A stretch of 55,037 bases of DNA from Candidatus Kerfeldbacteria bacterium. GTDB taxonomy: Bacteria > Patescibacteriota > Patescibacteriia > UBA9570. How positions within the stretch are numbered: the stretch's first letter is position 1; every line of letters starts with the position of its first letter. Positions 1-55,037 of this stretch are shown here, in pieces. The DNA is taken from positions 1 through 55,037 of the forward strand of contig JACQPW010000033.1 of assembly GCA_016207285.1 (NCBI GenBank). The letters run 5' to 3'. The translations under genes were made by a program, and so were the position numbers. The notes under the pieces are model-generated. The model did not search any database and was not told the DNA's origin. It worked only from the letters and a program-made list of their open reading frames with translations.

Positions 1-58
1 GGTGTGGGTGCGTGCCTGGCCATTTACTAAATTTTCCACCTATTAATTTATTCACCTT

Positions 59-1570
59 ATGCCTAAGAAAAAAGTAATGAAAACTGATAAAGCCGTTAAA
101 GCCCCTGCTGCCGCTGCGCCGGTGAAAAAAATGCGTCGTAAATTTGAACCACCCCAGCTGTTAAAGGGGATGAAGGATATTCTACCCGAAGAGCAGTCTT
201 ACCGGATGGTCATCTTACGCAAATTGGAAGATATTGCCATTGCCTATGGTTATCAACGCGTTGATACACCTATTTTAGAGCAGGCGTCCTTGTTTCAGCG
301 CTCAATTGGTGAGATGACTGATGTCGTGCAAAAAGAGATGTACACTTTCGAAGATAAATCAGGTGACCAAGTGGCCATGCGACCTGAGTTTACCGCTTCA
401 ATTGCTCGCTCCTACATTGAGCATGGGATGATGAACCGGACTCAGCCGGTGAAACTGTATACCATTGGACCCTTATTTCGTCACGACCGTCCGCAAGCTG
501 GTCGCTATCGCCAATTTTGGCAACTCGATTTAGAGGTGATCGGTGAAGGTCAGCCGATTATTGACGCCGAACTGATTGCCATTGGCTATTTCTTATTTAG
601 AGATTTAGGCTTAGAAGCCACTGTGCATATCAATAGTATTGGTGATGAGCAATGTCGTCCGCAATATATTCAAGTCCTGCAAGAATACTTCAAGGCGCGG
701 CGTAAAAATTTATGTGAAAATTGCAAGTTGCGCTTGAATAAGAGCACCCTACGCCTATTGGATTGCAAAGAACCAGCCTGCCAAGAGATTGCTCAAGATG
801 CTCCGCAAATCGTTGATCATTTATGTGCCCCTTGTCGTGACCACTTTGTGAAAGTGTTAGAGCACTTGGATGAAACTCAGATTCCCTATACCTTAAATGC
901 CAAAATTGTGCGTGGGTTAGACTATTATACCCGCACTGCCTGGGAATTTTTCCCAGTCGCACAAGGTGAGGAGCAAATGCAGAGTCAATCAGCCTTAGCG
1001 GGCGGCGGACGTTACGATACTTTGTTGGAGATGCTGGGTGCTACCCAACCCGTACCAGCCTCTGGCTTTGCCGCTGGCATTGAACGCTTAATCTTGGCCA
1101 TGAAGAACAAGAACATCATGCTACCTAGCTTGTATGTACCCGATGTCTATTTGGCTCAACTGGGTGCTTCGGCGCAAAAACGCTCCATTAGTTTGATGGA
1201 GCAATTGCGTCAAGCTGGTTTCAAGGTGTGGGGTAACTTGGTGAAAGAAAGTTTGTCGGCGCAACTGAAAGTAGCGAACAAATTAGCGGTTCGATTTACC
1301 TTAATCCTTGGCCAGAAAGAATTATTGGATGGCACTATCATTATTCGCGATATGGATAGTGGTTCGCAGGAAATCGTCGATATCAAGAAAATTGAAAAGG
1401 AACTAGCTAAACGGATTGAAAAAGCTCCTGCTTTGTCACCGAATCGATCAGTAGGTGCGTATGATGCCTTAGCTGCTAACCTAGAAGAGCAGCCCAACTT
1501 GGCACCAGAAGTGGTCACTCCAGCAGCCGTTGAGCCATTGCAGACCGAATTACCGATTGGTGATAAGTAA
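59..1570 (+). CDS. hisS: histidine--tRNA ligase (class II aaRS)
   Basis: 503-aa ORF. HisRS-type motifs are readable in the translation (AMRPEFTASIARSY, RQFWQLDLEVIG, ALAGGGRYD), with an anticodon-binding-like C-terminal domain (FTLILGQKE...IIIRDM). It has a Lys-rich ~25-aa N-terminal extension and a Pro/Ala-rich ~60-aa C-terminal extension. An alternative start ATG at 131 is preceded by GGTGA. Confidence 0.9.
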   Translation: MPKKKVMKTDKAVKAPAAAAPVKKMRRKFEPPQLLKGMKDILPEEQSYRMVILRKLEDIAIAYGYQRVDTPILEQASLFQRSIGEMTDVVQKEMYTFEDKSGDQVAMRPEFTASIARSYIEHGMMNRTQPVKLYTIGPLFRHDRPQAGRYRQFWQLDLEVIGEGQPIIDAELIAIGYFLFRDLGLEATVHINSIGDEQCRPQYIQVLQEYFKARRKNLCENCKLRLNKSTLRLLDCKEPACQEIAQDAPQIVDHLCAPCRDHFVKVLEHLDETQIPYTLNAKIVRGLDYYTRTAWEFFPVAQGEEQMQSQSALAGGGRYDTLLEMLGATQPVPASGFAAGIERLILAMKNKNIMLPSLYVPDVYLAQLGASAQKRSISLMEQLRQAGFKVWGNLVKESLSAQLKVANKLAVRFTLILGQKELLDGTIIIRDMDSGSQEIVDIKKIEKELAKRIEKAPALSPNRSVGAYDALAANLEEQPNLAPEVVTPAAVEPLQTELPIGDK

Positions 1571-1578
1571 TCCGCCCC

Positions 1579-1917
1579 ATGGATTGTATTTTTTGCAAAA
1601 TTGCTGCGCATGATATTCCAGCCAAGGTTGTTTTAGAAACTGATCAAGTGATTGTGATCCATGATATTGCACCAAAAGCCAAGGTGCATGTGTTGGCTAT
1701 TCCCAAGCAGCATCTGGTCACTTTTACTGATTTAACTGAAGACAATAAAGCACTCTTGGCGGAGCTCGGTTTGACGATCAAGCAAGCAGTGCAGCAACTG
1801 GGTATTGCAGAATCTGGTTATAAAGTGATCATCAATAACGGTCATGATGGTGGTCAGGCCGTACCGCATTTACATGCGCATGTCTTGGGCGGCGAACGAG
1901 TCAAAGGGATTACTTAG
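1579..1917 (+). CDS. HIT-family (histidine triad) nucleotide hydrolase
   Basis: 112 aa. Histidine-triad motif HLHAHVLGG near the C-terminus and an N-terminal CIFCKI, typical of HinT-like proteins. Confidence 0.85.
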   Translation: MDCIFCKIAAHDIPAKVVLETDQVIVIHDIAPKAKVHVLAIPKQHLVTFTDLTEDNKALLAELGLTIKQAVQQLGIAESGYKVIINNGHDGGQAVPHLHAHVLGGERVKGIT

Positions 1918-1929
1918 CGTTAGAATCAT

Positions 1930-3939
1930 ATGCGTCTGGCTATCATTTCAGTCATCCTCTGTAGTCTGCCAACTCTGGCTTTTGCTCGAACTCTGTTATT
2001 AGAGAACTATCAAAATATTCTGTCGTATTCTACTCAGTATCAGTCATCTTCCCTAGTACTTGGTAGGCATGATGCCTCGGGAGATTTTACCGGTGATGGT
2101 ATCAATGATCTGGTCTACTCGGATCCAAATGACAGTGGTCAAGATAAACGCACTGGTATGGTGCGCCTCTTGCCAGGCAATACTACCATCACAGATCCGA
2201 CTAAAGCGGATACTAGCCTACTGAAGAAAGGTAGTGTGGAAAATGAGCGGCAGGGAGCCAGCCTAAATTATATTGGTGATATCAATGGCGACGGCTTTGA
2301 TGAGATTTTTTCCAGTGGCAAGGTCGGGGATGCCTATCTGTATTTTGGAGCATCAGACCCAACCAATCGCTCTGAAACAGCCCTCACCAGTTTATATGAT
2401 TTCAATTGTTGCTTTGAGGCACTTGGTCCGGCCGATATCAATGGTGACAGTCAAGATGACTTAGTGATCGTTCATAATGATTTTTGGAGAACAGAAACGG
2501 CGGTTTATATTGCCTTTGGCCCCATCGACCCGACCACCGCCTTAACCATTACTGATGTAGCTGATGTGACTATCCCCAATCTGGGCAGGGGTGGTCGTAC
2601 GTATTCTCACAGTGCAACTGGAGACATCAATGGTGATGGATATGATGATTTACTATTAGCTGATGATACCACCTACCCAGACAAAGCTGTCTATCAAATT
2701 GTGTTTGGATCAACCAGCCTGCCAACCACAGTCACAGCATTCGATGCCACGATCGCCTCAAAATATGAACTCACTGACGTGTTGACTGGAGATGTGAACG
2801 GGGATGGCTTAACGGATATACTCTGTCGGCAGGCAAGCAGCAAAGGGTTTTATCTCATATTAGGTTCAGCCGACTTAGCTGGCGAAATCGGTTTAAAAAC
2901 AGCTGCCGTCTCTACCATCCCGTATACATTGGGAGAACCCGCCGAAATTGCCGATCTCAATGCTGATGGTTTAGATGACATCGTCATCGTGAAAGATGAT
3001 TTGGTTGGCTCACATAATCAATACGGTTCAGGGTATATTGTGAATGGGCGTACCGACTGGCCAGCCAGCCTTACTGAACAAGATGCCAGAAGTCAATTTA
3101 TTGGCGGTGGTATGTATGAAGAAATTCCTGTGATATCAGCCGGTGACATTGATGGCGATCAGAAAAATGATTTGATTGTTGGTTCACCATATTATCAGGC
3201 TGGTCAGCCAGCTCGCCTGTATTTACTCACTTCTCGAGATCAGGACAGTGATCAGTTTACTGGTCTATCCGGTGATTGTGATGATACTATCTCCACCATC
3301 AATCCGGATGAACGTGATGATACGGGTGATCAAGTGAATAATGATTGTGATGGTTACACCGATGAAGCTGCGACGTTCTCACCACTCCAAAATGGGAAGA
3401 TCGTGTCAGTTGAATTGTTGCCTTATCAGCAGTTGGTTATCACCTATGCAGATGATTCTAAGCAGAGTATTTTTTTAAGTGAATATAGTAACAAATCGAA
3501 CAAGTATTATAATGCCTTCCATATCCCAGAAACAAAGTTCATCGCTGTCATGAATAATGACTATGGTGACGGTGAAGAATTGTATGTCATGAATGGCTAT
3601 TCAGGAAAAACAGTTGCTCGAGTGGTGGAGCATGTTTCGAACGCATTTCAAACTAACGGTATTCTTCATCTGGATCATACTACTGCGTATGGGCAAGAAC
3701 TGCTGATTGGTGCCAATCATTACGAAGTGGGTGCCGGAGACTATTATTTTCCTACAGAAGTATATCTTTTTTCCGTAGATACAGTTACTGGGCAGATCAT
3801 CTGGCGAGATACTGTGGCTATTGATCAGTTGTACCGTCAAGTAGAGGTCAGGGGTAAAACAATCCAGTTGCTCATTAAGGGAAATACCGTAGCGCAGTTC
3901 AAGATTACCGCAGATCTCACATTAGAACAAACCGAGTAA
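1930..3939 (+). CDS. secreted FG-GAP/VCBS-repeat protein with MopE-like Cys/Asp motif and unknown C-terminal domain
   Basis: 669 aa with a signal-peptide-like N-terminus (MRLAIISVILCSLPTLAFA). Repeated Ca-binding-type loops: GDFTGDGINDL, GDINGDGFDE, ADINGDSQDDL, GDINGDGYDDL, GDVNGDGLTDI, ADLNADGLDDI, GDIDGDQKNDL. Motif DCDDTISTINPDE...NNDCDGYTDE lies at nt 3274-3366. Confidence 0.75.
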   Translation: MRLAIISVILCSLPTLAFARTLLLENYQNILSYSTQYQSSSLVLGRHDASGDFTGDGINDLVYSDPNDSGQDKRTGMVRLLPGNTTITDPTKADTSLLKKGSVENERQGASLNYIGDINGDGFDEIFSSGKVGDAYLYFGASDPTNRSETALTSLYDFNCCFEALGPADINGDSQDDLVIVHNDFWRTETAVYIAFGPIDPTTALTITDVADVTIPNLGRGGRTYSHSATGDINGDGYDDLLLADDTTYPDKAVYQIVFGSTSLPTTVTAFDATIASKYELTDVLTGDVNGDGLTDILCRQASSKGFYLILGSADLAGEIGLKTAAVSTIPYTLGEPAEIADLNADGLDDIVIVKDDLVGSHNQYGSGYIVNGRTDWPASLTEQDARSQFIGGGMYEEIPVISAGDIDGDQKNDLIVGSPYYQAGQPARLYLLTSRDQDSDQFTGLSGDCDDTISTINPDERDDTGDQVNNDCDGYTDEAATFSPLQNGKIVSVELLPYQQLVITYADDSKQSIFLSEYSNKSNKYYNAFHIPETKFIAVMNNDYGDGEELYVMNGYSGKTVARVVEHVSNAFQTNGILHLDHTTAYGQELLIGANHYEVGAGDYYFPTEVYLFSVDTVTGQIIWRDTVAIDQLYRQVEVRGKTIQLLIKGNTVAQFKITADLTLEQTE

Positions 3940-3948
3940 AGAAAGGGT

Positions 3949-3986
3949 TAGCTCGTGGAGCCAGCAGCGAGTACTGGACTTTTTTC
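3949..3986 (+). terminator. possible weak intrinsic terminator after the FG-GAP gene
   Basis: Short imperfect stem (CCAG...CTGG, 3961-3977) followed by a T6 run at 3980-3985. The stem is weak. Confidence 0.3.
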
Positions 3987-4006
3987 GAAAAGTCAAGTGA
4001 ACCAGA

Positions 4007-4036
4007 TTGACAACCTTGGGAAAGAAGTGGTATAGT
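4007..4036 (+). promoter_or_regulatory. sigma70-like promoter for the rpsU operon
   Basis: TTGACA (4007-4012), an 18-nt spacer ending in TGG, then TATAGT (4031-4036), giving an extended -10 TGGTATAGT. A strong SD, GAGGAGGTGA, lies at 4070-4079. Confidence 0.55.
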
Positions 4037-4085
4037 CCAAACGCAATTTGTTTATTATTTTTCTCACCTGAGGAGGTGAAATTTT

Positions 4086-4343
4086 GTGCCAGCTATTAGA
4101 GTGCAACGCAACGAAAACGAATCAAACGAAAGCCTAACGCGCCGTTTTGTTCGCAAAGTCCAAGCTAGCGGTAATTTAACCCTAGTGAAAAAGAAACAGC
4201 ATCGTGAACGTCCGGTCAGCAAACGATTGCAGCGTCGCAGCGCCATTCTCCGTTCCAAATCTCGTGATAAACGGGAACACTTACGGAAAATCGGTAAGCT
4301 CGATGAGATCCAAGATCGTTCTAAGCGGAAATTTCGTCGGTAA
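4086..4343 (+). CDS. rpsU: 30S ribosomal protein S21
   Basis: 85 aa, very basic, GTG start 6 nt after GAGGAGGTGA. The translation PAIRVQRNENESNESLTRRFVRKVQASG...KRLQRRSA resembles S21. Confidence 0.85.
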   Translation: MPAIRVQRNENESNESLTRRFVRKVQASGNLTLVKKKQHRERPVSKRLQRRSAILRSKSRDKREHLRKIGKLDEIQDRSKRKFRR

Positions 4344-4371
4344 AAATAAAGCTAAAAACCAAATATTGCGC

Positions 4372-4815
4372 ATGAGCGTTTTTGCCACCATCCAAACAGA
4401 CATGATTTCCGCCATGAAAAGCAAGGTAGAAATTGAGGTCTCCACGTTGCGTGGTTTAAAAGCGGCTATCCAAAAAGATGCGATCGACAGCAAGGGCTCG
4501 CCAGATGATGATCAGCGAGCTTTTGTTGTGTTGAAACAAGAGGCTAAAAAGCGGCAGGATTCTGTCCAAGCTTATCGGGCGGCTGGTCGGAATGATTTAG
4601 CCGATCAAGAGCAAGCGGAGTGGGAGTTGATTAAGCACTATTTGCCGGCACAGTTATCGGAAGCCGAAGTGAAGATCGTGGTGGATCAAGTGGTGCAGGC
4701 CAATGGGGACAATAAAAATTTTGGTTTGTTAATGAAACAGGTCATGCAACAGTTGGATGGTCAAGCCGATGGAAAGGTCGTATCCACTCTTTTGAAACAA
4801 GCACTGACTGTATGA
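4372..4815 (+). CDS. yqeY: GatB/YqeY-domain protein
   Basis: ATG at 4372 (Met57 of the listed 4204 ORF) gives ~147 aa. Typical YqeY pattern: IQTDMISAMKSK...LRGLKAAIQKD...QEAKKRQDSVQAYRAAGRNDLADQEQAEWELIKHYLP...FGLLMKQVMQQLDGQADGKVVSTLLKQ. Its position after rpsU matches the conserved rpsU-yqeY pairing. Confidence 0.8.
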   Translation: MSVFATIQTDMISAMKSKVEIEVSTLRGLKAAIQKDAIDSKGSPDDDQRAFVVLKQEAKKRQDSVQAYRAAGRNDLADQEQAEWELIKHYLPAQLSEAEVKIVVDQVVQANGDNKNFGLLMKQVMQQLDGQADGKVVSTLLKQALTV

Positions 4816-7800
4816 ACCGGTATAAACGTGCCTTGCAACTGTTCCTCGTCTCTGCCAGTGGTTGGGTTTTAACTACCCAGGCTGCCTGGGCGCAAGTCAA
4901 TACCAGTTTTGATTTTGTGTTAGGTGATACCTCGCCAATTGATATCATCATTGCGATCATTAATTGGACGTTAGGTATCTTAGCTCTGATCGCTGTAGTC
5001 ATCATTCTCTATGGGGGCTTTGTCTGGATGACCGCTCAAGGTGATGAGGAGAAGCTCACTAAAGCTAAAGCTATTTTACGTAATGCCTTGATCGGTTTGG
5101 TCATTATTTTGGCCTCATGGGGGATCGCCCGCTACATTATCAACTTGTTCCTTGATCTGACTGGGGCAACCAATGATGAATACTCGACACCGTATGAACC
5201 ATACGAATCATCCAGTGGTTCGCCGTTTTACGTTGATCATTCTAATCCAGCTGATGGCGACGAAGACGTTACGTTGTGTCATATTATTGCCGTTACTTTT
5301 TCTTACCCACTCAACGAATCATCCGTCGATTCCAGCAGCTTCACGGTCACGATTCCAGAAGATTCCGTCACTAACCCGGGTGGTGGGTTGGGCAATAGTG
5401 TGAGTTGTACCTCTGATAACCAGTGTTTGTCGGGTGTCTGCAGCGATGCGGGATCCTGTGATGGTGACGCTGTAGCTGGTTCATTTGCCTTTTCCGAAAG
5501 CAGCTATGCAGCGGTGTTTTATCCCAGTACGGATTACTTATCAGACACCACCTACCGGGTAGAATTAAGCACTGCCGTTGAAGGGATTAGCCCAGACACC
5601 GGTGCTGTTTATAATTTGACCTCTGGTGACGCCAAACGTATTTTTACCTTTACCACTGGTAATACCACTGATGATATTCCCCCCAAGGTAGACGTGACAG
5701 ACGTGACACCCTCCCCTGATGACGATGAAGCCGACATCTGTTTAAATCCAACGTTCCAAGTATCGTTTTCAGAGAGTTTGGATCCCGCCTCTCCAGCAGA
5801 CACCAATGTCTGGCTGTATGCGGCTGCCTCGACACCAACCGATAGTCTAGATTTAGGCACCATTCGTTTAACCAGTATTGGCGGTGAGGCTGATGATACG
5901 ATTGCGACCTCACCAGAATTAGAGCTGTCCAGTTACACCGACTATGGGTTAAGCCTGTATAGTGGTGACAGCACCACTGACACCTTTGAAGGGGCTATTT
6001 ATGATACCTGCGGCAATCCATTGAGTGGTGATTTTGATGATGATATGGAAGGTAGCCCGACGGATGATTTTGTCGATCCGGCTTCCAGTGGGTTAGATCA
6101 AGCCTTTTGTAGCTGCACAACGGGCACTGATAGTTGTAATGTCGATATCGGTAGTAGTAGTTGCGACGTAGATGCTGACACCACTTGTACATTAGACGCT
6201 ACCTGCAGTGATACCAGTGACGATTATGTTGGCTTCACATATCAATGGAACTTTACCACTGGTGACGAACCGTACTGTCTGCCTAATGTCGAAGATATTA
6301 CCCAGGAAGATTATTACTATAGTGAAGATGAAGACCCCACCGGAGATACCGGTAGTGAAGATACTGGGATCGTTTTGATTGAGGGGGAGTATCTGTATCC
6401 GTTCTATGATGTCGACTTTAATAACAATATGTCGGCAGCTGGGATGAACTGTTTTGATACCGATTTTACTTCCAGCATGTCCTGTTTTGTGGATAATATT
6501 GGCAGCACTGCCATCACTGTCCGTACCCCGGTAGCCAGCCAGACCGGACGCATTAGTGTTGAAAATGCTGATGGTGCCGATACGTCTGCCGACACAGCCA
6601 TCATCTTGTCGCCCTATGTGCGTAACACTTCCCCGTTAAGTGGGCCGCCCGGGCAGTATGTTACCATTCGCGGTTCCAACTTTATTGATTATGATCCAGA
6701 TGATACGACCAGTGAGCGTGGCCATGTTTATTTTGATGGAGTAGAGGTGGAAGTGATGTGTGATGATGGTTGGGATGATGATCAAATTATCGTCCGAGTG
6801 CCGGATGAGTATGTGGATGGTGACACGCCATTAATTCAGGTGTTGACCGTTGGGCCAGATGAGTCGGCTGATACCAGCGATGATAAATATAGTAACCATG
6901 AAGGGTTCACCGTCACCTCTGGCAACCCTGGGCCAGGGATTTGTGAGCTTGATCCTAGTTGTAGCGATAGTGGTTTAGATGATGTAGCGGTGATTGGTGA
7001 AAACTTTGGCACCTCTGGCACAGCCTATTTAGATCCGCCCGATGCTGACTATGAAGCTTGGCCAGCCTCGCAGTGGGATGTGTATAATTCTACCTATGAT
7101 AGTCAATCGGTTGTCACTGATGGTGCCAGCAGTCCATTCACAGCACCCAATGACTATACGTTGACCTTAGGTAACTCGGAAGGAATCAGTAATGGTCTAG
7201 ATTTTGATATTACCTGTCACGATTCTCCCCAGGTCTTTCAGTACTACCAGTGCGATTTAGAGCAAGATACCTACTATTTACCGAACCCAACTGGTTACAC
7301 GGATAATGCCTGCGTCAACAGCGTCATCTACTTTGGGTTTACCAATGACATGGATGATGCCACGGTCGAAGCCAATGCCACCATCTATCAATGTAATAGT
7401 ACGGCTACACCGTATGACGCCACTACCTGTACTACTTCCGTTGCTGGAACCTATGTGACCGATTACTTGAATGCCGCTTATCTTGGTGGTGACAGTAGTG
7501 ACACCTTAGATGGTACCGATGACATAGATGGTGACGGTGACATTAATGAATACGATGCCTATAGTGGCTACACCTTTTATCCAGACGGGGGTTTGGATGC
7601 TGCCTACTACTATTTGGTGACACTACCAGTAACCATTACCAATAAGGCCGGTGTCCCACTAGGGAGTGAATACAGCTGGTATTTTGCCGTCCGGGATGAT
7701 ACCGCTAATTGTGTGGCTGATTATTTAGCCTTGAATCCGGCTGCGCAACGGGTCAATAGTTATGATAGTTTTGATGCTTGTTTGGATCAGTATGAGTATA

Positions 7801-10800
7801 ACGATACTAGCTATTCGTTACGAGCTCGTCCAGCTACCTCTGATTGTTTGATCTTAAACGATGCCGGTGATTACGACTGGAGTGTGACGCAGCCAGTTGG
7901 TGCGGACATTTTAAGTTTTGGTGTGAACGATGCTACTACTACGGATATTGCTTATGGTACTACAACCACTACCACGACCAATGGTTATAATACCGTTTGT
8001 TTAGAAGGTGACGATGAGACCAATGATGGCTTAGCGACTGTATCAGCCGAGCTACTAGATTCTAGTGACGGTTCTGTGGCGGCTAGTGATGATGCTACCA
8101 TCGAAGTCGACTTTGGTTTCTGTACCCAAGATAGTGATTGTTACACCGAAGATTGTCGTGATACCTATTGTGATGCTACTACTTCGCATTGTGCTCCCGA
8201 TATTATTGCCTTTACCCCTAACAATAGCACTGGTTCTGACGTTGGCCCCAGTGGTTGTGTCACCTTGTCTGGTTGTTATTTTGGTAACGATCAAGATCAA
8301 GAAGGTTCGTGTACGTGTACGCAACTGGAAGTGAATGATTCCGATACGAGCGATAATGAAACCTGTAGTGTGGATGAAGGGGGCTATAATTGTTTGTTGC
8401 AAGATGGCATCCAAACCTGTAGTTTAGATGCCGATTATTGTGCGTTAGGTGAGACTTGTTCCACTGAATCTACCAGCGCCAATTATGATCTCGGTTTCTT
8501 CCGTGGTTGTGATTGTACGATGACCGATGGAACGGATCGCACCTGTCGCGTTGAAGAAGGCTATACCGAGTGTGTCGCTCAAGGTGATACAGAAACGTGT
8601 GATAGCACTGATAGTAGCTTTGTCGATGGTGGTACGGGTAGTGTTAGCTTTACGGATGCAGCTGCCACTGATTATCCGGCTTCTTTCCCATCGGAAGTGA
8701 TTTGTGAAGATATTTGGGATAACGATCAAGTGATCGCGCAGGTACCGGGCTCGGTGGCTGCGGGTGATTATAGTTTAACCTTAAACAGTTACTATAGTTT
8801 GACTGATATCTACGGTAGCGCCGGTGATGATGCTACAGAGTCAGATTGTACGGTGGGCAGTAACGCTACTCCTTGTTTGTGCCGCGCTGACCCAGATACG
8901 GGACGAGAAAGCACCACTACCGATTTATATGGTGAGGGTTTTGATCTTTTGACTACTGACGGTAATCAGGAGGTGACTTTTTCCCCTTCCACTAGCCGGT
9001 TACCGGCTGATGGTTCAGAAATCTGGACGAGTGCCAATTTCATTGATGAAGTCGTGGTACCAGAAGGGGCGGTGTCAGATGACGAAGGCGTGCAGTTGGA
9101 AAATGATACTTTAGCTTTAACCAGTAATGCTTTATCATTTTCAGTCAGTTGTGGCTCTAACTTAGATTGTGCCACTGGGTGTTGCAGTGCTGGTCAGTGC
9201 GCCACCGCTGAAACTTGTAATGCCTGCGAAAATAGTACAGATTGCACCTATGGAAGCTGCCTATCCGAATGCGCCGATGGCATGTGTGAACCCTACATTA
9301 TTGATGTTAGCCCAGAAGCTGGTGCAGTGGGTCAGCCAGTGACTATTCAAGGTTGTCATTTTGGAACGTACTATAATCCGTCCACCTATACAACAGGTAG
9401 TAAAGTGACTGTGGACGGTATTACCGCCGAATTAGCCTGTAGCGAAGTAGATTCTTGGAATAACCTGCAGATTATTGCCACGATGCCGGATGATATTTTT
9501 GTTGATACCTCTGACACCACGGCCGATGTTGTCGTTACTCAAGTGTATACCAGTGGTGGTGCCCAGGTAGCCCAAACCAGCAACACGGCCGTCTTTAGCC
9601 AGGATGAGAGTTGTTCGGAAGTTGATCTACCAGTATTGTGCGATGCTACCCCAGGCTATAGTCCGTTGACGACCAGTTATGATGTGACCCTAGAAGGGGA
9701 GCAGTTTGCGGATGAAGATAGCGGTTACTGCACCTGTAACACCACTTCCTTAGGTGATTGTGAGATTGCAGAGGGTTCCGCCTCTTGCACGGTTTCTGCT
9801 ACCACCACCTATTATGTCAATCCAGATTTCACCTCTGAAACCTGTGCTACGACCACCTCTAATGCCTATAGTGTCTATGATGGTACGCTTGGGTATTGTG
9901 TGTATACCGATCCTGATGGTGCCACCACAGTGTATTTAGATCCAGAGGATCCTACAGAAGTCTGTGCGACCACGACCACATCAGCTGATACCAATGGTTA
10001 TTCGACCTATTCAGCGACCGATGGGTACTGTACGTACACTGATCCTACAGATGCAACACAGACCTGTGTGATAGCCGTAGGCAACGCTAGTTGTAGTGTA
10101 TGTACCATACCGGTTGACAGCAGCACCTGCTCATTAACGGCTAGCGAGACCTGTTATGTGGATGAAGACGCTACATCAACCACCTGTTCTTCCTCTGTGA
10201 GTAACTTCACCAATTTAGATGGTTCGGCTGAATATTTCAATGATGTGACAGCCAGTGTGGACTGGACTCAATATTACGACACTCAATATATTACCGATGT
10301 GCCCGATGGTTCTGAAACCGGTGATGTACTGGTTATTGCCACTACCGATGCTGGCACCCAATGCAGCAGTAATGGTCTGGAATTCCCAGTCACGTGTGAT
10401 AGTTGCAGTGAGTGTGGTAGCACGCGGGATAACTTATTGAACTGTAATTTGGATTACGATCCCAGTTTTGGTAGTTGCACGGCGGACACCGCTGGGTTCT
10501 GTCGGGATGAACCAGATTCCTGTTGTAATCTATCTAGTTGTGCGTATGATGATAGTGATGGTACAGATACCGGCACCTGTGCCGCTCAACCGATTATTCA
10601 GTTTGACGATGAAGATGCCGATGCCTTGAGTGACTACATCGAAAGTGACTACAGTATGGATGCCGGGTTACAAGATACGGATGATGATGACACGATTGAT
10701 TCTGACGAAGTCGGCGTAGATAATGGTAATTATGCCCTGGATGTGATTGATTCAGCGACCTTCCCCACACCTGGTCAAAATCCTGTCTGTTCTAATGCAC

Positions 10801-13229
10801 AAATTAGTATCCAATTTAGTCAGCCGATTACCACGAGTGCTGTCTTTGACTTCAACGATAACGATACTGTATTGGACGAGAATGGAGACGATATTACTGA
10901 CTTTACCGATGACGTGGCTCCTGAAGATATTGAATTTACCGATTATATCCGGTTGCATTACTCAAGTTTTGCTGACACGAGTACGGTCACAAATATTAGC
11001 GACATAGTTTTATCCAATGATGGTACTACGTTAACGTTCGAGCTGAGTCGTGTACTCCGTCATGGCGTAGAGTTTGAGATTATTATCGAAACGGATGATT
11101 ATCGCTCCGGGATTATCGATGCCGAAACTGGGGTGCCGCTAGGCTGTACTACGGAAATGGAGGATGATGGGTTGTGTTACGATGGTTACCTACGATATAC
11201 CTTTACGACCACTTCCTTGACGCAGTACAGTGATTCCTGTTCACCAGCGTATGTGGTGCTGGAAGCGGACAGTGAGGATTTTCAAGATGCCAATTATACC
11301 TTTAGTGAGTCTGAACAGGAAGAAAGCTTTACTGCCACTGTGTATGCAGCCGGCGAGGATCTCTATCCAGATAATGGTACAACAGATGCAGACGCTGATG
11401 GGGTTGATGATGGCGACGATGATCAGCCGATCACCCGGATTGATGATGGGGCGGACGCTGGGTTTGATTGGACGTATGCGTGGGATCCGATCTATGACAC
11501 CATCGAAGATTTAGAAGCCGCTTCTTGCCCGGTAGCTGGTATTATTACGGATGAGGAAGTCGGTAGCTGTAGCTGTGATGTGGAGGAAAGCTGTGATATT
11601 ACCGCTGGTGATGAAACTTGTACGACCAGCAGTGGTGTCAGTTGTTACACCGATTCACCCAATGCCGAATGTGATGCCTTTGATTCTGGCTATGATCCTA
11701 CCGATAACAATTGTGTCTGTACCGTATCCGATAGTTGCACCATCGAAGCAGCCGAAGCTAGTTGTACGGTGGATATTAATGACACTACGGTTACGTGTAC
11801 AACCGATTCTACCGCTACCACACCAGTCTGTGATACTTCCGATACTGGTTGGTCTGATGGCAGTTTTGTGGAAGATACCGATACGCAAACCTTGACCGCC
11901 GATACACCAGATAGTAATGGTAGTAATACCGATACCATTGAGGTGAGGGTAACGGGAGATGGCTCGGTGGAACAAGGTTGGGGTAGCTCTGTACCTGCCG
12001 CCGAAGGGGATGATCTAACGGATAGCATCTTATTTGATCTCTACTATTGTGATGCCAACTACTTGGTCAGTTATTCGAATGCGGACTATAATTTTTACTG
12101 GCGCTATTGTCGTGGTACCGACCCGCAAGATGAAGACTTCTTGCCTGATTTTTCTACGCCGGTGTTTGAACGCAGCGATACAGACATTGATACCGCCTAT
12201 GGTAGCGATCAAGAATTTATTTACGAAGTTGCCTTTAAAGATGCGACAGCCGGGAGCAACGATCCTACCACTAATAATAACTTGGTGGCAGTGCGGGTAT
12301 ACCCCAATGACTTTGATGGTGATTTAACCACCCCAGGGGATAGTGTGAATCCAGATCTGTGGTACTTATTGAATACCAATAATGCGGATGCTTCCTCTAG
12401 CGCCACGACCATTGATGGTTATGATGCGGTCGAGGTGGGTAACACTACCTATGTAGCGGCCACCAACTTAGACGATGGTACTGGTATTGTTTCACCGTAT
12501 ATTTATGTGATTGCCTACAGCAGCGATGCCGATGAGGAGACGACAGCAGTCGTAGCAGCTTTACTAGAAGGCTTTAAGTTCAACCGTAATGATGAACTAT
12601 CCGCTAGTTGTGCTATTGAGAAAGTTGCGCTCATTGCGGATGCCGACCGAGTAACGGATCTAGGAACCATTGCCTATGTATTAAGCAGTTATTATTACAA
12701 TGATACGGATTTGAATGGTACAGATGATTTCCCAGCCCTGGCCAGTGGGTCGTATATTTCTGGATTTACTACCTCTATCTGGCCGTCGTGGAACGATACC
12801 TTTGGTACGCTATTGGGGCAGACCTTAGATACCGATCCTGTGAATGCCTTTGCTGATGCCGAAACCAGTTGCCCGTATGATCCACCAGATTTGTCCGCCG
12901 GCGAAACGACCGGTACGTATTATGATGAAACGGGCACCTGTTGGGATCCAGTGCTAGAAGATTTCTATGGTCCAGCCGATTCAGAGCTCTATCTCTATCA
13001 ATACCATGATGCCGACGATTTTGCGCTCTATACTAACTTAGAATATGATGGCACCGGTAGTTGGATTGAGGCCAAATATGATCCTTGCACCTCCTATTAC
13101 GATGATGGTACAACGGCGACGACGGCTGACGCTATTAGCGCTTACTCTGATAGTGGTTGCGGTACGTTCGATTATATAGTGGAGGATAGCGAAACGACTG
13201 ATAATACCACCTATGACGACCTCTTCTAG
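4812..13229 (+). CDS. giant (2805 aa) membrane-anchored, highly acidic, Cys-rich surface protein with Ig-like (SbsA/Big_5-like) and IPT/TIG-like modules
   Basis: Uninterrupted 8.4-kb ORF whose ATG overlaps the yqeY stop (ATGA). The N-terminus has a signal-like segment plus two TM helices flanking GGFVWMTAQGDEEKLTKAKAIL. IPT/TIG-like segments follow (e.g. SGPPGQYVTIRGSNF...VYFDGVEVEV; SPEAGAVGQPVTIQGCHFG). There are many CxC-containing Cys modules, and the composition is D/E/T/S-rich and K/R-poor. Confidence 0.85.
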   Translation: MNRYKRALQLFLVSASGWVLTTQAAWAQVNTSFDFVLGDTSPIDIIIAIINWTLGILALIAVVIILYGGFVWMTAQGDEEKLTKAKAILRNALIGLVIILASWGIARYIINLFLDLTGATNDEYSTPYEPYESSSGSPFYVDHSNPADGDEDVTLCHIIAVTFSYPLNESSVDSSSFTVTIPEDSVTNPGGGLGNSVSCTSDNQCLSGVCSDAGSCDGDAVAGSFAFSESSYAAVFYPSTDYLSDTTYRVELSTAVEGISPDTGAVYNLTSGDAKRIFTFTTGNTTDDIPPKVDVTDVTPSPDDDEADICLNPTFQVSFSESLDPASPADTNVWLYAAASTPTDSLDLGTIRLTSIGGEADDTIATSPELELSSYTDYGLSLYSGDSTTDTFEGAIYDTCGNPLSGDFDDDMEGSPTDDFVDPASSGLDQAFCSCTTGTDSCNVDIGSSSCDVDADTTCTLDATCSDTSDDYVGFTYQWNFTTGDEPYCLPNVEDITQEDYYYSEDEDPTGDTGSEDTGIVLIEGEYLYPFYDVDFNNNMSAAGMNCFDTDFTSSMSCFVDNIGSTAITVRTPVASQTGRISVENADGADTSADTAIILSPYVRNTSPLSGPPGQYVTIRGSNFIDYDPDDTTSERGHVYFDGVEVEVMCDDGWDDDQIIVRVPDEYVDGDTPLIQVLTVGPDESADTSDDKYSNHEGFTVTSGNPGPGICELDPSCSDSGLDDVAVIGENFGTSGTAYLDPPDADYEAWPASQWDVYNSTYDSQSVVTDGASSPFTAPNDYTLTLGNSEGISNGLDFDITCHDSPQVFQYYQCDLEQDTYYLPNPTGYTDNACVNSVIYFGFTNDMDDATVEANATIYQCNSTATPYDATTCTTSVAGTYVTDYLNAAYLGGDSSDTLDGTDDIDGDGDINEYDAYSGYTFYPDGGLDAAYYYLVTLPVTITNKAGVPLGSEYSWYFAVRDDTANCVADYLALNPAAQRVNSYDSFDACLDQYEYNDTSYSLRARPATSDCLILNDAGDYDWSVTQPVGADILSFGVNDATTTDIAYGTTTTTTTNGYNTVCLEGDDETNDGLATVSAELLDSSDGSVAASDDATIEVDFGFCTQDSDCYTEDCRDTYCDATTSHCAPDIIAFTPNNSTGSDVGPSGCVTLSGCYFGNDQDQEGSCTCTQLEVNDSDTSDNETCSVDEGGYNCLLQDGIQTCSLDADYCALGETCSTESTSANYDLGFFRGCDCTMTDGTDRTCRVEEGYTECVAQGDTETCDSTDSSFVDGGTGSVSFTDAAATDYPASFPSEVICEDIWDNDQVIAQVPGSVAAGDYSLTLNSYYSLTDIYGSAGDDATESDCTVGSNATPCLCRADPDTGRESTTTDLYGEGFDLLTTDGNQEVTFSPSTSRLPADGSEIWTSANFIDEVVVPEGAVSDDEGVQLENDTLALTSNALSFSVSCGSNLDCATGCCSAGQCATAETCNACENSTDCTYGSCLSECADGMCEPYIIDVSPEAGAVGQPVTIQGCHFGTYYNPSTYTTGSKVTVDGITAELACSEVDSWNNLQIIATMPDDIFVDTSDTTADVVVTQVYTSGGAQVAQTSNTAVFSQDESCSEVDLPVLCDATPGYSPLTTSYDVTLEGEQFADEDSGYCTCNTTSLGDCEIAEGSASCTVSATTTYYVNPDFTSETCATTTSNAYSVYDGTLGYCVYTDPDGATTVYLDPEDPTEVCATTTTSADTNGYSTYSATDGYCTYTDPTDATQTCVIAVGNASCSVCTIPVDSSTCSLTASETCYVDEDATSTTCSSSVSNFTNLDGSAEYFNDVTASVDWTQYYDTQYITDVPDGSETGDVLVIATTDAGTQCSSNGLEFPVTCDSCSECGSTRDNLLNCNLDYDPSFGSCTADTAGFCRDEPDSCCNLSSCAYDDSDGTDTGTCAAQPIIQFDDEDADALSDYIESDYSMDAGLQDTDDDDTIDSDEVGVDNGNYALDVIDSATFPTPGQNPVCSNAQISIQFSQPITTSAVFDFNDNDTVLDENGDDITDFTDDVAPEDIEFTDYIRLHYSSFADTSTVTNISDIVLSNDGTTLTFELSRVLRHGVEFEIIIETDDYRSGIIDAETGVPLGCTTEMEDDGLCYDGYLRYTFTTTSLTQYSDSCSPAYVVLEADSEDFQDANYTFSESEQEESFTATVYAAGEDLYPDNGTTDADADGVDDGDDDQPITRIDDGADAGFDWTYAWDPIYDTIEDLEAASCPVAGIITDEEVGSCSCDVEESCDITAGDETCTTSSGVSCYTDSPNAECDAFDSGYDPTDNNCVCTVSDSCTIEAAEASCTVDINDTTVTCTTDSTATTPVCDTSDTGWSDGSFVEDTDTQTLTADTPDSNGSNTDTIEVRVTGDGSVEQGWGSSVPAAEGDDLTDSILFDLYYCDANYLVSYSNADYNFYWRYCRGTDPQDEDFLPDFSTPVFERSDTDIDTAYGSDQEFIYEVAFKDATAGSNDPTTNNNLVAVRVYPNDFDGDLTTPGDSVNPDLWYLLNTNNADASSSATTIDGYDAVEVGNTTYVAATNLDDGTGIVSPYIYVIAYSSDADEETTAVVAALLEGFKFNRNDELSASCAIEKVALIADADRVTDLGTIAYVLSSYYYNDTDLNGTDDFPALASGSYISGFTTSIWPSWNDTFGTLLGQTLDTDPVNAFADAETSCPYDPPDLSAGETTGTYYDETGTCWDPVLEDFYGPADSELYLYQYHDADDFALYTNLEYDGTGSWIEAKYDPCTSYYDDGTTATTADAISAYSDSGCGTFDYIVEDSETTDNTTYDDLF

Positions 13230-13827
13230 CCAAGTAGAGGATATCTTTGCTGACCAAACCGAGGTTTCGTTACCAACTGAACCAGAGCCGCCCGTCCTTG
13301 ATACAGATACTACAGATACGGCGTCCAGTGTTACCCCACTGGTCGCTCCACGGCGGTCGTATGGCCGGCTGATCTTAATCATTGCCAGCTGCTTGTTGGC
13401 TTTGCTATTATTAGGTGGTATTGGGTTTGGTGTTTGGGTCTGGTTGCAGACTCCGCCAGACGATGGAACCAACCTAAGCAATGACAATGTGAACGTGGTT
13501 GTTCCAGTGGTCAATACAAATGACAATACCAATGATCCTGTGGTGGTGACGCCAACCAACACCACGGTGGATGTCACACCTACCTTCGTAGACGTTGACC
13601 ACGATGGTTTGTCCGACGGTGAGGAGTTGATCGTCAACACCAACCCGAAGAAAAAAGATACCGATGAGGATGGTTTGTCTGATCGCGAAGAAGTCCGGGT
13701 CTATAATACTGATCCACGTAATCCAGATACGGATGGAGATGGCTATACTGATGGAGATGAAGTAACGCACTCTTACCACCCCAATAGTTCAGACCCTAAA
13801 AAACGTTTATTCGATTTACCACAATAA
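13213..13827 (+). CDS. single-pass membrane protein with thrombospondin type-3-like Ca-binding repeats
   Basis: 204 aa, overlapping the giant ORF by 17 nt. TM segment LILIIASCLLALLLLGGIGFGVWVWL, an N/V/T low-complexity linker, then DVDHDGLSDGEE, DTDEDGLSDREE and DTDGDGYTDGDE repeats. Confidence 0.65.
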   Translation: MTTSSSQVEDIFADQTEVSLPTEPEPPVLDTDTTDTASSVTPLVAPRRSYGRLILIIASCLLALLLLGGIGFGVWVWLQTPPDDGTNLSNDNVNVVVPVVNTNDNTNDPVVVTPTNTTVDVTPTFVDVDHDGLSDGEELIVNTNPKKKDTDEDGLSDREEVRVYNTDPRNPDTDGDGYTDGDEVTHSYHPNSSDPKKRLFDLPQ

Positions 13828-13838
13828 AAATAAATCCT

Positions 13839-15140
13839 ATGGATTTTCCAAGTGCACCACAACCACAAACCCCGACCACTCCTCCTATGCCACCTGCCTT
13901 CCCGACTCCAAGTCCCGCTCCGGCTCCTACCCCGGTTCCACCGCAACCAATGATGACACCGACCTTTCCAAGCGTGGCTGCTCAACCTGTACAGATTCCG
14001 GTGCAAACGCATGCGGCTGGGCCGATGGGTAGCGATGACCAAATTTATACAATGCCAGAGAAATTTATTCCGGCTAATCAGGCTCCGGTAACCACAGCCA
14101 AACGCCCGCGTAAAACCATGACCATTATCTTAATCGTGGTGATTGTGTTAGCGGTCTTATCTATCATTGGTGGTGTGGCCTTTTATGTTTGGCAAATGAT
14201 GTCGACCGAAACCGTGGTCACGGATGCAAACAATGCTGTGGTGGTGAATACGCCGGTTAATAATGCGAATACTAATAGCGCGAATACCAATTTGGATAAT
14301 GCTAATACTAACGACAATGCCAACGTTGTGAATGTCAATGACGACGATAACGGTAACGACAATGCGAATGCAAACAGCAATGCTAATGACAATGTGAATG
14401 CTGATACCAATACGAATGCGGCTAATACCAACACAGTCAATACAAATACAACCAACACAAACACCACAACAGCTGTGGTTCCGCCTCCCAGTAAGGATAC
14501 CGATCAAGATAGCTTAACCAACGAAGAAGAAAAGATCTGGGGTACCAAAGCTGATTTACCAGACACTGATAGTGACGGCTATAACGACGGTGTTGAAATT
14601 TTGGCTGGTTATGATCCTACCAGTGCTGTGAGTTCTACTCGTTTGTCGGCTAGCGCACTCGTCAGTACCTTTACGAATAGTGAATATAATTATACCTTGC
14701 TCTATCCCAAGAATTGGCTAGCTGAAGGCTTAACTGGTGGTGATGGCAGTGAAATTCTGATTACGCCTAATACGCTAGATTTAACTGGTCAGTTTATTGC
14801 CATTACCGTGGCTGGTAATCCTACCGGGTTTACGGCCGTTGATTGGTATATGGATACCGCCGATGTCACAGAAGCCGAAGTCGAGACCTTTACGACCTTT
14901 GCTGGTCAAACGGGTGCCTGGAGTACCGATCATACTACGGCTTATCTGACTGATACGGACTATGTGTATGCCATTAGTTATCGCTATGGCAATAGTGATA
15001 CCCTTTATTTTCCAGCGACGCATGAGATGATGTTGAAGAGTATGACATTTACCGAAGTAACTACCAAGAAAAAAGATTCCACCAACACTAACGAGAACAC
15101 CAACGAAGATTCCAATACGAATGCCAACGCTAACAATTGA
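13839..15140 (+). CDS. membrane protein: Pro-rich N-terminus, TM, Asn-rich linker, TSP3-like repeats, unknown C-terminal globular domain
   Basis: 433 aa. PQPQTPTTPPMPPAFPTPSPAP region, TM segment MTIILIVVIVLAVLSIIGGVAFYVW, a long NANTN-type low-complexity tract, DTDQDSLTNEEE and DTDSDGYNDGVE repeats, then a ~150-aa non-repetitive domain. Confidence 0.65.
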   Translation: MDFPSAPQPQTPTTPPMPPAFPTPSPAPAPTPVPPQPMMTPTFPSVAAQPVQIPVQTHAAGPMGSDDQIYTMPEKFIPANQAPVTTAKRPRKTMTIILIVVIVLAVLSIIGGVAFYVWQMMSTETVVTDANNAVVVNTPVNNANTNSANTNLDNANTNDNANVVNVNDDDNGNDNANANSNANDNVNADTNTNAANTNTVNTNTTNTNTTTAVVPPPSKDTDQDSLTNEEEKIWGTKADLPDTDSDGYNDGVEILAGYDPTSAVSSTRLSASALVSTFTNSEYNYTLLYPKNWLAEGLTGGDGSEILITPNTLDLTGQFIAITVAGNPTGFTAVDWYMDTADVTEAEVETFTTFAGQTGAWSTDHTTAYLTDTDYVYAISYRYGNSDTLYFPATHEMMLKSMTFTEVTTKKKDSTNTNENTNEDSNTNANANN

Positions 15141-15537
15141 GCTACGGAAGCAAGTAGTGGCACCACAGCTTACTCATCCACTGGTGCAACGAGTGTGGCG
15201 GGCGGTGCAACGTCAGGTGACGGTACCGCAGCGCTGGCAACAGGTGAGTGTGGTGGTTGTAGGTGATACAGCGATGAAGCGTCTGAATCAGCGTTATCGT
15301 CATTCAGCCACTGTGACGGATGTATTGTCTTTTCCGTATGGTGCCGATGGCGGTGAGGTGGTGGTCTGTTATCCACAGGCTAAACGTCAGGCTGCCAGTA
15401 AACAAGTTTCCGTACGGTCTGAACTGGCTTGGTTATTGACTCATGGTTTATTGCATATCTTGGGTTACGATCACGAACTGGCTAAGGACGCTAACGTGAT
15501 GCGTCCACTAGAACAACGTATTTTACAGTATGTTTAA
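15121..15537 (+). CDS. ybeY: rRNA maturation endoribonuclease YbeY
   Basis: 138 aa. The zinc-binding motif HGLLHILGYDHE is diagnostic of the YbeY family. Overlaps the upstream ORF by 20 nt. Confidence 0.85.
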   Translation: MPTLTIELRKQVVAPQLTHPLVQRVWRAVQRQVTVPQRWQQVSVVVVGDTAMKRLNQRYRHSATVTDVLSFPYGADGGEVVVCYPQAKRQAASKQVSVRSELAWLLTHGLLHILGYDHELAKDANVMRPLEQRILQYV

Positions 15538-15892
15538 CTTTAAGAACCAGAGCCAGAGTTTTCGTTATGCCGTGCAAGGTTTACGCTTTGTTTGGCAACA
15601 GGAGCAGAATTTTCGGGTTCAAAGCTTTATAGCGGTCTTGGTGATTATCGCCATGATCCTGTTTCGGGTAACACTCGGTGAAGCTATTATTCTGACCATG
15701 ATGATCGTTTTTGTTTTGGTTTTAGAGGTAGTCAATACTATTTTTGAGAAATTTGTTGATATTTTAAAGCCGCGTTTACACATGTATGTTGGTGTTATTA
15801 AGGATATGATGGCGGCGGCGGTCTTACTGGCCGCCTGTGGAGCAGTAGCCATAGCCTTAATGGTGTTTATTCCATATATTGTGGTACAATAA
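15530..15892 (+). CDS. dgkA: diacylglycerol/undecaprenol kinase (DgkA family)
   Basis: 120 aa, three TM helices. FRYAVQGLRFVWQQEQNFRVQ ... LEVVNTIFEKFVD ... KDMMAAAVLL matches the prokaryotic DAGK pattern. Its position after ybeY is conserved synteny. Confidence 0.8.
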   Translation: MFNFKNQSQSFRYAVQGLRFVWQQEQNFRVQSFIAVLVIIAMILFRVTLGEAIILTMMIVFVLVLEVVNTIFEKFVDILKPRLHMYVGVIKDMMAAAVLLAACGAVAIALMVFIPYIVVQ

Positions 15893-15896
15893 CGCT

Positions 15897-17150
15897 ATGC
15901 CAAAAGGGGACATCATCACTGGTTTAGACATTGGATCAACTACCATCCGTGTTGCCGTCGGTCAAATGAATCCGCATGATAACGATCTGCACATTATTGG
16001 TGCCGCTGAACACCCAGCCGAAGGTATTAATAAAGGGGTAGTGACTAGTATTGAAGATGCCGTTGCTAGTATCTCGGGTGCTTTGGATAAGGTAGAGCGC
16101 ATGACTGGAATCCCCACTGAACGATCGTATGTGAGTGTCAACGGTAGCCATATTGTTTCGCAAGAGAGCCACGGGGTAGTGGCGGTATCCAAGGCGGATG
16201 GCGAGATTCGTGAAGATGATGTGCAACGTGCCATTGAAGCAGCCCAAACGGTAGCTACTCCGCCCAATTATGAAATTCTCCATGTCATCCCACGCCAGTT
16301 TCAGGTCGATAATCAGGCCGGCGTCAAAGACCCGGTAGGGATGACCGGTATTAAACTAGAAGTTGATGCGCAAATTATTCTCGGTCTCACCTCGCAAGTC
16401 AAAAATCTCACTAAGTGTATTTATCGTACGGGCACGGATATTCAGGATCTGGTCTTGGGTGTGCTAGCCGTGAGTGAAGCGGTGCTGACCAAACGACATA
16501 AGGAATTGGGAGTTGCCTTAGTGAACATGGGTGGCCTCACGACTAGTGTAATGGTATTTGAAGAAGGGGATGTGATTCACACCAAAATTTTACCAATTGG
16601 TTCTGGACATATCACTAATGATATTGCGATTGGTTTACGTACCTCGGTGGATGTGGCTGAAATCATTAAGGCACGGTTTGGTACGGCTGTCCCGGGAGAT
16701 GTCGCTAAACATGAAGAAATCGACCTGCGTGAAATTGACCCTACTGAAAATAGCCGGGTATCGCGTAAAGAAGTGGCTGAAATCATCGAAGCGCGCTTAG
16801 AAGAGATTTTTACCATGGTGAACAAAGAGCTAAAATCAATTAATCGTCATGGTATGTTGCCAGCCGGTGTTGTGCTCACGGGTGGCGGCGCTAAACTGAC
16901 CGGAATTGTGGAGGTGGCTAAGAAACTATTTTCCTTACCCGCTTCGATTGGTACCCCCCATAAATTTAAGACGGCTATTGATAAAATTGAAGATCCGGTG
17001 TTTGCTACGGCGCTTGGTTTAGTGATGTGGGGAGAGAATATGCATCAACAAAACAGTAGTGGTGGCAGATTGGCGTCTTTGGCTAGATTTTCGGCGGTGG
17101 GGGATGCCACGACCAAAATGAAGAAGTGGTTCAAGAGCCTTCTACCCTAG
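15897..17150 (+). CDS. ftsA: cell division protein FtsA
   Basis: Actin-like ATPase. GLDIGSTTIRVAVG phosphate-1 motif and VLTGGGAKLTGI; lies upstream of ftsZ. The start is taken at ATG 15897 (Met7 of the listed ORF), just after the dgkA stop. Confidence 0.9.
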   Translation: MPKGDIITGLDIGSTTIRVAVGQMNPHDNDLHIIGAAEHPAEGINKGVVTSIEDAVASISGALDKVERMTGIPTERSYVSVNGSHIVSQESHGVVAVSKADGEIREDDVQRAIEAAQTVATPPNYEILHVIPRQFQVDNQAGVKDPVGMTGIKLEVDAQIILGLTSQVKNLTKCIYRTGTDIQDLVLGVLAVSEAVLTKRHKELGVALVNMGGLTTSVMVFEEGDVIHTKILPIGSGHITNDIAIGLRTSVDVAEIIKARFGTAVPGDVAKHEEIDLREIDPTENSRVSRKEVAEIIEARLEEIFTMVNKELKSINRHGMLPAGVVLTGGGAKLTGIVEVAKKLFSLPASIGTPHKFKTAIDKIEDPVFATALGLVMWGENMHQQNSSGGRLASLARFSAVGDATTKMKKWFKSLLP

Positions 17151-17166
17151 GTACTCATTAAAAAAT

Positions 17167-17227
17167 AAATTTCCCTTGCGCTTAACGAAGACTAAGTCGC
17201 TTAAGGGAAATTTATTCTTTAATTTTT
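17167..17227 (+). terminator. intrinsic terminator after ftsA
   Basis: Long hairpin: AAATTTCCCTT (17167-17177) pairs with AAGGGAAATTT (17203-17213), with further inner pairing (GCG/CGC, CTTA/TAAG). It is followed by the T-rich tail ATTCTTTAATTTTT. Confidence 0.6.
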
Positions 17228-17236
17228 CTCCAAAAA

Positions 17237-17299
17237 ATCCGGCAGACTGTGTTGGAACGACTTAGGTCCTCCGTTAAGTGAGAACACAGTCTGCTGGAT
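17237..17299 (+). promoter_or_regulatory. 63-nt strand-specific RNA hairpin of unknown function in the ftsA-ftsZ spacer
   Basis: ATCCGGCAGACTGTGTT (17237-17253) pairs with AACACAGTCTGCTGGAT (17283-17299). The single non-Watson-Crick position is G-U on the + strand RNA but C-A on the - strand. The 29-nt loop has its own pairing potential. Confidence 0.4.
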
Positions 17300-17315
17300 T
17301 CAATGTGTGCAGCAT

Positions 17316-17332
17316 GAATACAAATTGTATTC
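17316..17332. promoter_or_regulatory. palindromic candidate operator upstream of the ftsZ promoter
   Basis: GAATACAAATTGTATTC: 7-bp arms around a 3-nt centre, ending 6 nt upstream of the TTGACG -35 element. Confidence 0.35.
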
Positions 17333-17338
17333 AATATA

Positions 17339-17367
17339 TTGACGTAATCTTGAATAGCAAGTAGTAT
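17339..17367 (+). promoter_or_regulatory. candidate sigma70-like promoter for ftsZ
   Basis: TTGACG (17339-17344), 17-nt spacer, TAGTAT (17362-17367), about 40 nt upstream of the ftsZ ATG. Confidence 0.4.
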
Positions 17368-17407
17368 AGATACTTGTAAGTTTAGCATTGAACAAAATAA
17401 GTGTTTT

Positions 17408-18559
17408 ATGGCCAATGGTAATAAATATATGGAAGTAAAACCAGATGTCGAAACATTCGCTAAAATCTTAGTGGTCGGTGTTGGTGGCTCCGGTGGTTCA
17501 GCCGTTTCGCGCATGATTGATAGTGGTCTTAAGGGCGTGGAATTTGTAGCGGTGAATACCGATGCTCAGGCTTTGCACCACAACCCAGCGAAACGCAAAA
17601 TTCATATTGGTAAAAGCACGACCCGTGGTTTAGGAGCCGGGATGGATCCCAGTGTTGGTGCCAAAGCGGCTGAGGAAACGAATGAAGAATTAGCCACGAT
17701 GTTAAAAGGTGCCGACATGGTCTTTGTCACTTGTGGCTTGGGTGGTGGCACTGGTTCTGGTGCTGGGCCGATCATTGCCCGCATGGCGCGTGAGGCTGGT
17801 GCCTTAACTGTAGCCGTGGTCACACGACCGTTCGCCTTTGAAGGTGCTCAACGTGGTCAAATTGCTGATAGTGCTTACAATGAGATGGCTGATGCCGTGG
17901 ATACCATTATCACCATTCCGAACGATCGGCTATTGCAGATTATTGATAAGAAGACCTCTTTACTGGATGCGTTCAAGACAGTTGATAATGTCTTATTTCA
18001 AGGCGTTCAAGGTATCTCGGATTTAATTACAGTGCCAGGTTTGATTAACGTTGACTTTGCTGATGTGAAATCGGTCATGGCGAACGCCGGTTCGGCTTTG
18101 ATGGGGATTGGTAAAGCCAGTGGGGAGAGTCGGGCAGTAGATGCCGCTAAATCCGCTGTGGATAGTCCTTTACTAGAATTAAGTATTGATGGTGCCAAAG
18201 GGATTTTGTTCACCATCACCGGTGGTCCGAATATGGGTATGTATGAGGTGAATGAAGCAGCCCGGGTGATTACCGAATCCGCTGACCCATCTGCTAAGAT
18301 TATTTTTGGTGCTAATGTCGATGAATCCATGGGTGATGAAATTAAGATCACGGTCGTAGCCACTGGGTTTGGTCAGCCAGCCAAAGCGGCCAAAAAGATC
18401 CAAGCCGTTCGTCCAACCCCGTTCAGTAAACGGGATGATATGGATACCCCAGTTCCAGCCTCGTTCCGCAACAAAAATATCATGGATGAGAAGCCGGTCG
18501 ACAATTCCGATGATGATGACCTGGAAGTTCCAGCCTTCATCCGGAAGAAGATGATGTAG
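17408..18559 (+). CDS. ftsZ: cell division GTPase FtsZ
   Basis: 383 aa. Tubulin signature GGGTGSGAGP, NTDAQAL, and an acidic C-terminal peptide DDDLEVPAFIRKK. An alternative start at Met8 is possible. Confidence 0.95.
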   Translation: MANGNKYMEVKPDVETFAKILVVGVGGSGGSAVSRMIDSGLKGVEFVAVNTDAQALHHNPAKRKIHIGKSTTRGLGAGMDPSVGAKAAEETNEELATMLKGADMVFVTCGLGGGTGSGAGPIIARMAREAGALTVAVVTRPFAFEGAQRGQIADSAYNEMADAVDTIITIPNDRLLQIIDKKTSLLDAFKTVDNVLFQGVQGISDLITVPGLINVDFADVKSVMANAGSALMGIGKASGESRAVDAAKSAVDSPLLELSIDGAKGILFTITGGPNMGMYEVNEAARVITESADPSAKIIFGANVDESMGDEIKITVVATGFGQPAKAAKKIQAVRPTPFSKRDDMDTPVPASFRNKNIMDEKPVDNSDDDDLEVPAFIRKKMM

Positions 18560-18569
18560 CCTTATAACA

Positions 18570-18598
18570 ATAACCCTGTACTTTATGTGCAGGGTTAT
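18570..18598 (+). terminator. hairpin after ftsZ (first of two)
   Basis: ATAACCCTG / CAGGGTTAT 9-bp stem with an 11-nt loop; no clear T tract. Confidence 0.4.
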
Positions 18599-18611
18599 GT
18601 TGGATCAAGCA

Positions 18612-18648
18612 AATAACCCCAGGTATAAAACCTGGGGTTATTGATTTT
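18612..18648 (+). terminator. intrinsic terminator after ftsZ
   Basis: Perfect 12-bp stem AATAACCCCAGG / CCTGGGGTTATT with a 7-nt loop, followed by GATTTT. Confidence 0.75.
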
Positions 18649-18687
18649 ACATACGTATTGGCTTTACAAATTGACCTTAATTCACTA

Positions 18688-19008
18688 GGGTGTTCGCGGA
18701 GGTGTCTCTTGCGTCAATCACGGTTCTTCCTTGGTGTCCCTTCAACCAGCCCGGTTTTCGCGGCGCTGCGTCGGCTCTCCCACGAGATCGGACGCGCCAA
18801 GTCGCGCCGGCTGTTCGAACGCTTCGCTGCCGACCCTCCCCAGGGTCTCGAAGCGGTGCTCGACTGGGTCGAGCGGGCAGTGGATCAACTGGAAGTCAAG
18901 CCGGCTGACCGTGCTCCCATGCGGCGGGTTGTGGCCGTCTGGGTGCGAGCGCAGCTCGGTCTGCCCAGGTCGTCGGCCTGATCGGCGACCAGTGGAGACA
19001 TGCGAGAC
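18688..19008 (+). other. high-GC island containing a foreign-looking ORF or gene fragment
   Basis: An abrupt jump to about 65-70% G+C. All three + frames are open. The frame of the 18658 ORF shows coding-like periodicity (GC2 much lower than GC1 and GC3) and an Ala/Arg/Val/Leu-rich helical-looking peptide (...RLFERFAADPPQGLEAVLDWVERAVDQLEVKPADRAPMRRVVAVWVRAQLG). There is no ATG or GTG start in that frame inside the island. Confidence 0.4.
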
Positions 19009-19052
19009 GGCCGGCGCTGTATACCCATACAGCGACCGGCCTTTCCCTTTTT
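19009..19052 (+). terminator. GC-rich intrinsic terminator closing the high-GC island
   Basis: GGCCGGCGCTGTAT / ATACAGCG(A)CCGGCC stem with an ACCC loop, followed by TTTCCCTTTTT. Confidence 0.7.
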
Positions 19053-19092
19053 CAAACCGTACGTTACACTTTAACTAATTAATCTTTAGCTG

Positions 19093-19575
19093 TTGCAGCC
19101 TATGCACATCGTACAAAAACTAATAGCTGTTACCACATTAACCGCCGTCACGTTGTTGCCGGTCGTGGCTAGTGCCCGTACCTATACCAAAGTAGAGGTA
19201 CTAGAGATTTATGGTGCTGAACTATCTACTGGTTATGAACTTAATAATCATAACTGTGATTATGATTTTGTCACATCTGATTTAGTGATCGATATCAAGA
19301 GTGCCTTTACCGATGGTACGATTGATAACGCCTATATACGCTATCTGGGACATAAATATAAAAACTTAACCGGCGATATTCATTCCAAAAACAAGAAGTA
19401 CTATCAAATTTTGTTGCAGAGTGCTGATGATACCTTAACTTCAGAATATGGCCAACTCACCTTTACGCTCAATATCAAGAAAAAGAACCCATATGCTACC
19501 TCGCACGGTAAAGCTAAGGTGAAACGGTCTGCCAGTGATGATTACGAAGCCTGTAGCTCGAAAGCCACCTTCTAG
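19093..19575 (+). CDS. small secreted hypothetical protein
   Basis: 160 aa with a signal-peptide-like N-terminus (LIAVTTLTAVTLLPVVASA). No recognisable family. Confidence 0.5.
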   Translation: MQPMHIVQKLIAVTTLTAVTLLPVVASARTYTKVEVLEIYGAELSTGYELNNHNCDYDFVTSDLVIDIKSAFTDGTIDNAYIRYLGHKYKNLTGDIHSKNKKYYQILLQSADDTLTSEYGQLTFTLNIKKKNPYATSHGKAKVKRSASDDYEACSSKATF

Positions 19576-19576
19576 T

Positions 19577-21724
19577 TTACCGATAAATAACGTATTCTCG
19601 ATCTGGCCGAAGTTCTAATACCAGTTCGTTGGTGTCGGTATCATAGCTCCAGTATTCGTGATCTAGACCTAACTCTGTCACGCGGCTGGGAGCAGTGTCA
19701 TACGGTAAACGTACGATGATACTGGTGTTCGTCTTGTCATACTCTAAGGCTAACTCATCAATGTTTCCGGCAGATAAGCGATAGGTCTTGTTCACTGGCA
19801 AGTTCAGTACAAAGCGGCCACCACTGGAGGAACCTTCTTCCACCATATCGATACTAGCGTCCGTGTCCAGGCGTGTAATGGTTAGCTCATCGGTATAATG
19901 TTTGTCACGGGGGTCATTAAAGACGAGGCGACCATAATCAATGTGGGGGCAAACGTAGACATTCCAAATGGTTTTGGTGACGCAGCCAGCGGTATAATGA
20001 AAATCAAGTAATGGCAATGTGACTGCTCCCGTTTTGCTATTGTTGAGCACAGCAAACATATCGCCAGCGTGGGTGACATCATCGATAAAAAACTCCTGGG
20101 CGTGTGTAAACGTTAGGTCAGCAAAGCTGTTATTGGGTGACATGGCGTAGGGATTGGTGGGTAAAATACTCACCGCGGCTTGGGTTTGGTCACCTTCCGT
20201 TTTAAAATTTTTGAACGTTGTTTGTCTGACATGTACTGGCCCGTCGTAAAAGGCGAAACCAAACTTATAGGGCATCCAACCTTCCGTTGAATCGTTACCG
20301 GATTCACCGATCACCAGTGACTTGGTCAGCGTGACGTTATTGGCAGCAAAGCTGGCACCGATGCGGTTATCCAACAGAGTAGCGTCCGTAAAGGTCAGAT
20401 CGCGCCCGCGTACCCAAATGCCGGTACTGGCGTTTTTATAAGCCGTCACACTGTCGAAGGTAGCCGGCTTCGTAGGCATATAATAGACAGAGTCAAAGCC
20501 TTCACCATCAATGGTTAACCCGCGCTCACCATTAGAATGGGTTGTATTATTGGAGAACTCTTGTAGCCGCATGGTGCGGGGTACTATGTCGCTATCTTCC
20601 GCGCTCATACCCGTGGCAGCATCTAGTAAAAAGAACCAGTAACCAAAGCCAGCCGATCCAGCCGCGCTGTTACGGCGGTAGGTATTTTGCGGGTTGGTAA
20701 TCCAAAAGGTGGCTGGTTCAGCATCAGAATCCAGGGTGGCTCCAGCGGCGGTATCGACACCAAGATTATGAATAAATTGATTATCCTCTTCTACACCATC
20801 TTCCAAAAAGTAACAGTGTCCTTTGGTGTGATAAGCTACATTATCTTGAATCAGTACATTACTAGTGGCATGGATGGTGATGCAGCGGTTACTGGAATTG
20901 GTAATGGATACTTGTTTGATGTAGGAACCAGTCCCATCACCAACCAGGTGAAAATGTAGGGGATACTGCGCCAAGGTAGCGTAGGTGCCTAGCGTGTCAA
21001 ATTGAGCTCCCACCACGGTGGCGACAGTACTGCCATTGAAAATGATGTGGCCGGCATCATACTCTTCATCACCACTAAACTGGATATTGTGTGACAGTAA
21101 ACCGACTTCAGCAAACTCATGGTGAGCACCGTAGTGTTTATAGTCTAGCTTATCTTCTAGGGTGAGTACTTTTTTGTTATTGGAGACCGCTGCAATGGTG
21201 TGCGCCTCAGCTTCCGTTGGGTCATAGCTGGTCGAAGCAATGACAATCTGATCGCCAACTTGCCAATCGACCGCTTGTTTCAGACGGAGGCGTTTACTGT
21301 CACGTGGTGCCGTAATGGCTAAGCGTGTCCAGGTACGGTCATGGTTAGCGCCATGGACAGAGAAGATACCATTGTACACTCCCAGTCGCTCGGTTTGTCC
21401 GGTGATGGCAACTTGGGTAGTCACCGAACGAGGGATAGGGTTGTCAGTTGTTCCCATTTGCCAACTACCGTAGACAGCCGCTTCATCCAGCGTCAACCGA
21501 GTATTCTGATCAGTCGAAAAATCTAGAGTGCCATTGATCGTCAACAAGTCAATCACCACATCTGATACCGCATCATAAGTAACCGTGTGATCTTCCGCAA
21601 CTTCTACTGTATCATGTTCACCGGGCACGGTAGCTGCATCCCAAGTGGCGACATCGCTCCAGTTACCTGACTGTACCGAGGTGATCGTAGCGGCTTGGAC
21701 TGCTAATGCGATAAACCATTGCAT
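19577..21724 (-). CDS. secreted G8-domain / right-handed beta-helix protein
   Basis: G8-domain hallmark at the N-terminus (SGNWSDVATWDAATVPGEHDTVEV...HTVTYD...LLTINGTLDF), followed by beta-helix-like repeats. The start is placed at Met12 (ATG 21724, MQWFIALAVQAA signal) because an extended -10 element sits 7 nt upstream. Confidence 0.75.
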   Translation of the reverse strand: MQWFIALAVQAATITSVQSGNWSDVATWDAATVPGEHDTVEVAEDHTVTYDAVSDVVIDLLTINGTLDFSTDQNTRLTLDEAAVYGSWQMGTTDNPIPRSVTTQVAITGQTERLGVYNGIFSVHGANHDRTWTRLAITAPRDSKRLRLKQAVDWQVGDQIVIASTSYDPTEAEAHTIAAVSNNKKVLTLEDKLDYKHYGAHHEFAEVGLLSHNIQFSGDEEYDAGHIIFNGSTVATVVGAQFDTLGTYATLAQYPLHFHLVGDGTGSYIKQVSITNSSNRCITIHATSNVLIQDNVAYHTKGHCYFLEDGVEEDNQFIHNLGVDTAAGATLDSDAEPATFWITNPQNTYRRNSAAGSAGFGYWFFLLDAATGMSAEDSDIVPRTMRLQEFSNNTTHSNGERGLTIDGEGFDSVYYMPTKPATFDSVTAYKNASTGIWVRGRDLTFTDATLLDNRIGASFAANNVTLTKSLVIGESGNDSTEGWMPYKFGFAFYDGPVHVRQTTFKNFKTEGDQTQAAVSILPTNPYAMSPNNSFADLTFTHAQEFFIDDVTHAGDMFAVLNNSKTGAVTLPLLDFHYTAGCVTKTIWNVYVCPHIDYGRLVFNDPRDKHYTDELTITRLDTDASIDMVEEGSSSGGRFVLNLPVNKTYRLSAGNIDELALEYDKTNTSIIVRLPYDTAPSRVTELGLDHEYWSYDTDTNELVLELRPDREYVIYR

Positions 21725-21725
21725 A

Positions 21726-21740
21726 TGGTATAGTATAGCA
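21726..21740. promoter_or_regulatory. overlapping divergent extended -10 promoter elements (candidate leaderless starts)
   Basis: + strand: TGGTATAGT (21726-21734), then 7 nt, then ATG 21742. - strand: TGCTATACT (21740-21732), then 7 nt, then ATG 21724. The two -10 hexamers overlap by 3 bp. Confidence 0.5.
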
Positions 21741-21741
21741 T

Positions 21742-24417
21742 ATGATACATAAACCATTCGTTTGGACTGTAGTCGTGAGCAGCTTTTTATTCATTATCTC
21801 AACGGTTCCGGCGCTCGCTACAGGAACCTTTTATGTGGATAGTGTCACTGGTAATGATGCTAATAATTGTACATCTGCCGATACGCCTTGCGTAACCGTC
21901 GCCGGCGCCAAAGCCTTGATCGTAGATTTGGCCGACCCCTCGAATACGACGTTGAAGTTAAAAGGAACATTTACAGATCAGGTCAGTTTCGCAAACACTG
22001 ATGTGACCAAACCCGATACGCTTGATGGTCTGCGCATCACAGCAACCGATCAATCGAATCAACCAGTCGTGAATACAGCAGTGGCGAGCACCGCGGCAAT
22101 CGCCATCGTAAATATCAATAATGTGACAGTGGATCATCTGACGATTACGGGGGGAACCAAAGGGGTGTATGTAGTAGGCAGCGGAGGTTTTGTCCAAAAT
22201 ATCTCAATTCATGATAACAATGTGTCCGGGGTGTCTTCCACAACCACGAGTTCTGGCATTGAACTGACCTACGTCAAGTCTGGCACAATTCGTAACAATA
22301 CCATTCACGATATGGCGGCAACCGTGACTGATGTGAGTTATACGTATCTGTACGGGGTTTATGTGTTGTATGGGTATAATATTGCCATACAGCAGAACAC
22401 AATCTCCAACGTAGGTATCAACAGCACACTCGCTGCTACAACATCTCACGTTAGCTACGTGTATGGATTATATCTGTCCAACATCACGGACGGCATCGTT
22501 AAACAAAACACACTGTCGGATATGTTTGTGACGGAAACCGCCACCTTAGCCGATACCAATCAAACCACCAGTGTGTTTGGTTTCAACGGTTCTAATTTGT
22601 TCGATGTGGCCGTGACCAACAACACGTTTACCAATTTGACCAGTACCATTTCGGCTGATGTAGACGGCAACTATTGCACCAGCGCAGTATATGGTTTATT
22701 GGTATCGGATCTGCGGCCTGATGATGGTGTCGGTTTGATCAATCAGAATACCATCGATACAGTCACATCCACCCAAACCTGCGATTCCGGTGCACCTATC
22801 GCGCAGGGTATGAATATTCAGTACGCCTTTGGGGCGACAGTGGAAGACAACACAATTCAGCACATCACCACCTCTCATATCGCGAATGGAGAAGATGTGA
22901 GCACTGGGGGATCGGCCACCGGCATTTCTGGCCCATTCTACGGTTCTACTGTGACCTTGTCACAGAATGTGATTAGTGATGTGGGTGCTACAGCAGTCTA
23001 TTCCGGTGCCGATTCCGGCAGCAATGTAACCGTTCGTGGTATTTACCAGTATGTTGGCTCGGGCAGTATTGTCGGAAACACTATCTCGGATCTCTCTATC
23101 TCAATCGATAATAACGATGCGGCTGGCTACTATGATTATGCCACACTCTATGGTATCGATTCGAGCTTTGCTGACAACGTGGTGTTAAAGAATAATACCA
23201 TCAAGCAAACTACCTTCAATTACACTACCGCTGGTGTGGATGGCACGACCCTGTTCTATCTGTATGGTCTATCAATAGGCTATGCCGATGGCGCTGTGAT
23301 TCAGAAAAATACCGTCAAAGATGTGGAGGTGGCCACAGCCGCTACAGATGTCACTGATGCGAGTTACGTCTCCATGAATACGTACGGGTTCTTTTTTAAC
23401 AGATTACCCAATGCCGTCATCAGCAACAATCGTCTGCAGCGTTTCTCTATTTCAGGCGATGCCGGGAACGCCAACGACTTATTCAACTATGTTCAAGGGA
23501 TCAACTTGAATTCTGTGTCTGGGACAATTCACAAGAACCGCATTGTGAATGCTGATGTTACTTCGACCATTGTGGCTGATGCGGCGAGTCAATTTTTCTA
23601 TGCGATTGCTGTATCCACCCAAAGCAGCCAAACCGCCATCACGGACAATATCGTGCGTGATATCACTACCACCACTTCTGGAGTTGGCACGAGTAACACG
23701 GTGATGGGTATTAATGTGTCCTACGGGCCAGATTTGCTCTTAACCGGCAACCAAATTCGACCGTTCACGAGTACCGTCTCGGCCGGTGAAGCGTTAGCGC
23801 ACTATGGCATTTACTTTTCGTCTGATGCGAGTCATGCTCGAATTCTGGATAATATGCTGTTGGGTAATGCCACGGCGGCTACAACGGTGAGTACCGGCAT
23901 CTACCTGTCAATTGATTCCACGGTTGATGCGGATCTGATTCATAATACGATCGCTGACTGGGAATATCCAGTGCGTGCGGATGGCGGGAATAAAATTTAT
24001 CTCCGCAATAATATCTTAGCTGCATCCGGATCCGACAGTTACGCTTTAGCGATTGGGCGAGATACAATGAACAATGATACCTTTAAATCCGACTATAACC
24101 TACTGTATAACGCCACGGTAGCGGATCAACTGGTGTACGATACCGATAACACCTTAGCAATCTTGTTGGCTGATTGGACCAATGTGGGTGGTAGTTATGG
24201 CTATGATGTGAATTCCATCAATAAGATTCCAAAAATCAATGCGCTCGGTCGTTTGCAAAAGGGTTCTAAAGCCATTAATGCCGGCAGTAAGGATTATCCT
24301 TACAGCAAAGGTGATGTTGAACTGACCTATTTAGCCACTGATGTGAATGGTGACAATCGGCCAATCAACGCCAAAAAGAAACAGGTAGACATTGGTGCTG
24401 ATGAGTACAAGAAATAG
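21742..24417 (+). CDS. secreted parallel beta-helix (PbH1) repeat protein
   Basis: 891 aa with signal peptide VVVSSFLFIISTVPALA. Many ~22-25-aa repeats of the type IRNNTIHD, IQQNTISN, VKQNTLSD, IHKNRIVN, ITDNIVRD, typical of pectate-lyase/NosD-like beta-helices. Confidence 0.8.
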   Translation: MIHKPFVWTVVVSSFLFIISTVPALATGTFYVDSVTGNDANNCTSADTPCVTVAGAKALIVDLADPSNTTLKLKGTFTDQVSFANTDVTKPDTLDGLRITATDQSNQPVVNTAVASTAAIAIVNINNVTVDHLTITGGTKGVYVVGSGGFVQNISIHDNNVSGVSSTTTSSGIELTYVKSGTIRNNTIHDMAATVTDVSYTYLYGVYVLYGYNIAIQQNTISNVGINSTLAATTSHVSYVYGLYLSNITDGIVKQNTLSDMFVTETATLADTNQTTSVFGFNGSNLFDVAVTNNTFTNLTSTISADVDGNYCTSAVYGLLVSDLRPDDGVGLINQNTIDTVTSTQTCDSGAPIAQGMNIQYAFGATVEDNTIQHITTSHIANGEDVSTGGSATGISGPFYGSTVTLSQNVISDVGATAVYSGADSGSNVTVRGIYQYVGSGSIVGNTISDLSISIDNNDAAGYYDYATLYGIDSSFADNVVLKNNTIKQTTFNYTTAGVDGTTLFYLYGLSIGYADGAVIQKNTVKDVEVATAATDVTDASYVSMNTYGFFFNRLPNAVISNNRLQRFSISGDAGNANDLFNYVQGINLNSVSGTIHKNRIVNADVTSTIVADAASQFFYAIAVSTQSSQTAITDNIVRDITTTTSGVGTSNTVMGINVSYGPDLLLTGNQIRPFTSTVSAGEALAHYGIYFSSDASHARILDNMLLGNATAATTVSTGIYLSIDSTVDADLIHNTIADWEYPVRADGGNKIYLRNNILAASGSDSYALAIGRDTMNNDTFKSDYNLLYNATVADQLVYDTDNTLAILLADWTNVGGSYGYDVNSINKIPKINALGRLQKGSKAINAGSKDYPYSKGDVELTYLATDVNGDNRPINAKKKQVDIGADEYKK

Positions 24418-24419
24418 GT

Positions 24420-24893
24420 ATGCGCTGTCCAGCTTGCTTACACGATGATACCAAAGTGCTTGATTCCCGCGATATGGATGATGGCATGGCTACACGCCGC
24501 CGGCGGGAATGTCCCAAATGTGATTTTAGGTTTTCCACCAAAGAGCAGGTCGAAATTTTGAATTTAAAAGTTAAGAAACGCACTGATAAGATCGAACCGT
24601 ACTCAACCGAAAAAATTACCCGGGGTCTCCATATTGCTTTGGAAAAACGCTTAGGGGATGAGGAAAAATTCAAAAAGCTCGTCACCGGTATTGAGCGCGA
24701 TATTCAGATCGCTGCTAAGGCTGACGATACCATTGAATCCCAAGCCATTGGGGATATCGTCATGCGCCATTTGAAAAAAATTGATAAAATAGCTTATATC
24801 CGCTTCGCTTCGGTGTATCAAGATTTTGAAGACCTCCTGTCTTTCCAAGAAGAGGTAGAAAAACTCATGAGTAGCCGTAAAAAGAAATCTTAA
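24420..24893 (+). CDS. nrdR: transcriptional repressor NrdR
   Basis: 157 aa. N-terminal zinc ribbon MRCPACLHDDTKVLDSRD...RRRRECPKCDFRFST followed by an ATP-cone. Confidence 0.9.
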   Translation: MRCPACLHDDTKVLDSRDMDDGMATRRRRECPKCDFRFSTKEQVEILNLKVKKRTDKIEPYSTEKITRGLHIALEKRLGDEEKFKKLVTGIERDIQIAAKADDTIESQAIGDIVMRHLKKIDKIAYIRFASVYQDFEDLLSFQEEVEKLMSSRKKKS

Positions 24894-24898
24894 TCCCT

Positions 24899-25474
24899 AT
24901 GAAAATCCATAAAAAACCAGCTAAAAAAACGAATCCCAAGAAAAATTTGGGCCAGGTGCATGTCTACACGGGTGAAGGCAAAGGCAAAACTTCAGCCGCG
25001 CTTGGCATTTTGTTACGGGCGGCTGGGCAAGGTCATCGTGTGTTGATGATCCAGTTTATCAAAGGGGATCGAGCCGCCGGTGAATTATTGGCGTTCCAAA
25101 ATTTGGGTAAGCATGTCGAAATTTTGCAATTTGGCCGAGCCGATTTAACCTCGATGGCTGATCTGCAAGCCGTGGATGCGTATTTCACCGAGCAAGGTCT
25201 GAATTATGCTCGTGAAGCCATGCGTAGTCGGCGCAAACGTCCCGATGTCCTGATTTTAGACGAGATCACAACTGCGGTAGAGCACGGATTAGTGCGCGTG
25301 GAAGAAGTGATTGATGTGGTGGATAACCGCCACCGCAATACGGAAATCATTATGACTGGCACAACCACACATCCAGCGTTATTGAACCTGGCTGACTTAG
25401 TAACGGTGTTATACCCGGCCAAACACTATTTTGACCGGGACAACTTTGAGGCTAGATCAGGAATTGAATTTTAG
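24899..25474 (+). CDS. cobO: ATP:cob(I)alamin adenosyltransferase (CobA/CobO/BtuR family)
   Basis: 191 aa. GQVHVYTGEGKGKTSAALGILLRAAGQGHRVLMIQFIKG P-loop region typical of the family. Confidence 0.85.
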   Translation: MKIHKKPAKKTNPKKNLGQVHVYTGEGKGKTSAALGILLRAAGQGHRVLMIQFIKGDRAAGELLAFQNLGKHVEILQFGRADLTSMADLQAVDAYFTEQGLNYAREAMRSRRKRPDVLILDEITTAVEHGLVRVEEVIDVVDNRHRNTEIIMTGTTTHPALLNLADLVTVLYPAKHYFDRDNFEARSGIEF

Positions 25475-27652
25475 TATCTTGGAGGTCGCTTTGGAATATT
25501 CTCGGCGATCTTTAGCGCTCGGTTTCCAGGTAGCTTTCAATTTGGTGCCGTCCGCCACGTTCACCTGCAAACTGGCCCGGCCTTTAGAGTTGGTGCGTAC
25601 AGAATCAATTTTTTTCCACTCACCGGATTTTTTACGATACACTTTAACGGTTTTATGTTTCAGATTCTTAGCTGTGGCGGCATCACGTAACCTGATTGAA
25701 ACATTTTTTTGATTTTTTTCCGTCAATCTCAATTTGGCACGTGATTTAATGTCGAAGACACCGCGGTCGTTACCGGCCATCAGTCCATCAAAGAACATGG
25801 CGTAAAAGTTTTCTTGTTTCAGGCCTTCGTACCATTCGCCCCAGGTGTCACCACCGTCACTCGATTTATAGACCGTGCCGTTTAGGCTGCTGCCATCCTG
25901 ACCAGTGACATAGAGCGTAATAGGACTGGTGGTGGTCTGTGGAGTTAACGTATCCAAATTATTGGCATCTTCGATAGTAATTTCCGTCCAGGTGCTGCCG
26001 CTGTCCGTTGATTTCCACAGGCCTTCTGGAGTGGTTACCAGCAATACAGTATCGTTGTCTGGGTGAACTAATAAGCTTGTGATGATTTGTCCTGAGACAT
26101 CACCACTGACCTCGCTCCAACTGCTGCCGTTATAGGTGTACACGCCAGGAGCAGACGCATCTCCATCCACCCCAACATACAGGGTATCGTCAGACGCAAT
26201 CGACATGGATGTAGCCGGAAAATCGTTGGTAAAGCCCAAATCAGTCCAGGTTTGGCCAGCATCTGTACTCATAAACACTGCGCCGTTGTCATCGCCCGTT
26301 AAATCATAGTTACCAATCGCTGCATACAACGTGTTGTCATCAATGCGTGACTGCACGATTTCGTAAGCCTGACCCTGAAACTCGGGAGCTGAGGCAGTAG
26401 ACCAGGTATCGCCACCATCAGTGCTATACGCCAGATTTTCTCCACTACCAGATACAACTACATTGGCATCATCTGGATTGACCCAGACCCCATGCACATT
26501 ATTAGTACTGCCAGCTGGCAAAATAGGATACTCCCAGGTGGGCTCATCAGCATCGAAGTTTTCCGTTTTCGCTAAGCCACCATTCGCGCCCAGCCAGACG
26601 GTCACTTTATCACTGGTTTGGGTAATATCATACACTTTGACTGACGCCACGCCATCCACAATATCTGTCCAGGTGGCGGTGCGGTCAGTACTCTTGGCTG
26701 GCCCCATACTGCTATTATTGAAGACCACATTCTCATCTTCCGGATCAACGGCTATTAAATCTGCATAAATGCTCGACAGGGGAGTATCACTGCCATAATC
26801 TGTCCAGGTTGGTGAGCTAACGGTCGGGTTATCGGTGTACATAAATCCAACATATAACCGGCCAGTCGTATCAAAGGCTAACCCACTGCCACTATCAATG
26901 GCAGTCCAGTTGTCACCACCATCTGTAGTGATGTAATTGGTGCTGGTAGCCACTCCTGAAGTGGTGGCGAAATTATCACCATCAGTTGGGTTGACCGCTA
27001 CTTTCCACAAACTTGTACCTTCAGCCATGCCGTTATTGGTGACTTCCAGGTCAGTCCACGTTTCACCACCATCCGTGCTTTGCCACAAAGCTTCTTGGTC
27101 AACAATGGCGTAGAAGACATCGGTATCTGGGGAAGCGGCTAAATAACTCATGTCGGCACCTTCAGAAACCGTGAACAGATCGAATGTTTCACCACTATCT
27201 GTGCTTATACCAACCTGTCCGTTACCTGCGTCTACTACTAGGCGATTATGTGCACTTACGAGTACACTACCGACCGTCCCTGCAAGGTTAGGACTGATGT
27301 CTTCCCAAGTTGTCCCTTGATCTGTTGTGCGCAGCAAGCTATCACCAATCAAGGCAAAAGCCGTACCGCTCGTTGGGTCAACTTCTACTGCCGCCCCATT
27401 CCCGTAATTGACGTCACTGGGAAGACCAGACCAGGATTCTCCCAAATCAGCCGACACAAATAACCCATTAGGGGAAAATGTGATCATGTATGCCGTATCG
27501 CTCAGTGGATCAAGGGCGAAATCAGCCGCTTGACCACCATACAAGCCAAGGTTAGTGGCGATGGCCGTATTTTGGGTGTCTACTTCTTGAGCGGTCGTTA
27601 CAACACCTAGGGTTAGACCTAGTAAGGTAGTAAGATAAATCCGTTTGAACAT
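25457..27652 (-). CDS. secreted BNR/Asp-box repeat double beta-propeller protein with Lys-rich C-terminal domain
   Basis: 731 aa with signal peptide MFKRIYLTTLLGLTLGVVTTAQ. At least 10 S-x-D-x-G-x-T-W Asp-boxes (STDGGETWTD, TTDGGDNWTA, STDGGDTWST, STDAGQTWTD, STDSGSTWTE, SSDGGDTWGE ...). Its 3' end overlaps cobO by 18 nt, in convergent orientation. Confidence 0.8.
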   Translation of the reverse strand: MFKRIYLTTLLGLTLGVVTTAQEVDTQNTAIATNLGLYGGQAADFALDPLSDTAYMITFSPNGLFVSADLGESWSGLPSDVNYGNGAAVEVDPTSGTAFALIGDSLLRTTDQGTTWEDISPNLAGTVGSVLVSAHNRLVVDAGNGQVGISTDSGETFDLFTVSEGADMSYLAASPDTDVFYAIVDQEALWQSTDGGETWTDLEVTNNGMAEGTSLWKVAVNPTDGDNFATTSGVATSTNYITTDGGDNWTAIDSGSGLAFDTTGRLYVGFMYTDNPTVSSPTWTDYGSDTPLSSIYADLIAVDPEDENVVFNNSSMGPAKSTDRTATWTDIVDGVASVKVYDITQTSDKVTVWLGANGGLAKTENFDADEPTWEYPILPAGSTNNVHGVWVNPDDANVVVSGSGENLAYSTDGGDTWSTASAPEFQGQAYEIVQSRIDDNTLYAAIGNYDLTGDDNGAVFMSTDAGQTWTDLGFTNDFPATSMSIASDDTLYVGVDGDASAPGVYTYNGSSWSEVSGDVSGQIITSLLVHPDNDTVLLVTTPEGLWKSTDSGSTWTEITIEDANNLDTLTPQTTTSPITLYVTGQDGSSLNGTVYKSSDGGDTWGEWYEGLKQENFYAMFFDGLMAGNDRGVFDIKSRAKLRLTEKNQKNVSIRLRDAATAKNLKHKTVKVYRKKSGEWKKIDSVRTNSKGRASLQVNVADGTKLKATWKPSAKDRREYSKATSKILKFNS

Positions 27653-27740
27653 AGTACTTCCCAGCTAATACTTAATTAGCCTAATGATACCCTTTTTTTA
27701 GACTTATCCACAAGTCTAGGTGTACTACCCTCCCTACCCA

Positions 27741-27788
27741 ACACAACCTATTGTGGTATAATGTAACTTCTAACACAATATATAGAAA
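27741..27788 (+). promoter_or_regulatory. two NrdR boxes flanking the nrdJ promoter
   Basis: Box 1 is ACACAACCTATTGTGG (27741-27756), palindromic ACACAA/TTGTG. Box 2 is ACACAATATATAGAAA (27773-27788). The centres are ~32 bp apart. An extended -10, TGGTATAAT (27754-27762), lies between them, 31 nt upstream of the nrdJ ATG. Confidence 0.7.
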
Positions 27789-27793
27789 ATCGT

Positions 27794-30127
27794 ATGTATA
27801 AGCTCGAAGGCCTCGCTAAAGATGTATTTTTTGATCGCTACACCCTGAAGGATGCAGCCGGTAAGCGAATGGAAGATACTCCAGAACAAATGTGGCACCG
27901 GGTAGCCAAGGCCATTGCGAATGTCGAGAAGACCGACGCGCGCAAACAAGAGTGGGAAGAGAAGTTCTATAGTGTGTTAGAAAACTTTGATTTTGTCCCC
28001 GGTGGTCGTATTTTAACCGGTGCTGGCTCCGGCGTACCGTTAACCTTGTATAACTGTTTCGTCATTCCATCACCAGAAGATAATCGCGGTGGTATCTTGG
28101 ATAGTGTTAAATTAATGGTGGAAATCATGAGCCGCGGTGGTGGTGTGGGTGTTAATTTATCTTCGATTCGTCCCCGTGGTGCGTATGTAAAAGGTGTGAA
28201 TGGTACCGCTTCGGGTGCAGTGTCGTTTGGTGCGCTCTATTCCTTTGCTACCGGTTTAATCATTCAAGGCGGCTCACGCCGTGGCGCCTTAATGTTGATG
28301 TTAGATGTTGATCATCCAGATGTGATGGAGTTTATCACCGTCAAACGTACCATGGGTCAGATTACGAATGCCAATTTGTCGATCTGTATTTCGGATGCCT
28401 TCATGGAGGCGGTCAAAAAGGATGCTGATTGGGACTTGCAGTGGAAAGGTAAAGTCTATAAAACGGTCAAAGCGAAAGCCATTTGGGATTTAGTCTGTGA
28501 GTCGGCTTGGGCGGCTGGCGAACCAGGGTTGATGTTTAAGGAACGCTACAATAAAGAATCGAACTCTTGGTACTTTGAAGATATTATTGCGACTAACCCC
28601 TGTGGTGAACAAGGTTTGCCAGCCTGGGGCGTGTGTAACTTGGGCGCGATTAATGTGTCTAACTTCGTGAAGGAAGACCGTACTTTTGATTATGAGCGGT
28701 TAGGTAAAGTCTCCAGAATTTGCATGCGCTTCTTAGACAACGTAGTGGACACGACCGATTATTTCTTCCCAGAAAACGAAGCTGCCCAACGGCGGATTCG
28801 TCGTACCGGCCTGGGCACGATGGGATTGGCCGATGCCTTGATTAAGATGCAAGTGCGTTATGGCAGTGATGAATCGGTCAAGATTGTTGAAAAAATGCAC
28901 GAAACCATTCGCGATGAAGCGTATATCGCCAGTTCTGAAATTGCTGCTGAAAAAGGACCGTTCCCAGCTTTTGAGAAAGAGAAATACTTACAGGGGCACT
29001 TTATCAAACGCTTACCACAAGCAGTGCAGGAGATGATTGGCAAACAGGGGATTCGTAATGGTGTTTTGCTGACGCAAGCGCCGACGGGTACCACTAGTAT
29101 TTTGGCGGGAGCTAGTTCTGGCATTGAACCAGTGTATGATTTTGCTTTCCAACGTAAGGATCGTTTAGGCGTGCATACCGTGTATCATACTTTATTCAAA
29201 GCTTGGAAAGACGCGCATCCAGACGAGACTACTATCCCAGACTATTTTGTGAATGCTAAGATCCTGACTCCAGAAGAACATGTGCGGATGCAAGCCGCTA
29301 TTCAGCATTATGTGGATTCTAGTATCAGTAAAACAGTCAATGCTCCCAATGATCATACCCAAGAGCAAGTGCAAGAATTGTATATGAAGGCGTATGATCT
29401 TGGCTGCAAAGGCGTGACCTATTTCCGTGATGGTTCCCGCAATGAATCGGTCTTAACCAGTTTGGATGATGTCAAGAAAGAATCTGCTGCGCCGAAGGCT
29501 GCGCAGGATTCTAAAGAGAAAGAGACAGTCATTTCACCGCGCTTACGTCCAGAACGGGTGGCTGGTATTACCTATAAAATTAAAACCGGCTATGGCACGA
29601 TGTTTGTGACGGTGAACCATGATGAAGAGGGGAAACCATTTGAAGTATTTGCCACCATCGGTAAAGCCGGCGGGGTGTTTGCGGAAGAATCAGAAGCGAT
29701 TTGTCGTTTAGTCTCCTTAGCCTTACGGGCGCGCATCCCACTGCAAACCGTTATTGAACAGATTAAAGGGATTCGTGGACCGATGCCGATCTTTGGTAAG
29801 AATGGGATGATCTTATCGATTCCAGATGCCATTGGCCAAGTGTTAGGGCAACATATGCAAGATGTCGAAGCTAAACAAACTCCAGCGCAACAGGCCGCCG
29901 AACGTGAGAAAGAAGTCGTGATGATGAAAGATCAAGCGGAAGAGATGGTGCAAACGACCTTAACGGAAACGGTGAAAAAAGCGGAATCGAAGTATAAGCT
30001 GATTGAAGCCTCGTCATCAGTTGCCAACTTGGGCTTCTCTCCAGAATGCCCTGAATGCAGCAGCATCATGGCGATGGCCGAAGGTTGTCTGACCTGCTTC
30101 TCCTGCGGCTATTCTAAGTGTACGTAA
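27794..30127 (+). CDS. nrdJ: adenosylcobalamin-dependent (class II) ribonucleotide reductase
   Basis: 777 aa. RNR active-site region TNPCGEQGLP and SISKTVN. Cys-rich C-terminal tail CPECSSIMAMAEGCLTCFSCGYSKC. Preceded by NrdR boxes, with cobO nearby. Confidence 0.9.
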   Translation: MYKLEGLAKDVFFDRYTLKDAAGKRMEDTPEQMWHRVAKAIANVEKTDARKQEWEEKFYSVLENFDFVPGGRILTGAGSGVPLTLYNCFVIPSPEDNRGGILDSVKLMVEIMSRGGGVGVNLSSIRPRGAYVKGVNGTASGAVSFGALYSFATGLIIQGGSRRGALMLMLDVDHPDVMEFITVKRTMGQITNANLSICISDAFMEAVKKDADWDLQWKGKVYKTVKAKAIWDLVCESAWAAGEPGLMFKERYNKESNSWYFEDIIATNPCGEQGLPAWGVCNLGAINVSNFVKEDRTFDYERLGKVSRICMRFLDNVVDTTDYFFPENEAAQRRIRRTGLGTMGLADALIKMQVRYGSDESVKIVEKMHETIRDEAYIASSEIAAEKGPFPAFEKEKYLQGHFIKRLPQAVQEMIGKQGIRNGVLLTQAPTGTTSILAGASSGIEPVYDFAFQRKDRLGVHTVYHTLFKAWKDAHPDETTIPDYFVNAKILTPEEHVRMQAAIQHYVDSSISKTVNAPNDHTQEQVQELYMKAYDLGCKGVTYFRDGSRNESVLTSLDDVKKESAAPKAAQDSKEKETVISPRLRPERVAGITYKIKTGYGTMFVTVNHDEEGKPFEVFATIGKAGGVFAEESEAICRLVSLALRARIPLQTVIEQIKGIRGPMPIFGKNGMILSIPDAIGQVLGQHMQDVEAKQTPAQQAAEREKEVVMMKDQAEEMVQTTLTETVKKAESKYKLIEASSSVANLGFSPECPECSSIMAMAEGCLTCFSCGYSKCT

Positions 30128-30148
30128 CACAACCACACCTTCCCCCTA

Positions 30149-30173
30149 CCCCCTTCCTATCTCAGGAAGGGGG
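30149..30173. repeat. C5/G5-tract hairpin element
   Basis: CCCCCTTCC-TATCTCA-GGAAGGGGG, a 9-bp stem between nrdJ and the next gene with no T tract. It resembles the core of the palindrome at 38360-38479. Confidence 0.45.
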
Positions 30174-30188
30174 TGCTATGATTCGTGC

Positions 30189-30767
30189 ATGAAAAATGTG
30201 TTCAATAAAAAAAATATCCTCACAGCCATCGCGTTGTTAGCTATCGGCATCCTTGGCCGCTTAGCGTTAGAAGCTTACCCGAATGTGGAAACTTTAACAG
30301 CGGTGTCGATTATTGCCGGTGCTTTATTAGGGCCTTACCTGGGCTTGGCGGTGGCGTTATTTAGTGTGGTGGGTTCAGATATGGTGATTGGTAACACTAA
30401 CATTTTGCTCTACACCTGGACTGCTTGGGCGGTGATTGGGGTTGGTAGTGCGTGGCTGAAACGCAAACAACGTGGACAACTACAGGTGTGGTTAGACAGT
30501 TTAAAGTTCACTGGCTTTGGCGTAGTGACTACGTTGTTTTTTTACGCCTGGACGAATTTTGGTGTCTGGCATTTGAGCGGTATGTATCTCCATACCTGGG
30601 ACGGTTTAATGCTGTCCTACTACAACGGCTTACCGTTTCTACGTAATCAATTACTGGGTAATTTGTTGATTGTACCGGTGTTATCCGTGGCAACATTGTC
30701 GGTGTTGAAATATGTACCGGTGTTCTTACAGCAGAGAGTCCAACAGCGCCAGTCCGTTAAGATATAA
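30189..30767 (+). CDS. multi-pass membrane protein, DUF6580-like putative vitamin transporter (solitary ECF-S-like)
   Basis: 192 aa with ~6 TM helices. The pattern YPNVETLTAVSIIAGALLG ... GSDMVIGN ... FFYAWTNFGVW...Y..TWDGLMLSYYNGLPFLRNQLLGNL is recalled as DUF6580-like. The family assignment is from memory and needs an HMM check. Confidence 0.55.
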   Translation: MKNVFNKKNILTAIALLAIGILGRLALEAYPNVETLTAVSIIAGALLGPYLGLAVALFSVVGSDMVIGNTNILLYTWTAWAVIGVGSAWLKRKQRGQLQVWLDSLKFTGFGVVTTLFFYAWTNFGVWHLSGMYLHTWDGLMLSYYNGLPFLRNQLLGNLLIVPVLSVATLSVLKYVPVFLQQRVQQRQSVKI

Positions 30768-30864
30768 TGCATTGACAAAAGTGGTTTAAGCTGGTAAAGA
30801 GAGGCCAGCTCTTTGAGCTTGAGCAGGTCTTGCTCTGCCCCCAACTCACTTTCCCCGGTGACCA

Positions 30865-31011
30865 ATGTCCTCCTTCCTCGCTTTTCTGACGGACTTCTGG
30901 GTTATCCCATTTGCGCTGATTAGCTTCGGTCTCATCCTCCTGCGGATCCGCTACCACATGCGCACTCCAGGCAAGTCAGGCGAACCGCCTCCTGACCACG
31001 AGGATTCCTAA
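30865..31011 (+). CDS. possible 48-aa single-TM small protein
   Basis: ATG 30865 to TAA 31011, below the ORF-track cutoff: MSSFLAFLTDFWVIPFALISFGLILLRIRYHMRTPGKSGEPPPDHEDS. A hydrophobic helix plus a charged tail, with strongly C-ending codons unlike neighbouring genes. The SD is weak (GGTGA). Confidence 0.25.
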   Translation: MSSFLAFLTDFWVIPFALISFGLILLRIRYHMRTPGKSGEPPPDHEDS

Positions 31012-31182
31012 CCGCAGCTGGTCTGGCTGGAACTTTCGTAGTTGATGTTCGTGGTGTGCACAGACCTGCTCACCACCCTTGAATTGATTAACCATAATCA
31101 GTTGGAGGGTGGACAAAGCTACCGAATCGTGCTACGGTTTTGGCTCTTAGTAGTCTTTATATAACTAGTAATCATCAACTTT

Positions 31183-31662
31183 ATGTTCAAACGTACCCTG
31201 ACGATCGCCATTGTTTCCACCTTATCAGTGATGAGTGTGGTAATGACTGCCCAAGCGGTCACTAGTTTGATTACCGGCAACAACAACCTCCGTCTGTACG
31301 GTGAAGCTTTTAACCCCAAGGGTTACTTTACGGTGGCTGACGATATGGTTATTACGGAAAAACTCAACGTCAAAGGGGATGTGTCCGATAGCAAAGGCAA
31401 TCTCACTTTGAACGATACGGTAGCGGTCACTGGTGATCTCTATGTCGAAGGCAACGCTGAAGTAAAAGGGGAGTTATACAATTCAAACGATGTGGTGACC
31501 GTCAATGATGATCTGTATGTGGGTGGACTATTCTCGATGAATTCAATCGAGACTCCTACGACTAGTACGTGCGAAACCAATGGCGGGTTATCCTATGATG
31601 CTAGTTATCTCTATCTATGTGTTGACGGTACGTGGAAGAAAGTAGCGTTGCAAAGCCTGTAA
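31183..31662 (+). CDS. secreted hypothetical protein
   Basis: 159 aa. Signal peptide IAIVSTLSVMSVVMTAQA, beta-rich repeats (GDVSDSKGNLTLNDTVAVTGDLYVEGNAEVKGELY) and a C-terminal GGLSYDASYLYLCVDGTWKKVAL. Confidence 0.5.
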   Translation: MFKRTLTIAIVSTLSVMSVVMTAQAVTSLITGNNNLRLYGEAFNPKGYFTVADDMVITEKLNVKGDVSDSKGNLTLNDTVAVTGDLYVEGNAEVKGELYNSNDVVTVNDDLYVGGLFSMNSIETPTTSTCETNGGLSYDASYLYLCVDGTWKKVALQSL

Positions 31663-31895
31663 TGGAAATCAGCAAAGACAGTTTAATTGGAGAAGTGTTA
31701 CTGGAATATCCTGAAGCCCAGGAAGTAATGTTGAAATACTTTGGTGAACAGGTAGCCTGTGTGATGTGTCCTGGTCAAGCCTTTGATACCTTTGCTATGA
31801 TCGCTGAATTACACGGCATCGAAGAGGATGTTGTGGAAGCGATGTTAGTGGAGATGCGTACTGTCGTGGCTGAGATCGAAGCGGAACGGAAATAA
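31662..31895 (+). CDS. DUF1858-domain small protein
   Basis: The start is taken at ATG 31662, which overlaps the upstream TAA (TAATG). IGEVLLEYPEAQEVMLKYFGEQVACVMCPGQAFDTFAMIAELHGIEEDVV fits the DUF1858 C-x-x-C pattern. Confidence 0.6.
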   Translation: MEISKDSLIGEVLLEYPEAQEVMLKYFGEQVACVMCPGQAFDTFAMIAELHGIEEDVVEAMLVEMRTVVAEIEAERK

Positions 31896-31896
31896 A

Positions 31897-33213
31897 TTAC
31901 AAGATCGGTAAGTATTTATCAATCTCGTATTGATGTACTTGGCGGCGATACTCGTTCCATTCGTGTACTTTATTGGCAATCAGCTTGGTGTGGACTTCCT
32001 CGCCTAAGGCTTCTTTGAGTAGACTGCTACCCTTGGCCAACTCAATGGCTTCCCGCAAACTGCCGGGTAAAGCGGTGATACCCTGCTTAGTCATCTCGGC
32101 ATCCGACATTTCATAAATATCAGCTTCGGTGGCTGGGCTGAGTTTATAATTCTCTGTGATGCCCTTGAGACCAGCGCGTAACATGACGGCAAAGGTTAAA
32201 TAAGGGTTAGCGGCTGGGTCTGGGCAGCGTAGTTCAATGCGAGTGGCATTGGCTTCACCGCGAGTCAATGGGATGCGAATTAAAGCCGAGCGATTGCGGC
32301 GACCCCAGGCTAAGTAGGCCGGGGCTTCAAAGCCGGGCACTAACCGCTTGTATGAGTTCACATATTGGTTAGTGACTATAACAATTTCTGGCATATGTTT
32401 AAGGACACCGGCGACATATGATTTCGCGATAGCCGATAAACCGTATTCGTCATTGCCTTCATGAAACATATTAATGCCATCTTTCCACAAACTTTGGTGG
32501 ACATGCATGCCACTACCATTTTCGCTAAAGATGGGTTTGGGCATGAAGGTGGCGTAGGCTCCATTTGAGCTCGCAATCTCTTTCACTACGTACTTATACG
32601 TCATAACGATATCACCCATGGTCAACGCATCACTATATTTCATGTTGATCTCTTGTTGGGAGGCGGCGACTTCATGATGACCACGTTCGACACTGTAGCC
32701 GAGCTTTTCCAATGCTTCTACGGTGCGTTCACGGAGAATCGTACCTTCGTGCATGGTGATTTGGTCAAAATAACCAGCTTTATCTAAGCCTTCGGTAGCG
32801 GTTTTGGACTTGAAATAAAAATACTCTAATTCTGGGCCAACAAAGTAGTCGTAGCCAAGCGACTTAGCGTAATCGACATTACGGGCCAGGACGTTGCGTG
32901 GGTCACTGTGGTAAGGGTTGCCTTGGGCATCGAACACCCGACACATGAAGCGAGCAATTTTGTGGACGTCGGCTTGTAAGGGAATGATCGCAAAAGACTC
33001 TAAAACCGGTTTTAAGACCAGGTCGCTTTCTTCAATCCGGGCAAACCCATCAATGGAAGAACCATCAAAGAAAGTGCCTTCCTCAAGATAGCGTTCTAAA
33101 CGTTGTACCGGGAAGGTGATCCCTTTCAGTTGACCTAATACGTCGGTGAACCAAAAACCGACCATCGTAACTCCTTCGGCCTTCACTTTGGCCATGATCT
33201 CTGCCTTTGTCAT
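31897..33213 (-). CDS. glnA: glutamine synthetase, type I
   Basis: 438 aa. The N-terminal beta-grasp (FWFTDVLGQLKGITFP...FDGSSIDGFARIEESD) and catalytic-domain motifs (GSGMHVHQSLW, NSYKRLVPGFEAP) align by eye with GSI-alpha enzymes. Confidence 0.92.
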   Translation of the reverse strand: MTKAEIMAKVKAEGVTMVGFWFTDVLGQLKGITFPVQRLERYLEEGTFFDGSSIDGFARIEESDLVLKPVLESFAIIPLQADVHKIARFMCRVFDAQGNPYHSDPRNVLARNVDYAKSLGYDYFVGPELEYFYFKSKTATEGLDKAGYFDQITMHEGTILRERTVEALEKLGYSVERGHHEVAASQQEINMKYSDALTMGDIVMTYKYVVKEIASSNGAYATFMPKPIFSENGSGMHVHQSLWKDGINMFHEGNDEYGLSAIAKSYVAGVLKHMPEIVIVTNQYVNSYKRLVPGFEAPAYLAWGRRNRSALIRIPLTRGEANATRIELRCPDPAANPYLTFAVMLRAGLKGITENYKLSPATEADIYEMSDAEMTKQGITALPGSLREAIELAKGSSLLKEALGEEVHTKLIANKVHEWNEYRRQVHQYEIDKYLPIL

Positions 33214-33237
33214 GTGGGTGATACGTTACTAATAAAG

Positions 33238-33309
33238 AAAAAATCTTCGCCCCCGTATACGACGAGAGTGAAGACAGCGTTGTCTTGCAATGGGTGTACG
33301 ACATTGTAC
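33238..33309 (-). promoter_or_regulatory. glnA leader: two hexaloop hairpins (ANTAR-target-like) overlapping an intrinsic terminator
   Basis: On the - strand RNA, P1 is GUAC-AAUGUC-GUAC (33309-33296) and P2 is AGAC-AACGCU-GUCU (within 33286-33271). Both hexaloops have A1 and G4. The terminator is UCUUC-A-CUCUC-[GUCGUAUAC]-GGGGG-C-GAAGA-U6 (33274-33238). Its 5' arm shares 4 nt with the 3' arm of P2. Confidence 0.55.
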
Positions 33310-33315
33310 CTAGGT

Positions 33316-33343
33316 AGTATAACGGGTTAGCTGGTTTTGTCAA
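33316..33343 (-). promoter_or_regulatory. strong sigma70-like promoter for glnA
   Basis: On the - strand: TTGACA (33343-33338), 16-nt spacer, TATACT (33321-33316). The predicted TSS at ~33309 coincides with the first base of hairpin P1. Confidence 0.6.
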
Positions 33344-34346
33344 AAGTGGCTCGAAGTTTACGTAAAGCTGCTAGTACCTCGGCCTGGGTCTTGGCATGCT
33401 GAATGCCGAATCCGCTCATGCTATAAGGTAAATTGATTAGGTTTGGTTGCTGTTGTGCCACGAGTAGCGTTTCAACTAACGCGCGTTGTACAGTTGCATC
33501 CTCGACAAATTGTTGTGGGCAAAGTTCGCAGAGACCAAGGTACGCACGATCTAATCTATCAAATAATTGCCAGCGCGCTAATTTTCGTTTTAGGGTTTGT
33601 CCTGCCGGGTCATTAGCTAAGCTAGCACTTAACCGTTGTGGATCAAGAATACGTAATTCCACAAATGTGCCATACGGTGGCAGGTCATTGACTTTGGCCT
33701 GGCGGGGTACAAAGTTAAATTGTGGGTGTACTGGAGTAATACCGCGTTCCAACATCTTTACAATAATACTCGTTGGGTTGATCGCTCGGGCTGTTGCCAG
33801 AGCCGTAGCAACATCCGCCCCACCATTGATTAATTCGGGACCAAATTCATCGACCACAGCGTGATCAACGGCCTGACCCGCGAGATACATAGCTAGTTTT
33901 TTGTCTTCGGTTAACCCATTATCTTGTAGACCATGGATAATGGCATAACCAGCATCGACAATGGCATCGTACCGTTTTAATAACTCAGTGTCACCTTGGG
34001 CTCTCTTCGTTACTGTCATCGGAACATCAGCCGTGGGATCAAATTGAATCTCACCATCCGATCCGGTTGTTAAGCGTGGATCAACACCACCGACGATACC
34101 AACCGTATGATCTGGAAACAGTTCATGAATGATAGTCATTTCATAAAACACCGCTTTGTGATGAAACGGTGACACAGGTATCCGTTTGGCGTCTTCGGTC
34201 TCATGTTTGACCTGGCGGTGAGTGCGATACCATTCCTTTAAGACCAGTGGGTTTTCCGGTGTCCCAAAAAAATAGATGCGACCCTCTTCACCACGTTTAT
34301 CGGGTGTGCGCTTACGGATAGGGTCGATGTCTTTACGGTCTAACAT
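33327..34346 (-). CDS. hypothetical protein (ORFan) between the GAF-ANTAR gene and glnA
   Basis: 339 aa with balanced composition and no motif I recognise. It starts 4 nt after the GAF-ANTAR stop. Confidence 0.65.
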   Translation of the reverse strand: MLDRKDIDPIRKRTPDKRGEEGRIYFFGTPENPLVLKEWYRTHRQVKHETEDAKRIPVSPFHHKAVFYEMTIIHELFPDHTVGIVGGVDPRLTTGSDGEIQFDPTADVPMTVTKRAQGDTELLKRYDAIVDAGYAIIHGLQDNGLTEDKKLAMYLAGQAVDHAVVDEFGPELINGGADVATALATARAINPTSIIVKMLERGITPVHPQFNFVPRQAKVNDLPPYGTFVELRILDPQRLSASLANDPAGQTLKRKLARWQLFDRLDRAYLGLCELCPQQFVEDATVQRALVETLLVAQQQPNLINLPYSMSGFGIQHAKTQAEVLAALRKLRATFDKTS

Positions 34347-34350
34347 TGCA

Positions 34351-35034
34351 TTATAACGACAAAGCCAATAAGATCGCCTCGGCTACCTCCTTCATGGTTT
34401 TTTTGGTGTCCATGGATTTTTTGCGGATCAGGGCATAGGCGGCATCTTCACTCAGCTGTTGTTGTCTCATCAGCATACCTTTAGCCTTCTCCACCACTTT
34501 TCTGGTCTCGAGGGCATCTTTGAGGGCTTGAGTTTCTGACAATAATTTAGCATTATAAATCGCCCCACCTACTTGGGTGGCGATCATTTTTAGTAACGAC
34601 AAGTCCGTTTCTGGATGTTGGCGTTTTTTACGGTGTTGTACATTAATGACTCCAACCACATCACCTTTAAACATAATGGGTGCAGAGACAAAAGCTTCCC
34701 AGCGATCTTCGTCAACGTCTAAATGAGGAACAAACTTGAACCGACTATCAGCGTAAGATTTTTCTGTCAGGACTACTAACTTGTGGTGTTCGGCCACCCA
34801 GCCAGTGATACCCTCACCATACTGCATAGCTACTTTATTAATCATCTTGGGGTGGGGTATTTTTGAGGCCTTTAAAATGAGGTGATCATCCTGGGAGAGG
34901 TAAATCAAACAGGAATCCGCCTTCATCGTTTTAGACACTAAATCCACCACTTGAGCTAACACCTCATCTAAATCTAGGTTATAGCTGATGGTTTCGGTAA
35001 TGCGCTCTAGGAGTTGTAATTGTTGCTTCAACAT
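34351..35034 (-). CDS. GAF-ANTAR RNA-binding antitermination regulator
   Basis: 227 aa. N-terminal GAF domain (LDEVLAQVVDLVSKTMKADSCLIYL...GEGITGWVAE...VGVINVQH) and C-terminal ANTAR helices (LETRKVVEKAKGMLMRQQQLSEDAAYALIRKKSMDTKKTMKEVAEAIL). Confidence 0.85.
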   Translation of the reverse strand: MLKQQLQLLERITETISYNLDLDEVLAQVVDLVSKTMKADSCLIYLSQDDHLILKASKIPHPKMINKVAMQYGEGITGWVAEHHKLVVLTEKSYADSRFKFVPHLDVDEDRWEAFVSAPIMFKGDVVGVINVQHRKKRQHPETDLSLLKMIATQVGGAIYNAKLLSETQALKDALETRKVVEKAKGMLMRQQQLSEDAAYALIRKKSMDTKKTMKEVAEAILLALSL

Positions 35035-35041
35035 GCCCCCA

Positions 35042-35050
35042 TGGTATACT
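35042..35050 (+). promoter_or_regulatory. extended -10 element 7 nt upstream of ATG 35058 (candidate leaderless start)
   Basis: TGGTATACT (35042-35050), 7 nt, then ATG 35058. This is the same geometry as at 21726-21742. Confidence 0.45.
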
Positions 35051-35057
35051 AAGTGGT

Positions 35058-35390
35058 ATGAATCCTCAAGTGACCAGTCGCAAATTTGGGATCGCTGCTG
35101 CCATCGTGACTCTATGGCTCTTTTTACATCAGACCCTGGCTTTTATCATTGCCGTGGTGCTGGGGACTACTAGTTCTAGCTATAAAGATGAACCAGCTAC
35201 CATTACATATTTGGTCTTGTCGGCTTTTGGTGTCTTACTTGGTATTGCTAGTCTGACATTGAGCGCCTTAAATCTCATGAAGGATACTAAAGGCAAGTGG
35301 CTAGGAATTGTGTCCATCATTATCACCTTACTTTGTTTGGCAGCTACCATTATTGTGGCCGTTTGGTCCTCGGTTGATACCTGGGGTTAG
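35058..35390 (+). CDS. small 3-TM membrane protein, hypothetical
   Basis: 110 aa with three hydrophobic helices and no recognised family. Confidence 0.5.
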   Translation: MNPQVTSRKFGIAAAIVTLWLFLHQTLAFIIAVVLGTTSSSYKDEPATITYLVLSAFGVLLGIASLTLSALNLMKDTKGKWLGIVSIIITLLCLAATIIVAVWSSVDTWG

Positions 35391-35399
35391 GTCTTCACC

Positions 35400-36104
35400 T
35401 TAAAAATGTTGCGCTAAAAAAGTTTGCAACCATGGATCTGGTTGTTGTTTGAGTGCTGCCCAGATATTCGCTGCGGTGATTGTTCCAGCCCGCAAGACAA
35501 TGGCTTGGTCAGCGATATAGTTGGCTTCGGCTAAATCATGCGTGACATACAGCACCGGTAGTCGCAGAGCGGCTAGTTGTTGTTTTAATAACCGTACTAG
35601 TTCAACCCGTAACAGCGCATCGACGCCAGCAAACGGTTCATCAAACAATAAAATTTTTGGTTGATAGACCATGGTGCGGGCTAACATCACCCGGCGTTGT
35701 TCACCACCACTCAACTGATGTGGGTAGCGCTTTAAAACAGCGGTCAGTTGGAGTTGTGCAGCTAGAGTGTTTACCGCTTGGGCAATCATCACCGGCGCTT
35801 GTTTGCGGAGTTTCAAGGGGTAGGCGATATTGTCCGCGGCAGTGAGATGCGGCAACAGGGTGTTGTCTTGTTCAACGTATCCCAATGAGCGTTTTTCTGG
35901 TGCCAATCCATCGAGTGGCAGGTTATTTAACTGGATTGTACCTTGATACGATTCTAAGCCAGCGATGCAGCGTAGCAAACTAGTTTTACCGGAGCCCGAT
36001 GGACCAATCAGAGCAGTGACTACATTTGGTTGCACCTGAAAAGACAGTTCTGATAATATCAGCTGATCATTTTTAGATAAAATCAGGTGATCAACGGCGA
36101 GCAT
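35400..36104 (-). CDS. thiQ: ABC transporter ATP-binding protein (thiamine importer by context)
   Basis: 234 aa. Walker A GPSGSGKTS, signature LSGGEQRR, Walker B LLFDEP. It is the last gene of the riboswitch-controlled thi operon. Confidence 0.75.
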   Translation of the reverse strand: MLAVDHLILSKNDQLILSELSFQVQPNVVTALIGPSGSGKTSLLRCIAGLESYQGTIQLNNLPLDGLAPEKRSLGYVEQDNTLLPHLTAADNIAYPLKLRKQAPVMIAQAVNTLAAQLQLTAVLKRYPHQLSGGEQRRVMLARTMVYQPKILLFDEPFAGVDALLRVELVRLLKQQLAALRLPVLYVTHDLAEANYIADQAIVLRAGTITAANIWAALKQQPDPWLQTFLAQHF

Positions 36105-37413
36105 AGAATACAGTAATGATGCCAGTCATGCAGCCAAGTATAATAAGCATAGCTAGGCTACCGACGGCAAAATGGTAACTGCCGATCAGTTGCAGGGCGT
36201 AGCCCATGGCCAAGGGTTGTTGGTGAGGTGTCAAATTGGTACTGATACTGGCATCGCCTAGGATGAGGATAACTCCGAAAATCACTACAGAGCGTATCGC
36301 TGGTAGTTGTAAGCGATACTCCAATTTTAATCTGTCCCAGACATGAGCGCCCAGTACTCGACTCGTTTGCAGCAGAGAGCGTCCATAGCGTTGGCGAGCT
36401 TGATGTAAAATAATCGTAGTGATTGGTAAAACTGATAATAACAAGGCACCCACTATACTGAGGTAACCTTTACCAAACAGCTGGTACCAAATAAACGAAG
36501 CGGTGATTGGTGAGATGCTCAAGAGTAGCAGGCCTAGGGTGGTGCCTAGCCGTAACAGCATCACCATACTAATGCTGATCATCAGCACGATCAGCGTAAT
36601 ACCAAGGGTACGTAACAGCGCACTACTAAATTGGCTGTTGAGTAGGGTGGTTACGTCAGTGGCTGTGATGGTCGTGATGATTCTCCTCACCAATGCCAAC
36701 AATGGCAGTAGTACTAAACCGGTGAGTAGTCCGCGCAATACTGTCCAGTACCACTGGCTGGGTGTAGCCGGTAGCGGAGTATATTGAGCAGGGACATAGT
36801 TTGGTTGGGTGAACACAAGTACAATCATGACCGTGAGTAGGATCAGAAATTGAATCGCCGCCGCCACTAAGGCTATAGTCGGTTGGTGATAGAGGTAGAT
36901 CTGTTTATACAACCATACCTCCATGGTTTGACCATGCACACCGCCGAGTTGTAACGGTAAGATGAAACTCGTAAAGCTGTAAAGGAAGATGATACCAGTT
37001 GTTCCAATGATGGCCAGACGTAGTTGTGGTAACAGTACTTGTCGGAAACGTTGCCAACGATTGGCGCCTAGTAGTTGTGCAGCGGCTTCGGTAGCTGGCG
37101 AAATGCCGTTTAAAGCTGACCGGAACAAACTATAGGCCAGTGGAACATTATAGTATCCGTAAGCCAGTAGTATAGTCGTAGGGGAATATAAGATTGGCAG
37201 CGGCAAGAGGCCTTGGGTACCAAAGGTAGCAATAAAACTAGTGGCCACAATGACTGGCGGCAGAAATACCGGCAACAGCATGCTGCCGATAAACCAGCGT
37301 GGGGCCGGTTGTTGCCACAGCCGTTCAACAACAGCCAAACCTCCGCCAATACCCAAGGCGAGCCCAACGGTAATTATTGAATACCAAAGGCTTGATTCCA
37401 ATCCTGTAACCAT
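36091..37413 (-). CDS. thiP: ABC transporter permease, duplicated-domain type (thiamine importer by context)
   Basis: 440 aa with ~12 TM segments in two halves. It lies between the TbpA-like binding protein and the ATPase. The start is uncertain, because the listed start overlaps thiB by 40 nt. Confidence 0.7.
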   Translation of the reverse strand: MVTGLESSLWYSIITVGLALGIGGGLAVVERLWQQPAPRWFIGSMLLPVFLPPVIVATSFIATFGTQGLLPLPILYSPTTILLAYGYYNVPLAYSLFRSALNGISPATEAAAQLLGANRWQRFRQVLLPQLRLAIIGTTGIIFLYSFTSFILPLQLGGVHGQTMEVWLYKQIYLYHQPTIALVAAAIQFLILLTVMIVLVFTQPNYVPAQYTPLPATPSQWYWTVLRGLLTGLVLLPLLALVRRIITTITATDVTTLLNSQFSSALLRTLGITLIVLMISISMVMLLRLGTTLGLLLLSISPITASFIWYQLFGKGYLSIVGALLLSVLPITTIILHQARQRYGRSLLQTSRVLGAHVWDRLKLEYRLQLPAIRSVVIFGVILILGDASISTNLTPHQQPLAMGYALQLIGSYHFAVGSLAMLIILGCMTGIITVFYARR

Positions 37414-38348
37414 GTGGTGTAGTCCTGTTTAACGGTGGCTGCATCTATGGTAAGAATCTCATCAGCTTTGGGTTGGATAATTTGCGTGTAGGCAGCTGGC
37501 CAGGTACTGGCATCGCCACCGACTGGAAACATCCATTGGGTAGTCGGGATTTGATTTTGCACTGCGTCGGACAGCAGGTAATCGATAAACAATTGACCAC
37601 CGGCAGTTTGATTATTACCGCTGACTTGCGCCACATATTCGGTTTGTTTCAAGTAGCCATCTGAAATCGGTATCGCAGCATAACGATCACTGCCTTCTTG
37701 ATCAATATGGTAGGCCGGACTAGTCAGGTAACTTAACACAATCGGCGCTTCACCATTTAAAAACATCGTGTAGTAAGCAGTATTCCAATCCGGTGCGACG
37801 GTTAGGGTTTGATCAGCTAAGGCTTCCCAGAATTCATTGCTGTCATCGCCGAACACCGCCTGGCCCCACAATAATAATTGCGTGCCGGGTGAGGATAAGC
37901 CCGCTTGTTCAATAATGATTTTGCCTTGATAGGTCTCGTCTTCGGCTAAGGTTTCTAAACTGATCGGTTCTGGAAATGATAATTGGGTAGTGTCATAGAC
38001 AAAGCCCACATAGCCGTAATCAAAAGCGGTTGGATTCGTAAATAAATCGGCATCACCATAACGTGCCACATCGCTGTTATCGATCCCTAGTACCACATCG
38101 GCTTTAGGTGCGGACTGTTCCAATAAAAGCTGGCTGACCATGGCACCGGTATCGGCAAAGGTGACTACTTCAAGTTGCAACCCAGATTCAGTTTCAAAAC
38201 TATCTTGGATCGCCGGTAGTAAACCGTAATCGGCCGCTAGGCTATCATAGGTGTACACCGTCAGGGTGTTATCTACTGGTGTGACCGTCTGTTGGGTGCA
38301 GCCAGTGATGAGGAGACTACCGACTGCAAGGAGAATGAGTTTGTTCAT
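37374..38348 (-). CDS. thiB: thiamine-binding lipoprotein (TbpA/ThiB family)
   Basis: 324 aa with lipobox LLITGC. LTVYTYDSLAADYGLLPAIQDSFE...KADVVLGIDN closely parallels the E. coli TbpA N-terminal region as recalled. Sits downstream of the TPP riboswitch. Confidence 0.85.
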   Translation of the reverse strand: MNKLILLAVGSLLITGCTQQTVTPVDNTLTVYTYDSLAADYGLLPAIQDSFETESGLQLEVVTFADTGAMVSQLLLEQSAPKADVVLGIDNSDVARYGDADLFTNPTAFDYGYVGFVYDTTQLSFPEPISLETLAEDETYQGKIIIEQAGLSSPGTQLLLWGQAVFGDDSNEFWEALADQTLTVAPDWNTAYYTMFLNGEAPIVLSYLTSPAYHIDQEGSDRYAAIPISDGYLKQTEYVAQVSGNNQTAGGQLFIDYLLSDAVQNQIPTTQWMFPVGGDASTWPAAYTQIIQPKADEILTIDAATVKQDYTTWLQDWNQAFGIQ

Positions 38349-38359
38349 AAAGTGTTTTT

Positions 38360-38479
38360 AGATCTCTTCCCCGTCCCTGTCGACCTCTCTCCCTAACCCT
38401 CTCTCCTTTCAGGAAAGAGGGAATAGCTTCCCCCTCCTGAAAGGAGGGGCGGGGGGAGGTCGAGAAGGGGATGAGATCT
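38360..38479. repeat. 120-bp imperfect palindrome (C-tract arm / G-tract arm) in the thi leader
   Basis: AGATCTC...TCGACCTC...CTCCTTTCAGGA...GGGAA-TAGC-TTCCC...TCCTGAAAGGAG...GAGGTCGA...GAGATCT. Matched blocks of 7, 4, 8, 12 and 5 bp form one long hairpin. It lies between the riboswitch terminator and the thiB ATG. Confidence 0.6.
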
Positions 38480-38486
38480 GTCTAAT

Positions 38487-38510
38487 AAAAAATTCCCTTC
38501 AATAGGGAAT
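38487..38510 (-). terminator. TPP-riboswitch expression-platform terminator
   Basis: On the - strand RNA: AUUCCCU-AUUGA-AGGGAAU followed by U6. The 5' arm AUUCCCU can alternatively pair with AGGGAAU at the 3' end of the aptamer. Confidence 0.7.
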
Positions 38511-38520
38511 ACAACACAGT

Positions 38521-38618
38521 GGCTATATTCCCTTCGCTGGCATTACCCAGATCAGGTGTATAAGGATTTATCTCAGGCCTACTCCGCTAAAGCTTCGTAG
38601 CGCCACTCCTATACAGCC
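38521..38618 (-). promoter_or_regulatory. TPP (THI-box) riboswitch
   Basis: The - strand reads GGCUGUAU...GGCCUGAGAUAAAUCCUUAUACACCUGAUCUGGGUAAUGCCAGCGAAGGGAAUAUAGCC. It contains the conserved CUGAGA, ACCUGAUCUGG-UAAUGCCAGCG and AGGGA elements, with P1 GGCUGUAU/AUAUAGCC. Confidence 0.9.
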
Positions 38619-38623
38619 CAGTC

Positions 38624-38652
38624 ATTGTAACGGATGATCAGGATTGACACAA
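38624..38652 (-). promoter_or_regulatory. promoter of the thi operon
   Basis: On the - strand: TTGTGT (38652-38647), 17-nt spacer, TACAAT (38629-38624). The predicted TSS is at the start of riboswitch P1. Confidence 0.5.
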
Positions 38653-38672
38653 GAGGTTAATTATGTCATTCT
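38644..38672 (+). promoter_or_regulatory. candidate promoter of rnpB
   Basis: TTGACA (38644-38649), 17-nt spacer ending in TGT, then CATTCT (38667-38672), 6 nt before the predicted rnpB 5' end. Its -35 element overlaps the -35 of the divergent thi promoter. Confidence 0.4.
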
Positions 38673-38678
38673 AGCCGT

Positions 38679-39032
38679 ACCCAAGTGGGCTAGATGGCTG
38701 CCCGCCGTCGCTAAGGCTATGGCGGGAGGAAAGTCCGAACATTCACACCGCCGATTGGCAGTGTAAAGAGGTAGTGGGATTATACCCATCCAGCGTGAGC
38801 TGCGAGGTGCGAACAGTGATGCCTGGACCGAAAGGAAAGGGATCCGTATTCAAAGGGAATATGGATATACCCGCCGAAGCCTTGGCGAAGGCGGGGGTGC
38901 AACAGCTAAATCCTTACCTGAATGCAAGAGCAAATTTATCATGTACGGTCGCAATTGCCCGAACATGATTGGTAGCTCGCATTAGATAGATAGCCATCCA
39001 CGACAGAATTCGGCTTATCGGCCCAGTTGGGT
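38679..39032 (+). ncRNA. rnpB: RNase P RNA, bacterial type A
   Basis: Conserved GGAGGAAAGUCCGAAC (CR-I) near the 5' end and ACAGAAUUCGGCUUAUCGGCC (CR-V) near the 3' end. P1 pairs ACCCAAGUGGGC (38679-38690) with GCCCAGUUGGGU (39021-39032). Boundaries are good to about 10 nt. Confidence 0.9.
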
Positions 39033-39039
39033 AACCGTA

Positions 39040-40482
39040 ATGATCACATCTAGTTTGAAACGAGTTGAGCTAATCATTGGTGCATTATTGGTGCCATTAG
39101 ATTACATCATGATGATCGCCGCTGGTTATACAGCGTACGTGGTTCGGTTTGGAAATACGGTTAGTACTTTGCGCGCCGCTGTCTATGTGTTGCCGTTTGG
39201 TGACTACATGAAAATCCTCTTAGCCTCGGCAGTGGTCATGGTGATTATTTTTGCCTTCAACCGCATGTACGATATTACCGGCACACGGCGGATTCTAGAT
39301 GAGTTGCGTAAAATAGTACTAGCTTGTTCCACTGGAGTGTTGATTGTGATGATCCTGTTCTTTTTTAATCGGGAGTTATTTTCTTCGCGCTTTATTATTT
39401 TATCTGCCTGGTTGTTGAGCGTGACGTATCTGGCGGCGATGCGTTTAACAGTGATTATCGTTGAACGCTGGTTGTTTCGTCGCGGTATCGGCGTGCACCG
39501 CGTCTTGCTGATTGGTTCATCGCGCACCGCTAGCATTTTATTTGATGCCTTTCGTAACAGTCCTAGTTTAGGGTATAGCGTAATTGAACGTGCCTTGGTG
39601 GCCGACGCCTCGCTGTTTGATAAGATTAATAAAGTGATTAAGATCAAAGCGATTGATGACATTATTGTGGCCGACCAAGAGTTATCGCGTGAGCAAATTG
39701 CCCGCTTAATCGAGTTCAGTAAAATTCACCACCTTGATTTCAAATATGCCGCCGATATTTTTGATACCCAGGTGTCGCATATTGCGATGCGCCCAGTGGC
39801 TGGTATTCCGTTGGTGGAATTACGCCGGACGCCGTTACAAGGGTGGGGGCGCATTTTTAAGCGCGCGATTGATGTGGTTTTTTCTAGTTTGGCGTTAGTG
39901 GTCTTTTCGCCCGTGATGTTGGCAACGGCTATTGCGGTACGGTTAGATTCAGCCGGCCCAGTGATCTATAAAAATCGCCGCGTCGGAGAAACCGGTAGAG
40001 AATTTGATACCTTGAAGTTTCGCTCAATGAAAAAAGAGTATTGCATCGGTGAGCAGTTTGGTAATCCGGCTGCTGCTTTGGCCTTAGAACAAAAATTGAT
40101 CCAGGAGCAGAGCATTAAAACGGGTCCGGTTTATAAAATCAAAGATGACCCCAGAGTGACACGTGTTGGCAAATTTATTCGTAAATATTCTTTAGACGAG
40201 TTTCCGCAATTTTGGAATGTCTTGAAAGGGGAGATGAGTTTAGTGGGTCCACGACCACACCAGCCGCGCGAAGTGGAACAGTACGCGGATTATGAGCGCG
40301 CTATTTTGACGATGAAACCAGGTGTCTCTGGTTTGGCGCAAATTTCTGGCCGATCGGATTTAGAGTTTTCGGAAGAAATGCGCCTGGACACCTATTATAT
40401 GGAGAACTGGAGTATTTTGCTGGATGTGTATATTCTATTTAAAACCCCGTTTACCTTATTGAAAAAACGTTCCGCGTTATGA
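39040..40482 (+). CDS. undecaprenyl-phosphate sugar phosphotransferase (WbaP/Bac_transf family)
   Basis: 480 aa. N-terminal TM bundle plus a C-terminal catalytic domain with KRAIDVVFS, GPVIYKNRRVG, KFRSM, DEFPQFWNVLKGEMSLVGPRP. Confidence 0.88.
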   Translation: MITSSLKRVELIIGALLVPLDYIMMIAAGYTAYVVRFGNTVSTLRAAVYVLPFGDYMKILLASAVVMVIIFAFNRMYDITGTRRILDELRKIVLACSTGVLIVMILFFFNRELFSSRFIILSAWLLSVTYLAAMRLTVIIVERWLFRRGIGVHRVLLIGSSRTASILFDAFRNSPSLGYSVIERALVADASLFDKINKVIKIKAIDDIIVADQELSREQIARLIEFSKIHHLDFKYAADIFDTQVSHIAMRPVAGIPLVELRRTPLQGWGRIFKRAIDVVFSSLALVVFSPVMLATAIAVRLDSAGPVIYKNRRVGETGREFDTLKFRSMKKEYCIGEQFGNPAAALALEQKLIQEQSIKTGPVYKIKDDPRVTRVGKFIRKYSLDEFPQFWNVLKGEMSLVGPRPHQPREVEQYADYERAILTMKPGVSGLAQISGRSDLEFSEEMRLDTYYMENWSILLDVYILFKTPFTLLKKRSAL

Positions 40483-41579
40483 AGATAGCCTTAGTACATG
40501 ATCATTTAGCTCAAGATGGTGGTGCCGAAAAAGTCCTACAAGCTTTTCAGCGTATTTGGCCAGATGCCCCTACCTATGTCATTGTGCATGATCCTCAATC
40601 TGCCAATGCCGCTTTTAAGGGTAAGGATATTCGCACTTCCTTTTTGCAACGTTGGCCTGGCGGGGTGAAACACTACCAGTGGTTTTTTCCCTTGATGCCG
40701 ACCGCCGTCGAAAGTTATGATCTGATGGAATACGATGTGGTGCTCTCGAGTACCGCTTCCTTTGCCAAAGGGGTGATTACACGACCAGAGACGTTGCATA
40801 TTTGTTATTGTCACACGCCGACGCGTTATTTATGGAGTGATACCCATGATTATGTACAGGAGCTAGAGGTGAATCGGGTGATCAAATGGTTTTTGCCGTT
40901 TTTTCTAACCTATGTGCGCTTGTGGGATAAAGTGGCCGCGGATCGAGTGGATCGTTTCGTTGCCAATTCACGTTTGGTTCAAGATCGCATCACTAAATAT
41001 TATAACAAGTCAGCCGACTTGATTTATCCGCCAGTGGATACTCAACAGTTTAAGATTGGTCCAGTGGGTGACTATTATTTGGCGGGTGGTCGGTTGGTGC
41101 CCTATAAGCGATTTGACCTCATTGTCGATGCTTTTAATCATCTTGGTCGAAAATTAAAAGTGTTTGGTGATGGTCCAGAACTAAAACAATTACGTGCTCG
41201 GGCTGGCAGCAATATCGAATTTGTGGGTCGCGTTGATGATGTTGAACTGGCCAAACTGTATAGTGGCTGCTTGGCCTTTATTAACCCCCAAGTAGAAGAT
41301 TTCGGTATTACCATGGTAGAAGCCATGGCGGCTGGTCGCCCCGTATTTGCCTTTCGAGCGGGGGGTGCCCGTGAGATCATTCAACCAGGTGTGACCGGTG
41401 AGTGGTTCGATTATCAGACCTGGGAAGATTTAGCGGATTTGATTGTGCGGGTGGATCCCATGCGCTATGATTCGGCCGTTATTCAGCAGCAAGCCCAGTT
41501 ATTTTCCACGGATCAGTTTGAGCAAAAAATGAAAGCCTTTGTGGAAGGTGCATATAGTGAGTTTACACGTCAGCGCTGA
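40479..41579 (+). CDS. glycosyltransferase, GT4 (GT-B) family
   Basis: 366 aa. MKIALVHDHL...GGAEKV N-terminus and E-x7-E-like region EDFGITMVEAMAAGRPV. ATGA overlap with the upstream gene. Confidence 0.85.
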   Translation: MKIALVHDHLAQDGGAEKVLQAFQRIWPDAPTYVIVHDPQSANAAFKGKDIRTSFLQRWPGGVKHYQWFFPLMPTAVESYDLMEYDVVLSSTASFAKGVITRPETLHICYCHTPTRYLWSDTHDYVQELEVNRVIKWFLPFFLTYVRLWDKVAADRVDRFVANSRLVQDRITKYYNKSADLIYPPVDTQQFKIGPVGDYYLAGGRLVPYKRFDLIVDAFNHLGRKLKVFGDGPELKQLRARAGSNIEFVGRVDDVELAKLYSGCLAFINPQVEDFGITMVEAMAAGRPVFAFRAGGAREIIQPGVTGEWFDYQTWEDLADLIVRVDPMRYDSAVIQQQAQLFSTDQFEQKMKAFVEGAYSEFTRQR

Positions 41580-41597
41580 TCAGGTAGGATAAGTTTT

Positions 41598-42203
41598 ATG
41601 CAAATCAAAGAACACATTATCATTCTCCGCCGTTCCCTGGCCTTTATCCTGGTCTTTGGATTAGTGGTGGGGGCAATTACCTATGTCTTAGCCAGTCGCC
41701 GGGCACCCAGCTATCAGGCTATCCAGACCTATAATCTGCAATTAGTGAACCGTTCCACTACGGTCGACTACCAATATGGTTCGTACTATGACTTAAAAGG
41801 GGCGGAATTATTCACCCAGCACGTCATGAGTATGCTGCGCAGCCCAGCGGTGATTGAAGCGATTTATCAGCAAGCCGAGATTGCTTACACCATCGATAAT
41901 ATCAGCCGCTTTACTAGTCAATTTCGAACCGATCAAGGTTCTTCACAACAAGTGACGGTCACCTTTAGTCGTTATAATCCGGATGAAGCCAAAGCGTTGG
42001 CTGAAGCGATGACAGTAGTGTTGAGTCGTGAAGTCAATTTGGCGCAAACGGATACCGATGGACGTAGTCTGTTTTACCTCAGTGCGTTACCTCCTGTGGT
42101 AGTCTATCAGCCCGTCAATGTCACCTTAATGACGACTGCGGCAGTGTTCGCTGGCTGGTTGCTAGCGTTGATGTTGGTTCATATTCGGCGCTATCTGCAA
42201 TAA
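41598..42203 (+). CDS. Wzz-like (polysaccharide co-polymerase topology) membrane protein
   Basis: 201 aa with one TM near each end flanking a soluble domain, located within the glycan locus. The assignment rests on topology and context only. Confidence 0.45.
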   Translation: MQIKEHIIILRRSLAFILVFGLVVGAITYVLASRRAPSYQAIQTYNLQLVNRSTTVDYQYGSYYDLKGAELFTQHVMSMLRSPAVIEAIYQQAEIAYTIDNISRFTSQFRTDQGSSQQVTVTFSRYNPDEAKALAEAMTVVLSREVNLAQTDTDGRSLFYLSALPPVVVYQPVNVTLMTTAAVFAGWLLALMLVHIRRYLQ

Positions 42204-42205
42204 CG

Positions 42206-43231
42206 ATGCGCATTGGCATCGACGCTCGTCCATTATTGGAGCCGTATCCATCCGGCGTGAGTGTCTATACCGCTGAACTATTACTGGCCTTGTTGGCTCT
42301 ACCCGAGCGTCAGGATACCCTGTGTTTGTTTACTGCTGGCTGGACCGTTCCCACGGATCGTCTTAAACCGTTTTTAAACTATCCGCATGTTGAGTGGCAG
42401 CATTTGAATATCCCGAACAAACTATTCGCTTTACACTTGGCACCAAAGTTGGATCGAGTGCTTGGTAAAGTGGATGTGTTATTTACTCCCAATTGGAATT
42501 TCACTCCAGTGTCGCGCGCTTGCCCGGTGGTATTGACGGTGCATGATTGCGCCATTGCGTTATATCCTCAGTTATTATCGCGCAAACAGAAATTGTGGCA
42601 TACACTTATTCGTCCCAAGGCTCAGTTGCGGCGAGCCCGGAGTTTAATTGCCGTATCTGACACCACTCGGACGGATGTGATAGCGCACTATCAGTTTCCA
42701 GCTGATCGGATTACGACTATTCATTCCGCAGCTCCCACGCCAGTTGAGCCGATCACTGTGCCCGGTTTGCCGGACAAATATGTAGTGGTCATCGGAACCG
42801 GAGAGCGACGCAAAAACTTAGCGGCTATCCAAGCGGCTCACATTCATTTACCGATTATACGTGTAGGCGACCACACCGGACCATATGGTTATTTATCAGC
42901 CGGGGAAAAATGGTATGTCCTGCAACATGCTCAGGCTCTGGTTTATATTAGTTTATATGAAGGGTTTGGTTTTCCGCCGTTAGAAGCCTTTCAAGCGGGC
43001 GTGCCAGTGGTGGCTAGTTGTGCTGGCGCCATTCCAGAAATTTGTGGCTCGGCCGCTTTATATGTGAATCCGTATTCTAGTAGCGATGTGACCAACGCGG
43101 TGAATACGGTGATTGCAGATCAAACCGTACGGGCACAACTGATTGCGGCTGGAACAGCGCAACTAAAATTGTTTAACTGGCAAACTGCCGCGCGCGCCAC
43201 GTTGCAGGTTCTGCACCAGGCAGTATACTAA
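42206..43231 (+). CDS. glycosyltransferase, GT4 family
   Basis: 341 aa. MRIGIDARPL start and YEGFGFPPLEAFQAGVPVV motif. Confidence 0.85.
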   Translation: MRIGIDARPLLEPYPSGVSVYTAELLLALLALPERQDTLCLFTAGWTVPTDRLKPFLNYPHVEWQHLNIPNKLFALHLAPKLDRVLGKVDVLFTPNWNFTPVSRACPVVLTVHDCAIALYPQLLSRKQKLWHTLIRPKAQLRRARSLIAVSDTTRTDVIAHYQFPADRITTIHSAAPTPVEPITVPGLPDKYVVVIGTGERRKNLAAIQAAHIHLPIIRVGDHTGPYGYLSAGEKWYVLQHAQALVYISLYEGFGFPPLEAFQAGVPVVASCAGAIPEICGSAALYVNPYSSSDVTNAVNTVIADQTVRAQLIAAGTAQLKLFNWQTAARATLQVLHQAVY

Positions 43232-43235
43232 CCCC

Positions 43236-44384
43236 ATGCGCATCGGGATTGACGCCAGATTTTTCGGCGGGGAACAATCAAAGGGCTTGGGTCGTTACAC
43301 GCAAAAGTTGTTGCGCTATTTATTTGAATTAGATCACACTAATCAATATGTGGTGTTTGTGCCGGAAGAGATGGTGCAGCGCTGGCCATATCCGCATCCG
43401 AACGTGACAGTAGTAGCGGCACCGTACGCCTGGTATTCATTGGCGGAACAATTATTCATGCCGTTGTTGCTGCGACGGTACAAGTTGGATCTAGTGCACT
43501 TCCCGCACTTTAATGTGCCGCTCTTGTATCGTGGTCCATTTGTGGTCACCATCCATGATTTGATTATTAGTCGCTTTCCGACCGAACGAGCTACGACGCT
43601 AGGGCCGATGATGTATCAGTTTAAGCAGTTTGCGTATAACCGCGTCATCCGACATGCGGCGTTTGGCGCCCAACATATTATTACGGTGTCTGAATATTCC
43701 AAACATGATCTGATGGATTTTTTCTCCTTACCAGCCGAGCGCATTAGCGTGATGTATGAAGCGGTCGATGAATTCGGTCCCTGGCCGAACGACGATCAAG
43801 TAACAACTACTCTTGAACGCTATCATATCAAGTCACCTTATCTGTTATATGTGGGTAATGCCTACCCACATAAAAATTTAACCAGTTTAGTGTTGACGAT
43901 GCAGCAACTAAAGAAACAAGGGAATCCCACCCGGTGTGTGCTGGTGGGAAAGGCGGATTATTTTTATGACCGACTACAACAATATGCTTGGTCAAAAGAT
44001 GTCGAGGATGTTATGCAATTTATTGGTTTTGTTCCAGACAAAGATTTACCCAGTTTATACCGTGGTGCCTTTGCGTATCTCTTCCCATCACGTTACGAAG
44101 GCTTTGGTCTACCCCCGTTAGAAGCAATGCTCTATGGCACGCCGGTGATTTCGGCGCGCACCTCTTGTTTACCTGAGGTACTGGACGACGCGGTGCTTTA
44201 TTTTGAACAAGATGACATTTCTGGTATAATAAGCCAGATTCAGCGTTTACAGACAGACGCTGCTTTGCGCCTTGATCTCATTGAACGGGGACGCAAGCAA
44301 GTAGCTCGGTATAGTTGGAAGCGCATGGCCAAACAAACGCTGCAAGCCTATGAAAAAATATTCGCCAAACTTAAAACCAAATAA
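43236..44384 (+). CDS. glycosyltransferase, GT4 family
   Basis: 382 aa. MRIGIDARFF start and YEGFGLPPLEAMLYGTPVI motif; a paralogue of the preceding gene. Confidence 0.85.
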   Translation: MRIGIDARFFGGEQSKGLGRYTQKLLRYLFELDHTNQYVVFVPEEMVQRWPYPHPNVTVVAAPYAWYSLAEQLFMPLLLRRYKLDLVHFPHFNVPLLYRGPFVVTIHDLIISRFPTERATTLGPMMYQFKQFAYNRVIRHAAFGAQHIITVSEYSKHDLMDFFSLPAERISVMYEAVDEFGPWPNDDQVTTTLERYHIKSPYLLYVGNAYPHKNLTSLVLTMQQLKKQGNPTRCVLVGKADYFYDRLQQYAWSKDVEDVMQFIGFVPDKDLPSLYRGAFAYLFPSRYEGFGLPPLEAMLYGTPVISARTSCLPEVLDDAVLYFEQDDISGIISQIQRLQTDAALRLDLIERGRKQVARYSWKRMAKQTLQAYEKIFAKLKTK

Positions 44385-46626
44385 ACTGCATAATCACTCG
44401 GATGCCGCTGAACGCCTTGGTGTTCCCAGTACGAATATCTTAGATTTGCGCCAAACGCAGACTATTCCAGAGATCACCGTCGAAATTCAGGCAGAGCCAG
44501 TTGTCGAGCCGGCTGTTCAGACTGTTCCGGTTATTACTACCATAGTAGAGGTTGCGGACGTACCAGCCGAGGTGGTGGCGGTAGAAGAAATGATCACCGT
44601 TCAAGCGATTCCTGAGGTGGCAAAACTAGAACCTATTAAACCGGTCAAAACTAAAGAAACTAACAGAACTCAATTCTCAACTAGGTCGTTTCACTTTGCC
44701 TGGCGTCCAATGTTAGCCTTTGCCGTGATTGCCGCGTTGACGATTGTGCCAGCCACGACGATTGCCTTGTGGCAAAAGGCGGCGACTGCTGCTGAGACGA
44801 TTGCGACTTTAACGGGTGAAGCGGCGGATGACTTTCAACGTGGAGCCGAAGCGACATCGGATTTGCAGTTCGATTCCGCGGCAACTTCATTTGCGGATGC
44901 GAAAACCAGTTTTGAAACTGCCCAGGATCAGTTAGCATCCGTCAACACTGCGTTAGTACCCGTGTTGCGCACGTTGCCCGCGACCCATAATCCCTATGTG
45001 TCGGCAGAAAATTTGTTGGTGGTTGGTGAACAGTTAGCTGGCGCTGGTGAAGATATGGCGTTTGCCTTTACGTTAGTTCAGCAATTAGGCCTACATGCAG
45101 ATACAATGCAGCCATCAGATATGTTTGTAGCGGCGCATTCGGCGTTTCGTCCGGTCTTGCCGCGTTTACAGCGCGCTAGTGTAGCTTTGCAAGCGGTCGA
45201 TGTGAGTACCGTGCCAGCCGAATATCGTGATGCTGTGCGTCAAGTACAAACCACAGTTCCAGTGGTCACGAGTAGTGTGGAGCAGTTGTTATCGTTGAGT
45301 GAATCACTCGTTACATTGTTGGGGCATGATGAAACTAAACGGTATTTAGTCTTGTTTCAAAATAATCGTGAGTTGCGTGCGACCGGCGGGTTCATCGGCA
45401 GCTTTGCTTTGGTGGACATTAGCCATGGTCGGGTGAGTAGTATCGAAATTCCCGGCGGTGGCCCCTATGATTTGATGGGCAATTTAACCGAACAAGTGGT
45501 GGCCCCTCAGCCGCTCCATTTGGTGAATTCGAAGTGGCAACTGCAAGATGCCAACTGGTGGCCAGATTGGCCGACCTCGGCTAAAAAAGTGCAGTGGTTT
45601 TATCAGCACAGTGGTGGCGCTAGTGTCGACGGTGTCATTACCCTGACCCCAGACATCATCGAGCAGATGTTGGATTTGACTGGCCCGATCGAGATGCCGG
45701 AATACAACACGGTGGTAGACAGCAGCAACTTCTACGATATTACGCAAGCTCAGGCCGAACGCAAATATGATGATACGCGTGAATCTAAAAAATTCATTGC
45801 CGACATGACACCGCGGTTGTTGGATAAATTATTCTCGGTTGATGCCAAAACGTTATTGCCGGTGATGCAGGTGGTGTATGATGGTTTGGAACAGAAAGAT
45901 ATCTTACTGTACTTTAACGATCCTTATATTCAACATGAATTTAGTGAGCGTGGCTGGACGGGTGAATTAAAAGCGACCGCGGGCGATTACTTGGAAGTGG
46001 TGGACACCAATATTGGCGGCGGCAAAACGGACGCTGCTATTCAACAAACCATTCACCATCAGGCGGATATTTCGGCCGACGGGAGTGTGGTGGATACCGT
46101 GACGATTACACGCTTGCATACCGGCACATCAGCCGATCAATTTGCCAATGTCAACAATATTGATTATCTGCGCCTGTATGTTCCGGCTGGCAGCGAACTC
46201 ATCACCGCCGAGGGCTTTACTCAACCAGAGGCTAGTTTGTTTTTGCCGGTCGAGGCCGGTTACACGCAAGATGCTGATTTAGCCACTGTCACCGGTGAAG
46301 TGGTAGTCGACGGTGTTACCCAAACGCGTGTGAGTCAAGAGTTTGGTAAGACCGTTTTTGGTAATTGGATCCAGACCAAACCAGGGGAGAGCAGTACGGT
46401 AACGGTGCGCTATCGTTTGCCGTTTAAAGTTGATCGTACCAGTTGGACACCTGGCCGTTACAGTTTATTTATCCAGAAACAGCCGGGAGCCTTTGATCCC
46501 ATTTTATTGACGGACGTATCTTACCCAGCAGCCTGGAATGTGGTATGGAGCTATCCGACGGAGGGAGCTTTAACGCTACGCCAGACCTTACAACACGATA
46601 CCTTTACGGGTGCCGTGTTTGAATAG
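44350..46626 (+). CDS. DUF4012-domain membrane protein
   Basis: 758 aa. A Val/Pro/Glu-rich N-terminus, one TM, then YLVLFQNNRELRATGGFIGSFALVD, characteristic of DUF4012 as recalled. The start is uncertain because of a 35-nt overlap with the upstream gene. Confidence 0.7.
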   Translation: MKKYSPNLKPNKLHNHSDAAERLGVPSTNILDLRQTQTIPEITVEIQAEPVVEPAVQTVPVITTIVEVADVPAEVVAVEEMITVQAIPEVAKLEPIKPVKTKETNRTQFSTRSFHFAWRPMLAFAVIAALTIVPATTIALWQKAATAAETIATLTGEAADDFQRGAEATSDLQFDSAATSFADAKTSFETAQDQLASVNTALVPVLRTLPATHNPYVSAENLLVVGEQLAGAGEDMAFAFTLVQQLGLHADTMQPSDMFVAAHSAFRPVLPRLQRASVALQAVDVSTVPAEYRDAVRQVQTTVPVVTSSVEQLLSLSESLVTLLGHDETKRYLVLFQNNRELRATGGFIGSFALVDISHGRVSSIEIPGGGPYDLMGNLTEQVVAPQPLHLVNSKWQLQDANWWPDWPTSAKKVQWFYQHSGGASVDGVITLTPDIIEQMLDLTGPIEMPEYNTVVDSSNFYDITQAQAERKYDDTRESKKFIADMTPRLLDKLFSVDAKTLLPVMQVVYDGLEQKDILLYFNDPYIQHEFSERGWTGELKATAGDYLEVVDTNIGGGKTDAAIQQTIHHQADISADGSVVDTVTITRLHTGTSADQFANVNNIDYLRLYVPAGSELITAEGFTQPEASLFLPVEAGYTQDADLATVTGEVVVDGVTQTRVSQEFGKTVFGNWIQTKPGESSTVTVRYRLPFKVDRTSWTPGRYSLFIQKQPGAFDPILLTDVSYPAAWNVVWSYPTEGALTLRQTLQHDTFTGAVFE

Positions 46627-46627
46627 C

Positions 46628-48211
46628 ATGTGGAATCGGTTAAAAACATTATCAGCTTCGGTAGCTGGTGGAGCAGCCATCCTGGCCGTGGCATCGCTCG
46701 CTTCGCGCTTAATTGGCTTGGTGCGCGATAATTTATTTGCGCAGTATTTTGGTGCCTCGGATATTTTAGACATGTACAATGCCGCCTTTAAAGTCCCTGA
46801 CTTTATTTTTAATATCATTGTGCTGGGAGCATTGTCAGCCAGTTTTGTCCCAGTTTTTATTGAGCGTCAGACCCAGGCGGGCAAAGCGGCGGCTGATCAG
46901 TTAGCCAGTACCATTCTGACCTTGATGGCCGTGGTATTGTTGGTGCTGACCGTGGGCGCCATTCTGATCGCAGATCCGCTAGCGCACTGGTTAATGGCTA
47001 GTCGCTCGGTGGCACAGCAAGTGGGTACAGCCCAACTGATGCGTATTATGTTGGTGAGCGTGATTTTTTTTGGTTTAAGTAATGTCTTTGCTGGGATGTT
47101 GCAAGCACGGCGGCGGTTTTTGTCCTTTGCAGCGGCCCCGATCTTATATAACTTGGGGATTATTATTGGCATCATCTGGTTCTATCCCCGTTTTCAATTA
47201 GTGGGGTTAGCCTATGGTGTTTTGTTGGGTGCGTTTATGCACTTTGTGGTGCAGGCGGTTGCCGTCTATCAGCAAGGGTTTCGTTATCAACCATTATTTT
47301 CTCTACATGCTCCGGGTGTACAAAAAATATTACGCTTAATGCCACCCCGAGCCTTGACCTTAGGAGCAGCTCAACTAAACATTGCCGTGATTGCAATTTT
47401 GGCTTTGCGTTTACCCGAAGGTAGTTTGGTGATTTGGACTTGGGCGGATAACTTACAAAATGTACCAATTAATATGTTTGGGGTGTCGCTAGCCCTATCG
47501 GCTTTTCCGGTGTTTGCGCAAGCGTTTGCCGATCAGGATTTACCCAAGTTTCGCCAAGTCTTCTCTGAAAACTTCCGCCGGCTACTCTTCTTAATCATTC
47601 CCATTAGCGTCGCCATTTTATTATTACGCGCCCAACTGGTGCGGGTGATCTTAGGCTCGTTTGATAGTGGCGCATTTGATTGGGATGCGACCGTGATGAC
47701 TGCCCAGGTATTAGGCATTTTTGCCATCTCCTTATTTGCTCAGGCCTCCTTGCCATTATTGGCCCGCTCCTTTTTTGCTCATCATGATACGAGAACCACT
47801 TTATATATTAGTCTGGGTAGTATGGCGCTCAACTTTGTGTTGGCCTATGGGTTGATGGACTATGTACAGCTGTACGGATTGGCATTGGCCTTTGCCATCA
47901 GTAGTCTGGTCAACATGTTGTTATTGGTATTTTTCTTGCGCATTAAGTTTGGTGATCTGGATGATGCCACCATCGTGCGGTCGATTTGGCGTATTATGAT
48001 CGCTAGTGTAGCGATGGGTTTGACGATTCATGGGATGAAATATTTCGTGGCGCCGTTGGTAGACATGCGCACTTTTGTGGGTATATTCATTCAGACCATC
48101 ACTAGCCTTGGTGCGGGTGGTACTGTTTATTTGGGTATTGCGTATTACTTTCATTTTCCTGAACTACAAATTGTCAAACAACAACTTGCTAAGATTCGTA
48201 AATTTTTATGA
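46628..48211 (+). CDS. murJ: lipid II flippase MurJ (MOP superfamily)
   Basis: About 527 aa from ATG 46628, just after the DUF4012 stop. SRLIGLVRDNLFAQYFGASDILDMYNAAFKVPDFIFNIIVLGALSASFVPVF is the typical MurJ N-terminus, with ~14 TM. Confidence 0.85.
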   Translation: MWNRLKTLSASVAGGAAILAVASLASRLIGLVRDNLFAQYFGASDILDMYNAAFKVPDFIFNIIVLGALSASFVPVFIERQTQAGKAAADQLASTILTLMAVVLLVLTVGAILIADPLAHWLMASRSVAQQVGTAQLMRIMLVSVIFFGLSNVFAGMLQARRRFLSFAAAPILYNLGIIIGIIWFYPRFQLVGLAYGVLLGAFMHFVVQAVAVYQQGFRYQPLFSLHAPGVQKILRLMPPRALTLGAAQLNIAVIAILALRLPEGSLVIWTWADNLQNVPINMFGVSLALSAFPVFAQAFADQDLPKFRQVFSENFRRLLFLIIPISVAILLLRAQLVRVILGSFDSGAFDWDATVMTAQVLGIFAISLFAQASLPLLARSFFAHHDTRTTLYISLGSMALNFVLAYGLMDYVQLYGLALAFAISSLVNMLLLVFFLRIKFGDLDDATIVRSIWRIMIASVAMGLTIHGMKYFVAPLVDMRTFVGIFIQTITSLGAGGTVYLGIAYYFHFPELQIVKQQLAKIRKFL

Positions 48212-49818
48212 AGCTGAATATAAAAATAAGCTGGCCAATCTGGCTATTGACGGTTAGTTATTGGGGACTGACGCTACCGTTTATGTCGCGCCTGCCGTAT
48301 AACTGGGATGCCGCTCAGTTTGTGTTGGCGCTACGGCACTATGACATCAGTATGCACCAACCGCATCCACCGGGGTACCCGTTATTTGTAGTGCTGGGTA
48401 AACTGTTGTCACTCGTGTTTACAGAAAACACCGCTTTAGTAGTAGTGGCTGCCTTGCTGGGATTTGTTTCCGTGTTGGTGTTGTACTTATTTTGTTATCG
48501 GCTATGGTCGAATAAGTTAGGGAGCAGCCTGATTGCTATTGGTTATCTGCTCAACCCGCTGTTTTGGTTGTATCGTGAAACCGCTCTCAGTTATACCGCT
48601 GATGCTGCTGCCAGTATTATCATGGGCTACGTAGTCTGGCAGACGATGACGAATCGATTCCGCCACTATGTCTTGATCAGCAGTGTAGTCTTAGCGGTGG
48701 CCGGAGCCATTCGACCATCGTTGGTATTGCTCCTATTACCGTTATTCATTTTCCAATTAAGCTTCCATCGTCGTAATTGGAAATTGATCCTGATGGCTTT
48801 AGGCATAGTGGTGGTGGGTACCTTGGCCTGGCTGATGCCAGTGATGTGGCTGACGGGCGGAGTAGGGGAATACTTAACGCATTCACGTAATTTATATAGT
48901 ACAGCCGCCGCCAGCATCAACATTGGTGCACAAACTAAATTACTGTTCAATACATTATTGGTCAGCTTGAATATCATCCTCATTCCAATGGTGGCTGGAG
49001 TTGTGCTACTCGTCATCCGTTATCGACTGTACTGGCGTACGTTTATTCATGTCTATCTATACGCCGTGGTTTGGTTGTTACCAGCTGTGTTGGTTTATTC
49101 GTTCGGCCATTTTGGTCAGCTTGGATACGCCTTGATCCTCGTTCCGCCTTGTTACTTACTGCTGATACCGGTGATGCAATCCAGCTTAGATAAATGGATA
49201 CTACGTTGGTTAGGTGCACTAGGTTTGGCACTGATCAGTTTAATTTTTTTAGTACTGACCCCTGGCTACGCTCATCCGAACTTTTTTCCCCATACGCGAG
49301 CGGAACTGTACTTACAACACTTAGCTCGCATCACGCCTAACCTGTTCAAATTGAATCGGGTTGCTATTAAGCAAAACGATACCAAGTTAACCAGTATTAT
49401 GGCGGCGATGACAGCGTATCCGCCAAGCCAAACGGTGATTGTCACTGGACGTGACCTGCTCTACCCATCACCGGCTAATGGATTACTGATCAGGAATGAT
49501 GAGTTACTGCGCGAACTATCTGCCATGCTACCAGATTATACTGTGGTAGAGGTAGCGCCAGGGCGAGATTATTTTTTACAAGCATATGCGAACCAGATGG
49601 AGACGACGTATCAGCGCACCATCACGTTGCCTAATGAGCTGCACTATGTGGTCTTTATGCTGGATTATTTTCCGTCGGATCAACTACCGGATCAGCTCAT
49701 GACTACGGCGTTGCCGTTATCCGGTACGGATGCTTTTTATCAATTGGGTATTATGGATCAACCCTGGGAATTTGCTGGCTTTACGTTCCAGCGCGAGGCT
49801 GATAAGCTGGTGCCGTGA
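48208..49818 (+). CDS. GT-C-fold membrane glycosyltransferase, DUF2723/TMEM260-like
   Basis: 536 aa, multi-TM. NWDAAQFVLALRHYDISMHQPHPPGYPLFVVLGKL matches the HPPGYP hallmark of DUF2723 as recalled. ATGA overlap with murJ. Confidence 0.7.
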   Translation: MKLNIKISWPIWLLTVSYWGLTLPFMSRLPYNWDAAQFVLALRHYDISMHQPHPPGYPLFVVLGKLLSLVFTENTALVVVAALLGFVSVLVLYLFCYRLWSNKLGSSLIAIGYLLNPLFWLYRETALSYTADAAASIIMGYVVWQTMTNRFRHYVLISSVVLAVAGAIRPSLVLLLLPLFIFQLSFHRRNWKLILMALGIVVVGTLAWLMPVMWLTGGVGEYLTHSRNLYSTAAASINIGAQTKLLFNTLLVSLNIILIPMVAGVVLLVIRYRLYWRTFIHVYLYAVVWLLPAVLVYSFGHFGQLGYALILVPPCYLLLIPVMQSSLDKWILRWLGALGLALISLIFLVLTPGYAHPNFFPHTRAELYLQHLARITPNLFKLNRVAIKQNDTKLTSIMAAMTAYPPSQTVIVTGRDLLYPSPANGLLIRNDELLRELSAMLPDYTVVEVAPGRDYFLQAYANQMETTYQRTITLPNELHYVVFMLDYFPSDQLPDQLMTTALPLSGTDAFYQLGIMDQPWEFAGFTFQREADKLVP

Positions 49819-51599
49819 CCTCTTTAGACCACATTCGCAATTTTTGTATTATTGCCCACATTGACCATGGTAAAAGCACCTTGGCTGATCGGTTATTAGA
49901 ATTGACTGGCACCGTCACCAAACGCGAGATGAAGGAACAACTCCTGGATTCCATGGATTTGGAACGGGAGCGTGGCATTACCATCAAGTTGCAGCCCGTG
50001 CGCATGGAATATAAGGGGCACGTTTTAAATTTGATCGATACGCCTGGTCATGTCGACTTTACCTATGAAGTATCACGCTCGTTGGCCGCCGTGGAAGGGG
50101 CTTTACTAGTCATCGATGCCTCGCAGGGGATCGAAGCGCAAACCCTAGCAAACTTATACCTCGCTGTTGAACAGAATCTAGAAATTATTCCGGTGATTAA
50201 TAAAATTGATTTACCGGCTGCCAATGTACCAAAAGTGATGCAGGAAATTAAAAGTTTACTGGGTTCGCGTGATGAAGAGATTATTGCCGTCTCCGCTAAG
50301 ACCGGAGAAAATGTTGAGGCGATTTTAGATGCGGTCATTGCCCGTATTGCTCCACCTAGTTCGGCGGGTAATGAAACTAAAGCGTTGATTTTTGATTCCA
50401 CCTTTGATGATTACCGCGGAGTGGTGGCGTATGTGCGGCTGATGCAAGGTAGTATTGGTCGCCATAGCAAATTGACCTTCATGCAAAACAAGATTCAAAC
50501 GGAAGCTCTAGAAGTCGGTTACTTTAAACCTAAATATTTAGCTCAGACGGAAATCAACAGTGGAGAGATCGGCTATGTCATTACTGGATTAAAATCGGTT
50601 GAAGATTGTAAAGTTGGTGATACCATTACGTTGACGCAGCAACCGGCTTCGGAAGCGTTGCCGGGTTACCAACAGGCCAAGCCGATGGTGTTTGCCAGTA
50701 TTTTTTGCAAAGAAGGTGACGATTATTCCAAACTGCGTGAGGCTCTCGGTAAATTAAAACTCAATGATGCCTCGTTAACCTATGAACCAGAAAATTCCAA
50801 AGCCCTTGGTTTTGGGTTTCGCTGTGGGTTTTTAGGATTATTGCATTTAGATGTGGTGCAAGAACGTCTCCATCGCGAGCATGACTTAGAATTGATTGTC
50901 ACTGTGCCGGCCGTAGCGTATCGTGTCACGAATACGAAAGGTCAGGTTGAAACGATTTCATCGCCATTGGATTGGCCTGACCCAACCCAGGTGAAATTAT
51001 CAGAGGAACCGGTAATGCAGGTGGATGTGGTCACACCCACCGACTACATTGGTGGTATTATGAAGTTACTCCAAGATCGTCGTGGTCAGCCGACCGGGAG
51101 TGATCTCGAATATCTCAATCCGGAGCGGGTGGTCATTCATTACCAGGTACCTCTCTCTGGGATCATCGTCGACTTTTATGATCGCTTAAAGAGCGTGTCT
51201 TCGGGTTACGCTTCCTTGAACTATGAATTCAAGGGCTTTATTGAGTGTAAAGTGCGGCGTTTAGATATTATGGTAGCAGGGGAGCCAATTGAAGCGTTAT
51301 CTTCCATTGTGTATGAAGATGAAGCCCAGTCAGCTGGCCGTAAGATTGTGGCTGCTTTAAAAAAGGTATTACCACGACAAATGTTTGAAGTTCGACTGCA
51401 AGCCGCGATTGGTGGTAAAATAATAGCATCGGAAAAAATCCCAGCTATGCGCAAGGACGTGACCGCCGGACTGTATGGCGGTGATATCAGCCGCAAACAT
51501 AAACTGTTAGATAAACAGAAGAAGGGTAAGGCTAAAATGAAAAGTATGGGCAAGGTGGATATTCCGAAAGAAGCCTTTTTGGCAGTTTTAAAGCGTTAA
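49815..51599 (+). CDS. lepA: translation elongation factor 4 (LepA)
   Basis: 594 aa, with a GTG start overlapping the upstream TGA. IRNFCIIAHIDHGKSTLADRLLE, LIDTPGHVDF, NKIDLP, and the LepA-specific C-terminal domain (RKHKLLDKQKKGKAKMK). Confidence 0.95.
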   Translation: MTSLDHIRNFCIIAHIDHGKSTLADRLLELTGTVTKREMKEQLLDSMDLERERGITIKLQPVRMEYKGHVLNLIDTPGHVDFTYEVSRSLAAVEGALLVIDASQGIEAQTLANLYLAVEQNLEIIPVINKIDLPAANVPKVMQEIKSLLGSRDEEIIAVSAKTGENVEAILDAVIARIAPPSSAGNETKALIFDSTFDDYRGVVAYVRLMQGSIGRHSKLTFMQNKIQTEALEVGYFKPKYLAQTEINSGEIGYVITGLKSVEDCKVGDTITLTQQPASEALPGYQQAKPMVFASIFCKEGDDYSKLREALGKLKLNDASLTYEPENSKALGFGFRCGFLGLLHLDVVQERLHREHDLELIVTVPAVAYRVTNTKGQVETISSPLDWPDPTQVKLSEEPVMQVDVVTPTDYIGGIMKLLQDRRGQPTGSDLEYLNPERVVIHYQVPLSGIIVDFYDRLKSVSSGYASLNYEFKGFIECKVRRLDIMVAGEPIEALSSIVYEDEAQSAGRKIVAALKKVLPRQMFEVRLQAAIGGKIIASEKIPAMRKDVTAGLYGGDISRKHKLLDKQKKGKAKMKSMGKVDIPKEAFLAVLKR

Positions 51600-51612
51600 T
51601 CATACGATACAC

Positions 51613-53400
51613 ATGCGTTTAGTTTCCTGGTCGATCAGTCTTGGCGTGTTGGTGATACCAGCCCTCAGTGTGGCGACTACCAGCATTGAACTATCTGATT
51701 TGGCAGTGGTGACCGGTGCAACCGAAGGCACGCTAGCGACTACCGGGTTGGCTCAGATTGGTGATGTCAATGGTGATGGCTATGAGGATGTTGCACTGGG
51801 CGCTCCGGATGCTGGCGACGAGAGCCAAGGAGCGGTCTACATTTTATACGGTCAGGCCGATCGGATTGATCAAGTGGTGTTTGCGGATTTACCGACTTTA
51901 GTAGGTGAAGAGGCGGGTGATCAGCTAGGTTCGGTGGTGGCTGGACTAGGGGATATCAATGCAGATAGTTATGATGATTTTGCGCTCACCTCACAATATC
52001 ATGACACGGGCGAGAATAATCCAGGAACTGTGTACCTGATCTATGGTCAGGCGACGGCGTATACTAATCAAACCGTGGCTAGTCGTCCCCGTTGGTATGG
52101 TGCCGATAATAATGATCATGCGGGTGTCAGTTTGGCCGGGGTTGGTGATATCAATAGTGATAGCTATGACGATTGGGCAGTTGGCGCCACTTGGCATGAT
52201 GATCGCAGTGGTGGCATCTATGTGCTCTATGGTCAGGCGACAGCTTTTACGGGTACGCAGCAGCTATCCGATCAGCCATTTTTTTCCGGCAGTGATGACT
52301 TTGATTATGCCGGTAGTGCTATAGCGGCTGGTGATGTCACTGGGGATGGCGTGTCCGATATCGTGGTATCTGCTCCACGGTATGATGGTACCGAACGAGA
52401 TGTCGGTACGGTCTACACGATTCCTGGTCGCACCACAGCATATAATAGTACTAACTTAGATACATTTACTAGTGTGAGTGGTGCCACCAAACGGGAGCGC
52501 ATCGGCACGAGCTTAGCTGTGGGTGATGTCACTGGTGATAATGTAAACGACATTATTGTTGGTGTACCGTACAGTGATACGGCTGGTGATAACGCCGGTG
52601 TGGTCTACGTTAATTCTACCGCTACAACCATCACTGGTGGAACAACCGGTGATCTGTTTGGTAAATCGTTAGCCTGGCTGGGGGACGTGACCGGTGATGG
52701 TGCCAATGATCTGTTGATTGGCGCACCATCCGAATTAGATCCACAAGCTGGTTTTGGCTGGTTACATTCCACATTGGCGGATTACCAATTGGCCGGTGAA
52801 GTCGTAGGTGACTTGGCTGGAGCCGTTGTGGCCGGTGCTGATTTGAATGGTGATGGTCAAACTGAGTTACTCATTGCCGCTCCACACTATGATGGCAATA
52901 GAGGTCGGCTCTATATTGGTTATTGGCCTATTTACACCTGTGCTAATTCAGTGGAGTTAGGCGGTCTATTGGCTGATTATCCCAGCACTGATTATAAATT
53001 GCGCAACTATGCTGCCAATAGTCACTTTAAAATTGCCGTGGAACGACGTGGTCAGCAAGCCTTTTTGATTAATTGTAATGCTAACCGGATTGAGCAGACA
53101 CTGACCTTTAATACGCGCACGCAACGTAAAATACTGGCGCGGGTATTTCGCGCCCGTGGTGCTAATCTCTTTATTGCAGTAACCCGGACTCCGAGCAAAC
53201 GCAAAATTAAAATCTTTCTCTATCAGCAAACTGAATCTGCGCTTGTAGAAACAGATTATTTGAAACGGAAATGGCGACCGCGTGGTTTTCGGATTAAATT
53301 AAACCATCACAATAAAGTAGTGTTGCAAAAAGGCCAAGAACGTAAACACCGGTTACGTTATCGGGTGCGCCTGGATTTAACTTTGAATCCATTAGACTAA
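51613..53400 (+). CDS. secreted FG-GAP (integrin-alpha-like) repeat protein with basic C-terminal domain
   Basis: 595 aa with a signal peptide. Repeats include GDVNGDGYEDV, GDINADSYDDF, GDINSDSYDDW, GDVTGDGVSDI, GDVTGDNVNDI, GDVTGDGANDL and ADLNGDGQTEL, with YILYG, YLIYG and YVLYG strands. Confidence 0.8.
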   Translation: MRLVSWSISLGVLVIPALSVATTSIELSDLAVVTGATEGTLATTGLAQIGDVNGDGYEDVALGAPDAGDESQGAVYILYGQADRIDQVVFADLPTLVGEEAGDQLGSVVAGLGDINADSYDDFALTSQYHDTGENNPGTVYLIYGQATAYTNQTVASRPRWYGADNNDHAGVSLAGVGDINSDSYDDWAVGATWHDDRSGGIYVLYGQATAFTGTQQLSDQPFFSGSDDFDYAGSAIAAGDVTGDGVSDIVVSAPRYDGTERDVGTVYTIPGRTTAYNSTNLDTFTSVSGATKRERIGTSLAVGDVTGDNVNDIIVGVPYSDTAGDNAGVVYVNSTATTITGGTTGDLFGKSLAWLGDVTGDGANDLLIGAPSELDPQAGFGWLHSTLADYQLAGEVVGDLAGAVVAGADLNGDGQTELLIAAPHYDGNRGRLYIGYWPIYTCANSVELGGLLADYPSTDYKLRNYAANSHFKIAVERRGQQAFLINCNANRIEQTLTFNTRTQRKILARVFRARGANLFIAVTRTPSKRKIKIFLYQQTESALVETDYLKRKWRPRGFRIKLNHHNKVVLQKGQERKHRLRYRVRLDLTLNPLD

Positions 53401-54557
53401 TGCGTCGACGTTTTTCTGCATTGACATCCCATTGGCACGTACCGAATTATACTTTGATCGGCCTGCTCTTAATTTTATTGATGTTTGGTTTGATCATGTT
53501 GTCGTCAGCTAGTTCAGTGGCCGGCTTCGAAAAGTTTGATGATCCATATTATTTTGTGAAACGGCAATTACTCTATGGTGTGTTGTTTGGGTTGCCCGTG
53601 ATGTGGTTGTTGTCGCGCATCGATTATCACATTTGGAAGCGCTATGCGTTTGCGCTAATTGTGGTGAATATCATTTTTCTGATTTTAGTATTGGTACCTG
53701 GAATTGGGGTAGAATTATTGGGGGCTCGGCGCTGGATTAACTTAGGTGGTATTTTATTTCAACCATCAGAACTGATTAAACTAACTTTTCTGCTCTATCT
53801 AGGGTTGTGGTTAGAAGCCCGGCAAAAAAGTCGGGCGATTCGTGACATTTCAACTGGGTTTGCTCCCTTCATGACCATGATTGGTTTTTTGGTCTTGATG
53901 ATTGCCGGTGTGCAGAAAGACCTGGGTACGATGGTCATTATTGCCGTCATTGCGGTCGTGGCTTATTTTATCGCCGGTGCTCCCTGGAAACATTTAGCGG
54001 TGATTGGAGCAGCTGGGGTGGCGATGTTACTCTTCTTAATTAAGGTGCTGCCATGGTTTATTCCCTCCTTTAGTTATCGAGCTAATCGGTTGACGGTGTT
54101 TTTGAATCCAGATCTGGATCCGCTAGGGATTGGTTTTCATATTAACCAGGCGTTGTTGGCGATTGGTTCGGGTGGTTTATTTGGCGTGGGGCTAGGCCAT
54201 TCGCGGCAAAAATTTAATTACTTACCAGAAGTAGCCACCGATTCTATTTTTGCGGTAGTCGCGGAAGAGATGGGGTTTATTATTGCCTTGAGTCTGGTGG
54301 CACTCTATGTTGGGATTATGTGGCAGGGGATCCAGGTAGCCAAAGCGGCCCCGGATCATTTCGGTAAAATTGTCGCGGCTGGGATTGTGACCTGGATTAC
54401 CTTTCAGGCCGTGGTTAACATTATGGCTATGTTGTCGCTACTACCGTTAACTGGCATTCCGTTACCATTCGTCAGTTATGGTAGTACCTCGATGGTTACT
54501 TTGCTGGCCGCCGTGGGCATTTTGATTAATATTTCGCGGCAAACTAATCAACGATAA
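53400..54557 (+). CDS. ftsW: SEDS peptidoglycan glycosyltransferase FtsW (FtsW/RodA family)
   Basis: 385 aa with ~10 TM. RWINLGGILFQPSELIKL, YLPEVATDSIFAVVAEEMGF and PLTGIPLPFVSYGSTS motifs. It lies immediately upstream of murG. Confidence 0.85.
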   Translation: MRRRFSALTSHWHVPNYTLIGLLLILLMFGLIMLSSASSVAGFEKFDDPYYFVKRQLLYGVLFGLPVMWLLSRIDYHIWKRYAFALIVVNIIFLILVLVPGIGVELLGARRWINLGGILFQPSELIKLTFLLYLGLWLEARQKSRAIRDISTGFAPFMTMIGFLVLMIAGVQKDLGTMVIIAVIAVVAYFIAGAPWKHLAVIGAAGVAMLLFLIKVLPWFIPSFSYRANRLTVFLNPDLDPLGIGFHINQALLAIGSGGLFGVGLGHSRQKFNYLPEVATDSIFAVVAEEMGFIIALSLVALYVGIMWQGIQVAKAAPDHFGKIVAAGIVTWITFQAVVNIMAMLSLLPLTGIPLPFVSYGSTSMVTLLAAVGILINISRQTNQR

Positions 54558-54558
54558 T

Positions 54559-55037
54559 ATGCGCATTCTGTTTAGTGGCGGTGGCACAGCCGGGTCAGTT
54601 ACACCATTATTAGCGTTAGCGGAACAGTTGCAGGAGCACGATCTCTATTTTGTTGGCACCAAGCGTGGTGTGGAACGGAAACTCGTGACTGGGATGACAT
54701 ACATTCCTTTATTAGCCGGAAAATGGCGACGTTATTTTTCTGTACGGAATGTATTGGATTTATTCGTTATTGTGGGTGCGTTCTTTCAAGCTTGGTTTTA
54801 TGTATTGAAGTATGCTCCGGATGTGGTGGTGTCAGCCGGTGGGTTTGTATCGGTGCCGGTAGTGTGGGCGGCTTGGTGGTGCAACATTCCAACGCTCGTG
54901 CACCATCAAGATGTGCAGATGAGCTTAGCTACTCGTTTAATGAAACCGTTTGCCAGTGTCGTCACTACGGCGCGGGAAATTGGTAACCCAGTACGATCAC
55001 TGACCGTCACCACGAATGATTTTAAGCTGGACTCCAC
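54559..55037 (+). CDS. murG: MurG (UDP-GlcNAc:lipid I transferase), 3'-truncated by the window end
   Basis: Open frame from ATG 54559 to the window end, not in the ORF track. Translated by hand: MRILFSGGGTAGSVTPLLALAEQL...VVVSAGGFVSVPVVWAAWWCNIPTLVHHQDV...GNPVR, which are MurG N-domain motifs. Confidence 0.85.
   Translation, partial: MRILFSGGGTAGSVTPLLALAEQLQEHDLYFVGTKRGVERKLVTGMTYIPLLAGKWRRYFSVRNVLDLFVIVGAFFQAWFYVLKYAPDVVVSAGGFVSVPVVWAAWWCNIPTLVHHQDVQMSLATRLMKPFASVVTTAREIGNPVRSLTVTTNDFKLDS

Follow-up and report, generated by a model that had tools for sequence, protein, structure and literature searches.

A glnA leader predicted to act as an ANTAR-class transcription attenuator next to a GAF-ANTAR regulator gene in Candidatus Kerfeldbacteria

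The window analyzed in this study is the whole stretch of 55,037 nt of contig JACQPW010000033.1 (assembly GCA_016207285.1) from the small-genome groundwater bacterium Candidatus Kerfeldbacteria. The genes encoding a GAF-ANTAR regulator and a glutamine synthetase lie on its minus strand, together with a middle reading frame and a short leader. The features of the locus are as follows:

34351..35034, minus strand: GAF-ANTAR regulator, 227 aa (Pfam, NCBIfam, PDB sequence search, AF2, and Foldseek)
33327..34346, minus strand: middle reading frame labeled an ORFan, 339 aa, of an uncharacterized family
33316..33343, minus strand: candidate sigma-70-type promoter, TTGACA-16-TATACT, 11/12 match
33296..33309, minus strand: hairpin P1, GUAC-AAUGUC-GUAC, hexaloop with A1 and G4
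33271..33286, minus strand: hairpin P2, AAGAC-AACGCU-GUCUU, predicted antiterminator element, hexaloop with A1 and G4
33238..33275, minus strand: predicted intrinsic terminator, 6+7 bp stem, 5-nt loop, and U6 (RNAfold)
31897..33213, minus strand: glnA, type I glutamine synthetase, 438 aa, predicted target (Pfam and TIGR00653)

The glnA product contained the Gln-synt_N and Gln-synt_C domains (Pfam) and scored 490.2 bits against the equivalog model TIGR00653, for which the cut-off is 429.15. In the regulator, a 51-residue helix connects an N-terminal GAF domain (Pfam, 5e-19) to the three helices of a C-terminal ANTAR domain (Pfam, 6e-21). For both proteins, Pfam agreed with the identities proposed in an earlier sequence-only reading of this DNA. 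The ANTAR domain matched PF03861 at positions 2-54 of the 54-position profile with 74.4 bits (cut-off, 27.3), and was similar to EutV (6wsh; E 4e-9, PDB sequence search) and to the ANTAR domain of NasR (E 2e-9). When the contact residues of EutV were mapped by ungapped alignment to 6wsh, 8 of its 11 RNA-contact residues were found to be kept in the regulator, among them the Tyr that stacks on G4 and the Met that serves as a plug. Residues R142, K143, K147, K149, E160, Y164, R168, and M172 of EutV are identical in the regulator (R178, K179, K183, K185, E196, Y200, R204, and M208, respectively), N173 and R175 are conservatively replaced (D209 and K211), and the contact residue R177 differs (T213). 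Among 34 regulator homologs, R178, K179, K183, K185, E196, and M208 were invariant or nearly so. The AF2 model of the regulator, made for the monomer only (pLDDT 85), showed the GAF domain followed by a long, unbroken helix (residues 142-192) and then the bundle of three ANTAR helices. An exact-protein look-up of the regulator returned no record, and its genomic context was read from homologs.

The middle reading frame begins 4 nt past the regulator stop codon and showed a dN/dS of 0.135; it is a real gene of an uncharacterized family, with no match in Pfam, NCBIfam, PHROGs, or PADLOC. A word search found four homologs and a profile search about 80 clusters, and the gene is thus no true orphan despite its earlier label. 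It had also been named together with the switch. Because close relatives (L083, L084, L085, and L012) have either nothing or unrelated genes at the corresponding position, the gene is instead a bystander in a variable slot, outside the predicted switch mechanism. The slot genes of L084 and L085 were compared as possible diverged homologs of the ORFan and rejected as such. A tie of the ORFan family to glnA or ANTAR was likewise rejected, with one family member (P0130) residing in an unrelated context. The AF2 model of the ORFan (pLDDT 52) was too poor for a fold search.

The promoter-like pair ahead of the leader (TTGACA at 33343-33338 and TATACT at 33321-33316, separated by 16 nt) was the best match in the 5-kb region, with its -35 hexamer located within the 3' end of the ORFan and the ORFan stop codon in its spacer. 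The near-consensus promoter described earlier is present, but its match alone is not significant, since the window contained three matches of at least 11/12 compared with 1.07 +/- 1.03 in shuffled sequences; what supports it is its conserved position, as a promoter-like pair lies equally far upstream of P1 in the relatives L081, L083-L086, and L012. P1 starts 7 nt past the -10 hexamer, where transcription would be expected to start, and a start 1-2 nt further downstream would cost P1 a pair. The loops of P1 (AAUGUC) and P2 (AACGCU) both carry A1 and G4, the linker between the two hairpins is 9-10 nt, and their stems have only 4-5 bp. The first 40 nt of the leader folded as P1 and P2. In isolation, P1 and P2 had energies of -3.2 and -3.8 kcal/mol, respectively, compared with -14.4 kcal/mol for the terminator. 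The terminator stem was formed by GUCUUC/GAAGAU (6 pairs) and CUCUCGU/ACGGGGG (7 pairs) around a 5-nt loop (centroid, -15.7 kcal/mol; RNAfold), giving 13 pairs in place of the 5+5 bp stem first reported. Its U6 tract (33243-33238) lies 24 nt from the glnA ATG at 33213. The entire 3' arm of P2 was contained in the 5' arm of the terminator (GUCUUC), which makes the two folds mutually exclusive. The overlap of these two arms in the sequence-only reading was confirmed by RNAfold, and the promoter, P1, P2, their A1/G4 hexaloops, and the distance of U6 from the ATG were all found where that reading had placed them.

Loose dual A1/G4 hairpins are not rare on their own, as about 10 were counted in the window compared with 4.2 +/- 2.3 in shuffled sequences; only the copy in the glnA leader was followed by an overlapping terminator. 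The minimum free energy of the whole leader was unremarkable (z-score -0.64), and what distinguishes the leader is its particular alternative helices and not its total stability. Searches of Rfam 15 gave no match at gathering thresholds for the window and none at E<=10 for positions 33100-33450. These results rule out the known riboswitch and leader families, and Rfam has no model for this element.

The leader was counted in relatives at loci for which homology to the regulator protein was the sole criterion. The dual hexaloop and terminator preceded 26 of the 29 glnA genes near homologous GAF-ANTAR genes, and nine of the leader-bearing loci were outside the seed of the covariance model. The full motif (dual hairpin and overlapping terminator) had 43 matches in the examined loci compared with two in shuffled sequence. 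In an alignment of 17 leaders, RNAalifold without prior structure returned exactly P1 and P2, and the cells of P1 and P2 were paired in 82.9% of cases compared with 27-48% when the partners were slid. Double changes were found at all six pairs of P1 (e.g., CG:8 / UA:8), and the observed covariation score was reached by none of 500 shuffles. P2 had the form GAC-ANNGNN-GUC with GAC/GUC invariant in 17/17 leaders; because it is sequence-invariant, its stem gives no covariation evidence either way. The base helix of the terminator, which uses the 3' arm of P2, was 92.7% paired in the same 17 leaders, with UA to CG compensation in three of them. Among 47 leaders, A1 was present in 45 (P1) and 42 (P2) loops and G4 in 46 and 47, and the conserved unpaired positions of the leader were A1, A2, and G4 of the loops only. 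The linker between the hairpins had lengths of 0-34 nt in relatives, and the leader of L055 was degenerate, with a heptaloop and no clear terminator.

The leader and glnA were found together whatever lies upstream, including the regulator (L083 and L001), unrelated genes (L084 and L012), and an opposite-strand gene (L085). They also occurred upstream of the regulator (L003) or away from it (L002 and L090). Conservation in orthologous loci was the point on which the sequence-only reading had said that it could fail; the hairpins were conserved there, kept A1 and G4, and covaried. The comparative data strongly support its proposal of a dual-hexaloop antiterminator over an intrinsic terminator, served by the neighboring GAF-ANTAR protein.

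In the window, the covariance model had a single match, the glnA leader (67 bits; next best, 12 bits). At the loci of relatives (1.34 Mb searched), all 52 matches at E<0.1 were located on the strand of the regulator, and the downstream genes were glnA (25), nadE (11), genes for porin-like proteins (6), amtB (3), and PII (1). The search for more targets that had been suggested thus recovered amtB and PII in relatives, and none further within the 55-kb window. For Nitrospirota, the model predicts a regulon of nadE, porin genes, and PII. No match was found near the acidobacterial regulator homologs, whose targets either lie elsewhere or have diverged past a model trained on Patescibacteria.

Taken together, it is likely, judging from sequence and comparative data, that the glnA leader is an ANTAR-class attenuator whose control of transcription depends on the neighboring GAF-ANTAR protein, and the transcription stop in the leader is very probably overridden by this protein. 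From a start at the TTGACA-16-TATACT promoter, the initial ~40 nt of the transcript would fold into the weak hairpins P1 and P2. Without the protein, the far more stable 13-bp terminator would capture the 3' arm of P2 and polymerase would halt at U6, so that the default state of the leader would be off, with a stop 24 nt short of the start codon. The ANTAR domains of an active regulator, presumably a dimer formed via the long connecting helix, would bind the loops of P1 and P2 through A1 and a flipped-out G4; bound P2 would stay closed, the terminator could not form, and glnA would be transcribed. The GAF domain may read glutamine and/or 2-oxoglutarate, being active under nitrogen scarcity and inactive at high glutamine. 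The regulator, leader, and glnA would then form a one-component circuit. The window shows 55 kb of the genome, and the true partner of the leader could be another ANTAR protein.

Other readings of the leader were weighed against the same data. The stem-loop and U6 could simply terminate the regulator-ORFan operon, with the small hairpins arising by chance and glnA controlled otherwise, as the terminator lies 52-89 nt past the ORFan stop codon, loose dual hairpins number about 10 per window, and promoter matches of 11/12 should turn up about once in such a window. However, the U-tract is only 24 nt from the ATG and therefore leaves no room for a downstream promoter, and the same hairpins and terminator precede glnA in relatives with differing upstream neighbors; with the covariation of P1 and the single orientation of the 52 model matches, the comparative data largely refute this explanation, and we consider it highly improbable. 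Glutamine riboswitches precede nitrogen genes in other phyla, and the leader does hold mutually exclusive structures, as would be expected if a riboswitch or attenuator worked here without any protein (e.g., through an RNA that senses glutamine or through a leader peptide) and the GAF-ANTAR gene were a mere neighbor. Such a device is most unlikely, given that Rfam had no match even at E<=10, that P1 and P2 are hairpins of 14-16 nt without conserved internal loops or a junction able to form a pocket, that the leader co-occurs with an ANTAR gene, and that its conserved unpaired A1/A2/G4 are the ANTAR signature (PMC3369931). No leader-peptide reading frame was noticed when the ~95-nt leader was read by eye. 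Very unlikely, too, is an action of the regulator on translation or RNA stability and not on termination: P2 overlaps a canonical U-tract terminator across relatives, the base helix of the terminator covaries with the 3' arm of P2, and the hairpins, separated from the ATG by more than 60 nt, leave the ribosome-binding site uncovered, whereas the actinobacterial ANTAR targets that favor this reading extend over start sites and affect translation (10.1101/660928, PMC8164766).

Compared with the switch itself, the signal that it reads is less certain. Against NCBIfam models, the regulator matched PtsP at positions 3-185 (E 3e-22) and NifA (3e-14), and its best match in the PDB sequence search was the PtsP GAF domain 3ci6 (E 3e-19). 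Foldseek also placed 3ci6/3trc on top, with target-normalized TM-scores of 0.83-0.87. By both sequence and structure, the GAF domain was thus closest to that of PtsP, followed by NifA-like Nlh1 and NifA. The GAF domain of PtsP is bound by glutamine, with an inhibitory effect, and by 2-oxoglutarate, with a stimulatory one (PMC13104625, PMC4848567). Because the GAF domain of the regulator is of the PtsP/NifA type, the analogy suggests that the regulator senses glutamine and/or 2-oxoglutarate as a one-component system, a sharper form of the nitrogen- or energy-related ligand proposed in the sequence-only reading; this putative assignment is based on an identity of about 30% to PtsP GAF domains, and GAF domains bind many ligands. 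It is quite possible, without being the probable case, that the ANTAR mechanism is right and the GAF domain senses a cyclic nucleotide, nitrate/nitrite, redox state, or a protein partner, or that the sign of the response is reversed. The great diversity of GAF ligands, an identity of only 22-30% to the PtsP domains, the cAMP/cGMP-binding GAF domains also returned by Foldseek (E 1e-10), and reviews in which GAF-ANTAR figures as an architecture without any assigned signal all leave room for such ligands. On the other hand, nitrogen-sensing GAF domains are consistently the closest in sequence and structure, and the inferred regulon of glnA, amtB, PII, and the glutamine-dependent NAD synthetase fits a sensor of glutamine/2-oxoglutarate.

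Antitermination of nitrogen genes by ANTAR proteins is already known, and the mechanism itself is no surprise. What is new here is the kinship, as judged from sequence and predicted fold, of the GAF domain of this regulator with those of PtsP and NifA. As a tentative proposal, to which we give a little less than an even chance, PtsP-type GAF-ANTAR proteins would be widespread, unrecognized one-component sensors of nitrogen status that bind glutamine and/or 2-oxoglutarate and switch glnA, amtB, PII, nadE, and porin genes by antitermination. If this is true, the large GAF-ANTAR subclass would gain its first signal and regulon. The same GAF-ANTAR system appears to operate in Nitrospirota, and in Patescibacteria with reduced genomes it might replace the control of glnA by PII/NtrBC or GlnR/TnrA-type systems. 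The locus offers a concrete, sequence-conserved triplet of regulator, RNA, and target for the GAF-ANTAR class, together with a specific ligand hypothesis (glutamine/2-oxoglutarate via a PtsP-type GAF domain) that is open to testing. It is among the few regulatory circuits that can be read straight from the genomes of uncultivated Patescibacteria. Nearly all proposed components lie within about 2 kb, which puts reconstitution of the circuit within reach, either in vitro or heterologously.

The mechanism of ANTAR proteins and their association with nitrogen genes are established (PMC3369931, PMC8934654). GAF-ANTAR proteins are among the commonest ANTAR architectures and make up the majority of them in mycobacteria, and the class has been described as uncharacterized. 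A full-text literature search turned up no relevant paper linking ANTAR to the candidate phyla radiation or to Nitrospira. The closest mechanistic parallel is found in the eut leaders of Enterococcus faecalis and their REC-ANTAR regulator EutV/EutW, where dual A1/G4 hexaloops are present as here (PMC3369931, PMC8934654) and the 3' arm of P2 is likewise common to an intrinsic terminator. In EutV, the ANTAR three-helix bundle comes after a coiled-coil helix, and the AF2 monomer model of the present regulator likewise has the bundle after a long helix. However, its input is a phosphorylated receiver domain of a two-component system and its target is ethanolamine utilization, whereas the present regulator has a GAF domain in a one-component arrangement and glnA as its predicted target. 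In addition, EutV tolerates little change in the distance between the hairpins (PMC8934654), in contrast to the linker of 0-34 nt across the relatives examined here.

The one-component NIT-ANTAR protein NasR, acting at nasF of Klebsiella, and the partner-controlled AmiR, acting at the ami operon of Pseudomonas, are antiterminators of nitrogen-assimilation operons whose site of action, as in the proposal made here, is a hexaloop hairpin ahead of the terminator in the leader (PMC3369931, PMC7496416). They sense their signals by a nitrate-binding NIT domain and by the partner protein AmiC, respectively, and control nitrate or amidase genes, in place of the GAF domain and glnA of this locus. With respect to the regulon, Ramesh et al. 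2012 predicted ANTAR-type leaders before the genes for PII, ammonium transporters, and glutamine/glutamate synthases, and GnfR of Geobacter sulfurreducens antiterminates at the nifH, glnK, and amtB leaders (PMC2995071). The theme of these regulons is the same as here, although their regulators are REC-ANTAR proteins of Firmicutes and Deltaproteobacteria and those of the present study are GAF-ANTAR proteins of Patescibacteria and Nitrospirota. On the sensory side, the relatives are PtsP (Enzyme I-Ntr) and NifA, whose GAF domains are coupled to a phosphotransferase and a sigma-54 AAA+ activator, respectively, whereas the output of the present regulator would be an RNA-binding ANTAR domain.

The leader RNA between the promoter and glnA is predicted to be a default-off, protein-activated attenuator, with the GAF-ANTAR regulator as its activator. 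The locus and its upstream neighbors in the window contain the following features:

35400-38348, minus strand: three genes of a thiamine-type ABC transporter, upstream of the regulator
35058-35390, plus strand: hydrophobic ORF, 110 aa, ~4 predicted membrane helices, no family
35034-34351, minus strand: regulator, 227 aa; Pfam GAF (5e-19) and ANTAR (6e-21)
34346-33327, minus strand: ORFan, 339 aa, starting 4 nt past the regulator stop codon; no Pfam match
33343-33316, minus strand: promoter TTGACA-16-TATACT (11/12 match)
33309-33296, minus strand: first hexaloop hairpin (P1), GUAC-AAUGUC-GUAC, starting 7 nt past the -10 hexamer
33286-33271, minus strand: second hexaloop hairpin (P2), AAGAC-AACGCU-GUCUU, 9 nt after P1
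33243-33238, minus strand: U6 tract, 24 nt ahead of the glnA ATG
33213-31897, minus strand: glnA, 438 aa; Pfam Gln-synt_N and Gln-synt_C

Pfam thus assigned both the regulator and glnA as the sequence-only reading had named them, and the glnA product scored above the cut-off of the NCBIfam type I glutamine synthetase equivalog. The promoter and the two hairpins described in that reading were also present, with A at loop position 1 and G at position 4 (A1/G4) in both hexaloops. Its terminator shares the 3' arm of P2 and ends in U6 as claimed, but the stem comprises 6+7 pairs rather than 5+5; the RNAfold centroid of the leader is this one hairpin, GUCUUC.CUCUCGU-CGUAU-ACGGGGG.GAAGAU (-15.7 kcal/mol). 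The 3' arm of P2 lies wholly within the 5' arm of the terminator, and therefore the P2 fold and the terminator are mutually exclusive. At -14.4 kcal/mol, the terminator is much more stable than P1 (-3.2 kcal/mol) or P2 (-3.8 kcal/mol), and despite this the nascent 40-mer folds P1 and P2 first. A 113-nt intergenic region separates the ORFan from glnA, and the position of the glnA transcription start is a presumed one.

Single elements of this leader are not rare, whereas their combination is. The window contained ~10 loose dual A1/G4 hairpins (4.2 +/- 2.3 in shuffles) and three promoter matches of at least 11/12 (1.07 +/- 1.03 in shuffles); the complete arrangement, in which a terminator overlaps P2, had 43 matches in the locus sequences scanned for it vs 2 after shuffling.

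The transporter upstream comprises a ThiB-like binding protein (TIGR01254, 1e-66), a ThiP-like permease, and an ATPase, and its synteny with the regulator is kept in the homologous loci L081 and L083-L086. The ATPase gene lies 14-48 nt from the regulator start in L083-L086, and hence the two may be co-transcribed. The 110-aa ORF diverges from the regulator with 23 nt between the start codons and is found in L081 but missing from L083-L086; should it be real, the promoter of the regulator must sit within it.

Regulator homologs were plentiful in Patescibacteria (44-96% identity), and 165 loci were fetched with the regulator protein as the only query. In the Patescibacteria loci, glnA typically follows directly after the regulator and is preceded by promoter-like hexamers, a hexaloop hairpin, (A)GAC-ANNGNN-GUC(U), a terminator beginning inside the 3' arm of the latter hairpin, and a U-run. 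The P1 stem depends on lineage, with GUAC, GCAC, GGCAC, UUCGC, CCGC, UUCUUC, and CCAAAC among those seen. In a plain MAFFT alignment of 17 leaders, RNAalifold without prior predicted exactly P1 and P2, whose cells were paired in 82.9% compared with 27-48% after shifting the partners by 1-3 columns. Two-sided changes occurred in all six P1 pairs (e.g., CG:8 / UA:8), and none of 500 shuffles reached the covariation score. The GAC/GUC of P2 was invariant and so gives no covariation evidence for or against this hairpin, and the helix of the P2 and terminator 3' arms was 92.7% paired, three lineages showing a compensatory change from UA to CG.

A covariance model built from this alignment (R1) gave one match in the window (67 bits; next best, 12 bits) and 52 matches at E<0.1 in 1.34 Mb of loci, every one on the strand of the regulator and downstream of it. 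A match lay at most 260 nt upstream in 26 of the 29 glnA genes of the loci, nine of these loci being outside the seed. The matched loops kept A1 (45/47 in P1, 42/47 in P2) and G4 (46/47 and 47/47), with A2 in most. Hairpins that were not conserved, or that lacked A1/G4, in orthologous loci would have spoken against the sequence-only reading; hairpins and A1/G4 are both conserved there.

In two close relatives (L084:6119-6138 and L085:5591-5611), the P1-P2 linker is 21 nt vs 9 nt in the window; a further small hairpin inside it (AGCC-GAUAAA-GGCU in L084) may hold P1 and P2 effectively close together. A degenerate leader at L055:5100-5210 has an intact P1 (UUCUC-AAAGAC-GAGAA), a second hairpin with a 7-nt loop, and no clear terminator upstream of glnA. 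In L001:5318-6666, two tandem GAF-ANTAR paralogs (56% and 67% identical to the window regulator) lie directly upstream of the glnA leader.

It is highly improbable that the stem-loop merely terminates the upstream operon and that the hairpins arose by chance, in view of the conservation of the leader whatever gene lies upstream, the covariation, and the strand bias of the R1 matches. A protein-free riboswitch is equally hard to credit, since Rfam 15 held no family matching the leader, no pocket-forming structure occurs in it, and its conserved unpaired bases are the ANTAR signature. Translational control by the regulator, as in actinobacteria, is improbable, given its misfit with the conserved terminator and U-tract.

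Antitermination by the regulator is consistent with its ANTAR part, which aligned without gaps to EutV (6wsh), Rv1626, and NasR. Eleven EutV residues touch the hexaloop (PMC8934654); they map to R178, K179, K183, K185, E196, Y200, R204, M208, D209, K211, and T213, of which eight are identical, two conservatively changed, and one different. The identical set includes the tyrosine stacking on the flipped-out G4, the Arg/Lys/Glu hydrogen-bonding to G4, and the essential methionine plug, and six of the eight are invariant or nearly so in 34 homologs. In the AlphaFold2 model (pLDDT 85), an unbroken helix of 51 residues connects a GAF fold to a bundle of three helices, a predicted agreement with the coiled-coil-plus-ANTAR layout of EutV.

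The best PDB sequence matches of the GAF domain were those of PtsP (Enzyme I-Ntr; 3ci6, 3e-19; 3trc, 9e-13), followed by the NifA-like protein Nlh1 and then NifA, and the best NCBIfam models were the N-terminal 185 positions of PtsP (3e-22) and of NifA (3e-14). Foldseek also ranked 3ci6 and 3trc as the top two (target-normalised TM-scores 0.83-0.87). Binding of glutamine (inhibitory) and 2-oxoglutarate (stimulatory) depends on the GAF domain of PtsP in E. coli and alphaproteobacteria such as Sinorhizobium and Caulobacter (PMC13104625, PMC4848567). By analogy, the regulator might read the glutamine/2-oxoglutarate balance directly and allow glnA to be transcribed under nitrogen shortage. This sensing step, ligand and sign included, is hypothetical, because identity to the PtsP domains is only 22-30% and further GAF classes match structurally too.

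Genes downstream of R1 matches encoded glutamine synthetase (glnA, 25, two subtypes), glutamine-dependent NAD+ synthase (nadE, 11), porin-like outer-membrane proteins (6), ammonium transporter (amtB, 3), and PII (1), the remaining six matches being followed by a short or unassigned ORF or by none. These genes are predicted to form a coherent nitrogen-assimilation regulon. Of the further targets suggested earlier, amtB and PII are among these genes; the 55 kb visible of the host genome held the single match. All nadE, porin, and PII targets were in Nitrospirota loci, with hairpins GGAC-AAYGRC-GUCC. In Nitrospira-type loci (L043-L080, L136-L167; e.g., L058:6001-9154), a GAF-only gene lies immediately upstream of the GAF-ANTAR gene, and dual hairpins with terminators precede the NAD+ synthase, beta-barrel porin, and PII genes; we found no published description of this predicted regulon. 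Acidobacteriota loci carried regulator homologs of 39-47% identity, with no adjoining glnA (L015-L042, L104-L135) and no R1 match in the flanks (6 kb and 3.5 kb, respectively); their targets are located elsewhere or sequence-divergent. The glnA at L083:4811-6250 encodes a different subtype (479 aa, only 36% identical to window 31897-33213); it seems that the leader was kept while the gene it controls was exchanged for another.

Between the stop codon of the regulator and the promoter of glnA lies a slot whose content varies among genomes, although the genes on either side share 63-96% identity (brackets, regulator identity to the window):

L083:4685-4810: empty (86%)
L084:4692-6068: unrelated 458-aa ORF (80%)
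L085:4688-5518: 276-aa ORF on the other strand (80%)
L012:538-1524: 328-aa ORF, no family match (63%)
L081 and L086: ORFan orthologs (96% and 78%)

The leader is intact in all six, indicating that the ORFan, which had been counted as part of the switch, is a passenger. Same-strand slot genes start 3-7 nt past the regulator stop codon in the window, L084, and L086 (~70 nt in L012), and function-unknown slot genes had no detectable similarity where compared. The ORFan is a real, fast-evolving gene: against its L081 ortholog, dN/dS was 0.135 (regulator, 0.023; GlnA, 0.019) and amino-acid identity 75% (neighbors, 96-97%). Its protein exactly matches HY565_01970 from a metagenome-assembled genome of Candidatus Kerfeldbacteria (Patescibacteria/CPR). 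It is not a true orphan, as a profile search yielded 80 clusters (71 at E<1e-10). It had no match in Pfam, NCBIfam, PHROGs, or PADLOC; none of ten family members tested matched Pfam, the one member whose context was examined had an unrelated neighborhood, and the AF2 model (pLDDT 52) was unusable.

The study that defined the dual-hexaloop mechanism, on EutV, NasR, and AmiR, also predicted leaders of this kind in Firmicutes and Deltaproteobacteria, ahead of genes for PII, ammonium transporters, and glutamine/glutamate synthases, and noted that no PAS- or GAF-ANTAR protein had yet been characterised (PMC3369931). In Geobacter, GnfR acts as an antiterminator at the leaders of nif, glnK, and amtB (PMC2995071). 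Later papers and a 2025 review give GAF-ANTAR only as an architecture, and full-text literature searches gave no paper that connects ANTAR with the candidate phyla radiation. The locus brings in an input class so far uncharacterised and a phylogenetic setting not described before. A tight linker constraint is reported for EutV, whereas the P1-P2 linker varies from 0 to 34 nt across the relatives here. The window switch, which has nearly every feature of the EutV/NasR mechanism that can be examined in silico, is predicted to work alike.
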